Virus record (IMG/VR): IMGVR_UViG_3300036770_005357
DNA from: a virus
Lineage: Duplodnaviria > Caudoviricetes
Reading direction: 5' to 3' (one strand)
DNA: 64,000 bases
Part shown: positions 1 to 64,000 of the stretch, one piece after another
How positions within the stretch are numbered: position 1 is the first letter of the stretch
Layout of the letters: each line of letters opens with the position of its first letter
Position numbers and translations under genes: made by a program
Notes under the pieces: model-generated
The model's input: the letters and a program-made list of their open reading frames with translations, nothing else
What the model was told of the DNA's origin: nothing
Database searches by the model: none

Positions 1-759
1 GCCGGATGTAGCAAAATCACAATCACATTCCTGTGCCGCACCTTTTACACCGGATAATTCGGTTTGTTTATCACGCCAAGCTTGATCTCTTTCGGGGTGT
101 AAATGCCATGGCAATCGTATTGTTTTGAATTTATTCTTACCTTCTTCAGCTTCAACCCAAGTTTTATGAAAGAAGTTACCTACACCGTTTGGAGTGCTTA
201 ATACAATAGCTCTACCACCTGTACTTAATGTATATTGTGCTGAAAGCCATATTTCTTCAATACCATCGATAAATGCAGCTTCGTCAATAATAAGTAAAGA
301 AAGTGCTGCTGAACGACCTGCTGTACCAGCACTACTAACGGCTTTAATTTGACTGCCATTCTTTAATCTTAAACTTAAACGATTATCTTCTACACACGGT
401 ACCTTTAACCAAGCTGGTAAATTATCATTTGCAAATCTTACTTTAGTAACAATTTCTTTAGCAGTTTCTTGTGTAATACTGATACAAAGAATATTTTTAT
501 CACTGTGAAATGTCATTAGCCAAAGACTATATGCAGCAGTCAATGTACTTATACCCATCTGACGACTTTTAAGTACTATATTTAGACTATTATCTACAAA
601 GTCTCTAAGAGTATTTTCTTGAAACGGATATAATTCAAATGAAACGGTACCACGAACTGGATGTTGGATCTTTACATACTTTTTCATGAAGTATATAGGA
701 TCCTCTATACACCTCTTATACTCAGCTTTTATTATTTCTCTTAGATTTGGCTGACTCAT
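1..759 (-). CDS. terL: terminase large subunit (T4 gp17-like), N-terminal ATPase part; runs off the window edge
   Basis: Read manually, not in the ORF track. ATG at 759 gives MSQPNLREIIKAEYKRCIEDPIYFMKKYV..., adenine-binding LYPFQ, Walker A-like LKSRQMGIST, Walker B LLIIDEAAF and coupling motif LSTPNG. Open to position 1. Confidence 0.95.
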   Translation of the reverse strand, partial: MSQPNLREIIKAEYKRCIEDPIYFMKKYVKIQHPVRGTVSFELYPFQENTLRDFVDNSLNIVLKSRQMGISTLTAAYSLWLMTFHSDKNILCISITQETAKEIVTKVRFANDNLPAWLKVPCVEDNRLSLRLKNGSQIKAVSSAGTAGRSAALSLLIIDEAAFIDGIEEIWLSAQYTLSTGGRAIVLSTPNGVGNFFHKTWVEAEEGKNKFKTIRLPWHLHPERDQAWRDKQTELSGVKGAAQECDCDFATSG

Positions 760-1390
760 ATATAGCCTCTAATTCTTTAATTCTATCATCAATCACAGCA
801 AGTCTTTCATATATAACTTTTAAATCCGATGTTACATCGTTATATATTTTACTATAATCCTCCTTGCCCTCCCAAACCTCTGTAGTACCATCTTCTTCCA
901 CAAATGTTACGGGTCTACCTTCTTTGTGTTGTTCACACCAATGTTTGGTTTCTTCAAACTTTTGTTTGATATCATTCAACATTGCTTTTTCATTACGGAT
1001 ATCTCTTAGTTCATTGAACTCTTTCCAAACCCCCATTATTTTTAGATTAGTTTCTTCTTCAATAAAACAATCGTAACACAGTTGTGTTTTTGGCCATACT
1101 TGATCATCTAAATAATTACCAAATCGTATATCAGCATTACAATGTTTACATCTTTGTTCATTAACGATTGTTGCTTTTCTTGGCAATCGTTTCTTATAAC
1201 CATTCTTCATTATCCACTTGTTACCATAACCGTCTTCCCATTGTTCTCCTTCTTTTCTTTTTGCATTTTCTAAGTTGGGATCGTAACCGACTTGTACGAA
1301 TGCCTTTTCTCCATTTAAATAACTTTTAACTATATCTAAATTAGATCTGCCCGTTTTTAATTTTATATTTTTGCCCGTATTAGTCCTCAT
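722..1390 (-). CDS. hypothetical protein with CxxC...CxxC zinc ribbon and C-terminal coiled coil
   Basis: 222-aa ORF with RCKHC...LCYDC. Overlaps the terL start and the GIY-YIG stop. Confidence 0.8.
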   Translation of the reverse strand: MRTNTGKNIKLKTGRSNLDIVKSYLNGEKAFVQVGYDPNLENAKRKEGEQWEDGYGNKWIMKNGYKKRLPRKATIVNEQRCKHCNADIRFGNYLDDQVWPKTQLCYDCFIEEETNLKIMGVWKEFNELRDIRNEKAMLNDIKQKFEETKHWCEQHKEGRPVTFVEEDGTTEVWEGKEDYSKIYNDVTSDLKVIYERLAVIDDRIKELEAIYESAKSKRNNKS

Positions 1391-2183
1391 AACTTATAAT
1401 CCATCCTTTATATTGTTTATATTTTTTCTTTTTTCCATCTAATAGATAGTAAACATCTGGACATAATTTATATTTTTTTCTAAAATCAAACATAGTTCCT
1501 ACGAATTCTTCATTTAAGTGTTTGTTACAAAATTTGTATACTGTAGAAATAAAATTCGGATGATCATATCCCTTTCTCGCAAATAGATTCGTCTTTCCCA
1601 TTTTTTCTTTCGATTTAATTTTCTTCAACCGGATTCCCTCTTTGCTATTCCAAAATTGATTACTAGCAATAGACATTATTTTTTTATTTTTATCGGAGTG
1701 TGTTTTTTTATACATTGGATTTTTTTCTGCCAAAAACTTCCCCTTATTTTTTCCTTTTAATTTTTCTGAAAGCAATCTACGAGTTTGTTCAGTATGATGT
1801 TTTCCAAAAAACGGATTTTTTTCGCCCGATGTTCTATAAGAAATTTGTTTACGATGGTTTTTTGTGAGTTTTCTTCCAAATGGACTGTCAGCTGAAGGAT
1901 TAATATTATATTTAGGCTGTATCATATCTAAATAATACTGTTCTTTTATTAAACATTCGGATGGTTCACAATATTCTATAATTTCAAATTTAAAATTATT
2001 CTCACCGTATTTGTTCCACGCTCTTTGCAGAATTATAGAATGATGTTTGTTATTTTTTAATTGATGCACATGTGTATTCCATCTTTTATTAAATGTATAC
2101 GCAGCGCTACCGATATAACAATTATTATTAATAATATTTCTTATTCTATATATACCCGTATTGAGTATCGACCTTTCACTCAT
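1380..2183 (-). CDS. free-standing GIY-YIG homing endonuclease with NUMOD3-like repeats
   Basis: GIYRIRNIINNNCYIGS, RWNTH, EQYYLD, YNI; repeats FFGKHHTEQTR and PMYKKTHSDKNK. Confidence 0.93.
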   Translation of the reverse strand: MSERSILNTGIYRIRNIINNNCYIGSAAYTFNKRWNTHVHQLKNNKHHSIILQRAWNKYGENNFKFEIIEYCEPSECLIKEQYYLDMIQPKYNINPSADSPFGRKLTKNHRKQISYRTSGEKNPFFGKHHTEQTRRLLSEKLKGKNKGKFLAEKNPMYKKTHSDKNKKIMSIASNQFWNSKEGIRLKKIKSKEKMGKTNLFARKGYDHPNFISTVYKFCNKHLNEEFVGTMFDFRKKYKLCPDVYYLLDGKKKKYKQYKGWIISYED

Positions 2184-2248
2184 ATAGAATAAATATGATA
2201 AAAAAATTTAAAAATTGATAAATTACTCTTTCCAATTGCTCTTTTCAT
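2180..2248 (-). pseudogene. 22-codon mini-ORF MKRAIGKSNLSIFKFFYHIYSI, probable orphaned 5' end of the 722..1390 gene
   Basis: ATG at 2248. GKSNLSI matches GRSNLDI near the start of 722..1390. Its TGA overlaps the GIY-YIG ATG. Confidence 0.55.
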
Positions 2249-2266
2249 ATAACCTATATATTTAAT

Positions 2267-3301
2267 TTATTTACCAAACTTGCTGCCGAGACCTTTTATA
2301 ATAAAACTTCCCGTAATTTTAAATGGTCCACTGTATATACTATTATCTCTAACAACAATGCCTTCATGTTTTTCAAGATCACCTATTTCACTTGTAGCAT
2401 TCTTTAATATTTCATCGCCTAACTTAATAGTTGTTAAATAAACAATAGTATCATTAATTACTTTTTGTATATCTTGACCAACAAAATCTTCTTCTATATT
2501 CTTACTTTCAGTTGCTTTCAAAAAATCTTGACGAGTAATTAATGGAGTACTAATCTTCACCGTCTTTAACCAGTCTTTAAGTGGTTTTGTAACTTCAATT
2601 CCACTTGGATACAAAGTTACGGGAGTCATTAAAGCTGATGCTAAATTTGGATCCGATTTAAATGTGGTATCTACACTACCTAATACTTTAAAGCCATGTT
2701 TCATCGCAACCTTATTTAGTTTATTGATATAAGATTGCATTGCTGTTTTATCATATGGTATTTCTGTAGCCTCACGACTCTTTACTTGACCGTCTTTACC
2801 AAATGTTTTTGGTTTAATTTCTTTTAATCCATGTATTGCTAAAAAGTTACCGATATCACCATAACCTACCACATTGGTTTGACCTTCTACATATTCAATA
2901 TTTAATAATATATTTGGATTGTCCAATAGACCGAGTTTCTTTAATTCAGTTTTAGTTGATGGTACCGCTTCGTCAAATATATTAATGACTTTAGCACCTA
3001 TCTTTATAAAACCGTGACCAGGTTCAAATCTAGCAGACAAATCTTCTGGACGCATACCTTTAATATCCAAAGGTTTAGCACTACCACGATCCATAACAAA
3101 TTTACCATCAACTAATCGTATGCTAGCATTTACACCGTCAATCTTTACACTACCAGCTCCTTTTTTAAGCGACTTTACAGCTTTAACAAATACATCTACA
3201 AGCTGTTTACCTGTTGATGTAAAATCAAATGGATGTGCCATATGTCCACCTGCACCGCCTTCTCTAAGCACTTCATTGAGTATACTATTAAATGTGATCA
3301 T
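2267..3301 (-). CDS. ATP-dependent ligase/capping-superfamily nucleotidyltransferase-like protein
   Basis: Motif I-like VKIDG, motif III-like LNIEY, motif IV HEGIVVR and motif V-like FKITG, in the expected order. Confidence 0.65.
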   Translation of the reverse strand: MITFNSILNEVLREGGAGGHMAHPFDFTSTGKQLVDVFVKAVKSLKKGAGSVKIDGVNASIRLVDGKFVMDRGSAKPLDIKGMRPEDLSARFEPGHGFIKIGAKVINIFDEAVPSTKTELKKLGLLDNPNILLNIEYVEGQTNVVGYGDIGNFLAIHGLKEIKPKTFGKDGQVKSREATEIPYDKTAMQSYINKLNKVAMKHGFKVLGSVDTTFKSDPNLASALMTPVTLYPSGIEVTKPLKDWLKTVKISTPLITRQDFLKATESKNIEEDFVGQDIQKVINDTIVYLTTIKLGDEILKNATSEIGDLEKHEGIVVRDNSIYSGPFKITGSFIIKGLGSKFGK

Positions 3302-3302
3302 A

Positions 3303-4070
3303 TTATTTTAAGAATGTTTTTTCAAATACTGGTATTGCTTTTTTGTAAGATTTTTGAGTTTCATCACGATCGTCGTTTGTAAATTGCCAATTCCAAAACA
3401 ATTCGTCGGGAGTTTTAAATTTATAATATTCACCTAAAACTTTTTTTTGTGTATTTACAACTTCATTACCATTCCACTGTTGTCCTACCGCAATAAAGCC
3501 TGTTTCTATATTATTTACAATATTATTTTCTCCGAGTGTACTATGTCTATTTTCAATCCAAGTCAATCTTTCAATTAATTTTTGATAATAACCATTAGCT
3601 TGACCCCATCTTATACTTGCAAAGAAAACCACACAATCGCTTTCAAATAACTCTTTTGTAATTTTCCACAATTCATCACTTTTATTATTTAAACTTGCCC
3701 AACAACGGTGATAACCACTTGGGTTTTTAGAATCATCCTTCAACAAAGCACCCTTAACGCCACAGTGATTGTATCCATATTCTTTATTACTACTTACATT
3801 ACCTTCACATGGAAATATATTAAGTTTTGTTGTGTCAATTAAAGATACTTTTTCTTTACCTAAAAGTTCTTGTATCTTTATAGCTAACTGGCTACTTTTA
3901 GGCACATCATCTTTATGTTGAATCCATCTGTTACTTGTAGTGAGTAAAAGTACTTTATCTTTATTACGAAGATAATCTATGGTCTTTTTATACTTACGGG
4001 CATGATAATCCATATCTTGCTCGCTTTGAGGTAACTTCGCTTCAAGTAATAAATCTGAAAGACTAATCAT
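3303..4070 (-). CDS. flavodoxin-fold protein (NADPH-dependent FMN reductase / iron-sulfur flavoprotein-like)
   Basis: VLLLTTSNR, NIFPCEG...C...C, and ESDCVVFFASIRWGQANGYYQKLIERL are typical of the family. Confidence 0.8.
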   Translation of the reverse strand: MISLSDLLLEAKLPQSEQDMDYHARKYKKTIDYLRNKDKVLLLTTSNRWIQHKDDVPKSSQLAIKIQELLGKEKVSLIDTTKLNIFPCEGNVSSNKEYGYNHCGVKGALLKDDSKNPSGYHRCWASLNNKSDELWKITKELFESDCVVFFASIRWGQANGYYQKLIERLTWIENRHSTLGENNIVNNIETGFIAVGQQWNGNEVVNTQKKVLGEYYKFKTPDELFWNWQFTNDDRDETQKSYKKAIPVFEKTFLK

Positions 4071-4092
4071 TGTATATAAATATTCAAATTAT

Positions 4093-4836
4093 TTAGGTTT
4101 CCCAAACTATTTTAACATTATAACCTTTATTTTCAAAATTTTTGATTCGTTCATTGTCTTTTTGCCAAATTTGTTTGGCTGTCATTTTTATATTTTTATG
4201 ATAATAATCTGCTTTATATAAATTGGGATTGCAATGCCAATAATTTCCAAAACATTCTATTATTAGTTTTTTTGACGGAACATATATATCTACAGACTTA
4301 TTTATATCTGAGAGATATTCTTCTAATAAAGCATCTGGATATTCTAATTTAATTTTTTCATAAATTCTTTTTTGAAACTTAGATATTGTTTTGCCATTTG
4401 ACTTGACGTGGGGTAAATAAACTGTATAAGGAACTCCGTATTTAGCTAAACAAGTTTCCACAGATTTTTCTGTATTATTGTAATTTTCATTTCCGTATTT
4501 TTTAAGTTTTGTTGTTTTTACTTTAAATTGACACTTTTTATTAAACCAATGATTTTTATTTGAATTTGCCCATTTTTTTAATTTTTCTCGTTTTTCATCG
4601 GATGTTCTATTGCATTCATTTGAACAATATTGAGTAGGTTTACCACTTTTTGGATGCAATATATTTTTGTATCTTTCAAATTCTTTTCCACATTTTAAAC
4701 ATTTGACTACTTCTCTATTTTGACTTTTTCTCCAATCATACATTGCATTTTTATCAATAAATCTTTGATTTCTATGTTTAAAATCGACATAGAATTCTTT
4801 ACCTGTCCATTCACATATTTTTTTAATATTTTTCAT
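4093..4836 (-). CDS. homing endonuclease-like protein with zinc-finger N-terminus and Vsr/DUF559-like PD-(D/E)xK C-terminal nuclease domain
   Basis: CLKC and YCSNEC motifs; C-terminus VDIYVPSKKLIIECFGNYWHC...KDNER...GYNVKIVWET. Confidence 0.85.
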   Translation of the reverse strand: MKNIKKICEWTGKEFYVDFKHRNQRFIDKNAMYDWRKSQNREVVKCLKCGKEFERYKNILHPKSGKPTQYCSNECNRTSDEKREKLKKWANSNKNHWFNKKCQFKVKTTKLKKYGNENYNNTEKSVETCLAKYGVPYTVYLPHVKSNGKTISKFQKRIYEKIKLEYPDALLEEYLSDINKSVDIYVPSKKLIIECFGNYWHCNPNLYKADYYHKNIKMTAKQIWQKDNERIKNFENKGYNVKIVWET

Positions 4837-4840
4837 ATTA

Positions 4841-4847
4841 ATAAATA
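4841..4847 (-). promoter_or_regulatory. recurrent TATTTAT motif 4-7 nt upstream of start codons (representative copy); putative phage promoter
   Basis: Same motif and spacing at 2189-2195, 4076-4082, 22678-22684, 37807-37813, 45094-45100, 48912-48918, 52389-52395, 56541-56547, 56780-56786 and 60432-60438 (minus strand), and at 50477-50483 and 56801-56807 (plus strand). Confidence 0.65.
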
Positions 4848-4890
4848 GTATTAAGAGTGGGTAAAAAGTTAAAATCTTAGTAGATAAAAT

Positions 4891-4918
4891 AAAACCTCAT
4901 CACACACGATGAGGTTTT
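4891..4918 (-). terminator. intrinsic terminator after tail sheath (probably bidirectional)
   Basis: AAAACCTCATC-ACACAC-GATGAGGTTTT inverted repeat with A/T runs on both sides. Confidence 0.8.
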
Positions 4919-4930
4919 TGTTTTTACTTA

Positions 4931-7900
4931 TTAAGCATTAAAAGTAGCGCCGCCCGTTGGAAGAATGTTGAAGTCAAGGATAATGAATTCAGCAGTTCTT
5001 GTTGGTTGGACATAGATTTGACCGTAGAGAATATTTCTATCAATCAAGTCAGGTGTATTATTAGTTTCGTCCATTACAACCTTGAAGGCGTATATACCAT
5101 TTCTTTGTTGTACAGATTCCAGATATGGATTTACAATGTTCAAGAAACGGTTTCTTGTAGCAGCTACATTTTGTTCAAAGACTAAGTAGTTGCTTGAACT
5201 TGCGATGTACTTCTTCAAGTTGATCAACAAACGACGGACATTAATACGATCCAAGGCACTTGGAGCAATTTGAAGTGTCTTTTGACCCCAGACACAGATA
5301 CCTTGACCAGGGAATGCTGCGATAGGATTTACACGACCTTCATAGAGTGTGTCTCTTTCAGCGTGTGTTACACGATCAAGTACTTGTACAGCTTGTGTGA
5401 TACCACCACGGTTGAGACCTGCTGGAGCGTACCATTCAGCAGCTGCGTTGTCATTAGCAGCATAAATTGCTGGCAATACTACAGATGGTGGTACACTGAT
5501 GATCTTGTTTGTATTTGTATCCAAGATCTTAACCCAAGGATAATATGTAGCAACATAGTTACTGTCAATTGTAGCTACTGTGTTAATGGCAGCGTCAATT
5601 AAACCAACGGTTTGATTGCTTGCTGGGAACACTACATTGTCCATGATGTAGAAACAATCTTGACGAGTTTCACACATATTAATTACCAATTCAGTAACAT
5701 AACTGTGTTGTTCACGGAAGATACCTGGAGTTACGATGAGGTTGATATCAAATTCATCAGCGTTACCGAGAGCAGCGATGGCTTGTTTATAACCAATGCT
5801 ACCTGGGCTGTTGATGTTTGTACAATCTAAACCTTGTGTATTACCCGCTGTAATATCCGATCCTACATTGATAGGAATTGCTGGCCATTGACCATCAAAT
5901 CCACCTTGGAATCCAACTACAAATTTACGAAGTCTTACATAAGTAGATTCATTTACGGCGTCATATGTACTTGGAATACTACCACTCAAACTTGGAGCGA
6001 GTAATGAACCTGTACTTGCTGGTACACCTTGAGCATAATAACCAGCATCATCTGTACCGTAAACTTTATCTTCTAGATCGAAATCAATATTCAATCCGTT
6101 ACTGTCAACACTTCCAAAGTATGGCAACGGTTTGAAATATTGTTTTGTATCGTTTTGAACACCTACGCCAAACGAACTGGTTGGATAAAGTGATTGAATT
6201 TCATCGCTAGATTCAGGGACTTCGCCGAATACAGTTCCGGATGGATATTTACCAGGAGCCAATCCGTAAATACTCGCCTTACTGTATTTTACAGCCGGAA
6301 CATAAATATTTGCCGTACTATCAATTGGGGTTCTGTAGGATTCAAATCCATAAGGTACACAAACTTGAGGATACATAACATCAGACATTTCAATTCTGAT
6401 ATACTTACTTAAATTAGTATATGTACCATATTCAATGATTTTACCGGCATATGTGATATAAGCGTATTTATCACCGATTCTACGAGCAACATAATTTGCA
6501 GAATCAGGATCGAGGTTTAAGTTTTGATAAATTTCCAAATACTTTGGCTTTCTATCAGTATCACTGTAAGCACGAACTGCGAGTGTGAATGAACCCCATT
6601 CGCTACCAGGTACTGTTCCGGAAAGTTTAACATTGCTAATTTCAATCTTATACTTTTGATTACTTAAAGTACCGTCGCTCAAAGTGTGTACCTTAAACAG
6701 TTGGAATTTAACAGGTACAGCCGCTTCATCAGCACTACCCTTGAATGGAGCAATCTTTTGACTATAAATCCAAGGTGTATATGCATTAGTGATACTAAAT
6801 TGACTGTCTCCGGCGTTTAGGTTTGTGCTATATTGATCAACAAACTTAAGAGGTTCTCCTACAATTGAACTTCCGGATAAATCGGATGTTCCTACGAATA
6901 ATTTCCAACCTAGTGTACTAGTTTTTTCTGCAACGAACTTCTTGATACTATCTTCAAATAAAACATAATTATATGCAGCTTCTACTTTTTGACCGGCAAT
7001 TTGTTTAGCTGGATTACCAACTGTAGGATCTACGCCGAACACATCTTTGATATAATTGTTATCATTTTCATTAAGACTGAAATCATAATAACCATATGTT
7101 CCGGAAGATGTTGTACCATCTGGATTAACGAAACTATATTTGAGTGCCAAGTTGTAGAGATTTTCATTTGGATTCACAACACCAGTATAAGGGTATTGAC
7201 TACTTGTTACTTGTGATACTGTAGTAGTATCAAATCCGTAAACTTCAAAATCATTACTAAATTGAGTCGAAGCATTTTGTGTATTTGCCAACACGGCAAG
7301 AATCATTTTTTGACGACCATCAATACTTGGGTTACAAGGATCTATACCGTTATTATTATCATTAGCAGTAAATGTACCTGTATACTTACCAAATGCACCG
7401 CTTATGACACCATTAAGTTCTGCTCCGGATGTACATCCACCAGTAACTCTTACAGAAGAAAAACTTCCACTTCTAATTTGAATTCCGCCTGCTACTGTAG
7501 GATCGTAGTTAAATTCATCTGTATTTACAGTAAGTTGTTCATTGAAATATGAAGAACTCAATAAATAACTAGTTGTTGTGCTTTCAGCAAATGCTGTGGA
7601 AATTGCCGTTTCAGGTTCAACATCTTGTCCTTGTACACTTGAACTTAAGAAAAAGTATGGAAGTGAAGTTCCACTTGTAGCTAAACTAGAACTTACACCT
7701 TTTCTATTAAATATCACATTGGTTACAGAACCTATTTGTACTGTTTTACCTGCGTAAAGTATACTACCACTTCCATTTGCGCTTCCTGTTACGGAATTAG
7801 CATTAATAACCGATGTAGCTACTTTACTTCCAAATTTAACAGTAACATCTCCATTTAATACAAGTCTTGATATATCATAACGACCTGCGATCTTAACAGA

Positions 7901-8980
7901 AGAAGTTAAATTGGTTATGCCAGGTGCTGCTGGTGTACCTGTAACATTGTTACCTAAACTTGCAGTATAAAAACTTACATCAGCACTGCTATACTTAGCA
8001 AATACGAATCCATAAACAATGTCAGATCCATCTAAGGTATATGAAGCAGTTAAATAATTTAAATATAATGGGTTCGCTACAGGAGCACGATTTATACTTC
8101 CACTACCAACATCACCCCAAGCAGTATCAAATGTCAAACTATATTTAGAATTTGAACCCGCGGATAATGATCCTGTTTGTGCAACTCTTACGCTACCGCT
8201 TATACGAGATTTTTCATAATCAAATGCTGCCAAATTATATCCAGAAGAACCTCCAGCTGGTGTAATTGTTTTATTGTTTTTAGTGACAGATGTATTAAAT
8301 CTTGTTTTTAAAAGTCTCGTTTTAACTTCAAACAATTTACCTTTACTTGAAGAAGCAACTAAAGATGCTGATAAAGCAGAATAATTTGGTAAACCCGCGA
8401 TAGAAGATAAAAATGTAGTAGCACGGGAAGTAAAAGCACTACCGGTTAATTTTGTAAACGAAAGAGAACAAGACATGAATTTACCACCAATACCAACACC
8501 ACCACCGTTGTCTGTAGATCCGGTTATATTCCAAACCGAACTACTTTGTTGATAATTAAATGTACCTGTATAATTCGATGTATCTACACTTATAAAAGAA
8601 TCATCGGTAATTGCACCTACATCACCATTTCTATTCCAAGAACCTGGTTGTGCATACACTAATAATGGATTTTTTTGCCAATAGCCGGTTAATCCACCAA
8701 TACGCACTACTGTGACAATACCTTGTTCTTGAAGATATTGTTTAGAGGTATATGGTCCGTAGTAAACACCATCAGCAACTCCGAATGTACTTTCAAGAGT
8801 AGCTACATCAGTCATTGTTTTTGGGAAAAATGCAGGTCCATCGGCGAAAGGCGCGACTATAGCGCCTCCGATATTAGCAACTCCTTGTGCTAAACCCGAT
8901 AGATCATTTTCTCTGGTAAAAACACCAGGACTTACGATTTGTTGTGTTGGGGCGAATCTTCCACCTTCTGTTATTGGCAT
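4931..8980 (-). CDS. contractile tail sheath protein (gp18-like) with a large internal insertion
   Basis: N-terminal IVSPGVFTRENDLS; C-terminal WYAPAGLNRG, GRVNPIAAFPGQGICVWGQKTL, LDRINVRRLL and IYVQPTRTAEFI. Confidence 0.95.
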   Translation of the reverse strand: MPITEGGRFAPTQQIVSPGVFTRENDLSGLAQGVANIGGAIVAPFADGPAFFPKTMTDVATLESTFGVADGVYYGPYTSKQYLQEQGIVTVVRIGGLTGYWQKNPLLVYAQPGSWNRNGDVGAITDDSFISVDTSNYTGTFNYQQSSSVWNITGSTDNGGGVGIGGKFMSCSLSFTKLTGSAFTSRATTFLSSIAGLPNYSALSASLVASSSKGKLFEVKTRLLKTRFNTSVTKNNKTITPAGGSSGYNLAAFDYEKSRISGSVRVAQTGSLSAGSNSKYSLTFDTAWGDVGSGSINRAPVANPLYLNYLTASYTLDGSDIVYGFVFAKYSSADVSFYTASLGNNVTGTPAAPGITNLTSSVKIAGRYDISRLVLNGDVTVKFGSKVATSVINANSVTGSANGSGSILYAGKTVQIGSVTNVIFNRKGVSSSLATSGTSLPYFFLSSSVQGQDVEPETAISTAFAESTTTSYLLSSSYFNEQLTVNTDEFNYDPTVAGGIQIRSGSFSSVRVTGGCTSGAELNGVISGAFGKYTGTFTANDNNNGIDPCNPSIDGRQKMILAVLANTQNASTQFSNDFEVYGFDTTTVSQVTSSQYPYTGVVNPNENLYNLALKYSFVNPDGTTSSGTYGYYDFSLNENDNNYIKDVFGVDPTVGNPAKQIAGQKVEAAYNYVLFEDSIKKFVAEKTSTLGWKLFVGTSDLSGSSIVGEPLKFVDQYSTNLNAGDSQFSITNAYTPWIYSQKIAPFKGSADEAAVPVKFQLFKVHTLSDGTLSNQKYKIEISNVKLSGTVPGSEWGSFTLAVRAYSDTDRKPKYLEIYQNLNLDPDSANYVARRIGDKYAYITYAGKIIEYGTYTNLSKYIRIEMSDVMYPQVCVPYGFESYRTPIDSTANIYVPAVKYSKASIYGLAPGKYPSGTVFGEVPESSDEIQSLYPTSSFGVGVQNDTKQYFKPLPYFGSVDSNGLNIDFDLEDKVYGTDDAGYYAQGVPASTGSLLAPSLSGSIPSTYDAVNESTYVRLRKFVVGFQGGFDGQWPAIPINVGSDITAGNTQGLDCTNINSPGSIGYKQAIAALGNADEFDINLIVTPGIFREQHSYVTELVINMCETRQDCFYIMDNVVFPASNQTVGLIDAAINTVATIDSNYVATYYPWVKILDTNTNKIISVPPSVVLPAIYAANDNAAAEWYAPAGLNRGGITQAVQVLDRVTHAERDTLYEGRVNPIAAFPGQGICVWGQKTLQIAPSALDRINVRRLLINLKKYIASSSNYLVFEQNVAATRNRFLNIVNPYLESVQQRNGIYAFKVVMDETNNTPDLIDRNILYGQIYVQPTRTAEFIILDFNILPTGGATFNA

Positions 8981-9068
8981 ATATTATATCCTTTCAAAGT
9001 TGTATTTAATAAATAAATATAATTAAAAAAGTGGAACATTAAACTATTTATTATAACTTTTTTAATTA

Positions 9069-11207
9069 TTATAAATTATTATCTTTGATAAGTCTGTTAA
9101 TTGTACTAATAACCATGTCAGGTGTTATAGATTTTGTACATTCAAATAATTCTTTTTTGTTGGGTTTAGGACACCATTTCCAATTTCCTTTATCAAACAT
9201 TTCATCATTCCAACAACCAGTACAAACATCGTGATTTTGTACTCTATATGGCGTTTCAAATTCTGTATAAGGATAAGAAAACCCGCTTATCAGAACAACT
9301 GGTTTATTTATAGCCCAAGCCAACCAAGATAATCCTGATGGAAGACCGATAAAAAATGAACTATGATAAATTTGATTTATTCTTTCTTGAATTGGTTTAT
9401 TACCCGTGAAATCCAATGCGTTCTTAGGCATTATATTGATAAAATCTCTACCATTTCCAAAAATTTTGTGTAAATCAATGCACATAACTTTAAACCCGAT
9501 CGAGTTCAAATAATCTATTATTTTTTCCCAACCATTTGCGTAATTCCAATACTTTGCTTGAGATGTACTTTGTGTTGCAATTACTACATATTTTTCATTT
9601 AAAGGTCTATCTTTAATATTTAAATCAATTAAACATTTTTCCGGATAATAATCAAGACCCAAATAATCACTTGCTACTTGTTGTAGTGATACTTTACGTG
9701 GATCGATTCTATGTCTATCTTTATTTACACCTGTTTTTTCATCAACATACCAACCTAATTTGTAAACAGCGTAAAATTTTTCTTTTCTTTCTTTTATAAA
9801 TTTAATATTTGGATATTTTGATTCAAATAATGAATTCAATGGAAATTTGACATACAAATCACATTCATGTTTTTTTCTAAACTGTTCTACAACCGGCATC
9901 CAAGCTATTTGATCTCCAAGTGAATTTGCTTCATATTCTATTAAAACTTTTTTATTTTTTAAATTTAAATAAAAATCTTCTACAAGTTGATTATTTGATC
10001 GAATTTGTATATTAAAAGGTACATAGTAATTATAATTACAACTCGCCCACATATTATGTTTTAAATCGGATTCGTAATTTAGTGTATCATTGTTTTTATT
10101 TATAAACTTAACATTAAAAATTTGATTTGGATCATCCGGATTTGTTATTTCTACAAAAGCTTTATCATCAAATGAAAAATTAAAAAATGTATTTTTAGTT
10201 ATATTTTCTTTTATACATGTATTTACATTTTCATATATCGTCTTAAATTTCTGACCGAAAAGTTTTTCTGTATACAAATCATATAAAGAAATTAGTTCGT
10301 TTATACGATTTGTATAACAATTTATTTTGGCAGTTTTTAAAGATATATCTTGATAATGTTTGTAGTTACCTACGATAGTTTGAACCGCGTTTTTAATTTC
10401 TTCTACATCTCTATTTACGACTATCATACCATCATATTTTTTTTCTTCAAATGTAGCTACAACTGGCAAACCACAACTCATAGCTTCTAATAATGTTAAA
10501 TTTGGATGACCTGCTTCTAATTCAGATGCATGTATAAAAATGTCATGATCGTTATATAATTCAATCAAATCATTTTCATTTAAATCAAATACTTTGTTTA
10601 ATTTTTCATAATTGTTCAATTCTTGACTTAGAGATTCAAAAAATATCTTATTATTAGATGGACCCGCAACTGTAATTGGCAAATTCAAATCTTTAGCCGC
10701 TTGAATAGCATATCTAAATCCTTTCCGATCCGCCGATGGATTATTTGCGTATCCATTATTTGCAACACAAAGCAATTTAATATTTGATTTGATTTTATTT
10801 TTATAAACAAATTGGTCCGTATTAACGGCGTGTGGAAAATATCTTAATTTTTTACTACCAAAATAATCTACTAAATATTTTGCCGGACAAGTCGATAAAA
10901 CACTATTTTCAATAGCTTGTAAATTTTCTCTAAATGATGCAGAGTTTTTTCCGTACAAATAAGCATGATGGTCGTGAATAGTGAATATATAAGGAATACC
11001 TCGTTTATGACATTCATTAGCTAAGTTAGCAACATGTACATGAACTATAGTGTCATCTGTGTATGTTATATCATTTAAATATTTTATTTCACATCTCAAT
11101 CCATTTTTATTCAAATTTTGATGATATTCCCAAATAATTTTTTCTACAGCACCCCAACCATTAGGTGGAATTGGTAACAGACCTAGATGTACTTGTATAA
11201 CTTTCAT
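9069..11207 (-). CDS. GT4 glycosyltransferase fused to an Aah/TibC-like O-heptosyltransferase domain
   Basis: N-half has GWGAVEK and EAGHPNLTLLEAMSCGLPVV. C-half has SLGDQIAW, QSTSQAKYW, FFIGLPSGLSWLAWA and a four-Cys VCTGCW...CP...FEC iron-finger-like motif. Confidence 0.85.
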   Translation of the reverse strand: MKVIQVHLGLLPIPPNGWGAVEKIIWEYHQNLNKNGLRCEIKYLNDITYTDDTIVHVHVANLANECHKRGIPYIFTIHDHHAYLYGKNSASFRENLQAIENSVLSTCPAKYLVDYFGSKKLRYFPHAVNTDQFVYKNKIKSNIKLLCVANNGYANNPSADRKGFRYAIQAAKDLNLPITVAGPSNNKIFFESLSQELNNYEKLNKVFDLNENDLIELYNDHDIFIHASELEAGHPNLTLLEAMSCGLPVVATFEEKKYDGMIVVNRDVEEIKNAVQTIVGNYKHYQDISLKTAKINCYTNRINELISLYDLYTEKLFGQKFKTIYENVNTCIKENITKNTFFNFSFDDKAFVEITNPDDPNQIFNVKFINKNNDTLNYESDLKHNMWASCNYNYYVPFNIQIRSNNQLVEDFYLNLKNKKVLIEYEANSLGDQIAWMPVVEQFRKKHECDLYVKFPLNSLFESKYPNIKFIKERKEKFYAVYKLGWYVDEKTGVNKDRHRIDPRKVSLQQVASDYLGLDYYPEKCLIDLNIKDRPLNEKYVVIATQSTSQAKYWNYANGWEKIIDYLNSIGFKVMCIDLHKIFGNGRDFINIMPKNALDFTGNKPIQERINQIYHSSFFIGLPSGLSWLAWAINKPVVLISGFSYPYTEFETPYRVQNHDVCTGCWNDEMFDKGNWKWCPKPNKKELFECTKSITPDMVISTINRLIKDNNL

Positions 11208-13204
11208 TTTTTAAAATCAATATAACCATTAATATCTATATCATCGGTTGTTTTAAACTTTTTTATATATCTTTTTAAAATATTATTCTTATTATCAGTT
11301 AAAACCGATTCTATTTCATATTCACAATTTTCTTTGAATGGATGTGATAAATAATAAAAATTATTATTTTTAATATCAAACGATTTTTGATCAACTACAA
11401 TTTCATTTTCTTTAACAATCATATTATTAATACGATCATCGACTTTATTACTGAAAACGCTAAATATTACAAACTGATTATTTTTTTTATTCGGAAGAAC
11501 TGTTAAATATTCTACCATTGAAAAAGCATTCAGTTTGCTGTTTTTCAAAAAAGTTTCTTCGTTATGTTGATAATCTATAAAAATAAAATCTTTATAATCT
11601 TTAAGAATATTAAAATAAAATTGTTCTAAACCGTTGCTACATTCAAATTTATAAACAATATTCATGTATTCAATCGGTGAATAATATTTAAATCGTTTTA
11701 AATAAAAATCATTATTAACACTAAAAAGTACAGTTTTTAATGTATCGCCTTCCGACGCTTTATTATAAAAGAAAAACGCATCTTTTTTTTCTAAAACATT
11801 TTCCATTTTTTCTAGTTGTGAAAAATCACTTTCATCAACTATAACATCATAGTTCAAACAAATAGATTTTTTAAAACCCAACGATTTTGCATAACTTATA
11901 CCATTAAAATAATTTAAATGTACAGCTAGGCCATGGTAATCATCATTGTCAGATGCCGCAAAATTAACTTTTGCAGAAAAATTTAAATCCGAGTAATGCC
12001 ACTGATTATAAAAATTGTGTTTTAATATAGGATTATTTTTATCAAAGACATAATAATCGACTAAATTTTGCAAACTATTTGATACTGGATAATGTGAAGT
12101 CAATAAAACTTTATATCCGGATTTTTTAATTTTTTCAATACACATTTTCGTTGCATTTTCAATTGATATATGATTTGGATGTGTTGAAATAATAACAATT
12201 ATATCTTTTTTATCTTTTTTAAGAATCACATCATCGGATTCAATAAATCCCAATTTTCGCTTTATTAAATTAACATTTTTCTGAAAATTGTATTCATCCA
12301 GATAATTAATATTATCAAACTTATTATATTTATCCAAGTAAACTGGTAAATTGTATAACAAGGAAGGGACATTAAAAGAAATCGATTCTTTTATAACAAT
12401 CGGTGCCGTTTCTTTATCGGTCGCGTGACCACGACTCGTAAATAGAAAAAGATCCATACAACTATAAAAATTGTCTACATCTTTTCGTTCTCCCCACACT
12501 TTAACATTTTTTGGTAAATTTTTTAAAAGTGGTTCCCAATAAAATTTAAAATTATCTGCCATGTTACCTATACAATGAAACTGTACATTTTCATTTTCCA
12601 TTGCACGTGCATAATCAATAAATTCTTTTTGATTTTTCCGAGGGGTGAATAGACCTACATGAAACACATGTTTTTTATTTATATCCAATCCCAAAAACTT
12701 AAGACCTTCATCACGATTTTTCCTCAACTTAACAGCAATTGGATATTCGATTACATCGGATTCAATATTTAATGATTCTACATTTTGTTTCTGATAGTTA
12801 CTAACAAAAATAAATTGATCAGGAAAAACTCTTTTCCTATCAGAATTAAAACTGCTATCGTGAGAAGTTTCTATAATTTTATAATATCGATCTTTTTTAT
12901 AAATTTTAAATGCCAAATTCATATCCATGAAATACTCAGGCATTTCTTCAAAATGAATTATATCAGGATTAACTTTTTCGATTATTTCTAACAATTTATT
13001 TTTATTATTATCCAAAACATAAAATCTCTCACCACAAAGTTTTTGTACTTGTTCTCGTTGTACAATTAATACGCCCCCGGTATGATCATTATATTCTACA
13101 CAATGAATTTCATATTCATCGTTTAACGCTTTTATTTTTTTTAATAAATATTGCGGTTGTCCTCCTGTGGAAAGATGAGGTGCTACAAATAACAATTTTT
13201 TCAT
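11204..13204 (-). CDS. GT4-family glycosyltransferase with additional C-terminal domain
   Basis: HLSTGGQPQYL, GLFTPRKNQ, DLFLFTSR...ETAPIVIKESI. Confidence 0.85.
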   Translation of the reverse strand: MKKLLFVAPHLSTGGQPQYLLKKIKALNDEYEIHCVEYNDHTGGVLIVQREQVQKLCGERFYVLDNNKNKLLEIIEKVNPDIIHFEEMPEYFMDMNLAFKIYKKDRYYKIIETSHDSSFNSDRKRVFPDQFIFVSNYQKQNVESLNIESDVIEYPIAVKLRKNRDEGLKFLGLDINKKHVFHVGLFTPRKNQKEFIDYARAMENENVQFHCIGNMADNFKFYWEPLLKNLPKNVKVWGERKDVDNFYSCMDLFLFTSRGHATDKETAPIVIKESISFNVPSLLYNLPVYLDKYNKFDNINYLDEYNFQKNVNLIKRKLGFIESDDVILKKDKKDIIVIISTHPNHISIENATKMCIEKIKKSGYKVLLTSHYPVSNSLQNLVDYYVFDKNNPILKHNFYNQWHYSDLNFSAKVNFAASDNDDYHGLAVHLNYFNGISYAKSLGFKKSICLNYDVIVDESDFSQLEKMENVLEKKDAFFFYNKASEGDTLKTVLFSVNNDFYLKRFKYYSPIEYMNIVYKFECSNGLEQFYFNILKDYKDFIFIDYQHNEETFLKNSKLNAFSMVEYLTVLPNKKNNQFVIFSVFSNKVDDRINNMIVKENEIVVDQKSFDIKNNNFYYLSHPFKENCEYEIESVLTDNKNNILKRYIKKFKTTDDIDINGYIDFKK

Positions 13205-14175
13205 AATTTTTTAAAATAAATAGTATTCATATGAGATATTTTATAATCAAGTGCATTTGGTTCATGATATATTTCATATCCCATTTTTTTAAATCTTTCA
13301 ACTATTTTTAAAATATTTTTGCCATCGTTATTGTGAAATTCCAAAAATATACATCTCACTTTTTTGAAAAAATCATCGCTCGTTTTTTCAAAAAAATCAT
13401 ATTCGCTGCCTTCGATGTCAATTTTTAAATAAGTTGGTAATTCTAAATTATTTTTTAATACAAAACTTTCTAAATTTATACTTTCAACCTCAATTGTTCC
13501 ATTATCCGCAATAAAATAACCTCCTGTATTCGAATCTGATTCAACAGATCCGAGCTTTACAGTTTTAAATTCAGTTAAAACCGCTTTGTCAAAAACTGTT
13601 GTATTTTTTCCATATTTATTTAAATTCTCTGTAAGATATGGTACAACTTCGGGATTTGGTTCAAATGCATATATTTTTTTGATATTAAAATTAGAACAAT
13701 ATAATGAAAAAGCACCAACATTAGCTCCCAAATCGTAAATTACATCATTATCTCTAACATCACATTTATTTTTAAAATTTTCTTTATAAAAAAAAGTATG
13801 ATATGGTGGATATGTTACATCCAAATGTTTGGATCTTAAATCTAAACAAACAAAGTTTTTAGTTCCATGATAATTTTTGGATAATAATAAAGTTTGCATG
13901 GAATTGTCATATATTTCAATTGAAAATCCAGGATGCTTTTTATTTATAATGTCTTTTATAAAATAAAGTTCGTTATTATATGTCCAATTATTATAACCTA
14001 CTGGACAATGATGATACATTACATGTGTGATCAGTGAAGTATCTAAGCTCTTTATAACTATAATAAATTCAAAATTTATAGAAAAATCATTAATAGTACT
14101 AAAAGTGCCATTTTCACAAACATTAATTGTTAATTCGCCGAAATTTGGTACAGATACTCTATCAGAAATAAACAT
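13201..14175 (-). CDS. FkbM-family SAM-dependent methyltransferase
   Basis: YDLGANVGAFS, YAFEPNP, YLKIDIEGSEY. Confidence 0.92.
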   Translation of the reverse strand: MFISDRVSVPNFGELTINVCENGTFSTINDFSINFEFIIVIKSLDTSLITHVMYHHCPVGYNNWTYNNELYFIKDIINKKHPGFSIEIYDNSMQTLLLSKNYHGTKNFVCLDLRSKHLDVTYPPYHTFFYKENFKNKCDVRDNDVIYDLGANVGAFSLYCSNFNIKKIYAFEPNPEVVPYLTENLNKYGKNTTVFDKAVLTEFKTVKLGSVESDSNTGGYFIADNGTIEVESINLESFVLKNNLELPTYLKIDIEGSEYDFFEKTSDDFFKKVRCIFLEFHNNDGKNILKIVERFKKMGYEIYHEPNALDYKISHMNTIYFKKL

Positions 14176-14176
14176 A

Positions 14177-17100
14177 TCAAATATATAGCACCTTACTATA
14201 ACCGTTTTCTTTTTTTATTTCGATCTGGTTATCAACCATATCTCGCATTTGATCCAAATGACTTATTACCCAAATAAAATCAAATTGATTCTTCAAATAA
14301 CTAAATAAAGCTCCCATTTGACTTAAATGATCACTATCGGCACAACCAAATCCTTCGTCAATACAAATAATATTTGGTCTCGGTAAATTACTAATATTAA
14401 TAAGTGCAACTCTAATAGCCAATCCACTTATAAACTTTTCCATACCACTTGCCATTTCAAGAGGCCATTTCTTATCATCATATACTATGTTAGTCATAAT
14501 ATTCTTACCGTCTGTATGTAATGTTACACTAAACTCTACTACTTGATGTAGAATATTATTAACCTCTTTCTCAATTTCTGGAAGTGTCTTGGTTATAATT
14601 TCATAAGGTATACCATCACGACTTATTATATTTGTATATAACTTGTATGATTCATAACTTTCTTCAAGTTCTTTAACTTTATTAAGTTGATCTGTAAGAT
14701 TCTTATATTGAAGTTCCAACTTGCCTTTTTCGCCGGAAGCTGTAAACAACTTATTATTCAAAGCTTTAATCTCATTCTCAAGGGTCTTAATTTCAGCTTT
14801 AACTTTTTCAACATTGGTTAAAATAGTTGCATTATTTTCTATGACTTCTTTATTTGTATAAAAAGTTTGTATATCATTGTCAACCCCCTTCAACTTGTTT
14901 TGTAAGTTGATTAAAGTGTTTTCATTCTGTAATATGGAACTATTGACGGAACTCTTATTTCGTTCCAATGTAAGTTTTTCGTTGTTTAACTTGATACACT
15001 CTTTATTCTGTTTTTCAATATCACCATAAGAATCTAATTTCTCTTTGATAACATTAAACTCGCCAACTACTTTAGTTGCTTTTTGTTTATCCAACTCAAG
15101 ATCTTCTTTTGTTTTTATAGCATCCTTAACGAAAATATTGTTGACGCAATAAGTACAATTAGGATCATACTTATGTTCTTCAAGTTTCTTAAGTTTTTCT
15201 ACCTTATTCTTGATAACAAGCTTCAGAGTATCAATCTCTTTTTGTTTTTCAGTTTCTTTTTGTTTCCAACTCTTGTACTCGTCGTACTTTTCATCAATAC
15301 CGTCACATTCAGCAAGTGATGATGTCAATGCAACTAAACTATCTTCAATGGTTTTTAACTTAACCCCCTCAGATGAGATATTATTATTGACCTTATCAAT
15401 CTTACGAGTCAAATCTACCTTTTCTTGTTCCAACTTAGTTATATCAAAAGAAAATGAATCGGTCTTAATAAGAGTATTAGACAATTCTAACATCTTATTA
15501 TTAAGTTGATCCTTTTCACCTTCCTTTTGTTTAACAATATTGGTATAAGTTTCAATGTTGTTATTATTTGTAGTAATACTACCGGATACAGTCGTAAGTT
15601 CAGATATCAACTGATCTTTACTAGTATTCTTCAACAATGTATTAGTCTCTTTAAAGTTATCATTGGCAATAGTATACAACTGATCAAACAAATTTAGTCC
15701 CATGAACTGGCATAATAGATCCTTTCGTTCAGTTTGACCCAAATCAATAAATGATCCAGCCTTACTGTTTTGAATACTAAGTACCGTAAGAATAAAATCT
15801 TCATATGTACCAACATAATCTCTAATAATATCATTCGTACTTCTACGAGCTTCGCCATTCAATGGTACTTCATTACCTTTATCAATCTTATAGAACTTGA
15901 CATCTACCTTTACATTACCTTTCTTATCAGCTTTACCTTCTCGTTCAATATAATAATCTACACCATTAACCTCAAAATTGAATTTACACTTGAAACTCAT
16001 TTTTTGAGTATTCAAAACATGTATAGCTTTAAATCCTTTACTAAACTTATCAAATACACAAAAAGCTAAAGCATCCATAATACTAGATTTACCACTCGCA
16101 TTAGGCGCAAATAGTCCAATAGTACCCTTCAACTTAGTGAAATCAATATAGTTACCTTCACCGTAACTAAACATATTATCAAATTCAAAAGTCTTAGGCT
16201 TCCAACGAATATTCTTAGGAGCTTTATCCTTAGCAATTTCTTTATTGATAGTTTTATTAAGTTCCTTAACCTTCTCAATCAAAGTCTTTTCAGTATTTTT
16301 AGCAAGTAAATTATCTTCAATCAATTTATTCTGATAATCAACATCCAAGATATTATGAATATCAAACACTTGACCGTTTTTAAGCGTTAAATCTACTTCA
16401 GCCTCATCTACTCGTATAAATGTTGATTCAAGAATCTCACACTTATCTTTGATATCATTCATCACCTCTTTTACTTGAGATGGAATAGATTCAAAACACT
16501 TTGTACGAATACGAGCTTTTTTAGGTAAATTACTAATGTCCGTTGTTAATTTACCTTTATTGATTTCTATAGTATAATAACCATAATCATTTTGTAATTC
16601 ATAGTGTTTGAAAACCTTATGTTTCAAATTCCACATCAAAAATCCGTGACCCTTAAGTTCTTCGCCGTGATTTTGTTGAATCATTGAGCCGGCATATACA
16701 ATAACGGGCTTACTATCAACATCATCGTACTCCTGTAGTATTTGATGTTTATGAATATCACCCAACATCGCAATGTGGTGACCGTCAAACATATCATTCA
16801 TTACAGAACGATTACTTACAACATATCCAATGTCTGTAATTGCGTTATGTACGGGCCCGTGGAAGAGTGCAATGTGATGATCGGTTTCCATTCTATATTT
16901 TGATGGAATATCCGTATACTTAATGTATTTGTCGGGATCATCAAATACACTGAAATTATTAAATAGTATATTTTCATAACGATATACATCTGTACTCTTC
17001 AAATAATACAAGTTATCGTGTTCTAGAGCTTCAACGATGGGTGTCAAACAATCCAATCGTGACTTGTTAGCAAGTGTAGCATCGTGATTACCTGCAGTCA

Positions 17101-17362
17101 ATATAGTAGGTATTCTATCCGCACAGTTTTTAAGAAAGTCGCTACCAATCTTTACACATTCCGGACTTAAATCACTCTTGTTATGAAAAACATCTCCAGC
17201 AATAACCAATACAGCATTTAATTTTTGTACTTTTTCAAGTGATTGATAAAACTTATTGAATACAGTTAGATATTCATCATGGCGTTTGGTAAGCCTGATA
17301 TGAATATCTGCTATATGTACGACTGCGTTTATCTTACTATCTGTATTTTTAAGTAATATCAT
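14177..17362 (-). CDS. sbcCD: fused Mre11/SbcD nuclease - Rad50/SbcC ATPase (gp47-gp46-like)
   Basis: Phosphoesterase motifs HIADIH, AGDVFH, AGNHD, LGDIH; Walker A APNASGKSS; hook CTYC; signature ASGMEK; Walker B CIDEGFG; H-loop ISH, all in one 1061-aa frame. Confidence 0.93.
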   Translation of the reverse strand: MILLKNTDSKINAVVHIADIHIRLTKRHDEYLTVFNKFYQSLEKVQKLNAVLVIAGDVFHNKSDLSPECVKIGSDFLKNCADRIPTILTAGNHDATLANKSRLDCLTPIVEALEHDNLYYLKSTDVYRYENILFNNFSVFDDPDKYIKYTDIPSKYRMETDHHIALFHGPVHNAITDIGYVVSNRSVMNDMFDGHHIAMLGDIHKHQILQEYDDVDSKPVIVYAGSMIQQNHGEELKGHGFLMWNLKHKVFKHYELQNDYGYYTIEINKGKLTTDISNLPKKARIRTKCFESIPSQVKEVMNDIKDKCEILESTFIRVDEAEVDLTLKNGQVFDIHNILDVDYQNKLIEDNLLAKNTEKTLIEKVKELNKTINKEIAKDKAPKNIRWKPKTFEFDNMFSYGEGNYIDFTKLKGTIGLFAPNASGKSSIMDALAFCVFDKFSKGFKAIHVLNTQKMSFKCKFNFEVNGVDYYIEREGKADKKGNVKVDVKFYKIDKGNEVPLNGEARRSTNDIIRDYVGTYEDFILTVLSIQNSKAGSFIDLGQTERKDLLCQFMGLNLFDQLYTIANDNFKETNTLLKNTSKDQLISELTTVSGSITTNNNNIETYTNIVKQKEGEKDQLNNKMLELSNTLIKTDSFSFDITKLEQEKVDLTRKIDKVNNNISSEGVKLKTIEDSLVALTSSLAECDGIDEKYDEYKSWKQKETEKQKEIDTLKLVIKNKVEKLKKLEEHKYDPNCTYCVNNIFVKDAIKTKEDLELDKQKATKVVGEFNVIKEKLDSYGDIEKQNKECIKLNNEKLTLERNKSSVNSSILQNENTLINLQNKLKGVDNDIQTFYTNKEVIENNATILTNVEKVKAEIKTLENEIKALNNKLFTASGEKGKLELQYKNLTDQLNKVKELEESYESYKLYTNIISRDGIPYEIITKTLPEIEKEVNNILHQVVEFSVTLHTDGKNIMTNIVYDDKKWPLEMASGMEKFISGLAIRVALINISNLPRPNIICIDEGFGCADSDHLSQMGALFSYLKNQFDFIWVISHLDQMRDMVDNQIEIKKENGYSKVLYI

Positions 17363-18276
17363 AATTTGTTCGTTAATTTATAACGATATAAAATGCTTTC
17401 ATTAATCTTAACACTATTTCGTATGTTTTGCCAAGTTATATTATGTCCTAACTCATTCGGATCTTTGCCATCTAACAAAACTAAATGTGTGTTTATGCCG
17501 TTTTGAATTAGAAAATCACAAATTTTCAAACTGGATGTCAGAGCGTCATTATCCAACAACACATTTACTCTAGGCGGTCTATTTTCTATAAGTTTAATTT
17601 TAAGTTTTTTAGATAATGTTTTACCAAACAGTGGTACTACATTGTATTTGACACTCATTGCATCAAACACACCTTCAACCAATGTAAGTTCATGATTAAA
17701 ATCAGTAAACAGTTCAAATCCGATCATATCTTTACTGCCGTCACACAATCTATATTTAAGAAATCCGTCACAAAAGTCTCTACCACAATAAAAATTGAGT
17801 TGTGCATCGACATCATAAGATGGAACTATAATTCTATTTGCAAAATTTCCACTTGGACAATATCCAATATTATATCGTACAACATCGTGTACAGATATAT
17901 TTCGTTTAAAAAGATATGATAAAGCATTTTTATAAGCCGGATCGGTTGATGGTTTATACAGTGGATGAAATTCTTGCGGCAGTTCAAGTCTTGCTTGATC
18001 TATTTTGACTAAATTATGTCGTTTGGGTTTATCCTTACAAAGAATTTCATAATATTCACTCGGAGCTTTTACTTTTCTAAGCAAACTATGAAAACTCTTA
18101 CCACTAAATCCACATACCCAACATTGATAGTATCCTGTTTGAGTGTTTATATTTAACTTTTTCTTATGATGCTTGCAATTTGGACAGAATACTAGAATCT
18201 CTTCACCACCTTTTTGTATAGTAGGCTTATTCTTGAAGAGTCTTGTTAATGTATCTATTACAGGCAATCCGACCAT
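17359..18276 (-). CDS. DNA primase (zinc ribbon + TOPRIM)
   Basis: CPNC...CWVC; LVEGVFDA, LLDND, KDPNEL. Confidence 0.92.
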   Translation of the reverse strand: MVGLPVIDTLTRLFKNKPTIQKGGEEILVFCPNCKHHKKKLNINTQTGYYQCWVCGFSGKSFHSLLRKVKAPSEYYEILCKDKPKRHNLVKIDQARLELPQEFHPLYKPSTDPAYKNALSYLFKRNISVHDVVRYNIGYCPSGNFANRIIVPSYDVDAQLNFYCGRDFCDGFLKYRLCDGSKDMIGFELFTDFNHELTLVEGVFDAMSVKYNVVPLFGKTLSKKLKIKLIENRPPRVNVLLDNDALTSSLKICDFLIQNGINTHLVLLDGKDPNELGHNITWQNIRNSVKINESILYRYKLTNKL

Positions 18277-18305
18277 TAAACCAATGTAACCTAAATTATA
18301 ATATT

Positions 18306-18818
18306 TTACAAGTTTTTATACAAAGCACAAACTATCGCGTCGTACATGTCACCATTTCGTTCATCCCAATTATTCTTTTTATTTAGTAATGTGAAGTTTT
18401 TAACTTCGGGCATCAACAATTCAAGATGATGTTTAACAAAATCCTTGGACTTCATACCCTTAATTCTACACTTGCCAAATAACTGTTTGCGCATAGTATT
18501 TACACTCAACAAGTTAACTTTCTTTTTAAAGTGTTCTTCTAAAATATAAGCGAAAACAGCATTATGCCGGGTGAGTGTTATAATTGTCTGTTGGCTTGTG
18601 AAACCGCCGGCAAACCCGCTTAAAGCAGCTTCTAAGTTAATATGTTGAAATTTATCATTGTATTTATTTGATTCAATAAAGTTAATTACACTATAAGTTT
18701 TTTCCTTGGTAGTTTCGTACTTTTTTGTATCAATAAATCCAGCATCTAGGACCTTTCCGTTTTCACTGAAAGCCCATCCCGTGACTGATGTAGAGGAGTC
18801 TAAACCCAATATAACCAT
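18306..18818 (-). CDS. RuvC-like Holliday junction resolvase
   Basis: ILGLDSSTSVTGWA, INLEAAL, DMYDAIV. ATG at 18818 preferred over the track's TTG at 18824. Confidence 0.85.
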   Translation of the reverse strand: MVILGLDSSTSVTGWAFSENGKVLDAGFIDTKKYETTKEKTYSVINFIESNKYNDKFQHINLEAALSGFAGGFTSQQTIITLTRHNAVFAYILEEHFKKKVNLLSVNTMRKQLFGKCRIKGMKSKDFVKHHLELLMPEVKNFTLLNKKNNWDERNGDMYDAIVCALYKNL

Positions 18819-18830
18819 TAACAATATATA

Positions 18831-19340
18831 TTAACGGGTAAATGAACCGTCTTTATATTTTGTACTATTAAAGCCTTTCATATAAATTGAAAGCTGTTTT
18901 GAATTTTCACCTGTAGCATCTTTGAACTGAGTAATACCTTGTGGCATTTTTATCTTAAACCCGGAATCGGTTGTATATTTAGCATCTTGAAGTGAAGATT
19001 GACCGTTCCAGTTTGTAGAAATTTTGTTTACTCCATCTACTCTAATACCACCATTTATGGTGTCGCCATAATTAAGTGCCGCATCATTAAAATTTTCACC
19101 AGGTAGACCAGCGCCACCAACAACACCCGAAATCTTAGGTTCAAAGCCAGGACGAATGGTCCAGTCTATAGACTTTTGTGTAAATCCGAATGGAGCTTGA
19201 GTTCCAAGAACGGATGTATTTGTAGTTGCAGCATAAGCATCAAATGCGCCACCTGCATTTTGAAGAGCATTATATCTATCATATAAGCTCTTTTTGACTG
19301 ATTCACGATCTACTGTTTTTGAATCGGATAAAGTTGGCAT
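18831..19340 (-). CDS. hypothetical protein
   Basis: 169-aa ORF, tightly packed between neighbours. Confidence 0.75.
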   Translation of the reverse strand: MPTLSDSKTVDRESVKKSLYDRYNALQNAGGAFDAYAATTNTSVLGTQAPFGFTQKSIDWTIRPGFEPKISGVVGGAGLPGENFNDAALNYGDTINGGIRVDGVNKISTNWNGQSSLQDAKYTTDSGFKIKMPQGITQFKDATGENSKQLSIYMKGFNSTKYKDGSFTR

Positions 19341-19369
19341 AATTTTAATCTATTATATAATAAATATAA

Positions 19370-21976
19370 TTAAGTGTCCCATTTAACTATAATATTTATA
19401 GGAATTTCACCTGTATTTTTAATAGGTTGAGCTAATTTAGCAACTGCTACCAAATCTGCATTTGCATATAAACCCACTTGGGTTATATAAGGCGCTAAAT
19501 ATGATCCCGTTGGATCGATAGAGGAACTATATTGATAATTGAAAAAATCTTTTTTAATTATACTTTCATTAAATTTACCGGTTTTTTTATTTAAAAAATT
19601 AATTATATCATCATAATTATTTCTGGTTGAATTTAAGCTTAGGTAATTTTTGTAATTTTTATATGTTAATTCTTCTATAAAATATTTCCATATTGCAGTT
19701 GCGTCTTGAATGGTAACAATACCATCTCGATTTACATCAAAATCTTTAGTCATACATAAACATTTTATATCATTATTCAATTTGTTTTCAGTATAATTTT
19801 TTATTTGAGATGAATAAAAATCAAAAATACTTTGTTCCACATCTCCTTGTACAATTGAATTCCACCATTCTTCGGATTGTGTTGTTGTTAATTTTGAATT
19901 AATAAATCTTAGTATGATATCTAAATTTTCAAAATTGAATACTTGTGAATTAATTATTCCATAATCGATGATATAAGAATTAAGAGCCGTTGGGTTTGTT
20001 GAAATGTTAAATTCACCTGGTTCTACTTTACAAACAAATTGTTTTTCATATAAAGTGATTTGACTTTCATACTCCATATGAACATATGGATAATCCGTAC
20101 GTTCTGGGTCTCTGGTGAAAACACTAAAAATACTGCCTGTGTTGTTTATCACTACTCTATTATTATTGTAGAAAACATTTCCTAAGTTATAATTTGTTTG
20201 TAAATCATTAAAATCGTAGATAAAACATCTACCTTTTAGTTGTTGTATATGATCGTTTTCTTCACAAATTGCAATTAGTGTATCGTTACATCCTGTAGTA
20301 TTGACAGCATCTTCAATTTTAAAATAAACCACATTCGCGACATCCGTACAATTTTCTGGATTATAAGATGAAGTTTTAACATATGACATATCGTTTAAGC
20401 TACCAGTTTCTGTTATAAATGGTGAAAACAAATATAAATCGTCATTTAAAGGTATTGGTGCGCCTATTACTATATTTTTATCCGAAACAGCAACCGAGCT
20501 ACCAAATGCATTATACGAATTTTCATAATCCTTTCTTTTAGAAATTGGATCTGTAGTTAATTGTCGTATTGTAGACCCCGATAATTTGTAAAGTAAAGCT
20601 TGACCACTATAACTGGATTCTCCAAAATCATTTATATCAAAAAACTTATCAAATTTATTTAAAGAAGATGAAAGATAAAGTGAACTAAACGGAAAATAAG
20701 GTTTCGGTGATCCTATCAAAATATAATCGTCAAATGTTGAAACCGAATAACCAAACATATTATCTTTAAATGTTTTTTCATCGCCGTATGTTTTGGTAAC
20801 TAAAGTAAAATTTGATGATCCGGTTAAACACTGATTGTTTGCATAAATATAAGCACTTCCTCTTCTTCTTAAGGTATTTGATCCCGAATATTCGTAATAC
20901 AAAAGTTCTGTTGGAGCTCCAATTACTATTACATTTTTATTTATAGAAACTGAATGGCCAAAATTATTATTTACTTGAGCTTTTTTAAGACTTCCGGATG
21001 GTATCCATTGATAGGTATTTCCAAAAGTCTCGGGTGCATAAAGATAATTTGAACCTGTAATGTTAATAAATTTTTGTGAGACTTCCCATTTATTTGAATA
21101 TCTAAATAAAAATACTTTACTACTACTTATTTGATTAGAACCTACTAATATTTTATTTTCATAGTATTTATCTATACTTAAAGAAAACCCGAATCCTTTT
21201 TGTATCGGATCATCAATAACACTACTGGTTAAAACTGCGTCGAGAGTGTATTTAAAATCAACATCGTCATATCTATAAACATAAACCGCTCCTCTACCAC
21301 TGAAAGCTGTAGGAGCGCCTACCGCTAATAAATTATTTGAAATTGAAACACTTTTACCAAAAGATTCATTTGCTGATCCAGTTACTGTAAAAATGGGATA
21401 TACAGGCAAATCGTAATTATTTAAATTTTCTTCATCACATTCGGAATTCAACGGTGTTATCGCACCACTCAGTGCACCGCTCAGTTCCAAAAAATAATTA
21501 GGATTAATTTCATATACATCAACGGAATTTTTAGTAACAAAATTATCTGGATATGAACTTTGACTGTAAGATAAATCTGAAATTGCTAAGAAAAAATCAC
21601 TTACATCTATTGACTCTCCATACTTACTTTGATATACAAATTCACTTCCCTTTTCTATAACTAAAAAACTACAACTATCATTTACATTACTTAAACTTCC
21701 AGAATTCGCTATAAAGGACGATGTATTAACAGCACTTGAACTTTGTTCAGTATAATATGGATTTATTATATTTCTATTGTATAAATTTTTAAATGTTTTA
21801 ACAACTGAATAATTTTTATTAAACTTATTTTTTTTAACCAAAATTACTTCACCGATTCGTCCGAATCCTTCACACTCATTCCAATTTTTGGATGGAGGAT
21901 TTCCTATTGCTATATAATCACCATTTGTCGCAACGGTTTTGCCATATAGTTCATTATAAATATTTAAAAGACTCAT
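19370..21976 (-). CDS. virion/baseplate protein with FG-GAP-like beta-propeller repeats and a dockerin/EF-hand-like motif
   Basis: Repeats FGKSVSI..LAVGAP, FGHSVSI..IVIGAP, FGYSVST..ILIGSP, FGSSVAV..IVIGAP; DVNRDGIVTIQDA; C-terminal YITQVGLY...AVAKLAQP. Confidence 0.75.
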   Translation of the reverse strand: MSLLNIYNELYGKTVATNGDYIAIGNPPSKNWNECEGFGRIGEVILVKKNKFNKNYSVVKTFKNLYNRNIINPYYTEQSSSAVNTSSFIANSGSLSNVNDSCSFLVIEKGSEFVYQSKYGESIDVSDFFLAISDLSYSQSSYPDNFVTKNSVDVYEINPNYFLELSGALSGAITPLNSECDEENLNNYDLPVYPIFTVTGSANESFGKSVSISNNLLAVGAPTAFSGRGAVYVYRYDDVDFKYTLDAVLTSSVIDDPIQKGFGFSLSIDKYYENKILVGSNQISSSKVFLFRYSNKWEVSQKFINITGSNYLYAPETFGNTYQWIPSGSLKKAQVNNNFGHSVSINKNVIVIGAPTELLYYEYSGSNTLRRRGSAYIYANNQCLTGSSNFTLVTKTYGDEKTFKDNMFGYSVSTFDDYILIGSPKPYFPFSSLYLSSSLNKFDKFFDINDFGESSYSGQALLYKLSGSTIRQLTTDPISKRKDYENSYNAFGSSVAVSDKNIVIGAPIPLNDDLYLFSPFITETGSLNDMSYVKTSSYNPENCTDVANVVYFKIEDAVNTTGCNDTLIAICEENDHIQQLKGRCFIYDFNDLQTNYNLGNVFYNNNRVVINNTGSIFSVFTRDPERTDYPYVHMEYESQITLYEKQFVCKVEPGEFNISTNPTALNSYIIDYGIINSQVFNFENLDIILRFINSKLTTTQSEEWWNSIVQGDVEQSIFDFYSSQIKNYTENKLNNDIKCLCMTKDFDVNRDGIVTIQDATAIWKYFIEELTYKNYKNYLSLNSTRNNYDDIINFLNKKTGKFNESIIKKDFFNYQYSSSIDPTGSYLAPYITQVGLYANADLVAVAKLAQPIKNTGEIPINIIVKWDT

Positions 21977-22671
21977 ATGCTGTTTTTAAGATAATAACTT
22001 AACCCATATTGACCATAACTAGTAACTAAAGATGTTGAATTTGAACTAAATTGGTAATAATCGACAAAATGACTACCTGTCAAAAATAAGTTATTGTTAC
22101 CGTCATCATAAATATCTGACAAAACATCACCCGTTTGATTAGTAATGACTACTGTATTTGGTCTAATAGTATCCCCTGCCTGATTTACAGCTAGTGAATA
22201 AAGAGAAAATTCATTGGCTAAATTTAATTTTTTGTTTTGTAAAACTGTATCGTTTAATCCAAATCTATTGTAGGCATTATTGTAATTATTATAATACATT
22301 TTATCGATGGTATTATATATTTGTCCTTTATATGTACCATTTATGTTTACAGGATTTGTTTCATTTGACCATTCAACACTACTCGAAGGATAAAAAATAG
22401 AACTAGAATTTAAATATTTACCTATATAAAAGTCTGGTATATCGTTTTGTATAAAATTTGTATCTGCCAAATATGCATTCGTAATTTTTATTGGTTCACA
22501 ACTTCCCGAAAAATTATTATTACATTGTAAAAATGGAACCGTTATTGGAAATGTAACATCATCACCGTCATTTCCAAAAATCAAGTCGAGAAAAATATTA
22601 TCAATTACTTGTGGTTTAGCTACCACAAATCTGGTTGTTAATACATCTTGTGTTTTAAAAAATTTAATCAT
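21973..22671 (-). CDS. hypothetical virion structural protein
   Basis: 232-aa ORF within the tail operon. Confidence 0.7.
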   Translation of the reverse strand: MIKFFKTQDVLTTRFVVAKPQVIDNIFLDLIFGNDGDDVTFPITVPFLQCNNNFSGSCEPIKITNAYLADTNFIQNDIPDFYIGKYLNSSSIFYPSSSVEWSNETNPVNINGTYKGQIYNTIDKMYYNNYNNAYNRFGLNDTVLQNKKLNLANEFSLYSLAVNQAGDTIRPNTVVITNQTGDVLSDIYDDGNNNLFLTGSHFVDYYQFSSNSTSLVTSYGQYGLSYYLKNSI

Positions 22672-22701
22672 CCTAATATAAATAGGAAGATTTATTATTA
22701 A

Positions 22702-23838
22702 TTAAAAGTCTATTCTTACTTTAATTAATAATTCGTTATCGAATGATTTTTGTGTAGGTTTACTTAACTTACCAATAGCTAGAAGTTCGTTATTTTCATT
22801 ATATAATCCAACGGAAGTAATATATGTTCGAGGATTATTGATTAAGTCTTGATATATTATAGTTCCTTTTGTTTTACCATCAGTTCCATCCGATACAAAT
22901 GTTGGATTATTACTATAATTAAATTCTTTATTCTTAACACGAACGAAGTAGTTGGTGGACGGTACAAATTCAGATTTACGAATTCCCATCGTACCTTTCG
23001 ATCTTCTCAAAGCATTATAAAAATCTCGTGTCCAAAGACGCCAATAGGTTGACTTAAACGGATTTCCACTTTCATTTGTAAATAAATTACGATTTCGAAT
23101 TTGATAAGTAGAAGTATTGCTTGATGTTGAAGTTATACCAATGAGAGTATCTAATTTTATTGCATTAAATATTACAATACCATTAGAAGGATAAAATAGT
23201 CCAATACCATTATATACAGGCGAACCATTTTTCAAATAAGGCGTTGGTACACCATTTATAATTGATCCTGAAATTAAATTATATACATTTTGTTGTTTAT
23301 TAATAATTTGTGAATCATCAATAAAAGTGAACTTTTTTGGAGCAATAGATCCTGACAAACAAATTTGAATTTGACCCGGATCAATTTGATCCTTAAATTT
23401 ATCCGCTGCAAAATTTAAAACAAAAATTGCTTCACTATCAATCGTAGTATTTATACTTCCCGTTGCAAAACTAAATAAGTCATCACCCGGTTGTAATAAA
23501 ACATTTTTGTATTGTGAATAAATAACTTTAGTCTCATTAGCTAATACCGGCGTTTCAGAATCTACCACATCAAATTTTGAACTACCACTATTTACATAAT
23601 CACCGTATGCTATATCAAAATATAAATCTGCTCCTGAATAAATATCTAAATAATACTGTCCGTTTTTAATATCATAAACACTCGATCCTGTTAATTGTAT
23701 TCCTTGACCAAATTTACCGGATTGAGTTATAAATGTAGATTGACTAACAAATAAACTTCCCGTTCCAAACATACCGGAAGAAACTTGGTTTATTCTCCCA
23801 ATGACGACATCATCTTGATTAAATTGGCTAAATATCAT
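22702..23838 (-). CDS. virion structural protein (tail/baseplate)
   Basis: C-terminal YITSVGLYNENNELLAIGKLSKP is paralogous to the end of 19370..21976. Confidence 0.75.
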   Translation of the reverse strand: MIFSQFNQDDVVIGRINQVSSGMFGTGSLFVSQSTFITQSGKFGQGIQLTGSSVYDIKNGQYYLDIYSGADLYFDIAYGDYVNSGSSKFDVVDSETPVLANETKVIYSQYKNVLLQPGDDLFSFATGSINTTIDSEAIFVLNFAADKFKDQIDPGQIQICLSGSIAPKKFTFIDDSQIINKQQNVYNLISGSIINGVPTPYLKNGSPVYNGIGLFYPSNGIVIFNAIKLDTLIGITSTSSNTSTYQIRNRNLFTNESGNPFKSTYWRLWTRDFYNALRRSKGTMGIRKSEFVPSTNYFVRVKNKEFNYSNNPTFVSDGTDGKTKGTIIYQDLINNPRTYITSVGLYNENNELLAIGKLSKPTQKSFDNELLIKVRIDF

Positions 23839-23847
23839 ATATTAAAA

Positions 23848-24486
23848 TTAGGTTGAAGGTACCGTTACTGTTACTGTTATTGCTGTATTTCCACCACTTT
23901 CATTTCCAATAATTGTAATATTAGTGGTTGTTGTTTTGGATAATCCTGCGTTTGGAATAAATCTAAATTTATTACCAATAACGGACTGTGAAGTTTGAGA
24001 AGCTAAATCTCCAGAAAATGATGGTACGGTCGCTGTACTTGAATTTAGACTATTTGTTTCGGTAACTATCAAAGTTCCAACATCTTTATTGGCCAATATA
24101 GCGGTATACCCCAATGTAACATTGTAAGTTGGATTGGTACTAGGACTTATTAAAATTTCACCTGTATAATCTCTATCTATCGTGATTACAGATTGTGCTA
24201 CACTAATAGTTGGTACAGCTGTAACGCCGTCATTTAGAGTTACCAATTTATACTTCATTAATTGTGATTCGTCGGTAATTGGTTCCAATACGGGAGTATT
24301 ACGAATAGCTATATCATAGTATGCACTTCCAAGCGGATGAGTTGGATTAAATTGAGTATAGTCGATTTCATCGTCAGCTAAAGCAAACGCGGTGATGTTA
24401 AGACCACCGGTTTTAGCTAAAATTTCACGTCCCTTTTTAGTTAATACAGCGTTGACTGTAAGAACATTGTTATCTAAATATGCCAT
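23848..24486 (-). CDS. virion structural protein
   Basis: MAYLDNNVLTVNAVLTKKGREILAK...ITAFALADDE; located in the tail operon. Confidence 0.75.
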   Translation of the reverse strand: MAYLDNNVLTVNAVLTKKGREILAKTGGLNITAFALADDEIDYTQFNPTHPLGSAYYDIAIRNTPVLEPITDESQLMKYKLVTLNDGVTAVPTISVAQSVITIDRDYTGEILISPSTNPTYNVTLGYTAILANKDVGTLIVTETNSLNSSTATVPSFSGDLASQTSQSVIGNKFRFIPNAGLSKTTTTNITIIGNESGGNTAITVTVTVPST

Positions 24487-24531
24487 ATACAATAATTATG
24501 TTGGATTTTAGTTTTTTATCTAAAAAATATA

Positions 24532-27500
24532 TTATAAATTTTTAATATAAGTATTTAAACTTGCACTCGTACACTGTGATGCTGTTAGAGGTAATGATTC
24601 AAATGTACCCGCAGCACTTCCTTCAGGAGTTAATACTTTTCCATATATTGGGAAGTTATTGCTATCAACATCTAAGCTTAAAAATCCGGGTACACTTATT
24701 ATAGGTTCTGACCCATTAGGTATTCCTTGACGATTAACCGTAGTATTACTATCATTTTTACCCTTAATATAATCATAATAAGTGATTTTATAATCGGAAA
24801 CTGGATTTAATATTTTAATTCCGTTTTGTATCGTATATTTCGACCCGGATAACGCTATGAATCTATATCTAGATCCAGCAAGTCTGGTTTTACTAAGATG
24901 TTTTCTTGAATATCCACTATTTCTTACACCATAATAAGGATTTAATAATTCTTTGCTTCCTGTAATTTGTAAATTGTACGCGTATACATTTTTACCGGAA
25001 GTACCACTTGTACCGGATGAATCATACGGATTTATTTTTAGACTATATCCGGATCCCGATCCAATTATTTCAACTCTATCAAATGAAGAAGAAAATGTAC
25101 AAACATAACCATTAGATTTATCTCTGTTTACATTCAATTTACCACTTGTACCACTAGTACCCGAACTTCCTGCGGTACCCGCTGTACCCGTAGTACCATT
25201 TATGTTTTGATTGATTGGAATTCTATTGTTTACAAGTTGGTATGATTCTTTATCATTGACTAAATTAACATCTCGAACTAAAAATCCGTTATCTGACATT
25301 TTAACGAGCTTACCGTATTTACAATAAATAAAATCACGATCATCAACCGTGTCTTTAATCTGAAACTGGTGAAAATTATAAGTGTTGTGATCTGTTTTGT
25401 ACTGATTATCAAGAGTTGAAACTGTTGTATTACTTGATGTAAAATTAGTATTTTTAATTGATAAATCTAAATTGGTTTTATTATCAAAATTTATTGAAAG
25501 TATAGATGTATTTGAAAAATTTACATCTTTATAACCAAATTTTTTTCTTTCTAATAAACTTGGTTGTAAAACCAAACCGGTCAATAAATTTACTCTAGCG
25601 GGTTTTAAATTTTTAACAAATTCAAAGATTGAAAAATCAATATAAAATTTATAAGTTGTAAAAAATTCTTGAGGATAGATATATTTCTGATTGAATTTTT
25701 TAAAATCTTTCTGTAAAAGAACCAATTCAGGATAATTTTGGGAGGTTAAATACTTAGGATCGCCTATAATATTCGTAATACCTTCTTTACCAACGAAATC
25801 TTTTATTTTTTCATTTAAATAGTCATATGGACTGATACTAAATTGTACCAACGATGAATCATCACCTATAATGTCAGTACTAAATGTAGAATAATCGTAA
25901 GGAACTAAATTAGAAGAAACAGTTTCTGATATTTTATTTATTTTATTATTTCCAGCAAAATTTGGTCCGAAATTATTTGTGTTTATAACTTGTTTTATTT
26001 TTAAAACATCAAATTGATATGGAAATTCGTCTACTTTCAAAGTTGCACAAATTGGAGAACTAAAATATTTATCGGTTTGTTTGAAATTAAATGCTTCAAA
26101 TTTATTAAGTTGATATTTTAAATTTTGATTTAAAATTGAAGAACTGATTGAAGATGAATTATATAAATTTATTGGAGTATCGAAACTCCATAGATAAAAT
26201 AAATTACTGTAAAGATCCGACTTATTTTCAATAGATATTGAATTTAAATTATAACTATGTTCATTAAAATCCGCATCGGAAATTGCGTCTTTAAATACCT
26301 TTAGTTTGTCTATATTACCAACAAAATTATTATTTGAAAGAGGGTAGTTTCCAATATAATAACTCCCCGAAGAAAAAAATCGATTAGTTTCGTAAGTAAT
26401 GATTTTTGTACTCTTACTGTTAAAAATTAACTGTTCGCCGTCATATTGATTTATTTCTAAAGTATAAAGATGTGGAACATATTTTCTTGAACTTTCAATG
26501 AAAAATGATTGTGTTAATTTGTTTAAAATTGGAGGTATTGCTACAAAATCACCATCATCTTCAACAACAAAATTATTAAAAGTAGGTTCGTTTTCTAAAA
26601 CGATAGATGGATATTGATTCTTTTGTAAACTAGAACTAAAGCTAACAGCGTCGAAAGTAAATCCTGGTAAAACTTCTCGTTTTAAAAGTAATGTGTAAAA
26701 ATTATTATTAAAAAATGGCAATTCTAAACTTCTGATACTTGAAGTTTTTTCGTTTTCTACCGGATTAATTTCAAAAATAACAGTTCCAGATTCTTTTTGT
26801 TTATCTTTCTTAATATAAATTGACCAATCGTTGAAAATACGATCTTTTTTAATTAAAGGTATTTTTTCGCCATATTCATAATTGATTGAATTTAATCTAA
26901 ATGATAATTCAACCGAAGAAACGCCTTGAAAAACGGATGTATATTCGATACTTTGAGTTAAATTGTTGTTAATCAGATTAACTGACTGGAACTCTGATTT
27001 CACAAAGTAAGAATCACTACCAGTATGATTAAATTTTAAATAATTATCACGGTCAAATTTAGTAAAATATAATAAAGTGTCATATTCATAAAAAGATGTT
27101 TTGTTAGATAATATATCCGGACTTCCATATTCCTTAATCTGAATTAATTCTTTAGGTATACCGAAAATTGTTCTGATTAAATCAAATGATGTACCTGTTC
27201 CTTTTGACTTATATATTGCACTTATATTGTTAGTTAATCTATTCAATATTGATTTTGCATAATCAAAATATGATGACGAAAGAGAACCTGTAGTTTCGGT
27301 ATTAGTAAAATATAATTGATTTAAATCACTTTGTTCAAACTTAGCAATATTTGCATTCCAATTTAATGAATTTAACAATTCTTCAATATAGTTTTTAGGA
27401 TAATTATTTCTATCATCGTTAACGATTGGATAATTTTTAGGAAATTTTTTAATAAAAACAAGTATATTATCAAAAAAATGACCGATCATTGCTGTAAATT

Positions 27501-29250
27501 TTAAATAATCGGCGGATTCTGTATCGGTCCTAATATATTCCGGTAACTGATATGTTAGACTGTTATAATTGTTTTTATCAAAAGAAATGCCATTTTCGAT
27601 TTTTTCATTAATACTCGATGTATTAAAAAACAAATAAGATTCGTAATCGTCAAAGGTATTTAGTAATGAAATTTGTTCTTGTGTCTTTAATTTTACATCT
27701 CTTGAATAAGACGCTGAAATTGAATAAACGGAATTCTTCGCTGTAGTTATCAATAAATTTTTTTCATTTTCTAAATTAGCGTAGTATAAAATTTTATTTT
27801 TAGCTATTTTACTTCTTAACTCGGCTGAAGAATAATTTATAAAATCATTAAAATCATCAAAATTTATAAACAAATCGTTTATTCTTTGTTTTAATTTTAC
27901 TTTAGCATAATCTAATGTATCTATGTTGTTATCTTCAAATTTTTGGTTTGTCGGACTTACAGTAGGAACTTCAACATTAAAGTTAACACCGTTTAAATAT
28001 ACCTTCCTCGACAATTGTTGCGTAAACAAATTAACTTTAAAATAAATTGGAGCAATGCTAATATTTGATATCCAACACAAAGTTTTAACATCGAATTCAG
28101 TTGGTAATGGTTCATCTAGTTTAATTTGTATATTAACTGAATTATCAATTTCGTTAAAATAACTCGTATGATTTAAAATTTTAATTAATCTTCCATTATT
28201 AAAATTTAAAGAATTTTTATAATAATCATAAAAATTGTTATAATAATTATCTAATAATTCTGAAACTTTTGGTAATAACCAATCGTTGTAAATAACTTTT
28301 TGGAAAAAATCTAAAACGATATTTAGCGAAATTGGATTTAAAGATGTTCTTTCTAATATTCGATCTTGACTGACTTTTAAAACAATTATTCTTAATGATT
28401 CTAATATTTCTTCTTTGATGAATTCGACATCATTATAACGATAAGAAAAATTTTTAATTTGTTCAGCAATGCCGACAAAAGTTTTTGTTTCTAATACTTC
28501 AGTTGTTATGTTTGTTTTGATTATTTTATTAAACCCGTAATAAGTAGAAGATATGTACTCTTGTAAATCTGCTTTATTTTTGAAACCTAATAACTGTGAA
28601 ATTTCATATAAATTATATTGATTTTCATTTGCAGCAAAATCTTGTTCAATTGGATTATTATCTACTATTGTAACAAAGTTGTCTTCGATTTGTAAAAAGA
28701 TATATTTTTTATCTGCAAATGCTCTAATTTTTACACTGTCTAATCTAGATTGTTCATTTTTAACAGTATCAAATGCAAATGATAATCGTAATTCGGTTCT
28801 ACTTGGAGAAACTTCTTTAATTACTAAATTATTAGTTTGATTACCAGCAATGTTTCTGATTGGATTATACAATACATAATATAAACCAGGACTGACTTGA
28901 TTGTAATTCAAATCAAACTGTGAGTGCAATAATATTTCATTAGAATATCTTACGATATTAGTACTTGGATTTGCATATGAATACGATTGCAAATTGTTAT
29001 TAATATCTCTAAAACTGCCCTGTACAACTGAATAAGTAACTTTAGGAATAATTCTATTGAAACCTAAAATATTTTGATTAGTATCATATAAACTTAATTC
29101 AACAATATCATCGTCTCCGTCTCCGAAAAACCCCTTTTCAGGTACTAAAGTTTGTTCGTATAATTTCTGCAAATCCGTATCGAAATATGAAGCAGATACT
29201 AAACCGAAGTTAAGTTGTTCTGGATTTATTGTTAAATAATCGTACGGCAT
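24532..29250 (-). CDS. large virion/baseplate-associated protein with SGT low-complexity tracts
   Basis: 1572 aa; GTTGTAGTAGSSGTSGTSG; position between baseplate genes. Confidence 0.7.
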   Translation of the reverse strand: MPYDYLTINPEQLNFGLVSASYFDTDLQKLYEQTLVPEKGFFGDGDDDIVELSLYDTNQNILGFNRIIPKVTYSVVQGSFRDINNNLQSYSYANPSTNIVRYSNEILLHSQFDLNYNQVSPGLYYVLYNPIRNIAGNQTNNLVIKEVSPSRTELRLSFAFDTVKNEQSRLDSVKIRAFADKKYIFLQIEDNFVTIVDNNPIEQDFAANENQYNLYEISQLLGFKNKADLQEYISSTYYGFNKIIKTNITTEVLETKTFVGIAEQIKNFSYRYNDVEFIKEEILESLRIIVLKVSQDRILERTSLNPISLNIVLDFFQKVIYNDWLLPKVSELLDNYYNNFYDYYKNSLNFNNGRLIKILNHTSYFNEIDNSVNIQIKLDEPLPTEFDVKTLCWISNISIAPIYFKVNLFTQQLSRKVYLNGVNFNVEVPTVSPTNQKFEDNNIDTLDYAKVKLKQRINDLFINFDDFNDFINYSSAELRSKIAKNKILYYANLENEKNLLITTAKNSVYSISASYSRDVKLKTQEQISLLNTFDDYESYLFFNTSSINEKIENGISFDKNNYNSLTYQLPEYIRTDTESADYLKFTAMIGHFFDNILVFIKKFPKNYPIVNDDRNNYPKNYIEELLNSLNWNANIAKFEQSDLNQLYFTNTETTGSLSSSYFDYAKSILNRLTNNISAIYKSKGTGTSFDLIRTIFGIPKELIQIKEYGSPDILSNKTSFYEYDTLLYFTKFDRDNYLKFNHTGSDSYFVKSEFQSVNLINNNLTQSIEYTSVFQGVSSVELSFRLNSINYEYGEKIPLIKKDRIFNDWSIYIKKDKQKESGTVIFEINPVENEKTSSIRSLELPFFNNNFYTLLLKREVLPGFTFDAVSFSSSLQKNQYPSIVLENEPTFNNFVVEDDGDFVAIPPILNKLTQSFFIESSRKYVPHLYTLEINQYDGEQLIFNSKSTKIITYETNRFFSSGSYYIGNYPLSNNNFVGNIDKLKVFKDAISDADFNEHSYNLNSISIENKSDLYSNLFYLWSFDTPINLYNSSSISSSILNQNLKYQLNKFEAFNFKQTDKYFSSPICATLKVDEFPYQFDVLKIKQVINTNNFGPNFAGNNKINKISETVSSNLVPYDYSTFSTDIIGDDSSLVQFSISPYDYLNEKIKDFVGKEGITNIIGDPKYLTSQNYPELVLLQKDFKKFNQKYIYPQEFFTTYKFYIDFSIFEFVKNLKPARVNLLTGLVLQPSLLERKKFGYKDVNFSNTSILSINFDNKTNLDLSIKNTNFTSSNTTVSTLDNQYKTDHNTYNFHQFQIKDTVDDRDFIYCKYGKLVKMSDNGFLVRDVNLVNDKESYQLVNNRIPINQNINGTTGTAGTAGSSGTSGTSGKLNVNRDKSNGYVCTFSSSFDRVEIIGSGSGYSLKINPYDSSGTSGTSGKNVYAYNLQITGSKELLNPYYGVRNSGYSRKHLSKTRLAGSRYRFIALSGSKYTIQNGIKILNPVSDYKITYYDYIKGKNDSNTTVNRQGIPNGSEPIISVPGFLSLDVDSNNFPIYGKVLTPEGSAAGTFESLPLTASQCTSASLNTYIKNL

Positions 29251-29251
29251 A

Positions 29252-29725
29252 TTATGCTAATGGTAAAAATGGAAAATCGTCTGAAAAATCCGAAGGAACA
29301 TTTCCTTGTCCCAATTTAATTCTTAAATTAATAAGTTCATTCTTCATCGCAGCAATTACTTGTTTATCATCATTTTGTTCGTATTTTTCTACTAAAGAAT
29401 TGACAGTTTCATTTAATATTCGATTTTCAACTAACAATGTGTTATATTGAGTTAATACTTCGTTTAAATTTCTTTTTTCTTCACGAACAGGTGAATTTAA
29501 TTCGGTAAATTCTACGGCGTTTACATCGATTATTTTATCGATGTTATATTCAAAATTTTTAAGTGGAATTTTAACATAATTAAATTTACCTTCATAAGAC
29601 TGTGATACATTATAAACTAATTGTGCATTCCCAAAATTATCAAAGTTGTTTGTAAATGTACCTAAATCTTTAAACCTCTGTACATCGGATAAAGAAACAT
29701 TATATATTAATGGTATATTTGCCAT
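29252..29725 (-). CDS. hypothetical protein (coiled coil)
   Basis: 157-aa ORF, coupled to neighbours. Confidence 0.75.
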   Translation of the reverse strand: MANIPLIYNVSLSDVQRFKDLGTFTNNFDNFGNAQLVYNVSQSYEGKFNYVKIPLKNFEYNIDKIIDVNAVEFTELNSPVREEKRNLNEVLTQYNTLLVENRILNETVNSLVEKYEQNDDKQVIAAMKNELINLRIKLGQGNVPSDFSDDFPFLPLA

Positions 29726-29726
29726 G

Positions 29727-31397
29727 TTATCTTGTTATTTTAAATACTTTTTGTGTATCTATAATATCTACAGTATTATCACTGTAAACAATTTTTATAA
29801 ATATTGTCAAATATCTTTCTTGTGGTAATCCAGTAGTTTGCAATGCGAAATAATTTCCTAAATTTGGATCACAACTCAATTTGGTGTAATCGTTAAAATC
29901 AATTAACACTTCTTCCGATTCAGCGTCTTTAATCATATAATATGATTTAGATGGTAAATATTTCGGCGTAATATTATTCGGTTGTTGATATGCTTTATTA
30001 AATTGTTTTAATGGATATTTATCTCTTGCAAATACAAATATTCTTGGTATACTTCCAGCCTTATATTCATCTTTTAAGTATTGAATATTAATTAAATTTT
30101 GAACGGATCCTGTTAATGGAGCTAAACTACCGGTATTAAATACACTATCATCCCACGCAACATCAATATATGGACTATAGATGGTATTTGTTTCTTTGCT
30201 AAAAAACTGTAATAATCCATTAGTATTTTGAAGTGGAGGCGTACTTATTTCAAATGAACTTAATAATATCAATCCTTGATTTGGAACACAACCACATAAC
30301 CAACTTCTAACTATTGAAGTTATATCCATCTTTACATCACTTTGTTGTCCATAACCAAACGATTGACTACAAATTAAACTCGAATTAGCTAAACCACTAA
30401 AAAATGAAGAACTACAAATCCATTTTGGTTTATTAGTATATGACGCCGGTACTTTATAATACCAAGTTCCACCTTCTTTTTGAAAACTTGCTGACGAATA
30501 GGATGCTGTTAAAAGATAATCAACTTGTTGATAACTAGCTGTTGAATTATACTTGTACCAATAATTGTTATCTAAATAATTTGTATAATTCCAGCTGGAA
30601 CCATAATCGGATCCATCGTCGGCATATCTACCATTGCCATTATTCCAACTTTGACTGATAGGATATGCATATAATTTATAGTTTAATGGTAAATTTCTAG
30701 CGCCACATGCTTTTAAATTTAAAATAAATTTAATATTTGAACTACTAATTTCGTTTTTTGAAATTGATTCACTCAAAGAATTCAAATCAAATTTGATTAA
30801 CGTTCTACTGAATTCCGGTCTGATTAAATAATCAGCAGTTGTAGGTCTGGTAAATGAACCTGTATAAATTCCTTTAAAATATCCAACAAAATTAACTACA
30901 TCTACATAATAAGAATTACTTGATGTAACCGTGTTTATAATACCACCCCAACCACTTGAACTTATAAAGCTACCACTGTAGGACGATGTATAACATTGTG
31001 AACTTACAACACTGCCAGAAAATGATCCTGATGCATAATCGGCAGATCCTGATAAATAAAGAGCAATTTTTGTATTTGTTGGTTTATTTTTTAATCTTCC
31101 AGTAAAATTGGCTATAAATGAAGTACCTGGTACAACCGAAGAAGTTAATCCAAATGATCTCCATTTACTTCCTGAATAAATAAAAATGGACGAAGTTGAG
31201 TACGCCAACCAACCTTCATTTCCATAAGAAGATGTATTGGCTGGAACAGGATGCCAATAATTATTTAAAAAAGTAGTTTTACTTCCTAAATTTGAAGCGT
31301 AAATTTCCAAAACTTCATCTAAACCAAAATTTTTATCGATAAATTTTGAAGAATTATTTATGTAAGTATCTTGTGATGGATAAATAAATGTATGCAT
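29727..31397 (-). CDS. virion protein with DNRLRE-like domain
   Basis: IYPSQDTYI, DEVLEI, SRTLIKFDL, AYPISQSWNNG, MDITSIVRSW, FFSKETNT...PYI. Confidence 0.7.
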   Translation of the reverse strand: MHTFIYPSQDTYINNSSKFIDKNFGLDEVLEIYASNLGSKTTFLNNYWHPVPANTSSYGNEGWLAYSTSSIFIYSGSKWRSFGLTSSVVPGTSFIANFTGRLKNKPTNTKIALYLSGSADYASGSFSGSVVSSQCYTSSYSGSFISSSGWGGIINTVTSSNSYYVDVVNFVGYFKGIYTGSFTRPTTADYLIRPEFSRTLIKFDLNSLSESISKNEISSSNIKFILNLKACGARNLPLNYKLYAYPISQSWNNGNGRYADDGSDYGSSWNYTNYLDNNYWYKYNSTASYQQVDYLLTASYSSASFQKEGGTWYYKVPASYTNKPKWICSSSFFSGLANSSLICSQSFGYGQQSDVKMDITSIVRSWLCGCVPNQGLILLSSFEISTPPLQNTNGLLQFFSKETNTIYSPYIDVAWDDSVFNTGSLAPLTGSVQNLINIQYLKDEYKAGSIPRIFVFARDKYPLKQFNKAYQQPNNITPKYLPSKSYYMIKDAESEEVLIDFNDYTKLSCDPNLGNYFALQTTGLPQERYLTIFIKIVYSDNTVDIIDTQKVFKITR

Positions 31398-31398
31398 A

Positions 31399-33384
31399 TT
31401 AAACTACAAGGCCTTTTATATCACTCGTTGGAAATTTGACTTCAAATACAGCTGGATCTTTTGAAGGATAAATAATATTATTTTGGGTTGCGATACTCAA
31501 ATTATATGCTATTGGTGAATAATCCCCGTCGTCTACAGTTAAATTTTTAACTTTAATTTCAATAACGGATTGTACACCTTCATTTTTCATAACTTCAAAT
31601 GTTAATTGACTTAAATTAATTGGTTGATTAAAAGATAAATTATCAATGTTTAAAAAGTTTTGAATAGTTTGAATACATGCGTTTAAAACATCTCTTTTAT
31701 TAAATCCTTGAAAAACTGTTATTTTAAAATCAATGCCGATGTTTATTATATAACCATCTAAAATATTAATTTTATCAGTTATAATTTTAAAATTATTTAA
31801 ATAATTGATCAAATTTTGTAGTGTAGCTGGATTAATCTTAGTTAGTTTTTTATTGTTGTCGTATCCCAACACATACAAATTATTAGTAAATGGATTGTTT
31901 GATTGTAAAAATTTTTGTCGATCTAAGGGATTTAAGGGTGATAAATCGAGAGTTTCGTTATTACTATTATTTACCAATCCTCTGATTAAACCGTTATATT
32001 GAATTTGACGAGTTGCATTACTTTCTACATAAGCTTTTGCAATACTACCTAAATAATTTGGAAGAGAATATACGCGGAGTAAATAATCTTCCTCGGTCAA
32101 CATTCGATTTTGTGCAGAAAAATTTAATATTGAATTTTGTCTTATTTGTTCATTTGTATCTGCGTCTCCACCACCCGTTGATGAATTTGGATTGGAAACT
32201 CTTAATGAATTTTTTAAATTATTTAATAATATAATTTCACTATCTGTTAACGATGTAGAATCATTTAAATAACTAGTAAAAGCGATTTTAGTAATTTCTT
32301 CGGAATTGACATTTGATTGAACACCACCGCCCACTACATAGGTTATCGTTAATGTTGTATTGGATGGACTTACACCGTATGAGTTGCTTTTTAAAACATT
32401 AGTTCCATCTAAACTTATATTTAAATTATTTAAATTGGATAGAGCTACACCAACATTTGATGGATTCGGTATTACAATTGTATTTTGAAAATTTTCTGTA
32501 TTCGCTCCAAATTGTAAATAAGTAAAATTATTCTGGTCAATTGTTGTAATAAATCTATTTTCCGTACGCAAATATTTTAAAATTTTAGGAGTATCACCTC
32601 TGTACTTAGAAAGCGTTTGATTTGTTAATGGAACATTATCAATAACTATTGGTATTGTATCTTGTGCTAAATACTGTGCTTCGTAGTAATTATTATTATT
32701 TGAGTCAACTACACTTATTATTTTAACAATATTAGTTTCATCCAATTTTAATTTCAAGAACGATTGTGGATCGCCAACTGAAATTTGTTTTACTACAACT
32801 CGTCCGGAGTAAGCCTTTACTGTTTTTTTCAACAAGTAAAAAAGTGGAGCTCCGGTATTGTCTCTACTATAAACACTTATTTCACGTGGGGAAAACGATG
32901 TGTCTTGGCTAAAATCAACACCGTCTTCAATCAGAAAGTATATACCACTTACACTGGATAATTGAGTATATGGTGCCAATATCAAACAGTATCTGTCATC
33001 TGGAACATATTCACCGTCTACAGATGAAGTTCTAGTAGATGGTATCAATTGATATAAATCTACATCTACGCTTGAAACGGAAGATACTTTGGGTTTATAA
33101 CCCAAAGTTTGTGCTAAATTTATTAAATTCTTTCTTTCACTCGCAAATTGTATGAAACTTTCTTTGAACTGATAATCGGTATAATAAGAAAGTACATCGC
33201 CTACGAATGAAGCTTGTTCAATGAATATCTGTCCAGGAGAACTTTCACTGAAATCTTTATAACTTTGTGGATAGTATTGTTTTGTGAAATCAATTAGTTG
33301 TTGCTTTAACGATGTAAAATCACGATTTAAATACAAAACATCTTTTGTATTTGCTTTAAAAGTTTTATTAACTAATTGATTCAT
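31399..33384 (-). CDS. baseplate wedge subunit (gp6 / baseplate J-like)
   Basis: YLNRDFTSLKQQL, DFSESSPGQIFIE, GDVLSYY, STGGGDADT, FSAQNRMLTEEDY. Confidence 0.92.
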   Translation of the reverse strand: MNQLVNKTFKANTKDVLYLNRDFTSLKQQLIDFTKQYYPQSYKDFSESSPGQIFIEQASFVGDVLSYYTDYQFKESFIQFASERKNLINLAQTLGYKPKVSSVSSVDVDLYQLIPSTRTSSVDGEYVPDDRYCLILAPYTQLSSVSGIYFLIEDGVDFSQDTSFSPREISVYSRDNTGAPLFYLLKKTVKAYSGRVVVKQISVGDPQSFLKLKLDETNIVKIISVVDSNNNNYYEAQYLAQDTIPIVIDNVPLTNQTLSKYRGDTPKILKYLRTENRFITTIDQNNFTYLQFGANTENFQNTIVIPNPSNVGVALSNLNNLNISLDGTNVLKSNSYGVSPSNTTLTITYVVGGGVQSNVNSEEITKIAFTSYLNDSTSLTDSEIILLNNLKNSLRVSNPNSSTGGGDADTNEQIRQNSILNFSAQNRMLTEEDYLLRVYSLPNYLGSIAKAYVESNATRQIQYNGLIRGLVNNSNNETLDLSPLNPLDRQKFLQSNNPFTNNLYVLGYDNNKKLTKINPATLQNLINYLNNFKIITDKINILDGYIINIGIDFKITVFQGFNKRDVLNACIQTIQNFLNIDNLSFNQPINLSQLTFEVMKNEGVQSVIEIKVKNLTVDDGDYSPIAYNLSIATQNNIIYPSKDPAVFEVKFPTSDIKGLVV

Positions 33385-33785
33385 TATAAGTTATTATTTG
33401 TGATTGTTACTTCAGTTTTACTTAATAGATCTCTATAAGTGAACTCTACACTTATAAATATTTTGGTTTGATCATTATTATTGATTTGATTATCTGTTAA
33501 TTTTACCTTTACATCCGTAACAATTACACCGTTCATGAATTTATCTAAATCGTTTTGAATTAAATTTATCAAAATATCTTTAGATTCGTCTAATTCATTC
33601 TGTTCAAATAAAAATTTATATAAAGATGACCCGAAACTATTATTAAACCTTCTTTCACCCGGCTTAGTCAACAATAAGTTACGAATATTACTTGATACTT
33701 GTGAAATTGTATCTGTATTCGTTTCAAAATAACCATCATTACCTAATCTGAATGGTATTTTAAGACCTATTGCTTTCTTAGCCAT
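33384..33785 (-). CDS. baseplate wedge protein (gp25/GPW-like)
   Basis: IGLKIPF, NIRNLLLTKPGERRFNNSFGSSLYKFLFE. Confidence 0.92.
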   Translation of the reverse strand: MAKKAIGLKIPFRLGNDGYFETNTDTISQVSSNIRNLLLTKPGERRFNNSFGSSLYKFLFEQNELDESKDILINLIQNDLDKFMNGVIVTDVKVKLTDNQINNNDQTKIFISVEFTYRDLLSKTEVTITNNNL

Positions 33786-33787
33786 TT

Positions 33788-34246
33788 TTAACCTTTATTT
33801 CTCTTCTTATCTACAGCTTTCATTAAAGATCTATAATCTTTATTCATAGCTTGATATACGGTTTTAACTTCTTTTGGAGCGTTTTCCGGTGCCTTAATCT
33901 CATTTATTTGTTCTCGTCCAACTGTACCGCCAAATCCATCTCCTATTAGACCAACCATTTCACCTTCTCTCGGTATACCGCCTTGAGTTTCATTTAATAT
34001 TTCGTTCAAAACCGGATTGGAGGTGTATTTCACAGTTTTTTTAGGTACCGGTTGTTTAATAGGTTCGGGTTCGGCCTCTAAAAGTGAAGATAAACTCATG
34101 GATTCGTCTTTTTTAGATTCTACAACATTGGAATTGTTACCTAATAATATCTCGGTTAATTGATATTTTAATTCTTCTCTAAGAATTGAACGAATTTCTT
34201 GTTGTACAGTCTTTTTGATGTATTCTTTTAAAGCTTCAATTTTCAT
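33788..34246 (-). CDS. hypothetical protein
   Basis: 152 aa; helical N-terminus ending ILREEL. Confidence 0.75.
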   Translation of the reverse strand: MKIEALKEYIKKTVQQEIRSILREELKYQLTEILLGNNSNVVESKKDESMSLSSLLEAEPEPIKQPVPKKTVKYTSNPVLNEILNETQGGIPREGEMVGLIGDGFGGTVGREQINEIKAPENAPKEVKTVYQAMNKDYRSLMKAVDKKRNKG

Positions 34247-34260
34247 ATTATATATAATTA

Positions 34261-35778
34261 TTAAAAAGTAGGCGTTTTAGGTAAATTTAATAATGTTTCA
34301 GCACCTTTAGTACTATTCGGACGAGGTATTTTAACAGTTTTAATACGAGGTGTATTGGGTGGTTTTGGTATTTTAGGTTTAGGCATTGTTGATTTTATAC
34401 CGTTTAATTTGGCAGCTGCTGCTCCTAGTGTTGCACCACCAACTCCGGCACCTACAATAGTAGCAGTGTTTCCACCGGCAATTGACGCAATACCAGCACC
34501 TAAACCAGCTCCTGCTAAAGCACCGCCTGTGACTCCACCTATTGCCAATCCGGTACCGGCGACAGCACCACCTATTCCGCCTGCTAATGCACCTGTACCT
34601 CCACCGGTCAAAGATCCTATTCCAGCACCTAAAGCACCACCAGCCACTGCTCCCGTTAAACCTTTTGCGAGTGTAGAGGTTGAACCTATCACACCCGTTT
34701 TGGGATCTACATATTTTGTATTACCGGCTATAGATGATGGTTGAAATTTATCGGGAGTCCAATCATTCCCTAATCCGTCAACTTTTATAGCAGGACCAAC
34801 TTGCGGAGTTAAATTATTTATAGCACCTTGTGCTTGACCTGTAACTGATGAAACTGCACCTTGTGCTTGATTTGTTAAAGATGTAGCTTGTGTTTGAGCT
34901 TGTCCTACTGCATCTGTAGCAGATGTTGCTGTAAGACTTTTTACTTCTTGAGATGGCAATTTAATATTTGGATTATCAACAGTAGGAGCTTTATTAGTTA
35001 CTCCGGATATGGTTTGCGTAGGTGGTCCTGGCAATGCTGGATCCGGATCTGGTAAAAAACAACTCGGCACATCTTCTTTTTTCCAAATACCACTTTGAAC
35101 ATTTTTTTTCACCTCATCTATATGTTCATTTATGAAATCTTTTCCAAACTGTTCACCTTCTGTAAGAAGAGATTCCCAGTTTGATTTATTAACATTGTTT
35201 GGATAAAATGTTTGAATTTTAAAATACAAGGTGAAAAACTGATCACTTAAAGTTTCTAAAACTTTTTCTCCACTTCCATATTTTAATTTTCCGATTTGAT
35301 ATAAACAATCCAATTTATCTCGCACAGTTCTTTTAAAGATATCAGTTTCTTCTATATCTATGTAAAAATTTGAATATGTACCACCTGTAGAATCAATATA
35401 ATTATCTTGTATATATAAATTATTAAAAGTTATAACCCGTGAAACCGTTCCTATTTTTCTAATTATGTCTTTTGAATCGCCATAAACGAGTTTAAAAGAA
35501 TTATCATTTATTTTTGTTGCTATGCCTTTTGCTACAGATTCGTTTACTGAATTCTTTAAACTAGTTGAATAATCATTCCACGAAGATAAATTGGGTTTGT
35601 CAGAAAATGTAATTTTTTTAACTTTAGTAAAATATTGCCATAATCGTTGAGATGATTGGTATTTATATTTTTTATATAAAATAAAATAAGTATATACAAA
35701 CTTGTCAGAAAGAATTTCGGTCGTTTTACCTGTGTCAGGCTGTAAATTTCCAAATATGTCTACTAATTGTAATGCCAT
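34261..35778 (-). CDS. hypothetical protein with C-terminal glycine-zipper hydrophobic region
   Basis: About 85-aa GAVAGGALGAGIG-type tract followed by a Pro/Lys-rich tail. Confidence 0.75.
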   Translation of the reverse strand: MALQLVDIFGNLQPDTGKTTEILSDKFVYTYFILYKKYKYQSSQRLWQYFTKVKKITFSDKPNLSSWNDYSTSLKNSVNESVAKGIATKINDNSFKLVYGDSKDIIRKIGTVSRVITFNNLYIQDNYIDSTGGTYSNFYIDIEETDIFKRTVRDKLDCLYQIGKLKYGSGEKVLETLSDQFFTLYFKIQTFYPNNVNKSNWESLLTEGEQFGKDFINEHIDEVKKNVQSGIWKKEDVPSCFLPDPDPALPGPPTQTISGVTNKAPTVDNPNIKLPSQEVKSLTATSATDAVGQAQTQATSLTNQAQGAVSSVTGQAQGAINNLTPQVGPAIKVDGLGNDWTPDKFQPSSIAGNTKYVDPKTGVIGSTSTLAKGLTGAVAGGALGAGIGSLTGGGTGALAGGIGGAVAGTGLAIGGVTGGALAGAGLGAGIASIAGGNTATIVGAGVGGATLGAAAAKLNGIKSTMPKPKIPKPPNTPRIKTVKIPRPNSTKGAETLLNLPKTPTF

Positions 35779-35781
35779 ATA

Positions 35782-37455
35782 TTAATCCTCAAATTCAAAT
35801 TCAATTTGTACAGGCCCTTCACGACGATTTCTACCCTTGAAATCGCCGACAACACCTGCGCCGGTAACCGTATTGATTTCAACTGGATCTTTACAATCAC
35901 CTTCACTTCCAATAGGTTTAATACCGTTACTACCTGGCGCGTAACCACCGCCCGTTAAATAAACTCGTCTGCTAAGTGTTTTATGAAGATTGTCTCTTAA
36001 CAATTTTAATGTGATTTGTTGTACAGGTATTTGTGTTTGATCTGGTACGGCATCTATTGTATTAGCTGGTCCTTCGCCACCTGCGTCTGGATGGCTATGT
36101 GGATATGGATGTACATGGTGATACCAATGTACATGATCTAATAACCAATTACATAAATCGTATAACCAATCAACCGTGGTTTGACCTAATAAAGCTGGTT
36201 CGTTAGTTTCACCATACTGACCTAAAAATATTTGTGGCGAATTTAAACAAGTTAGATTGTTAGTGGTTAATACGATTTGATCATTCGCGTCCACAGTATA
36301 TTCACTATCAGTCGTAACAGCATATCTTTTTTTACTGAAATGCATGGTTTCAGCGAGTCTGCTTTGCATTATTATTCTGTCTGTATTAACTACAATCTGG
36401 TCTCCGTTAAGCGTTGGAAAAGTAAAAATAGTAGAACCTTTCGGATTGAATTTTGTTTGTTCCTCCGTCGGTTCGCTTGTTTTATTAATACCGAATATAG
36501 ATTTATAAACCGAAGTAACCCATTTACTGGTTGTATTTCCACTTGTTATTGCTATAGTTGATCCGTCATTATTAATATCTTCTTCTATTTGTCCACCATA
36601 ATTTTTTTCTTTATCCGTTATTTTGGGTATTTTAGGTAACTTTCTGTGTATTCCAGGCGTTACATTATCCTTTGCTATATTTCTTTGACGATTACGAATT
36701 ATAATCATCGGATTACCATAACCACCGCCTTTTGAATCGGTCAAATTAGCATTCAGTGCATACGATAAATACCAATTATTTTTGTCGTTACCTCTGTTAT
36801 CATCGTAAGCACCCATTTTTATAGATTGACCAAATCTACTTTCAATTATAGTATCACCTTCGTATCTTACGATATTGCGTATATTATTATTTAATATAAA
36901 ATAATCTCCGGCGAAACCTACATTATTATATTTTGAATATATGGGAGCAGATGTATAAGTTTGTCTTGTACTATCGTAATAAAACGGTACCGCCGATTTA
37001 CCATCTTCACTATGTACAGTTTCTACACTATAATCAATGTTGTTTGGAAAATTAAATCTATTAAATGGTTTTGAATAATAGTAAGTATCTCCTATTTTTT
37101 GCACCACCACCAATTCATTAACTAATGGATATTGTGATATAGTTTGATCCAATGGTATTGCCCATGGCAATTTTTCTTTTGGAGTCTTTTTTTCTTGAGA
37201 TAAAATACGAACTTTTGCTCTTCCAACATAAGAATAATCTACATCCTTAACATTTGCAGGAACTCCATTATAATTCAATGGTAAATGTTGTGGGTTTACA
37301 AGGGGTTTTGATTGATCTTGTAATTTGATATGATTTTCGGTTGATATAACATCAACCACTACTGCTAAATTTAAAGGTATTAAATGAGTTTGACCAAGAT
37401 TACTATCCTTTAAATTAGCATTTTTAACTGTTTTTGATATATCGGTTGAAACCAT
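35782..37455 (-). CDS. baseplate central spike/hub (gp5/VgrG-like) with His-rich tip
   Basis: VGRAKVRIL...LPWAIPL N-terminal fold, EGDTIIESRFGQSIK, GDQIVVNTDRI, and HVHWYHHVHPYPHSH. Confidence 0.75.
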   Translation of the reverse strand: MVSTDISKTVKNANLKDSNLGQTHLIPLNLAVVVDVISTENHIKLQDQSKPLVNPQHLPLNYNGVPANVKDVDYSYVGRAKVRILSQEKKTPKEKLPWAIPLDQTISQYPLVNELVVVQKIGDTYYYSKPFNRFNFPNNIDYSVETVHSEDGKSAVPFYYDSTRQTYTSAPIYSKYNNVGFAGDYFILNNNIRNIVRYEGDTIIESRFGQSIKMGAYDDNRGNDKNNWYLSYALNANLTDSKGGGYGNPMIIIRNRQRNIAKDNVTPGIHRKLPKIPKITDKEKNYGGQIEEDINNDGSTIAITSGNTTSKWVTSVYKSIFGINKTSEPTEEQTKFNPKGSTIFTFPTLNGDQIVVNTDRIIMQSRLAETMHFSKKRYAVTTDSEYTVDANDQIVLTTNNLTCLNSPQIFLGQYGETNEPALLGQTTVDWLYDLCNWLLDHVHWYHHVHPYPHSHPDAGGEGPANTIDAVPDQTQIPVQQITLKLLRDNLHKTLSRRVYLTGGGYAPGSNGIKPIGSEGDCKDPVEINTVTGAGVVGDFKGRNRREGPVQIEFEFED

Positions 37456-37458
37456 AGA

Positions 37459-37800
37459 TTATTGACCTTTACTAATAGTTATTACTTCATCCATAAGTTG
37501 TTTTCTATCTTCCTCACTTAGAATCATACTATTGCCTTCACCGGTTTCTTGTCCTTTAGCTACTAATCTTTGTACCACAGCTGCTAATTTAATCAACTGT
37601 TCATCATTTTTAACACCCACATCGTAATAATCTTTAATAAGCGGAACAATAATAACGGCGTCATTGACTGTTTTAATTAATGTTCTTAATTCCGATATTA
37701 AAACATCAATTTGATCCTTCTTATTTTCAGAATTTTTAACTATGTCTTTACAAAGACTTGAAAAGTTTTTACCTTTATAAATTTCAAAATTTAAATCCAT
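37459..37800 (-). CDS. hypothetical protein
   Basis: 113-aa ORF with upstream TATTTAT motif. Confidence 0.8.
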   Translation of the reverse strand: MDLNFEIYKGKNFSSLCKDIVKNSENKKDQIDVLISELRTLIKTVNDAVIIVPLIKDYYDVGVKNDEQLIKLAAVVQRLVAKGQETGEGNSMILSEEDRKQLMDEVITISKGQ

Positions 37801-37817
37801 ATATCAATAAATAGAAA

Positions 37818-37838
37818 AACCACTCAAATTGAGTGGTT
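37818..37838 (-). terminator. intrinsic terminator
   Basis: AACCACTCA-AAT-TGAGTGGTT, followed by a T-run on the minus strand. Confidence 0.7.
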
Positions 37839-37843
37839 TATTG

Positions 37844-38848
37844 TTAAACTATTCCGTTTTTAATATAATTTTGAACTATAACATTTTGATAACTTTTCAT
37901 CTTGTTTATAACCTTAGTTATCTGTTGAGTTTTACAGTTACTTAGTTCTCTGATGTACAAATATAATGTCTTTTTATTAAAATTTTCAATTCTATCACAA
38001 TTTCTAAATAATTCAATTACTGCATATGCTATATTTAAATCTTTAACTTTTGTAAATACTTTCGTGACATTCTTTTCCCAGTAATTAACCACTAGTTTCA
38101 TAAATTCATTGGTTTGTACTTCTTTATGATGTGCATCTTCGGTTTGTAAACAAACAGAGTCTTCACTGGGAGTATCACTAATATCTACATGTTGATTAAA
38201 TCGTTTGTAATTATTATTGTTATGAAAAATAAGATAGTTCTTAGCAACTATACTAAAATAACTGAATGCTTTACCTTTACCAGCTTGAAATTTATGTATA
38301 TTTGATACCAAATGACTTACAGTTTCCTTTTGAATTTCCAGTGGACTATTATCAAAATATGTAAATTTAAATGTATTGAAGATATTTTCTACTAATTTTT
38401 CAAAACTGTGCTTTATTTTAGACTCATAAATTTCATTGCGTTTATCCATATCTTCTTGAGCATTGTACTCAACGATTGCTTCTTCCGTTTTTTTGCTAAA
38501 ATATATTTTTTCCTTTTTATTTCTACCACGCCTTTTTTTCTTAGTTGAGTCGCCATCCAGTATATCATCAAACGAATTTTTGGAATTAGATGTTTGTTCT
38601 TCCAATGAATATTCTATATTACGAGGAACTTCTACACTATGTATAGGATTTTTTTTAACTGTAACTTCTAATATAACCTTTTTCTTTTGTTTCTTCTTAA
38701 CATCAACGGATTTAACAGTCTTTAATGATTTTTTAGGATTTACTTTCTTCTTAATTATCTTGGTTATAATTTTAACTTTCTTTTGTGGTTTCTTTTTTGT
38801 TTTTTTCATCAAAATTTGTTGTGTTATCATTTGGTTGAATTCGTTCAT
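37844..38848 (-). CDS. RNA polymerase sigma-like factor (gp55-like region 2)
   Basis: IHKFQAGKGKAFSYFSIVAKNYLI resembles sigma region 2 of phage late sigma factors. Lys-rich N-terminus; the start may be 38809. Confidence 0.65.
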   Translation of the reverse strand: MNEFNQMITQQILMKKTKKKPQKKVKIITKIIKKKVNPKKSLKTVKSVDVKKKQKKKVILEVTVKKNPIHSVEVPRNIEYSLEEQTSNSKNSFDDILDGDSTKKKRRGRNKKEKIYFSKKTEEAIVEYNAQEDMDKRNEIYESKIKHSFEKLVENIFNTFKFTYFDNSPLEIQKETVSHLVSNIHKFQAGKGKAFSYFSIVAKNYLIFHNNNNYKRFNQHVDISDTPSEDSVCLQTEDAHHKEVQTNEFMKLVVNYWEKNVTKVFTKVKDLNIAYAVIELFRNCDRIENFNKKTLYLYIRELSNCKTQQITKVINKMKSYQNVIVQNYIKNGIV

Positions 38849-39089
38849 TTGTAATTTTTATGATGTTTAATAAATCAGAAAATAAAACACCAACATCATC
38901 ATCTTTTTCAAATATACGCTTTTCATCTATTAATTTCAACTTATTATAAGTTTGATTAATTAATTTTTGAAATTCGACTATCCAATCTTCTAATAAATCG
39001 GTTTGTTGAAATGATTTCTTAAGAGAAATCAGTAAAAATAGATTTACAATTAAAGAAACAAATAGTAAAATTAAAACAATTGAAATCAT
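38772..39089 (-). CDS. small membrane-anchored protein
   Basis: N-terminal hydrophobic helix MISIVLILLFVSLIVNLFLLI. Confidence 0.75.
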   Translation of the reverse strand: MISIVLILLFVSLIVNLFLLISLKKSFQQTDLLEDWIVEFQKLINQTYNKLKLIDEKRIFEKDDDVGVLFSDLLNIIKITNERIQPNDNTTNFDEKNKKETTKES

Positions 39090-39093
39090 TTTA

Positions 39094-39234
39094 TTATATA
39101 TCATCTACATTTTCTTCATCATCATCTAAATATTCAGAGATGTAATCTATTGCTTCTTGAATCATGTCCCAATCGGAGTTATTGTATCCTTTTTTGAGAA
39201 TTTTATACAAATTATTTATTTCTTGACTATCCAT
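39094..39234 (-). CDS. 46-aa acidic hypothetical protein
   Basis: Read manually: MDSQEINNLYKILKKGYNNSDWDMIQEAIDYISEYLDDDEENVDDI; fills the gap between genes. Confidence 0.65.
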   Translation of the reverse strand: MDSQEINNLYKILKKGYNNSDWDMIQEAIDYISEYLDDDEENVDDI

Positions 39235-39280
39235 ATTATATCTAAATATATTAGTTTTAAAAATAAATAACTTTTTTTAT

Positions 39281-40273
39281 TTAAAAACTAAACATTCCTC
39301 TTACACTGGGAACTCTTTTACGAGGTGCTTCTACGATCTTTTCAACTATTTTTTCAACGGGTTTTTCAACTTCTATTATCTTTTCTTTTTCAACAATCTT
39401 CTCTACAGGTTTTTCTACTACAACTTCTTTAATCACTTCTTTTGGTTGTTCTTTTTTATTTTCTTCGTACAGTTCATAATCTTTATCACTTTGTAAATCT
39501 ACTCTTTTTAATGATGTATTATATGCTAAAAGTAATACAATTGCTAATGGATCGAATACTCCTATAAGTACAATAATAAACCATTTTACTACTGTTTGTA
39601 TAGTAGTATTAAACTCTTGTGCTACAAATTTAAATGTGGTTATATCCTTTTTAGAACTATTGTCCGTTTTTAATTTAAATATTTCTTCATCTATTTTACC
39701 AACTTTTTCGCTGGAAACTTTTAATTTATCATTCTCAGTTTCCATTTGTTTATTTAAACCTTCAATTTGTTCATTTATTTGATTTTGAAGATTTTGTAAT
39801 TGTATTGGATTTCTAGCTATTAAAGCATTCGTCATGCTTTCAGATAATCTACCTTCTTGACTACCTCTTAACTTGAATAAATTATCTATAGCTTGTTTTG
39901 TAGCTTCAATTTTCTTATTTTCTTGATTCTTTTGTTCTTCTAAAGTGGTAATTTTTGTAGTAGCTAATTCAGCTTCTAGTGAAGATTTTTGAAATGCTGC
40001 TGTCAAAAATCCAAATATACCGAGGGATGTTATACAAATTAATACCAATACAGCTATAGTCATATAGGTTTTAAGTAGAATGTTAGCTTTATGCCAATTT
40101 CTAAACAACCAGCTGGTTGATACTAATTTTCCAAGTTCTAAAGATCCTGCCATGATCATAGCAGCAATAGTAGCGCCTGAAAACAATAGTCCGATACCAT
40201 AAACACTGAAATAAGCTGCACATCCTGCTATTAACATGGAAGTTACTATTACGAGATGTTCTAATTTAATCAT
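39281..40273 (-). CDS. membrane protein (3-4 TM helices + long coiled coil)
   Basis: Three N-terminal hydrophobic helices, a coiled coil, WFIIVLIGVFDPLAIVLL and EK-rich repeats. ATG at 40273 follows a TATTTAT motif. Confidence 0.8.
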   Translation of the reverse strand: MIKLEHLVIVTSMLIAGCAAYFSVYGIGLLFSGATIAAMIMAGSLELGKLVSTSWLFRNWHKANILLKTYMTIAVLVLICITSLGIFGFLTAAFQKSSLEAELATTKITTLEEQKNQENKKIEATKQAIDNLFKLRGSQEGRLSESMTNALIARNPIQLQNLQNQINEQIEGLNKQMETENDKLKVSSEKVGKIDEEIFKLKTDNSSKKDITTFKFVAQEFNTTIQTVVKWFIIVLIGVFDPLAIVLLLAYNTSLKRVDLQSDKDYELYEENKKEQPKEVIKEVVVEKPVEKIVEKEKIIEVEKPVEKIVEKIVEAPRKRVPSVRGMFSF

Positions 40274-40298
40274 ATCTATAAATATATAAATATTAAAA

Positions 40299-40322
40299 AA
40301 CCCGTCACGAATATGACGGGTT
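40299..40322 (-). terminator. intrinsic terminator after hsp20
   Basis: AACCCGTCA-CGAATA-TGACGGGTT with a T6 run on the minus strand. Confidence 0.8.
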
Positions 40323-40347
40323 AACATAACACTTTATTCCTACAAAA

Positions 40348-40824
40348 TTACTTAATAGTAACTTTCTTTGATGGTGGCACTGTTGGTTTTACCTTTTTAA
40401 GAGTAACTGTTAACAGACCATTCTCAAATTTAGCACTTGGTTCATTTTTATCAATAACTTCACCAAGTATAAAGCTTCTCTTAAAGCTACTGTGTTTAAG
40501 TTCTCTACGAATGTATTTACCATCGTTGTTCTTATCATCAAGTTTCTTTACCTTTTGTCCGCTAATAGTAAGTACATCATCTTGTACTTCTACATCTACC
40601 TCATCCTTGGACAAACCGGGAATTTCTGCTTGAATTTCAACACGGTCGTTATAGTCAACAACATCTACACGGGGATAACTTTGCTTTTCAAAAAAGCCTA
40701 CACCAAATTCTTTGGTTAGTTCTGGAAAAGCTGTGTTAAAGACTTCATCAAAAACACGATCAAACGGAGTTAAGAATTGTTCGCGTGCTGCGAATGCATT
40801 TGGATTATATCTAACAATACTCAT
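40348..40824 (-). CDS. hsp20: small heat-shock protein (Hsp20/alpha-crystallin)
   Basis: PRVDVVD...AEIPGLSKDEVDV...LTISG...SFKRSF...AKFENGLLTVTL. Confidence 0.96.
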   Translation of the reverse strand: MSIVRYNPNAFAAREQFLTPFDRVFDEVFNTAFPELTKEFGVGFFEKQSYPRVDVVDYNDRVEIQAEIPGLSKDEVDVEVQDDVLTISGQKVKKLDDKNNDGKYIRRELKHSSFKRSFILGEVIDKNEPSAKFENGLLTVTLKKVKPTVPPSKKVTIK

Positions 40825-40954
40825 ATATTTACCTTTCTTTTAATAGTTAAGTTATTAACCTATTAACCTTGTAGCCCCACTCGGGCACTACAGTAGATGA
40901 CATAACTTACATCATCTGAAAATATATATTACTCAAAAAACAAAAAATGTCAAA

Positions 40955-42874
40955 TTAAAATGGATTTGAAGTACCACCTAATTGTGTTAAATTAATATAG
41001 GAACCCAAAGAATTATCATTTTTTCTCAGAAAGTAAATATAGAATGATGATAAACCGTATATAGAGTTCGAAACGGTGACATTATAAGTACCACTGAATT
41101 GATTATCATTGCATAAATTAGCTTGTATTGGTGATGTTGTAATTTGAGTCCATGTTAATGTCAAAACAACGCCATTTACAGTTATGGATGACGGTAATAT
41201 ACATCCGGTTAAAGGAAGTGCATCAACAATTGATGTACTATATAATTTATCGGAATATATGCCGTATGAATTTGATATAATAGTATTAAGCTTTGTCTTG
41301 GATGTTTGCCATGTATCCGTGTTTGTGGCTGTATAATAAACATTTCCTACATTACTTGCTTGTGAAATTATAAATGGAGATGGTACGCCTATTAAACATG
41401 AATTTTTATCGAAGATTGCACGTATTTCGGAAGTCTGGCTATTTGGTGTATAACCTACAGTTGAGGGTAAAGAAAAATTAACATTGGTTTTAAGTATAAA
41501 TTTTGACGGTTGATATTGACTAACATTTTCACTTCCGAATCTTATACTTAATTTTTTTGATGATTTCGCGGGAATTGTAAAAGAATATGAAGGTAGTATT
41601 GTAATCGGTCCTAATAAACCTGGTGGAGATTCGTCAATCGGATCTTTCCAATCATTTTCTATCTCGACAGTCATGATATCATCATTATCATTTGTAATAG
41701 TAAAACTTCCACTATGTCTAATTTGTGAATAGGATGTGGGATTACATACTGGTTGAGCTTTTCCAGTTCCACAATCTAAATTTCCACAAACCGGTCCATT
41801 AATATAAATTGATGTAGGAAAATAACCAATTTTAGACGGTGAATTTGCGCAATTAGTACCGGTTACAGTTTGATTGGCAATAACATACAAATTTATTGTC
41901 CCAGAGGTTTTAGTATCTTCAAAAGAATAGTAATAGTCTATTACACTTCCAGCAACACTATGTGCATAAACCGATCCATTAAAAATATAATTTTTATTGA
42001 CATCTTGATAAATAAGTCCGTCAAAATATAAATTTCTATTTTTTTCGTTTGAATCTTTATATGTTAAAACCAATGTTAATACATTATTAGAAATTTTATA
42101 AATTTTTGGATTTTTAATAATATTTTCTAAATTTTTTATTATAGTGATAAGATCTAATTTTTGATTTAAATTTAAATTCGTATCATCATTTATCTCTTTT
42201 AGAAGTATCGACGCAGCTGCAGAGAATGAAACACTGTTGGATTTATAATAATAAGAATTATTTGTTACAACTGTATCGGTACACGTTCCAACAAACATAC
42301 TTGATGTAAACGCATTGGAAAGACAATCTTTTACAACTATTTTATATGAATTTGCATTTACTAAATCATAAAATTTGTATAAATTGTTCCCAGATTTCGT
42401 AAAAGAATAAACTTTTGTCCAACCACTGTCTACGATCGGCGTTGTAGTACCTGTTTTTGTATACAAAGTATATTTGTATATTTGGTCTTGATTATTTTGA
42501 GTTAAGAAATTATTTGTTCTAATTACACTCGGAGAAAAAGCAGTTGCAATTACGGATCCATCGCTTCCATCTATTTTAATTGATGCACTTAAATATGTTG
42601 CATTGTAAAATGAACTAAATCGTATTGGTGAATTTATCTTATAGTTTGTTAAAGAAGTTCCTACTGCGTTATTTTCATTTGTAGTTTGTGTATTTGTATA
42701 AGTGTCACCTGTTCTTTTTAAAATATCTGTTAACGAGGATGATAACGAAAAATTATCAGATGATAAAGATTTAAAATTTTCAATTAAGGAATTTATCGAA
42801 GAGCCGGAACTAAAATTTAAAGTCTCACTTTTAAAACAAATTGGCCCCAATTTATTAATTGCGTTAATCGGCAT
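40955..42874 (-). CDS. hypothetical virion protein (Ser/Thr/Asn-rich)
   Basis: 639-aa ORF downstream of the tail fibre genes. Confidence 0.7.
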   Translation of the reverse strand: MPINAINKLGPICFKSETLNFSSGSSINSLIENFKSLSSDNFSLSSSLTDILKRTGDTYTNTQTTNENNAVGTSLTNYKINSPIRFSSFYNATYLSASIKIDGSDGSVIATAFSPSVIRTNNFLTQNNQDQIYKYTLYTKTGTTTPIVDSGWTKVYSFTKSGNNLYKFYDLVNANSYKIVVKDCLSNAFTSSMFVGTCTDTVVTNNSYYYKSNSVSFSAAASILLKEINDDTNLNLNQKLDLITIIKNLENIIKNPKIYKISNNVLTLVLTYKDSNEKNRNLYFDGLIYQDVNKNYIFNGSVYAHSVAGSVIDYYYSFEDTKTSGTINLYVIANQTVTGTNCANSPSKIGYFPTSIYINGPVCGNLDCGTGKAQPVCNPTSYSQIRHSGSFTITNDNDDIMTVEIENDWKDPIDESPPGLLGPITILPSYSFTIPAKSSKKLSIRFGSENVSQYQPSKFILKTNVNFSLPSTVGYTPNSQTSEIRAIFDKNSCLIGVPSPFIISQASNVGNVYYTATNTDTWQTSKTKLNTIISNSYGIYSDKLYSTSIVDALPLTGCILPSSITVNGVVLTLTWTQITTSPIQANLCNDNQFSGTYNVTVSNSIYGLSSFYIYFLRKNDNSLGSYINLTQLGGTSNPF

Positions 42875-42875
42875 A

Positions 42876-44549
42876 TCATTTTATTTTTGATTTTAAATCA
42901 TCTAATTCGGCTTTTAAATCCTGTACAGATTTAATAAGAAGTGCAATCAACGAATTGTATTTTATAGTCTTGAATCCGGACATGTTTTCCTTAACAAACT
43001 CTGGATATATTTTCTCAACTTCTTGTGCGATTAAACCAAAATCGGATTGATTATTAGTAGACCACACAAATGAAACTGGATTTAGTGAAGAAACTTTGTC
43101 TATTGAATTTTCGATAGGCTTTATATTATACTTTAATCTTTCGTCTGAAGTTGCAAATGTAGAAAATGCTACTATGTCTCCTTTAACATCTAATTGGCCA
43201 CTACCACTTACTTTTAACAATTTAGTATAAGAACTTCCTGAAGTTATAAGAAATACATTTTCAAGAGGACGATATGTTTGAATAGTGCCGGCACCATCAA
43301 CATAATTAGATGGCCATCCTTTAGAACCACTTAGATGTACATGTAACTGTGCTTGAACACCGTAAGAGGCTCCAAAATGTCCAACGCTAACCAATCTTTG
43401 TCGAACTCCAAATGAAGTCCATCCACTAAATCCTGTTTTTTCTGCAGTATCAGGTCTCCAAAGTGCATCTTTTCCAAAAGCTAGAGACTCTCCTTGATTA
43501 ATTGATCCAGAATAGTAAATTGCAAAATTAGCGCCTGTTCTTATATAATTTGTAGAATATTGTAATCCAATATCATATGTGTATTGGTTTGATGTGGAAG
43601 CTGAAAATTGTATTAAATGAGTTCCTACATAGTTATTTGTCCATAATGGTCTATAAAGAACATTTCTACCTGTAGAACCTGGCCATCCTGCCGCGCCACC
43701 AGAATCGGGAACTGATGTAACACTATTTCTTCTAAAATAATCATTTCCAGCTAATATATCAGGAGTACTCCAATATGTAGAATAATTGGCTGTACCGGTA
43801 CCTGTTGGATTTCCTACAGATAAATTGGTAATAAGAGAAACATCTGCGTTTTTAGCCCAACTTGAAGTACCATAAAATGCAGCTTTTTGTGAAGAATTAA
43901 ATTTATTTGATGCACTTATATAACCTCTAAAACTACCAGTTAAACTTCCTGTTAAGTTCGAATTTTTACTTAAAATTTTACCAAAATAACTCCCACTGAA
44001 ACTACCTGTTAATTTCGCGTTTTTACTAATTAATGCACCAAATGTACTTCCACTAAAACTACCAGTTGATTTTCCGATAAAACTGCCCGTTAAACTGCCT
44101 TTAAAACTGCCTGTTAATTTTGCATTTTTGCTAATTAATGTACCGAATGTACTTCCACTGAAACTGCCTGTTAATTTTGCAGTTTTACTAATTAATGTAC
44201 CGAATGTACTTCCACTGAAACTGCCTGTTAATTTTGCAGTTTTACTAAGTAAAAACCCTTGCATACTTCCACTAAAACTACCGCTCGATTTTCCTCGAAA
44301 ACTGCCTGAAAAACTACCTGTGAATTTACCAATTAATTTTGCCGATCCACTGAACGAACCAGTGAACGAACTTGTGATATTTGATAGATATTTTGCAATA
44401 TCACCAAATGTACTTCTTCTAGAATAAAGATCGTTTGACGATCCTGACTCGATTGTCAAAATAAAATCTTTTGTTGTTAGTGTAGAATATCTTACTAAAT
44501 CACTAACTTTAATTTGATTTACATTTATTACATTACATGTACTTGACAT
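42876..44549 (-). CDS. tail fibre protein with C-terminal intramolecular chaperone (peptidase S74-like) domain
   Basis: TSDERLKYNIKPI...LNPVSFVW...GLIAQEVE...IKYNSLIALLIKSVQDL; TGSFSGS repeats. Confidence 0.9.
   Translation of the reverse strand: MSSTCNVINVNQIKVSDLVRYSTLTTKDFILTIESGSSNDLYSRRSTFGDIAKYLSNITSSFTGSFSGSAKLIGKFTGSFSGSFRGKSSGSFSGSMQGFLLSKTAKLTGSFSGSTFGTLISKTAKLTGSFSGSTFGTLISKNAKLTGSFKGSLTGSFIGKSTGSFSGSTFGALISKNAKLTGSFSGSYFGKILSKNSNLTGSLTGSFRGYISASNKFNSSQKAAFYGTSSWAKNADVSLITNLSVGNPTGTGTANYSTYWSTPDILAGNDYFRRNSVTSVPDSGGAAGWPGSTGRNVLYRPLWTNNYVGTHLIQFSASTSNQYTYDIGLQYSTNYIRTGANFAIYYSGSINQGESLAFGKDALWRPDTAEKTGFSGWTSFGVRQRLVSVGHFGASYGVQAQLHVHLSGSKGWPSNYVDGAGTIQTYRPLENVFLITSGSSYTKLLKVSGSGQLDVKGDIVAFSTFATSDERLKYNIKPIENSIDKVSSLNPVSFVWSTNNQSDFGLIAQEVEKIYPEFVKENMSGFKTIKYNSLIALLIKSVQDLKAELDDLKSKIK
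44104..44248. repeat. 57-bp near-perfect tandem repeat (about 2.5 copies) encoding TAKLTGSFSGSTFGTLISK
   Basis: aaactgcctgttaattttgca recurs at 44104, 44161 and 44218. Confidence 0.9.
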
Positions 44550-44554
44550 AAGAT

Positions 44555-45088
44555 TTATTTCCAGACATAGATTTTAATCTGCCAATTTAGTTTATTTAAA
44601 GAAAATTCCGAAAAAGGCGTAGATTTTGGATAAACTTTTACTGAGGAAAATGATGACATTGAAACTTTAATGTCAGTCGTGCTCACAGATACTGTTGCAA
44701 AAGGTTTACTATCATTATTAAAACAACTATTTATATCTATTTCATTTGAAGATGAATAAGTACCATCGTTTGCATTACAATAAAGCACGGCACGAAACAT
44801 ACTTGGTACTGAGCTAAAATTATGTGTATAACTAAATACCCCACCACTTGTATAACTATTTAAATTATTAGTATCTGTACTTGAGAGAAAAGATGTAGAT
44901 GGAAATCCAGACAATCCATTATCTAAAATATAACTTCTTACACTACTCAAGCTTGAATTTCTTGAATATTTCGTACCACTAGTATTTTCAACTATCATTA
45001 AAATATCAGCATCTTTTAATGAAGTATAATTAGCTAATTGGCTTACTTTAATTAATTGAACATTTAAACTATTACAAGGTGTTGACAT
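44555..45088 (-). CDS. short tail-fibre-family protein
   Basis: N-terminus MSTPCNSLNVQLIKVSQL is paralogous to that of 42876..44549. Confidence 0.75.
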   Translation of the reverse strand: MSTPCNSLNVQLIKVSQLANYTSLKDADILMIVENTSGTKYSRNSSLSSVRSYILDNGLSGFPSTSFLSSTDTNNLNSYTSGGVFSYTHNFSSVPSMFRAVLYCNANDGTYSSSNEIDINSCFNNDSKPFATVSVSTTDIKVSMSSFSSVKVYPKSTPFSEFSLNKLNWQIKIYVWK

Positions 45089-45102
45089 ATTTTATAAATA
45101 TA

Positions 45103-47868
45103 TTAATTATCATAGTAGACAATAACATATGCTGTTAAATTATTTTCAGGTATACCAGCTGGAATTATATTTAAATTCATGGTAAGAGTTGTTAGTGATC
45201 TACCACCGAGGGAACCTTCAATTGTAAATGGAAGAACACTATTCGCACTTAAATTATAAGATGTTCCCCATCCTAAACTAGAAAATGTAGTAGAAGCCGG
45301 TAAAGGTGATGATTCGGCATTTACTGTTACACCTGCAATTTGATAATTATTTGTAGTCGGAGCTTTAATAGTTCCTGAAATTTTAAACCACCTTAATTTT
45401 TTGCCGGCCGGTATTACTAAAGGTTGTACGCGAGTTGGGCCTGATGGATCACCAATCGGTACAGGATAATTAGCTGCTGTTGATGGATTTGAAGTTGATG
45501 AACCGTCTCTAGTACCATAATTTACACTATTAAATAATTGAAATGGTAGCAAAGATGTATAACTGGATGTCATACTTGCTAAAGAATCACTTGATCTTAA
45601 TGAATAACTACTACTAACTGTGTGACTTCCTGTACCCCAAAAACTAACATTTTTACCATTTAATGTCCAACCTGTTCTTCCTCTAAAGGACCCTGTTGTG
45701 TATCCGGCAAAATTAGCATTTCCGGCTGCATAAATGTTACCACTTGAAGAAACTACAAATGTTTTTCTAGAATAAGTTGCATCACTTCCGGTACCATAGG
45801 TAACTAATATAGCACCGTGTTGGTGATTTACGGTTGCTGGATCTGTCCAGTTACCCGTTGAAATATTAGCGACACTTGCACTATATACATTAATATGCAA
45901 TCTTGCTTTTAATGGTGAATTCGTTGCCGGTGAATCGTTTAGTAAAGGAACACCAATTCCAATCGAACCATCTCTGGAAGGTGTCGAAACATTGTATCGA
46001 TCTGCCCAGAAATATACATTATTTCTGATTATTTTAAAAGAATTAATTAAAGATGATGCGTCTGCTCTATTACCAACACAAGCCGATTTATATATTTCAT
46101 TTGTAAAATTAAGAGAATTAATATTAGATTGTAGGAAAAAACTACCACTCTTTTCTGTAAATAAATCCCAATTTTCCGGACCAAATGAGCTAAATGTTTG
46201 ATAAAAAGGACTTGAAAATGGATATCTATTTAATAAGTTATTATTTACAGATAAAACTAAATGTGATTGGCCAATTCCATTCGTAGCTTTTGTATCTATG
46301 TTTAAATAATTTCTTCTTTGAACGGGACTTCCAGACAATTTTAAAAATCCGAATCCAGTATTTCCTCCAGCACCTCCCGACCAAGCTGGATACGGATAAT
46401 TCGGAAAAAATGTTAACTGATTATATTCAGGTGTATTTTCGAGATTTATACCATTATAATATGGTAAAGCATAAGTTTTATTATTAAATTGATTTATGAA
46501 TGATGCGGTTTTTGCTAAAATAGCTTGATTAGCTTGAAGTGCTGAATCAACAACACCTGCCACGCTCAAAGATGAAAGTGCATAAGAACTAGACATTGCT
46601 CTGTTAGCAAATGACGAGGTAAATGCATAACTACTTGAAAAAGATGAAAATTGTTTACCGTTTCTGGCATAACTAGCTGTACCATAAAATGTTGCTGTAT
46701 TAGGAACTCCGGTACCATTATCTAAAACAATTTGATTTAAATTAGATCTAATATCACCCGTTACATCACCCAAAACATTTCCTGTTAAATCACCTACTAC
46801 ATTACCTTCGACATCACCTTTGACATTACCTAATACATTACCCACAACTCTTTTTGCACACGAAGCTGTTAATGCATAACTAGAAGAAAATGAAGAAAAA
46901 TTTAATCCGTTTCTAGAATAAGAAGCAGTACCATAAAAACTTGATTTGTTAGCAGCGCCTGGTCCATTGTCCAAAACTTTATTACCAGTAGAACTATAAA
47001 CATCTCCAGTTAAATCGCCGGATACATTTCCAGAAACGGTTCCATTAACATTTCCAGTAAGATTTCCGATTATATCATCCAATCCTATAATATTATTAGC
47101 TGTTACAGTTGTGCCTGTTAAATTTCCTGTAACATTGCCTGTTAAATTACCTTCAAAACCATTTTTAGCTAAGATTTTAGATCCTGTAATTCTACTTGGT
47201 AGTGAATTGCCTATTACTGAATTATCAATTGTACCACCATTTATGTCGGCGTTGTTTATAATTGTATAGGCAACTGTTAAATTATTACCAATATCTACAT
47301 TGAAAAAATTACTATTACCTGTAGAATTTATATTTCCATTTACATCCCCTGTTAAATTTCCTACAAATGAATTTGCAAAAATAGTTTCAACTGTCACAGG
47401 AGTATTTATAACATTGAGTCCACTAGGATATCCTTGTATAGTAATCGAACTATTACTACCATTCCCAATTAACTGTAAAGAAGTACTACTTTTTTGTGTT
47501 TGATTTACAACAAAATTATTTACATAAGCTGTTAAATTTGTTACTACAGATGAATTTTGCCCGATTTCAAGATAATCGGTTACCTTTATTCTTTTAACAA
47601 TGTTGGGAATTGCTTGAGTTATTACAGAATAGTTATCAACTAAATTATTGATTGATCCTGTAAAAGAATTATTTGCACCTGTAAATTTTAAATCTGAAAA
47701 AGCGGTTATTACATTTGCTGCTTTAGTACAAAAACTAAGAACTGAAGATCTTTTTGTAGAATTGCTAGCAATGTTCTGAATAATTAATAAGTCTGAATTA
47801 CCGATATTATCCGAAGATAATGAAGGCAATTCTGGAACTGTTCTTCCTTGATTTGACAAAATTGGCAT
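45103..47868 (-). CDS. long tail fibre protein with G-[ND]-[LV]-x shaft repeats
   Basis: GNLTGNVTGNLTG and GNVLGNVKGDVEGNVVGDLTG; FYGTASY repeats. Confidence 0.8.
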   Translation of the reverse strand: MPILSNQGRTVPELPSLSSDNIGNSDLLIIQNIASNSTKRSSVLSFCTKAANVITAFSDLKFTGANNSFTGSINNLVDNYSVITQAIPNIVKRIKVTDYLEIGQNSSVVTNLTAYVNNFVVNQTQKSSTSLQLIGNGSNSSITIQGYPSGLNVINTPVTVETIFANSFVGNLTGDVNGNINSTGNSNFFNVDIGNNLTVAYTIINNADINGGTIDNSVIGNSLPSRITGSKILAKNGFEGNLTGNVTGNLTGTTVTANNIIGLDDIIGNLTGNVNGTVSGNVSGDLTGDVYSSTGNKVLDNGPGAANKSSFYGTASYSRNGLNFSSFSSSYALTASCAKRVVGNVLGNVKGDVEGNVVGDLTGNVLGDVTGDIRSNLNQIVLDNGTGVPNTATFYGTASYARNGKQFSSFSSSYAFTSSFANRAMSSSYALSSLSVAGVVDSALQANQAILAKTASFINQFNNKTYALPYYNGINLENTPEYNQLTFFPNYPYPAWSGGAGGNTGFGFLKLSGSPVQRRNYLNIDTKATNGIGQSHLVLSVNNNLLNRYPFSSPFYQTFSSFGPENWDLFTEKSGSFFLQSNINSLNFTNEIYKSACVGNRADASSLINSFKIIRNNVYFWADRYNVSTPSRDGSIGIGVPLLNDSPATNSPLKARLHINVYSASVANISTGNWTDPATVNHQHGAILVTYGTGSDATYSRKTFVVSSSGNIYAAGNANFAGYTTGSFRGRTGWTLNGKNVSFWGTGSHTVSSSYSLRSSDSLASMTSSYTSLLPFQLFNSVNYGTRDGSSTSNPSTAANYPVPIGDPSGPTRVQPLVIPAGKKLRWFKISGTIKAPTTNNYQIAGVTVNAESSPLPASTTFSSLGWGTSYNLSANSVLPFTIEGSLGGRSLTTLTMNLNIIPAGIPENNLTAYVIVYYDN

Positions 47869-47890
47869 AGTTATTACTAATAATTATAGT

Positions 47891-48610
47891 TTACACCATC
47901 TTTTTTAGTTTTTTTAATATAAATTTTACGAGACCACTTCTTACAATGTCGTCTTCGTCAAACTTAAATATAAATATGCCGTTCTGTCTACTTTCTTCAT
48001 CATCAAACAAATTCATTATAGAAACAAATCCACTTTTACCGTTTATATCGCTTTGATCTGGATCTCCACAAATATATAACTTACTAAATTCACCTACTCT
48101 TGTTATAAGCGTAACAAGTTCTTTCTTAGTCATATTTTGTGCTTCGTCTGCTACAATTACCTTAGCATTCCAGTTTAAACCTCTTAAAAAGTTAATTGGA
48201 AAACCATGAATTCTTTCTTCCTTTTTAAGTTTTTCTATATCCGATCGTTGTAATAATTCTTCCAGTTTATCAATAAGTGGTTGTATGTATGGACTCAATT
48301 TATCATCCATTTCGCCTGGCAAAAATCCTAATTTACTATCACTACTTTCTACAGCACTTCTTACATAAATTATTTCACTAACTCTTTTTTCGTTTATTAA
48401 ATGTAATCCCGCTAAAATCGAAGTAAATGTTTTTGATGTACCTGCTGGTCCGGATATAAAAACCATTTTAGTATCTTTATCTCTTAATGTTTTTAATAAT
48501 TCTACTTGTTTTGGTGTTAGTTCTCTATCATTTATCTTTATACAATCTTTAAGTTTATCATTTTGATGAATTTTTGGACTTGTGTCTCTTTTTTTGTTTT
48601 TCTTGCTCAT
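47891..48610 (-). CDS. phoH: PhoH-family ATPase
   Basis: GPAGTSKT, LGFLPGEM, FLRGLN, ADEAQN, LITRVGE, GDPDQSD, DIVRSGLV. Confidence 0.95.
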   Translation of the reverse strand: MSKKNKKRDTSPKIHQNDKLKDCIKINDRELTPKQVELLKTLRDKDTKMVFISGPAGTSKTFTSILAGLHLINEKRVSEIIYVRSAVESSDSKLGFLPGEMDDKLSPYIQPLIDKLEELLQRSDIEKLKKEERIHGFPINFLRGLNWNAKVIVADEAQNMTKKELVTLITRVGEFSKLYICGDPDQSDINGKSGFVSIMNLFDDEESRQNGIFIFKFDEDDIVRSGLVKFILKKLKKMV

Positions 48611-48905
48611 GTTTTTCTAATATTTTTTTTAGTTTACTAACACGATCGCAGAACTCATATTGTTCCGTTTCAACATAAAACTTAAATATATTTTCTATGT
48701 TGTCTTTAAATGAGGGGTATTCCAAAATAACAATAAAATCTGAATCTTTAAAACTAAATAATTCTACAGATGGAATATCGTTACTAACCGCATGTTGTAC
48801 AGCCGATACAACATGTTCTGTTAATTTTACTTTATTGTTGATGATAAAACTCTCCATTTCGTCATAGTCAGACGGCAAAACCAATGGAGTCAATAACTTA
48901 CTCAT
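48558..48905 (-). CDS. hypothetical protein
   Basis: 115-aa ORF preceded by TATTTAT. Confidence 0.75.
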   Translation of the reverse strand: MSKLLTPLVLPSDYDEMESFIINNKVKLTEHVVSAVQHAVSNDIPSVELFSFKDSDFIVILEYPSFKDNIENIFKFYVETEQYEFCDRVSKLKKILEKHEQEKQKKRHKSKNSSK

Positions 48906-48936
48906 TCGTAAATAAATAGTATTTAGAAAATAAAAA

Positions 48937-48958
48937 AGGCGTTACCGAAGTAACGCCT
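48937..48958 (-). terminator. intrinsic terminator with cUUCGg loop
   Basis: Minus strand AGGCGTTAC-TTCG-GTAACGCCT followed by TTTTT. Confidence 0.88.
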
Positions 48959-48979
48959 ACAATAGTATTGTTTACTATC

Positions 48980-49201
48980 TTACTTTTTAGTCTTATTTTT
49001 CTTAACCTTTTTAGACTCAACAGGTTTGTCTGGAGTTTGTGATGGAATCGGATTAGTTAGTTCTGCCAATCTAAACCTAGCAGTTGAACGCCAAGAATTC
49101 TTGGTTATATTTGATGCAAACTCATAGGACTTGCCTCTTTCCAAGAGTGTCTTGATCTCACTATCACTATTTGCTTTTCTAATTTGTTCTCGTAATCCCA
49201 T
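48980..49201 (-). CDS. small basic hypothetical protein
   Basis: 73-aa ORF. Confidence 0.7.
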   Translation of the reverse strand: MGLREQIRKANSDSEIKTLLERGKSYEFASNITKNSWRSTARFRLAELTNPIPSQTPDKPVESKKVKKNKTKK

Positions 49202-49203
49202 AA

Positions 49204-49374
49204 TTACTTACCTTTCACTTCAACAATTTCCAACTTACTACCATCTGGCCAACGAGTAATAATCTTGTGCCAATGATCATACTCGGTCTTAGCATCATCC
49301 CTTGAGATGTATTCTGAATCAGAAACCCTTGCACCATTCCTAATGACTACATACTTAACATTATTATTTGACAT
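49204..49374 (-). CDS. 56-aa hypothetical protein
   Basis: Read manually: MSNNNVKYVVIRNGARVSDSEY...WPDGSKLEIVEVKGK; its stop lies 2 nt before the next ATG. Confidence 0.7.
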   Translation of the reverse strand: MSNNNVKYVVIRNGARVSDSEYISRDDAKTEYDHWHKIITRWPDGSKLEIVEVKGK

Positions 49375-49493
49375 ATTGTCTATTTTTACTATTTGTTTTT
49401 TTAATAATTGGTAAAATATTAGTTGTGTAAGATTACCAGTCTTACATAAGTTAATTATACATACGAATTTGCGTTCGTCAAAACTTTTTTTTA

Positions 49494-49853
49494 TTATTCT
49501 AAATTTCTGTTATAAAATTCTACATTTTTGTGCTTGACAACACATTCCGGATACAAAATTTTATATTCATCCAATGATCTATTGTAGACTCTTACACCAC
49601 CAAAAGGATAACTTGGTTCACCAACATTGTAAAATGTAACTAAATAGATATCATGTGTTTCTGGATAATAAGCAGTTAATACTCTTCTTCCTTTTTCCAC
49701 AGACTTATCTAATTTTAATTCTTCCGGTATATTTTTAAAAACAAAATGTTGTGATCCACCTATTGTATAAAGTTTTTTAATAATAGTTAAATCTTTACTT
49801 AGTTTTGAAATTTCTCCGTCTACTTCAATTATTTTCTTTTTTAATTTCGCCAT
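49494..49853 (-). CDS. hypothetical protein
   Basis: 119-aa ORF. Confidence 0.7.
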   Translation of the reverse strand: MAKLKKKIIEVDGEISKLSKDLTIIKKLYTIGGSQHFVFKNIPEELKLDKSVEKGRRVLTAYYPETHDIYLVTFYNVGEPSYPFGGVRVYNRSLDEYKILYPECVVKHKNVEFYNRNLE

Positions 49854-49945
49854 AATATGATATTACTTTATAATAATTTATTAAACAATTAAAAATATTT
49901 TTTAAAATTTTTTTTAATATATATTAGAAAACTTACTAAAATACT

Positions 49946-50236
49946 ATGAGTGATGTTATTAAATTTACAGAAGAGGAAATGCAAGAAATTGCAGGTTTAC
50001 AAGCTAAATATCAACAAAAGATCTTTGAACTAGGTCAATTACAACTACAAGAAATTGATCTAGAACAAACAAAGAAAGCTTTTGCAGATAAGAAAACTGA
50101 ACTACTTGATTCTTGGAAAACTATTCAAAAGGAAGAAGAAACTGTTTTGAACAAGTTAGCTGCAAAATATGGTAATGGTAGCTTGAATCTACGAGATGGT
50201 ACTTTCAAAGCAGTTCCTCCAACCACAACCGCTTAA
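49946..50236 (+). CDS. small coiled-coil hypothetical protein
   Basis: 96 aa, followed by a terminator. Confidence 0.8.
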   Translation: MSDVIKFTEEEMQEIAGLQAKYQQKIFELGQLQLQEIDLEQTKKAFADKKTELLDSWKTIQKEEETVLNKLAAKYGNGSLNLRDGTFKAVPPTTTA

Positions 50237-50254
50237 TTAAATAAGTGCAAAATT

Positions 50255-50279
50255 AAAGCCGGTCTTAATGACCGGCTTT
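50255..50279. terminator. bidirectional terminator between convergent genes
   Basis: AAAGCCGGTC-TTAAT-GACCGGCTTT. Confidence 0.88.
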
Positions 50280-50284
50280 TTTGT

Positions 50285-50461
50285 TTATTGTGTTGAACTA
50301 GCTTCTTCAACAATTGCTTTAATCTCCGCTTCAATTTCCTTCATTTTTTCTTTATATCCAGCGGCTACATCCTTGAAATCTTTCTTTACATAAAGAAGCT
50401 TCTCGGTTAATTCATATACTTTTTGTTCTGCTTGTTGTTTTGTTAATTTGATATTACTCAT
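50285..50461 (-). CDS. 58-aa coiled-coil hypothetical protein
   Basis: Read manually: MSNINLTKQQAEQKVYELTEKLLYVKKDFKDVAAGYKEKMKEIEAEIKAIVEEASSTQ; ends at the terminator. Confidence 0.7.
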   Translation of the reverse strand: MSNIKLTKQQAEQKVYELTEKLLYVKKDFKDVAAGYKEKMKEIEAEIKAIVEEASSTQ

Positions 50462-50488
50462 AGTTTTGTTTATAGATATTTATTATAT

Positions 50489-50707
50489 ATGTCACAAGTA
50501 AATTTTCACGATATCAAAGTTAATAATCATGAAATTACAATATGGGACGATAGATTCGTTGTATTAAGACATCCCGAAAAATGTGATATGTACGAAGATG
50601 AACACTGTAGAGAACACTTATTAAAGTATTTATCTGATGAAGGTTACATTATAAGTGATACAGGTGGTATAGTTGTTATAGATAGTTATATTGATTTTGA
50701 ACCGTAA
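50489..50707 (+). CDS. hypothetical protein
   Basis: 72 aa, TATTTAT 5 nt upstream. Confidence 0.7.
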   Translation: MSQVNFHDIKVNNHEITIWDDRFVVLRHPEKCDMYEDEHCREHLLKYLSDEGYIISDTGGIVVIDSYIDFEP

Positions 50708-50709
50708 AT

Positions 50710-51093
50710 TGGTGGACGTGGCGAGAGTTGAACTCGCGTCTTTAAAAGGTAACCTATACCAGACTACATGCTTATATATTTTAATATTGTTAGGAATAAT
50801 AATTAAAAATATCTAAAAATATTATTCTTAAGATTTATAAAAATTTGACCGTCAACATAAATCAAATTAACAGTCTCAATCTGATGGTTTACACCCAATA
50901 TCACTATCAGATATCATAATATTGAATGCGCTGCAACTCAGGCAGCTAGTGCTACGACATCATCATAAGAGAAGTCATAGCTGATTACATTATCTTCAGC
51001 AGTTAATGTTTTAATAGATGATTAAAGAGGCCAACTATTATCCTCTACATGCCTAATATAAGTGTACTTTTAAATCGATACCAGTACACGCCC
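50710..51093 (-). ncRNA. ssrA: tmRNA (one-piece, 384 nt); tag AEDNVISYDFSYDDVVALAA* at 51000..50938
   Basis: 5' GGGCGTG pairs with 3' CACGTCC-A-CCA (G3:U70). T-arm GCGAG-TTCAACT-CTCGC, GCATG start of helix 2/pk1, TAACT before the resume codon, tag ends ALAA-stop. Confidence 0.93.
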
Positions 51094-51102
51094 ATAAAAT
51101 TT

Positions 51103-51176
51103 TGGAGCGGGTAGCCGGAATCGAACCGGCACGTCGACCTTGGCAAGGTTGCAGGCTACCACTACATCATACCCGC
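51103..51176 (-). tRNA. trnG: tRNA-Gly(GCC)
   Basis: GCGGGTA...CCTT-GCC-AAGG...GGTTCGATTCC...TACCCGCTCCA. Confidence 0.93.
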
Positions 51177-51188
51177 GCTCTCTAAACT

Positions 51189-51264
51189 TGGTGGACCCGA
51201 CAGGATTCAAACCTGCGACCTATAGCTTGCAAAGCTACCGCTCTATCAACTGAGCTACGAGCCC
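51189..51264 (-). tRNA. trnA: tRNA-Ala(TGC)
   Basis: GGGCTCG-TAGCTCAG...TAGC-TTTGCAA-GCTA...CGGGTCCACCA, G3:U70. Confidence 0.93.
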
Positions 51265-51337
51265 GTACAAAAAATATATAGTATTCTACACCCACTAATT
51301 GATATTTATATATACATAAATTAAACAAAGGATAATT

Positions 51338-51490
51338 ATGATATTAACAATCGTATTAGTAATAGCAACAGCAGTAGGAGTATTCCTATTCGTAAAGAAT
51401 AACCCACTCAGAGCTAAGAAAATTGATGACGCCGCTAAAGAAGTCATCAAGGAAGTAGAAGAAAAAGTAGAAGAAATTATCAAAAAGTAA
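51338..51490 (+). CDS. 50-aa single-pass membrane protein
   Basis: Read manually: MILTIVLVIATAVGVFLFVKNNPLRAKKIDDAAKEVIKEVEEKVEEIIKK; AAGGA upstream, terminator downstream. Confidence 0.75.
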   Translation: MILTIVLVIATAVGVFLFVKNNPLRAKKIDDAAKEVIKEVEEKVEEIIKK

Positions 51491-51513
51491 TTATTCTCCT
51501 AACTTAAATCAAG

Positions 51514-51543
51514 CGCCGTACCTCATAAAGTACGGCGTTTTTT
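51514..51543 (+). terminator. intrinsic terminator
   Basis: CGCCGTAC-CTCATAAA-GTACGGCG followed by TTTTTT. Confidence 0.85.
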
Positions 51544-51545
51544 AT

Positions 51546-51640
51546 TGGATGACCGTGGGTTGCGAATATACGAGGATTTCACCTTTGTTCCAATGTCTAT
51601 CTAACGTCAACTTCACCCTTCTCCTCCTCCACGGGAGGTG
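51546..51640 (-). ncRNA. GC-rich putative structured RNA at the distal end of tRNA array A
   Basis: CCGTGG/CCACGG closing stem (51553-58/51629-34), GAGGA/TCCTC, T-loop-like AGGTGAAATCCT, ends TCCA. No ORF. Confidence 0.4.
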
Positions 51641-51734
51641 TTTTACAATTCTATATCACTAACGATCAAATCTTATTATCCCATTTACATATCGTAGTGT
51701 CCGACACTACAATCGGTAAACGATATTTTAAAAT

Positions 51735-51808
51735 TGGCAGGGGATGGTGGAATCGAACCACCACTAGTTGATCCAAAGTCAACTGCACTACCATTATGCA
51801 AATCCCCA
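51735..51808 (-). tRNA. trnQ: tRNA-Gln(TTG)
   Basis: GTTGA-CTTTGGA-TCAAC; GGTTCGATTCC; CCA encoded. Confidence 0.92.
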
Positions 51809-51818
51809 ATTGAAAGTG

Positions 51819-51889
51819 AGCGGGTAGCGGGAATTGCACCCGCACATAGGCTTTGGAAGAGCCTCAGGCTACTATTACATCATACCCGC
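51819..51889 (-). tRNA. trnG: tRNA-Gly(TCC), CCA not encoded
   Basis: AGGCT-CTTCCAA-AGCCT; T-loop TGCAATT. Confidence 0.88.
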
Positions 51890-51895
51890 AAAAAT

Positions 51896-52384
51896 TTAAA
51901 TTATTTTTAATTCACAATCACTAATTTTTTCAAATTTAATTAATCTAGCATGATACTCACCGTGATGATTCGGACATATTGCAAACATGTTTCCAACTTC
52001 ATACTTTCCACCGTCTTTTCCTTCAATAAAACGATGAACGTTATAAACTTTATTATAAGTACATCCATTTACCATGCAATGATTAAAGTTAAATTTATCT
52101 TTGAGTAATTTCAATCTATATTGAGTTTTTGATCTAAATTTATCTTTTGAATATGGTCCTCTTAGATTTGATGCTGCACAAACATTACTACAAAATTTTT
52201 GTGCAAATCGTTCCGGTAAAAATGATTTATTACAAAATTTACAATTTATAACAACTCGTTTAGTGATTGTATTGAAATAACATTTACGACAACAATATTT
52301 CTTTTTTTCAACCGGTCTTTTATATAAAATATTGTTACAATTTATATTGTCACACTTATGATTAGGAGTTCTATTTAATGTCAT
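51896..52384 (-). CDS. HNH endonuclease with zinc-finger repeats, inside the tRNA array
   Basis: YCCRKC, CKFC, FCSNVC; HRF...GG...NMFAICPNHH. ATG 52384 follows TATTTAT. Confidence 0.85.
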   Translation of the reverse strand: MTLNRTPNHKCDNINCNNILYKRPVEKKKYCCRKCYFNTITKRVVINCKFCNKSFLPERFAQKFCSNVCAASNLRGPYSKDKFRSKTQYRLKLLKDKFNFNHCMVNGCTYNKVYNVHRFIEGKDGGKYEVGNMFAICPNHHGEYHARLIKFEKISDCELKII

Positions 52385-52435
52385 ATAGATAAATATGCTT
52401 ACGCTCATTAAACCACTCTATTATTTTAATAAAAA

Positions 52436-52528
52436 TGGCGGAAGCGAAGGGTGCTGCCCCCTCAGTGGCTTTTAAACCACGGCAGTTTAGCAAACTGCTG
52501 TAGAAACCTGACTATCTACGTCACTTCC
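52436..52528 (-). tRNA. trnS: tRNA-Ser(GCT)
   Basis: GCAGT-TTGCTAA-ACTGC, long variable arm GTGG/CCAC, atypical T-loop GGCAGCA. Confidence 0.88.
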
Positions 52529-52613
52529 ATAAAATTATTTAAAGCATCTCCGATTTCTTCAAGGGACGAACATTATCAGTCCTCGGTTCTAAGCTCGTAG
52601 AGTTGTATTGAAA

Positions 52614-52704
52614 TGGTGGTGAGAGAGGGATTCGAACCCCCGGAGGCTTTTAAACCTCGTCTGATTTCAAGTCAGGTGCCTTAAACCAACTCAGCCACCT
52701 CACC
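52614..52704 (-). tRNA. trnS: tRNA-Ser(TGA)
   Basis: CTGA-CTTGAAA-TCAG, long variable arm, GGTTCGAATCC, CCA. Confidence 0.92.
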
Positions 52705-52710
52705 TCAAAT

Positions 52711-52795
52711 TGGTGGGCATAGAGGGACTTGAACCCCCACAGAGTAATCCACAAGAACCTAAATCTTGCGCGTCTGCCAATTTCGCCATATGCCC
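52711..52795 (-). tRNA. trnL: tRNA-Leu(TAG)
   Basis: TGGCGAAATTGGCAGACGC; CAAGA-TTTAGGT-TCTTG; CCA. Confidence 0.93.
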
Positions 52796-52800
52796 GAAAA

Positions 52801-52879
52801 TGGTCGGAGTAGTTGGATTTGAACCAACGAAATTGTCCAGTTCCCAAAACTGGCCGGGTGACCGCTCCCGAATACTCCG
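52801..52879 (-). tRNA. trnP: tRNA-Pro(TGG)
   Basis: CGGAGTA/TACTCCG; CCAGT-TTTGGGA-ACTGG; atypical D-arm. Confidence 0.88.
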
Positions 52880-52888
52880 ATTAAAATT

Positions 52889-53584
52889 TTAAAAATCTAT
52901 TGAATAATATTTACACCATTTTCTGATTGCGTTATCTGACACGCCATATTTTTTACCCAACGATAAAAATGTATTATTTTTTATTTCTTGTTCTAATATT
53001 TCTTTAGAAGGTCTCTCTACTTTTCTTAATTTTTTCATAGAACATATTCTACATACATTAGTATAACCACTAGTTTCTAACTTACATTCTATACAATTAT
53101 ATTTTTTAGTTTTTTTAGATTTTCCACAATACGTGTCTGTTTGTGAGTGACAATTTGGACATAACAATCTTAAATTAGATAAAGTGTTATTAACATGATC
53201 ACCGTCAATGTGATCTAATTGTAATTTTATTGGTTTATTATTCCATATATCTCTTATATTACATTCAGCACATTTATTTTCTACTAAATTAAATTTTATT
53301 AATTTATTTTTTAACCAAACTGTTTCTATGTCGGAATTTTCTTTCAATCTAAGTAATAACTCATCTTTAGAAATTGTATTAGCATTTTTAATTGAAAAAA
53401 TTTCGTTCTTAGAAAGAAAATGTGATGTATCAATTTTTTCAATTTGTATTCTTCGTTTTATTGTTCTATAATTTCCGCCTTCTTTTCTCATGTTCAATGT
53501 TTTACAAACATCGGACATACAACTATTACTTTTAATAATTTTTTCAAAATCTTCTTTTGAAATATTCCAAATTTTACTTTTCAT
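52889..53584 (-). CDS. HNH endonuclease inside the tRNA array
   Basis: CAEC...LQLDHIDGDHVNNTLSNLRLLCPNCHSQT; C-terminal HTH-like LGKKYGVSDNAIRKW. Confidence 0.93.
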   Translation of the reverse strand: MKSKIWNISKEDFEKIIKSNSCMSDVCKTLNMRKEGGNYRTIKRRIQIEKIDTSHFLSKNEIFSIKNANTISKDELLLRLKENSDIETVWLKNKLIKFNLVENKCAECNIRDIWNNKPIKLQLDHIDGDHVNNTLSNLRLLCPNCHSQTDTYCGKSKKTKKYNCIECKLETSGYTNVCRICSMKKLRKVERPSKEILEQEIKNNTFLSLGKKYGVSDNAIRKWCKYYSIDF

Positions 53585-53652
53585 AGTACAATATCATATC
53601 TTTGGTAATAAATAGATAAGAGTTCAACTGAACGCTTATTTTTTATTAAAAA

Positions 53653-53728
53653 TGGTGGGCGAGGAGGGACTTGAACCCCCGATAGGCACAGTGTAAGTGT
53701 GCTACTTTAGCCACTAAGTTACTCGCCC
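53653..53728 (-). tRNA. trnV: tRNA-Val(TAC)
   Basis: GCACA-CTTACAC-TGTGC; GGTTCAAGTCC; CCA. Confidence 0.92.
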
Positions 53729-53742
53729 GTAAAAATTACTAT

Positions 53743-53832
53743 TTCCGTCATCGCCATTTGGGTTCTGCACAAAGCATATCACCCAGTGACCGATCAAGTG
53801 TTTAAGGGCACACCAGATAGAGTTTCAAGCCC
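53743..53832 (-). ncRNA. conserved structured RNA, copy A (leader of tRNA array A)
   Basis: 48/58 and 16/18 nt identity blocks with 62868..62988, with compensatory base changes. Confidence 0.7.
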
Positions 53833-53849
53833 GTCGTCATTATGTACTA

Positions 53850-53877
53850 ACTATACCACTAAATTTAATACTGTCAA
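53850..53877 (-). promoter_or_regulatory. sigma70-type promoter of tRNA array A
   Basis: TTGACA-16 nt-TATAGT with extended -10 TG. Confidence 0.75.
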
Positions 53878-53890
53878 CTATCAAATCAAA

Positions 53891-53920
53891 AACCCACCAT
53901 CTTTTTCAGATTGGTGGGTT
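53891..53920. terminator. intrinsic terminator
   Basis: AACCCACCA...TGGTGGGTT flanked by A/T runs. Confidence 0.85.
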
Positions 53921-53937
53921 ATTTTTTAAGCAACAAA

Positions 53938-53985
53938 CAACCATGCCAATCATGTACCTTGTGGTACTTGACTACTCGATGGTTG
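53938..53985 (-). ncRNA. long imperfect hairpin in its own promoter-terminator unit (A)
   Basis: CAACCAT/ATGGTTG, AGTCA/TGATT and GTACC/GGTAC nested stems. Confidence 0.45.
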
Positions 53986-54052
53986 TGAAACTGTGTTTAA
54001 CATACAACAATATATATCATAAAGATTCTCAAATGTCAGATAAAAAAATAAA

Positions 54053-54074
54053 CCCGCTGGATTTCTCCAACGGG
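54053..54074 (-). terminator. intrinsic terminator after outer-membrane protein gene
   Basis: Minus strand CCCG-T-TGG...CCA-G-CGGG followed by TTTATTTTTTT. Confidence 0.75.
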
Positions 54075-54100
54075 CTTATTATAATTTAATCTAATTTAGA

Positions 54101-54814
54101 TTAGAATGTGAACTTAGCACCAGCGCTATAAACAACGGTGTTCTTGAATTGCTTAACGCCGAGGTTAGCACTCTTTACAACATCAAAGTTGTTATCATAC
54201 CAACCTACATCAACATATGGTGTAACGACACCAATTGGAGTGTTGATTGGACGAGTCAAGGTACCATGTACATTGACAGCATCATACGAGGTCATACGAC
54301 CCCATTCAACCGCTGGTGTAATGACAAATCCGAGGAACAATTTTTGTTCACGGGAAGCACCAACGAAATAACCACTTTGTTGAGTTTCTTGGAAGAAAGC
54401 GCCGCGGATATATGGAGTTACATATGGATTCTCAAGAGACAACTTAGCACCGAGTTCAGTTGAACTTTGAAGTGTTCCGGCTGTGATTTGATGACGAGTT
54501 GCGGTTACATCGCCACGAAGGGCGAAATCACCATAAACCTTAATGCTCTTACCGAGGCCGAGGGTCCAATGAGTTTGGTTTCTTCCTTCATCAGATAAAA
54601 ATACGCCTCCGATGTAAGCGTCTACATACTTGAATGATTTGCTAACACCAAGTGCTCCGTATGGAGTGGCAAGAGTGTAAGCAACGCCATCAACTACATA
54701 GTAGTTGTTATAACCACCATCTAGTGTAAGACTAATTGGTGAGCCAGCATCAGCAGCCGAAAGGCCAAATACTGATACCAACAATGCTGTTAATACTGAT
54801 AATAGTTTCTTCAT
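54101..54814 (-). CDS. outer-membrane beta-barrel protein with signal peptide
   Basis: Signal peptide MKKLLSVLTALLVSVFGLSA; alternating aromatic beta-strands; BamA-type C-terminal YSAGAKFTF. Confidence 0.85.
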   Translation of the reverse strand: MKKLLSVLTALLVSVFGLSAADAGSPISLTLDGGYNNYYVVDGVAYTLATPYGALGVSKSFKYVDAYIGGVFLSDEGRNQTHWTLGLGKSIKVYGDFALRGDVTATRHQITAGTLQSSTELGAKLSLENPYVTPYIRGAFFQETQQSGYFVGASREQKLFLGFVITPAVEWGRMTSYDAVNVHGTLTRPINTPIGVVTPYVDVGWYDNNFDVVKSANLGVKQFKNTVVYSAGAKFTF

Positions 54815-54912
54815 AATATTAATATTTCCTTTTTGTTTTGTTTATAATGTGACACCGGCCACATTTTTAGGAGTAATCCTAAATCTTATTATATATATTT
54901 TTTATAAAACTG

Positions 54913-55233
54913 TTAAAATTTATTTAATTTCTTGAGTCTCTTACTAAGCGCTCTATCTTTCTCTGGTAGATAGACATATGAAGCTTTAAAATTTTCTTCA
55001 TTTTCTGTTAGAACGCTGATGGTATCTTCAGTTACATCTAAAACTTTACCAATGGCATTCTTAATAAATCTAAAACTATTGACGCCTTCAATGTCAATAC
55101 AGATACCATAAGACATATCTCTATATTGTACATCAGCGACTCCATAATGAGTTTTCAACATAGTTTTAATTTGGTTCTTTTTATCTTCGTTTAGAACCAT
55201 ATTAGCCATTTCTAACTTTGTTAATGTATTCAT
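54913..55233 (-). CDS. hypothetical protein
   Basis: 106 aa with its own sigma70-like promoter. Confidence 0.75.
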   Translation of the reverse strand: MNTLTKLEMANMVLNEDKKNQIKTMLKTHYGVADVQYRDMSYGICIDIEGVNSFRFIKNAIGKVLDVTEDTISVLTENEENFKASYVYLPEKDRALSKRLKKLNKF

Positions 55234-55241
55234 ATTTTATT

Positions 55242-55269
55242 ATTATATTTGTAATTTAATTTATGTCAA
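55242..55269 (-). promoter_or_regulatory. sigma70-type promoter
   Basis: TTGACA-16 nt-TATAAT, ending 8 nt before the ATG at 55233. Confidence 0.75.
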
Positions 55270-55277
55270 TAAAAAAC

Positions 55278-55308
55278 GAAACGATTAACGGGTTAAATTA
55301 ATCGTTTC
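55278..55308 (-). terminator. intrinsic terminator
   Basis: GAAACGATTAA...TTAATCGTTTC followed by GTTTTTT on the minus strand. Confidence 0.75.
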
Positions 55309-55334
55309 AATTTGCGTAAGTTGTTGTTAATTAA

Positions 55335-56534
55335 TTACTTATTTTTCTTTAATGCTTTTAATTTCTTCTTCAATTCGTCTGGTTTATTTACGGCTAACCA
55401 TCTAGCATAATCTTCTTTTTCTCTACGATCTAATTCATTATCTCTATAAATTTTTGCATTTTGTTTCACAATATCTCTGAATGGATCACCACTTTCTTTT
55501 TTTATTGGAATATTTTTACCGGTCAAATCTAATATCTCATTTGGAATATTAGTAGTAACAATCTTCCTTTCAATACTTAATATCTCCAACTCTTCAGGTG
55601 TCAAATTTCTTAAAATTGACTTTACATCTTCATCGTCACGATTGCTGCTTGGCTTATTTACTGTATTTAAAATATAATTGAATGGAGTACTTGTCTTGTA
55701 TACTACATCAGCAGTTCTTTCACTGCCTGATTTTGAAGCACCTTTATATAATAATAGTGTAGTACCTTCACGACCACCGCCAGTAAATACTTGAACAGTA
55801 GCCGCTGGATAATTACCTTCTAAATCGTAAGCATCCAATTCTTCTTTAATCAGTTGTTTAATTAATTGTTTAAGTTTTGTTTCGTTCATAGAAATTCTAT
55901 CTTTGAGTTTATTAAAATTCTTTTCAACTGATTGCCATCTTTGTTTATCTTTATCACTGTCATCGGGACTTGGCAACACATCTTGTAAAGTCAATGGACT
56001 ATTATGAAAATCACTTACTAACTTTTCCATATCATCCATCATTTTTCTATAATCACCCAATGTTGGATCAGCCGACATTACATCATCTTTTTCTTTAGTT
56101 GCTTTTTCAATTGCAGATTGATCGCCTGTCTTTTTAGCATTTAAATATGATTTGAATGTAAGCGATCTCTTTTGTTGCCAATCCTTATATTCAGGTTTGG
56201 AATAGTGTTCTTTGTCCCAAGCATCTCGTTGTCTATTTATTACATCAAGCTTACGAAAATTGATGAAACTAGTAACCGAATCCATCAAATTACTTAATAA
56301 CACTTGTAGATCTTGATCATCAACACTTCCACCGATTGGATACTTGTTCATCACATGTAACCTAGAAAAACTAGTAGCATTCAACAAATTTTTTAACTTC
56401 TTTCCAACCAACTTCTTCATAAAGTCTTCTACACTATTGGTAGATTGTGCAATTTGTTGGAACGGAACCAATGCCTGTTCATTGGATTCTTTAATGGTTT
56501 CTAATATCAGCTTTTTAAAATCTCTAAGTTTCAT
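55335..56534 (-). CDS. hypothetical protein with two 'L..LI.E' leader-like helices
   Basis: MKLRDFKKLILETIKES and internal MNETKLKQLIKQLIKEEL. Confidence 0.75.
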   Translation of the reverse strand: MKLRDFKKLILETIKESNEQALVPFQQIAQSTNSVEDFMKKLVGKKLKNLLNATSFSRLHVMNKYPIGGSVDDQDLQVLLSNLMDSVTSFINFRKLDVINRQRDAWDKEHYSKPEYKDWQQKRSLTFKSYLNAKKTGDQSAIEKATKEKDDVMSADPTLGDYRKMMDDMEKLVSDFHNSPLTLQDVLPSPDDSDKDKQRWQSVEKNFNKLKDRISMNETKLKQLIKQLIKEELDAYDLEGNYPAATVQVFTGGGREGTTLLLYKGASKSGSERTADVVYKTSTPFNYILNTVNKPSSNRDDEDVKSILRNLTPEELEILSIERKIVTTNIPNEILDLTGKNIPIKKESGDPFRDIVKQNAKIYRDNELDRREKEDYARWLAVNKPDELKKKLKALKKNK

Positions 56535-56553
56535 ACCCTAATAAATATAAAAA

Positions 56554-56775
56554 CTATAGGGTTATTTCAGCAGATATTACATCATCATCAGAAAATCCAC
56601 CTATCTTAATAGATTTACCGTTACTTAAGTGTATTACTAATATTTGTAAATCACCGGTACTATTCTTAAGTGACTCAACCCTAAGCACTTGATTATCATT
56701 TAATTCATTCTTAATATCATCGCCTATAGAATCGGATTCAGCAAGTGTTCTTCTCAATGGATTTAATCGTATCAT
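56554..56775 (-). CDS. hypothetical protein
   Basis: 73 aa, TATTTAT 4 nt upstream. Confidence 0.7.
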   Translation of the reverse strand: MIRLNPLRRTLAESDSIGDDIKNELNDNQVLRVESLKNSTGDLQILVIHLSNGKSIKIGGFSDDDVISAEITL

Positions 56776-56814
56776 ATTAATAAATATTCAAAGTTAGTTA
56801 TATTTATAGATTAA

Positions 56815-57555
56815 ATGGCATTGGTAAACTATACATATCTTTTAGATCAAAACAACTTAATTAGTTGGTTAACTTCTATTTCCGAGACCGATCCTAATCC
56901 AACAATAAGAACTGCTGCCAAAAAAATAGCATTTAATGTAAGTGGAAATAAAATAATAGAAAGTTGGTATTATTATAACGAACTTTATAAAAAATATCAA
57001 TTTAAATTAGTAACCATAAATACCATAAACGGATTTAATGTAGTACTTTATTCTTATACAAATCAAGGTGAAAAATTTATAGGCAGTGTTAAAAAATATG
57101 TTCCAGCGAAACCTATACAAGTAAAAAGTTTATCTGTTCCAATTGTTGATGAAATTGGTACAACATATGATAGAACTCCTTCTATATCAGGATTTTCAGA
57201 CGCCAATCTACAAATTTACATTTACGACGGTGGTCAATTACTTGGTCAAACTACATCTAACGAACTTGGTGAATGGGAATTTACCGTAACAACGAATCTA
57301 TCATTCGGAAATCATTCAATAACTGCCGTAGCTTCAAACGGAACGGAATTCAGCAATTCCAGTAAAGTTGTAAATTTTACAATACTTGAAATAACCGTTC
57401 CCACTGTAACATTCACATCACCTACAGATGACACGACACCTACAATTACAGGTACAGCGCCTGCTTTAAGCACAGTCACGGTTTATAATAATGAAAGTCC
57501 GATAGGTACAACAACCGCTGATAGCGAAGGTAATTGGTCATTTACATTAACTTAA
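56815..57555 (+). CDS. protein with one complete and one half bacterial Ig-like domain
   Basis: DRTPSISG...GEWEFTV...GNHSITAVA (complete), then DTTPTITGTA...GNWSFTLT* (half). Confidence 0.85.
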   Translation: MALVNYTYLLDQNNLISWLTSISETDPNPTIRTAAKKIAFNVSGNKIIESWYYYNELYKKYQFKLVTINTINGFNVVLYSYTNQGEKFIGSVKKYVPAKPIQVKSLSVPIVDEIGTTYDRTPSISGFSDANLQIYIYDGGQLLGQTTSNELGEWEFTVTTNLSFGNHSITAVASNGTEFSNSSKVVNFTILEITVPTVTFTSPTDDTTPTITGTAPALSTVTVYNNESPIGTTTADSEGNWSFTLT

Positions 57556-57560
57556 AAAAC

Positions 57561-64000: not shown

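Follow-up and report, generated by a model that had tools for sequence, protein, structure and literature searches.

The tRNA arrays and their leaders

The DNA analysed here, a window of 64,000 nucleotides, is part of a 105,543-base IMG/VR virus record that is estimated to be 36% complete and comes from an uncultured freshwater giant phage, whose baseplate-wedge and long-tail-fibre genes mark it as myovirus-type. Two tRNA arrays lie on the minus strand of the window: array A (53728-50710) runs from tRNA-Val to tRNA-Gly and includes a tmRNA at its end (50710-51093), and array B (62821-61263) runs from tRNA-Thr to tRNA-Ile. Their first genes encode tRNA-Val(UAC) at 53653..53728 and tRNA-Thr(UGU) at 62730..62821, respectively, and HNH endonuclease genes are present within the arrays. 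No strong, convincing same-strand intrinsic terminator was found inside either array. Between tRNA-Gln and tRNA-Ala of array A there is a G+C-rich hairpin (51511-51540). As a terminator it is well formed on the plus strand but poorly so in the direction of the array, and array transcription might be held back there in part, ahead of tRNA-Ala, tRNA-Gly and the tmRNA.

Each array is preceded, in this order, by an intrinsic terminator, a promoter and a leader element. The promoters proposed in the first-pass annotation of the sequence are present on the minus strand exactly as described, TTGACA for array A (53850..53877) and TTGACG for array B (63002..63029), each followed after a 16-nt gap by TG-n-TATAGT, so that both -10 boxes are preceded by TG. 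Upstream of both tRNA promoters lies a further conserved module (53880-54020 and 63044-63190, minus strand) that comprises a promoter-like TATATAT box, a long imperfect hairpin with the A-type consensus CACAACCUAGUCAAGCC...GGUUGUUUGC, and a strong terminator; this module has been duplicated jointly with the leader. At the B loci, the 5' strand of the terminator, ACCGUCAC, can alternatively pair with upstream GUUGACGGU, an attenuator-like arrangement.

The annotation had placed one and the same structured RNA downstream of both promoters. Its coordinates for the two copies were right, and only the orientation had to be corrected: the RNA is on the minus strand, as are all positions given below. 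Copy A, which represents a short A type, has its whole core at 53748..53832 (97.4 bits and E 2e-20 with model R1) and is separated from tRNA-Val by an A/U-rich, unconserved spacer (53729..53747) that ends in AAUUUUUAC directly before the tRNA. Copy B, of the B type, extends over 62989-62849 when its 3' hairpin, P6, is included, and its core (62873..62989) scores 91.4 bits with the same model. The whole cores of the two copies align with each other, in agreement with the homology originally claimed, and the shared blocks of 25 nt and 18 nt occur exactly twice each in the window, where 0.00 and 0.10 occurrences are expected, and at only two sites in the entire 105,543-base record.

Fold and covariation of the element

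The fold is described here with pair columns numbered on alignment A3, which contains 38 sequences. Helix P1 joins columns 6-8 with 28-30 and has 3-4 bp (GGS/SCC), pair 5-31 being formed only sometimes; it corresponds to 53831-53829 with 53809-53807 in copy A, where 53832/53806 is optional, and to 62988-62986 with 62966-62964 in copy B. Helix P2 joins columns 19-27 with 80-88 in 9 bp, among them an invariant U-U and an invariant G-U in mid-helix (53818-53810 with 53801-53793 in copy A, 62975-62967 with 62926-62918 in copy B). Since the 5' strand of P2 lies inside the loop of P1 and the 3' strand of P1 comes directly after it, the two helices make up an H-type pseudoknot. The first-pass annotation had captured part of the fold and overlooked P1, and hence the pseudoknot. 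The first loop, L1, is an invariant 10-nt UUGAAACUCY (UUGAAACUCU at 53828-53819 in copy A, UUGAAACUCC at 62985-62976 in copy B). The third loop is A-rich and, depending on the lineage, carries nothing, a GNRA-capped mini-hairpin or a B insert of 30-50 nt. The additional segment noted earlier in copy B is such an insert (62962-62927), located in the third loop of the pseudoknot and itself structured, with a stem UGAGA/UCUCA. Pairing of its C-run with GGGG, which would create a second pseudoknot, is tentative because the alignment places the G's inconsistently and yields no clean pair count.

A bulged hairpin, P3-P4, starts two nucleotides past P2 (the linker CG of copy A is at 53792-53791) and joins columns 91-100 to columns 119-129, where the A at 125 is bulged out; its strands are 53790-53781 and 53763-53753 in copy A, where the bulged A is 53757, and 62915-62906 and 62888-62878 in copy B. 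Beyond it are a conserved internal loop, GWUA/GA, a short helix P5 that closes a variable loop (53776-53774 with 53768-53766 in copy A, 62901-62898 with 62894-62891 in copy B), and a conserved single-stranded tail, GAURA, which reads GAUGA in both copies (53752-53748 and 62877-62873). The internal loop of copy A, GAUA at 53780-53777 opposite GA at 53765-53764, had been taken as invariant, and the GWUA/GA form is what the family retains. A similar adjustment applies to GAUGACGGAA, also listed as invariant: its GAURA part is kept throughout the family, and its GACGGAA part is the 5' strand of P6 in B types and variable in A types. P6 itself (62849..62873 in copy B) is a hairpin of 10 bp with one bulged U and the loop UGAG, the general loop sequence of B types being YGAG. 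About 45 positions of the element are invariant; its minimal form is about 90 nt long and its overall size ranges from about 85 to 140 nt. Copy B has an A-C mismatch in P4 (62909/62885), where relatives have G-C or A-U, and a G-A at a position that is G-U in relatives, so that this copy is either slightly degenerate or uses a protonated A-C pair.

In alignment A3, 96.4% of the cells in paired columns are paired, a share that falls to 84.3% in shuffled alignments and to 32-45% with slid partner columns, and the covariation score is 0.269 as against 0.073 for shuffled alignments, none of 500 shuffles reaching the observed value. Alignment A4, which consists of 56 distinct metagenome sequences and was fitted with a model that does not contain P1, gives 95.4% paired cells and a covariation score of 0.232 versus 0.066; in it the P1 pair 8-28 is CG in 32 sequences, GC in 23 and UA in one, with zero mismatches. 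Changes on both sides of a pair are also found at 24-83 (UA, GC or AU), 27-80 (UA or AU), 94-126, 96-123, 97-122 and 106-115. The differences between the two copies that had been put forward as compensatory are borne out for GUG/CAC versus UUG/CAA, which is P2 pair 24-83, and for GUCA/UGGC versus GUCC/GGGC, which is P3 pair 94-126; both covary across 38-56 distinct homologues. The third such difference, UGC/GCA versus UGU/ACA in P5, is a real base pair between the copies and falls on a position that pairs unreliably in the family, its P5 neighbour, pair 106-115, being the one that covaries across those 38-56 homologues. The peripheral parts behave likewise: across 41 B-type sequences 98.5% of the P6 cells are paired and double-sided changes occur in 8 of its 10 pairs, and the B insert stem and P6 together have 97.7% paired cells, with both-sided changes in 11 of 15 pairs. 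The G-U pairs 23-84 and 92-128 are invariant and, together with the mid-P2 U-U, fit only the tRNA-sense strand, which rules out a DNA-level or antisense reading of the pattern. Folding of the single sequences gave z-scores of -0.3 and +1.1 and thus no signal, as is expected of a pseudoknot. On the basis of these data, the element very probably constitutes a real structured RNA family, and the central assertion of the first-pass annotation, a covarying structured RNA linked to phage tRNA arrays, is upheld; the RNA is also strand-specific.

Distribution and genomic context

The neighbouring gene for a 237-aa protein (54101-54814) led to syntenic relatives, the tRNA arrays of which are headed by the same element. 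The invariant 18-mer TTGAAACTCYATCTGNTG, which covers L1 and P2, is present in more than 117 viral stretches, of which around half belong to the family, a pattern for the 3' domain matched 75 viral stretches, and a two-anchor pattern retrieved more than 120 metagenome contigs, mostly from freshwater, with a few labelled marine, Tara or GOS. Exact 3'-motif patterns of the GAUGACGG type found no match in viral contigs because that stretch is unconserved in the family. In total, the viral and metagenome contigs contain 194 instances of the element with 82 distinct cores. A covariance-model search detected exactly two copies per record in each of three phage records, the window's own among them; two are found in G001 (295,831 bases, 100% complete by CheckV), 9 kb apart, and two in G002 (303,564 bases, 89% complete). 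A further model match, in G003/G005 (E 0.5), lies inside the gene of a beta-barrel protein and is spurious.

No element was detected by blastn against 50,697 GenBank phage records, and a search of one genome per species for 185,579 prokaryote species returned only two 3-kb phage contigs, probably mis-binned into metagenome-assembled genomes (MAGs); the search of 150 other genomes of the MAG's phylum with model R1 yielded nothing. A host-derived leader was therefore rejected, as mis-binned phage contigs are all that the genome collection holds and no cellular homologue appears in the genomes searched. The two contigs, JBIKJV010000426.1 and CAZCGJ010000056.1, carry phage tRNA arrays, and their assignment to MAGs labelled Phycisphaerales and Woesearchaeota is probably due to mis-binning. 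The Phycisphaerales label agrees with a PVC-type pseudopilin gene in array B of the window (61416-62081), a weak hint at the host. The element represents a new family of structured RNAs, encoded on the tRNA strand at the entrance to the two main tRNA arrays in a clade of giant tailed phages that are uncultured and come from aquatic habitats.

A TTGAC-type promoter is located at most 60 nt upstream of the element in 75 of the 82 distinct members, and a tRNA lies no more than 400 nt downstream in 69 of the 75 cases where this could be tested. Members of the A type precede tRNA-Val (32 cases) or tRNA-Pro (4), at a median distance of 32 nt and a spread of 21-114 nt, and those of the B type mostly precede tRNA-Thr (22 cases) or tRNA-His (7), at a median distance of 55 nt. 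The spacers of A types differ in sequence but are A/U-rich, nearly all with a terminal A/U run, and neither a terminator-like hairpin with a U tract nor a ribosome-binding-site platform was found 3' of the element. The element has never been seen between tRNAs in the middle of a run or at the end of one. Many B copies are preceded by tandem promoters; in B-type relatives such as L005 (3440-3560), L157 and L169, two sigma-70-type promoters stand about 90-110 nt apart with a small hairpin between them, a layout that recalls the P1/P2 promoters of rRNA operons. After the A-type leader of L003 (3300-3378) and L045 there is a tRNA-like sequence with a UAC anticodon-like loop and an aberrant body, which is not called by ARAGORN, the first called tRNA, tRNA-Pro, being 105 nt off.

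The element does not always head its operon, contrary to what the two copies in the window had implied. The two MAG contigs, like L070, L101, L118 and L057, have the order promoter, tRNA-Val, a 54-aa ORF (ORF54), element and tRNA-Pro, and in the L070-type lineage the element begins 10 nt past the ORF54 stop codon; L026 has the order promoter, 54-aa ORF, element and tRNA-Val. The L070-type arrangement implies that the element marks the entry into a tRNA run, independently of where the transcript starts, and that an operon's first tRNA need not be preceded by one. ORF54 (MENNVDKD...; L070:2957-3121), which is situated just upstream of the element in these six contigs and in L026, matches nothing in Pfam or PHROG and is missing from the window's own record, itself only about 36% complete, so that it is probably not an obligatory partner.

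Sixteen sequencing runs on record as RNA, of 20 runs listed from 14 studies, share a few sequence words with the stretch. Elements of relatives, with 90-99% identity over 53750-53834 and unlike sequence beyond, are present in contigs assembled from the RNA libraries of four studies. These contigs extend into the promoter region and the tRNA, and may stem from DNA carry-over or from read-through transcripts; accordingly, they carry no readable information on RNA ends, strand or expression level.

Known RNAs and possible functions

Neither copy matched any of the 4227 models of Rfam 15 in cmscan searches of 48000-64000 (E<=1) and of the two 3-kb loci (E<=10), the riboswitch, ribozyme, T-box, tmRNA, epsC/EAR and freshwater-motif models included, which accords with the initial statement that no known family is recognisable. 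A published catalogue comprises 8,495 candidate RNAs from IMG/VR (PMC10690425); the element could be listed among these candidates, and the main text of that work describes no tRNA-array leader. The RNA family is new and has no counterpart described for tRNA operons, and in kind it belongs with the known leader RNAs and phage non-coding RNAs. ARAGORN and the Rfam tRNA and tmRNA models call only the true tRNAs and the tmRNA, which speaks against a tRNA-like RNA. A tmRNA-like tag template was dismissed as well, there being no conserved or tag-like frame and the AUG in P5 being AUC in many members, and the peptide that copy A could encode, MTTGLKLYLVCP, is in a frame that is unconserved.

As the element is not followed by a terminator or ribosome-binding-site platform, any cis effect would have to concern elongation, Rho access or processing; its position at the entry, its presence once per array and twice per genome, and the tandem promoters of B types lead us to rank an antitermination-type role first. 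We advance this cis-acting operon-entry function tentatively, as the first of several possibilities and itself less probable than not. The host sigma-70 polymerase would transcribe the element as part of the tRNA precursor, and the folded RNA would act in cis at the start of the long untranslated stretch of tRNAs, engaging the elongating polymerase or its factors and rendering the polymerase resistant to Rho or to pausing in the manner of the rRNA-operon leader, lambda nut, HK022 put and Bacillus EAR; RNase P and RNase E might then remove it at the A/U-rich spacer. Like all four of these systems, the element occupies the start of a long operon, a short way behind a promoter or a short ORF; like putL/putR and nutL/nutR, it occurs once per operon and twice per phage genome; like EAR (the epsC motif), it has a complex conserved fold without a terminator platform; and, as in rRNA operons, B copies often stand behind tandem promoters. 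Elements that are not promoter-proximal directly follow the stop codon of the small ORF, on the border between translated RNA and the tRNA run, a placement shared by lambda nutR.

HK022 put RNA, which acts on the beta-prime subunit of the polymerase, consists of two adjacent plain stem-loops without a pseudoknot downstream of the lambdoid PL/PR promoters, and nut of boxA and a boxB hairpin, whereas the element combines an H-type pseudoknot with a bulged hairpin in a giant myovirus-type phage. The leaders, when read by eye, have no boxA-like block (GCUCUUUAACAA or CGCUCUUA), which counts against antitermination, and the YGAG loop of P6 is not a GNRA-like pentaloop as in boxB. The element has no sequence or covariance-model match to the antitermination leaders, and the operon to which it belongs encodes tRNAs. 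The GGCGRU of the tail is similar to the RfaH ops site GGCGGUAG, a likeness that we treat as chance because its GGC is the strand of a covarying helix; no gene of the NusG family, RfaH-like ones included, was found in three phage records, which also weighs against antitermination. A cut by RNase P at the first tRNA would soon sever the tether to the polymerase, and the tRNA-Val of the L070 lineage follows its promoter without an element. As no strong same-strand intrinsic terminator was found in the arrays, any need for antitermination is hypothetical, Rho sites not being predictable here. The claim of the first-pass annotation that the RNA controls expression of the tRNA arrays was graded as not supported, and its list of ligand binding, protein binding, processing and antitermination as too broad for one claim.

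The approximately 45 conserved positions, like the groove-lining loop, would equally fit a ligand pocket, a catalytic core or an RNA that acts in trans. Of these, a processed small RNA acting in trans is nearly as likely as the antitermination-type role in cis. It would be a small stable RNA gene riding on the tRNA operon, cut out as a folded RNA of about 110-170 nt by RNase P, acting at the following tRNA, and by RNase E, acting in the A/U spacer, and would bind or decoy a host or phage protein; its constant place directly before a tRNA, an intervening A/U-rich spacer of the kind expected for RNase E and RNase P processing, its occasional location inside an operon, the high dosage provided by two copies behind strong promoters, and an invariant single-stranded loop and tail that resemble a recognition surface all fit such a product. 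It could be compared with T4 RNAC/RNAD, GOLLD and ROOL, which are also non-coding, lie beside phage tRNA genes and are probably co-transcribed with them. However, the element is pseudoknotted and not cloverleaf-like as are the tRNA-like RNAC/RNAD, is 85-140 nt long compared with the 500-800 nt of GOLLD and ROOL, and differs from all of them by its fixed position before the first tRNA of a run. No copy occupies a mid-run or run-end position, in which a passenger would be served equally well by RNase P/Z, and the RNA-library contigs bridge its junctions with the tRNA and the promoter. A search for a pairing partner of the leader elsewhere in the arrays (an RNase III-type stem or an L1 target) gave chance-level matches only, and this absence of target complementarity also tells against a role in trans.

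A ligand-sensing, riboswitch-like aptamer is unlikely. It would hold a metabolite, ion or alarmone in the L1-lined groove of the pseudoknot and thereby tune elongation, Rho access or the access of RNases to the tRNA precursor. The invariant first loop, long and aligned with the second helix and its invariant non-canonical pairs, the A-rich third loop, and the variable peripheral domains around a fixed core all suit it, and an H-type pseudoknot of this build is the architecture of the SAM-II/SAM-V, preQ1-I/II/III and fluoride aptamers. The element differs from those aptamers in its conserved nucleotides, in having an extra conserved hairpin and no expression platform, and in standing upstream of tRNAs and not of metabolic genes, and no Rfam riboswitch matched it at E<=10. 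Its 3' flank is an unconserved A/U spacer in A types and P6 without an adjoining U tract in B types, so that neither a T-box nor a terminating riboswitch, whose aptamer is followed by mutually exclusive terminator and antiterminator hairpins with a U tract, is recognisable and a classical riboswitch is unlikely; there is no covarying alternative pairing either, and we know of no riboswitch that controls a tRNA operon. Equally doubtful, or slightly more so, is a self-cleaving ribozyme, or else an element dedicated to processing or insulation, which would set an RNA end before the first tRNA or shield the folding of the tRNA from upstream RNA. The compact pseudoknotted core, the many invariant unpaired nucleotides and the fact that the element always parts non-tRNA RNA, be it 5' leader or ORF, from tRNA would be consistent with this, and theta/HDV-like and hammerhead phage ribozymes are likewise small conserved pseudoknotted RNAs that flank phage tRNA genes. 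Theta ribozymes, however, abut the 3' end of a tRNA and the element lies 20-55 nt upstream of a 5' end. The HDV fold is a nested double pseudoknot in the order P1, P2, P3 hairpin, P1', P4 hairpin, P2', and the element has the order P1, P2, P1', an optional hairpin, P2' and the P3-P5 hairpin; the helix order also differs from those of twister and pistol. A hammerhead has CUGANGA and GAAA cores connected through stems I-III and a cleavable NUH, and is contradicted by the lack of the stem III partner GAGU for the GAAAC present and by a GCGAUGA without C3/U4 of the core, and no ribozyme model of Rfam matched. Furthermore, the distance to the tRNA varies (21-114 nt in A types), the 5' end of a tRNA is already made by RNase P, and an insulator would not need about 45 invariant positions. 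The proposal that conservation acts at the DNA level, as a promoter-proximal protein site or a homing-endonuclease target, or that a functionless promoter cassette was recently duplicated, is already disfavoured and in our estimate very improbable: promoter, leader and upstream terminator module do look jointly duplicated and the arrays do contain HNH endonuclease genes, but only on one strand do the compensatory changes preserve Watson-Crick and G-U pairing, about 80 distinct sequences share the same fold in spite of the divergence of stems and inserts between the A and B paralogues, and in some lineages the element is separated from the promoter.

The tRNA arrays of large phages help them to take over translation and to escape tRNA-targeting defences, and to our knowledge the expression of long untranslated phage tRNA operons has hardly been studied. 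A compact, conserved, pseudoknotted RNA at the entry of both arrays offers a clonable handle on this expression, and its small size and clear covariation make it suited to structure determination and to use as a genetic part. Should the element act on RNA polymerase, it would extend the group of put, nut and EAR to tRNA operons; ligand binding or self-cleavage would make it a new class of riboswitch or ribozyme, and release as a small RNA would make it a new abundant phage non-coding RNA. It is conceivable, though doubtful at present, that it stands for a new functional class, in which RNA alone reprograms the transcription or processing of a stable-RNA (tRNA) operon; such a class could take the form of a factor-independent, polymerase-binding antiterminator for phage tRNA arrays or of a riboswitch or ribozyme with tRNA supply as its output. 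The arrays of relatives also contain unusual tRNAs (L026:661-736; L145:1861-1936), namely one with a CUA anticodon, called as Pyl and possibly an amber suppressor, and one called with a four-base anticodon (CUCU).
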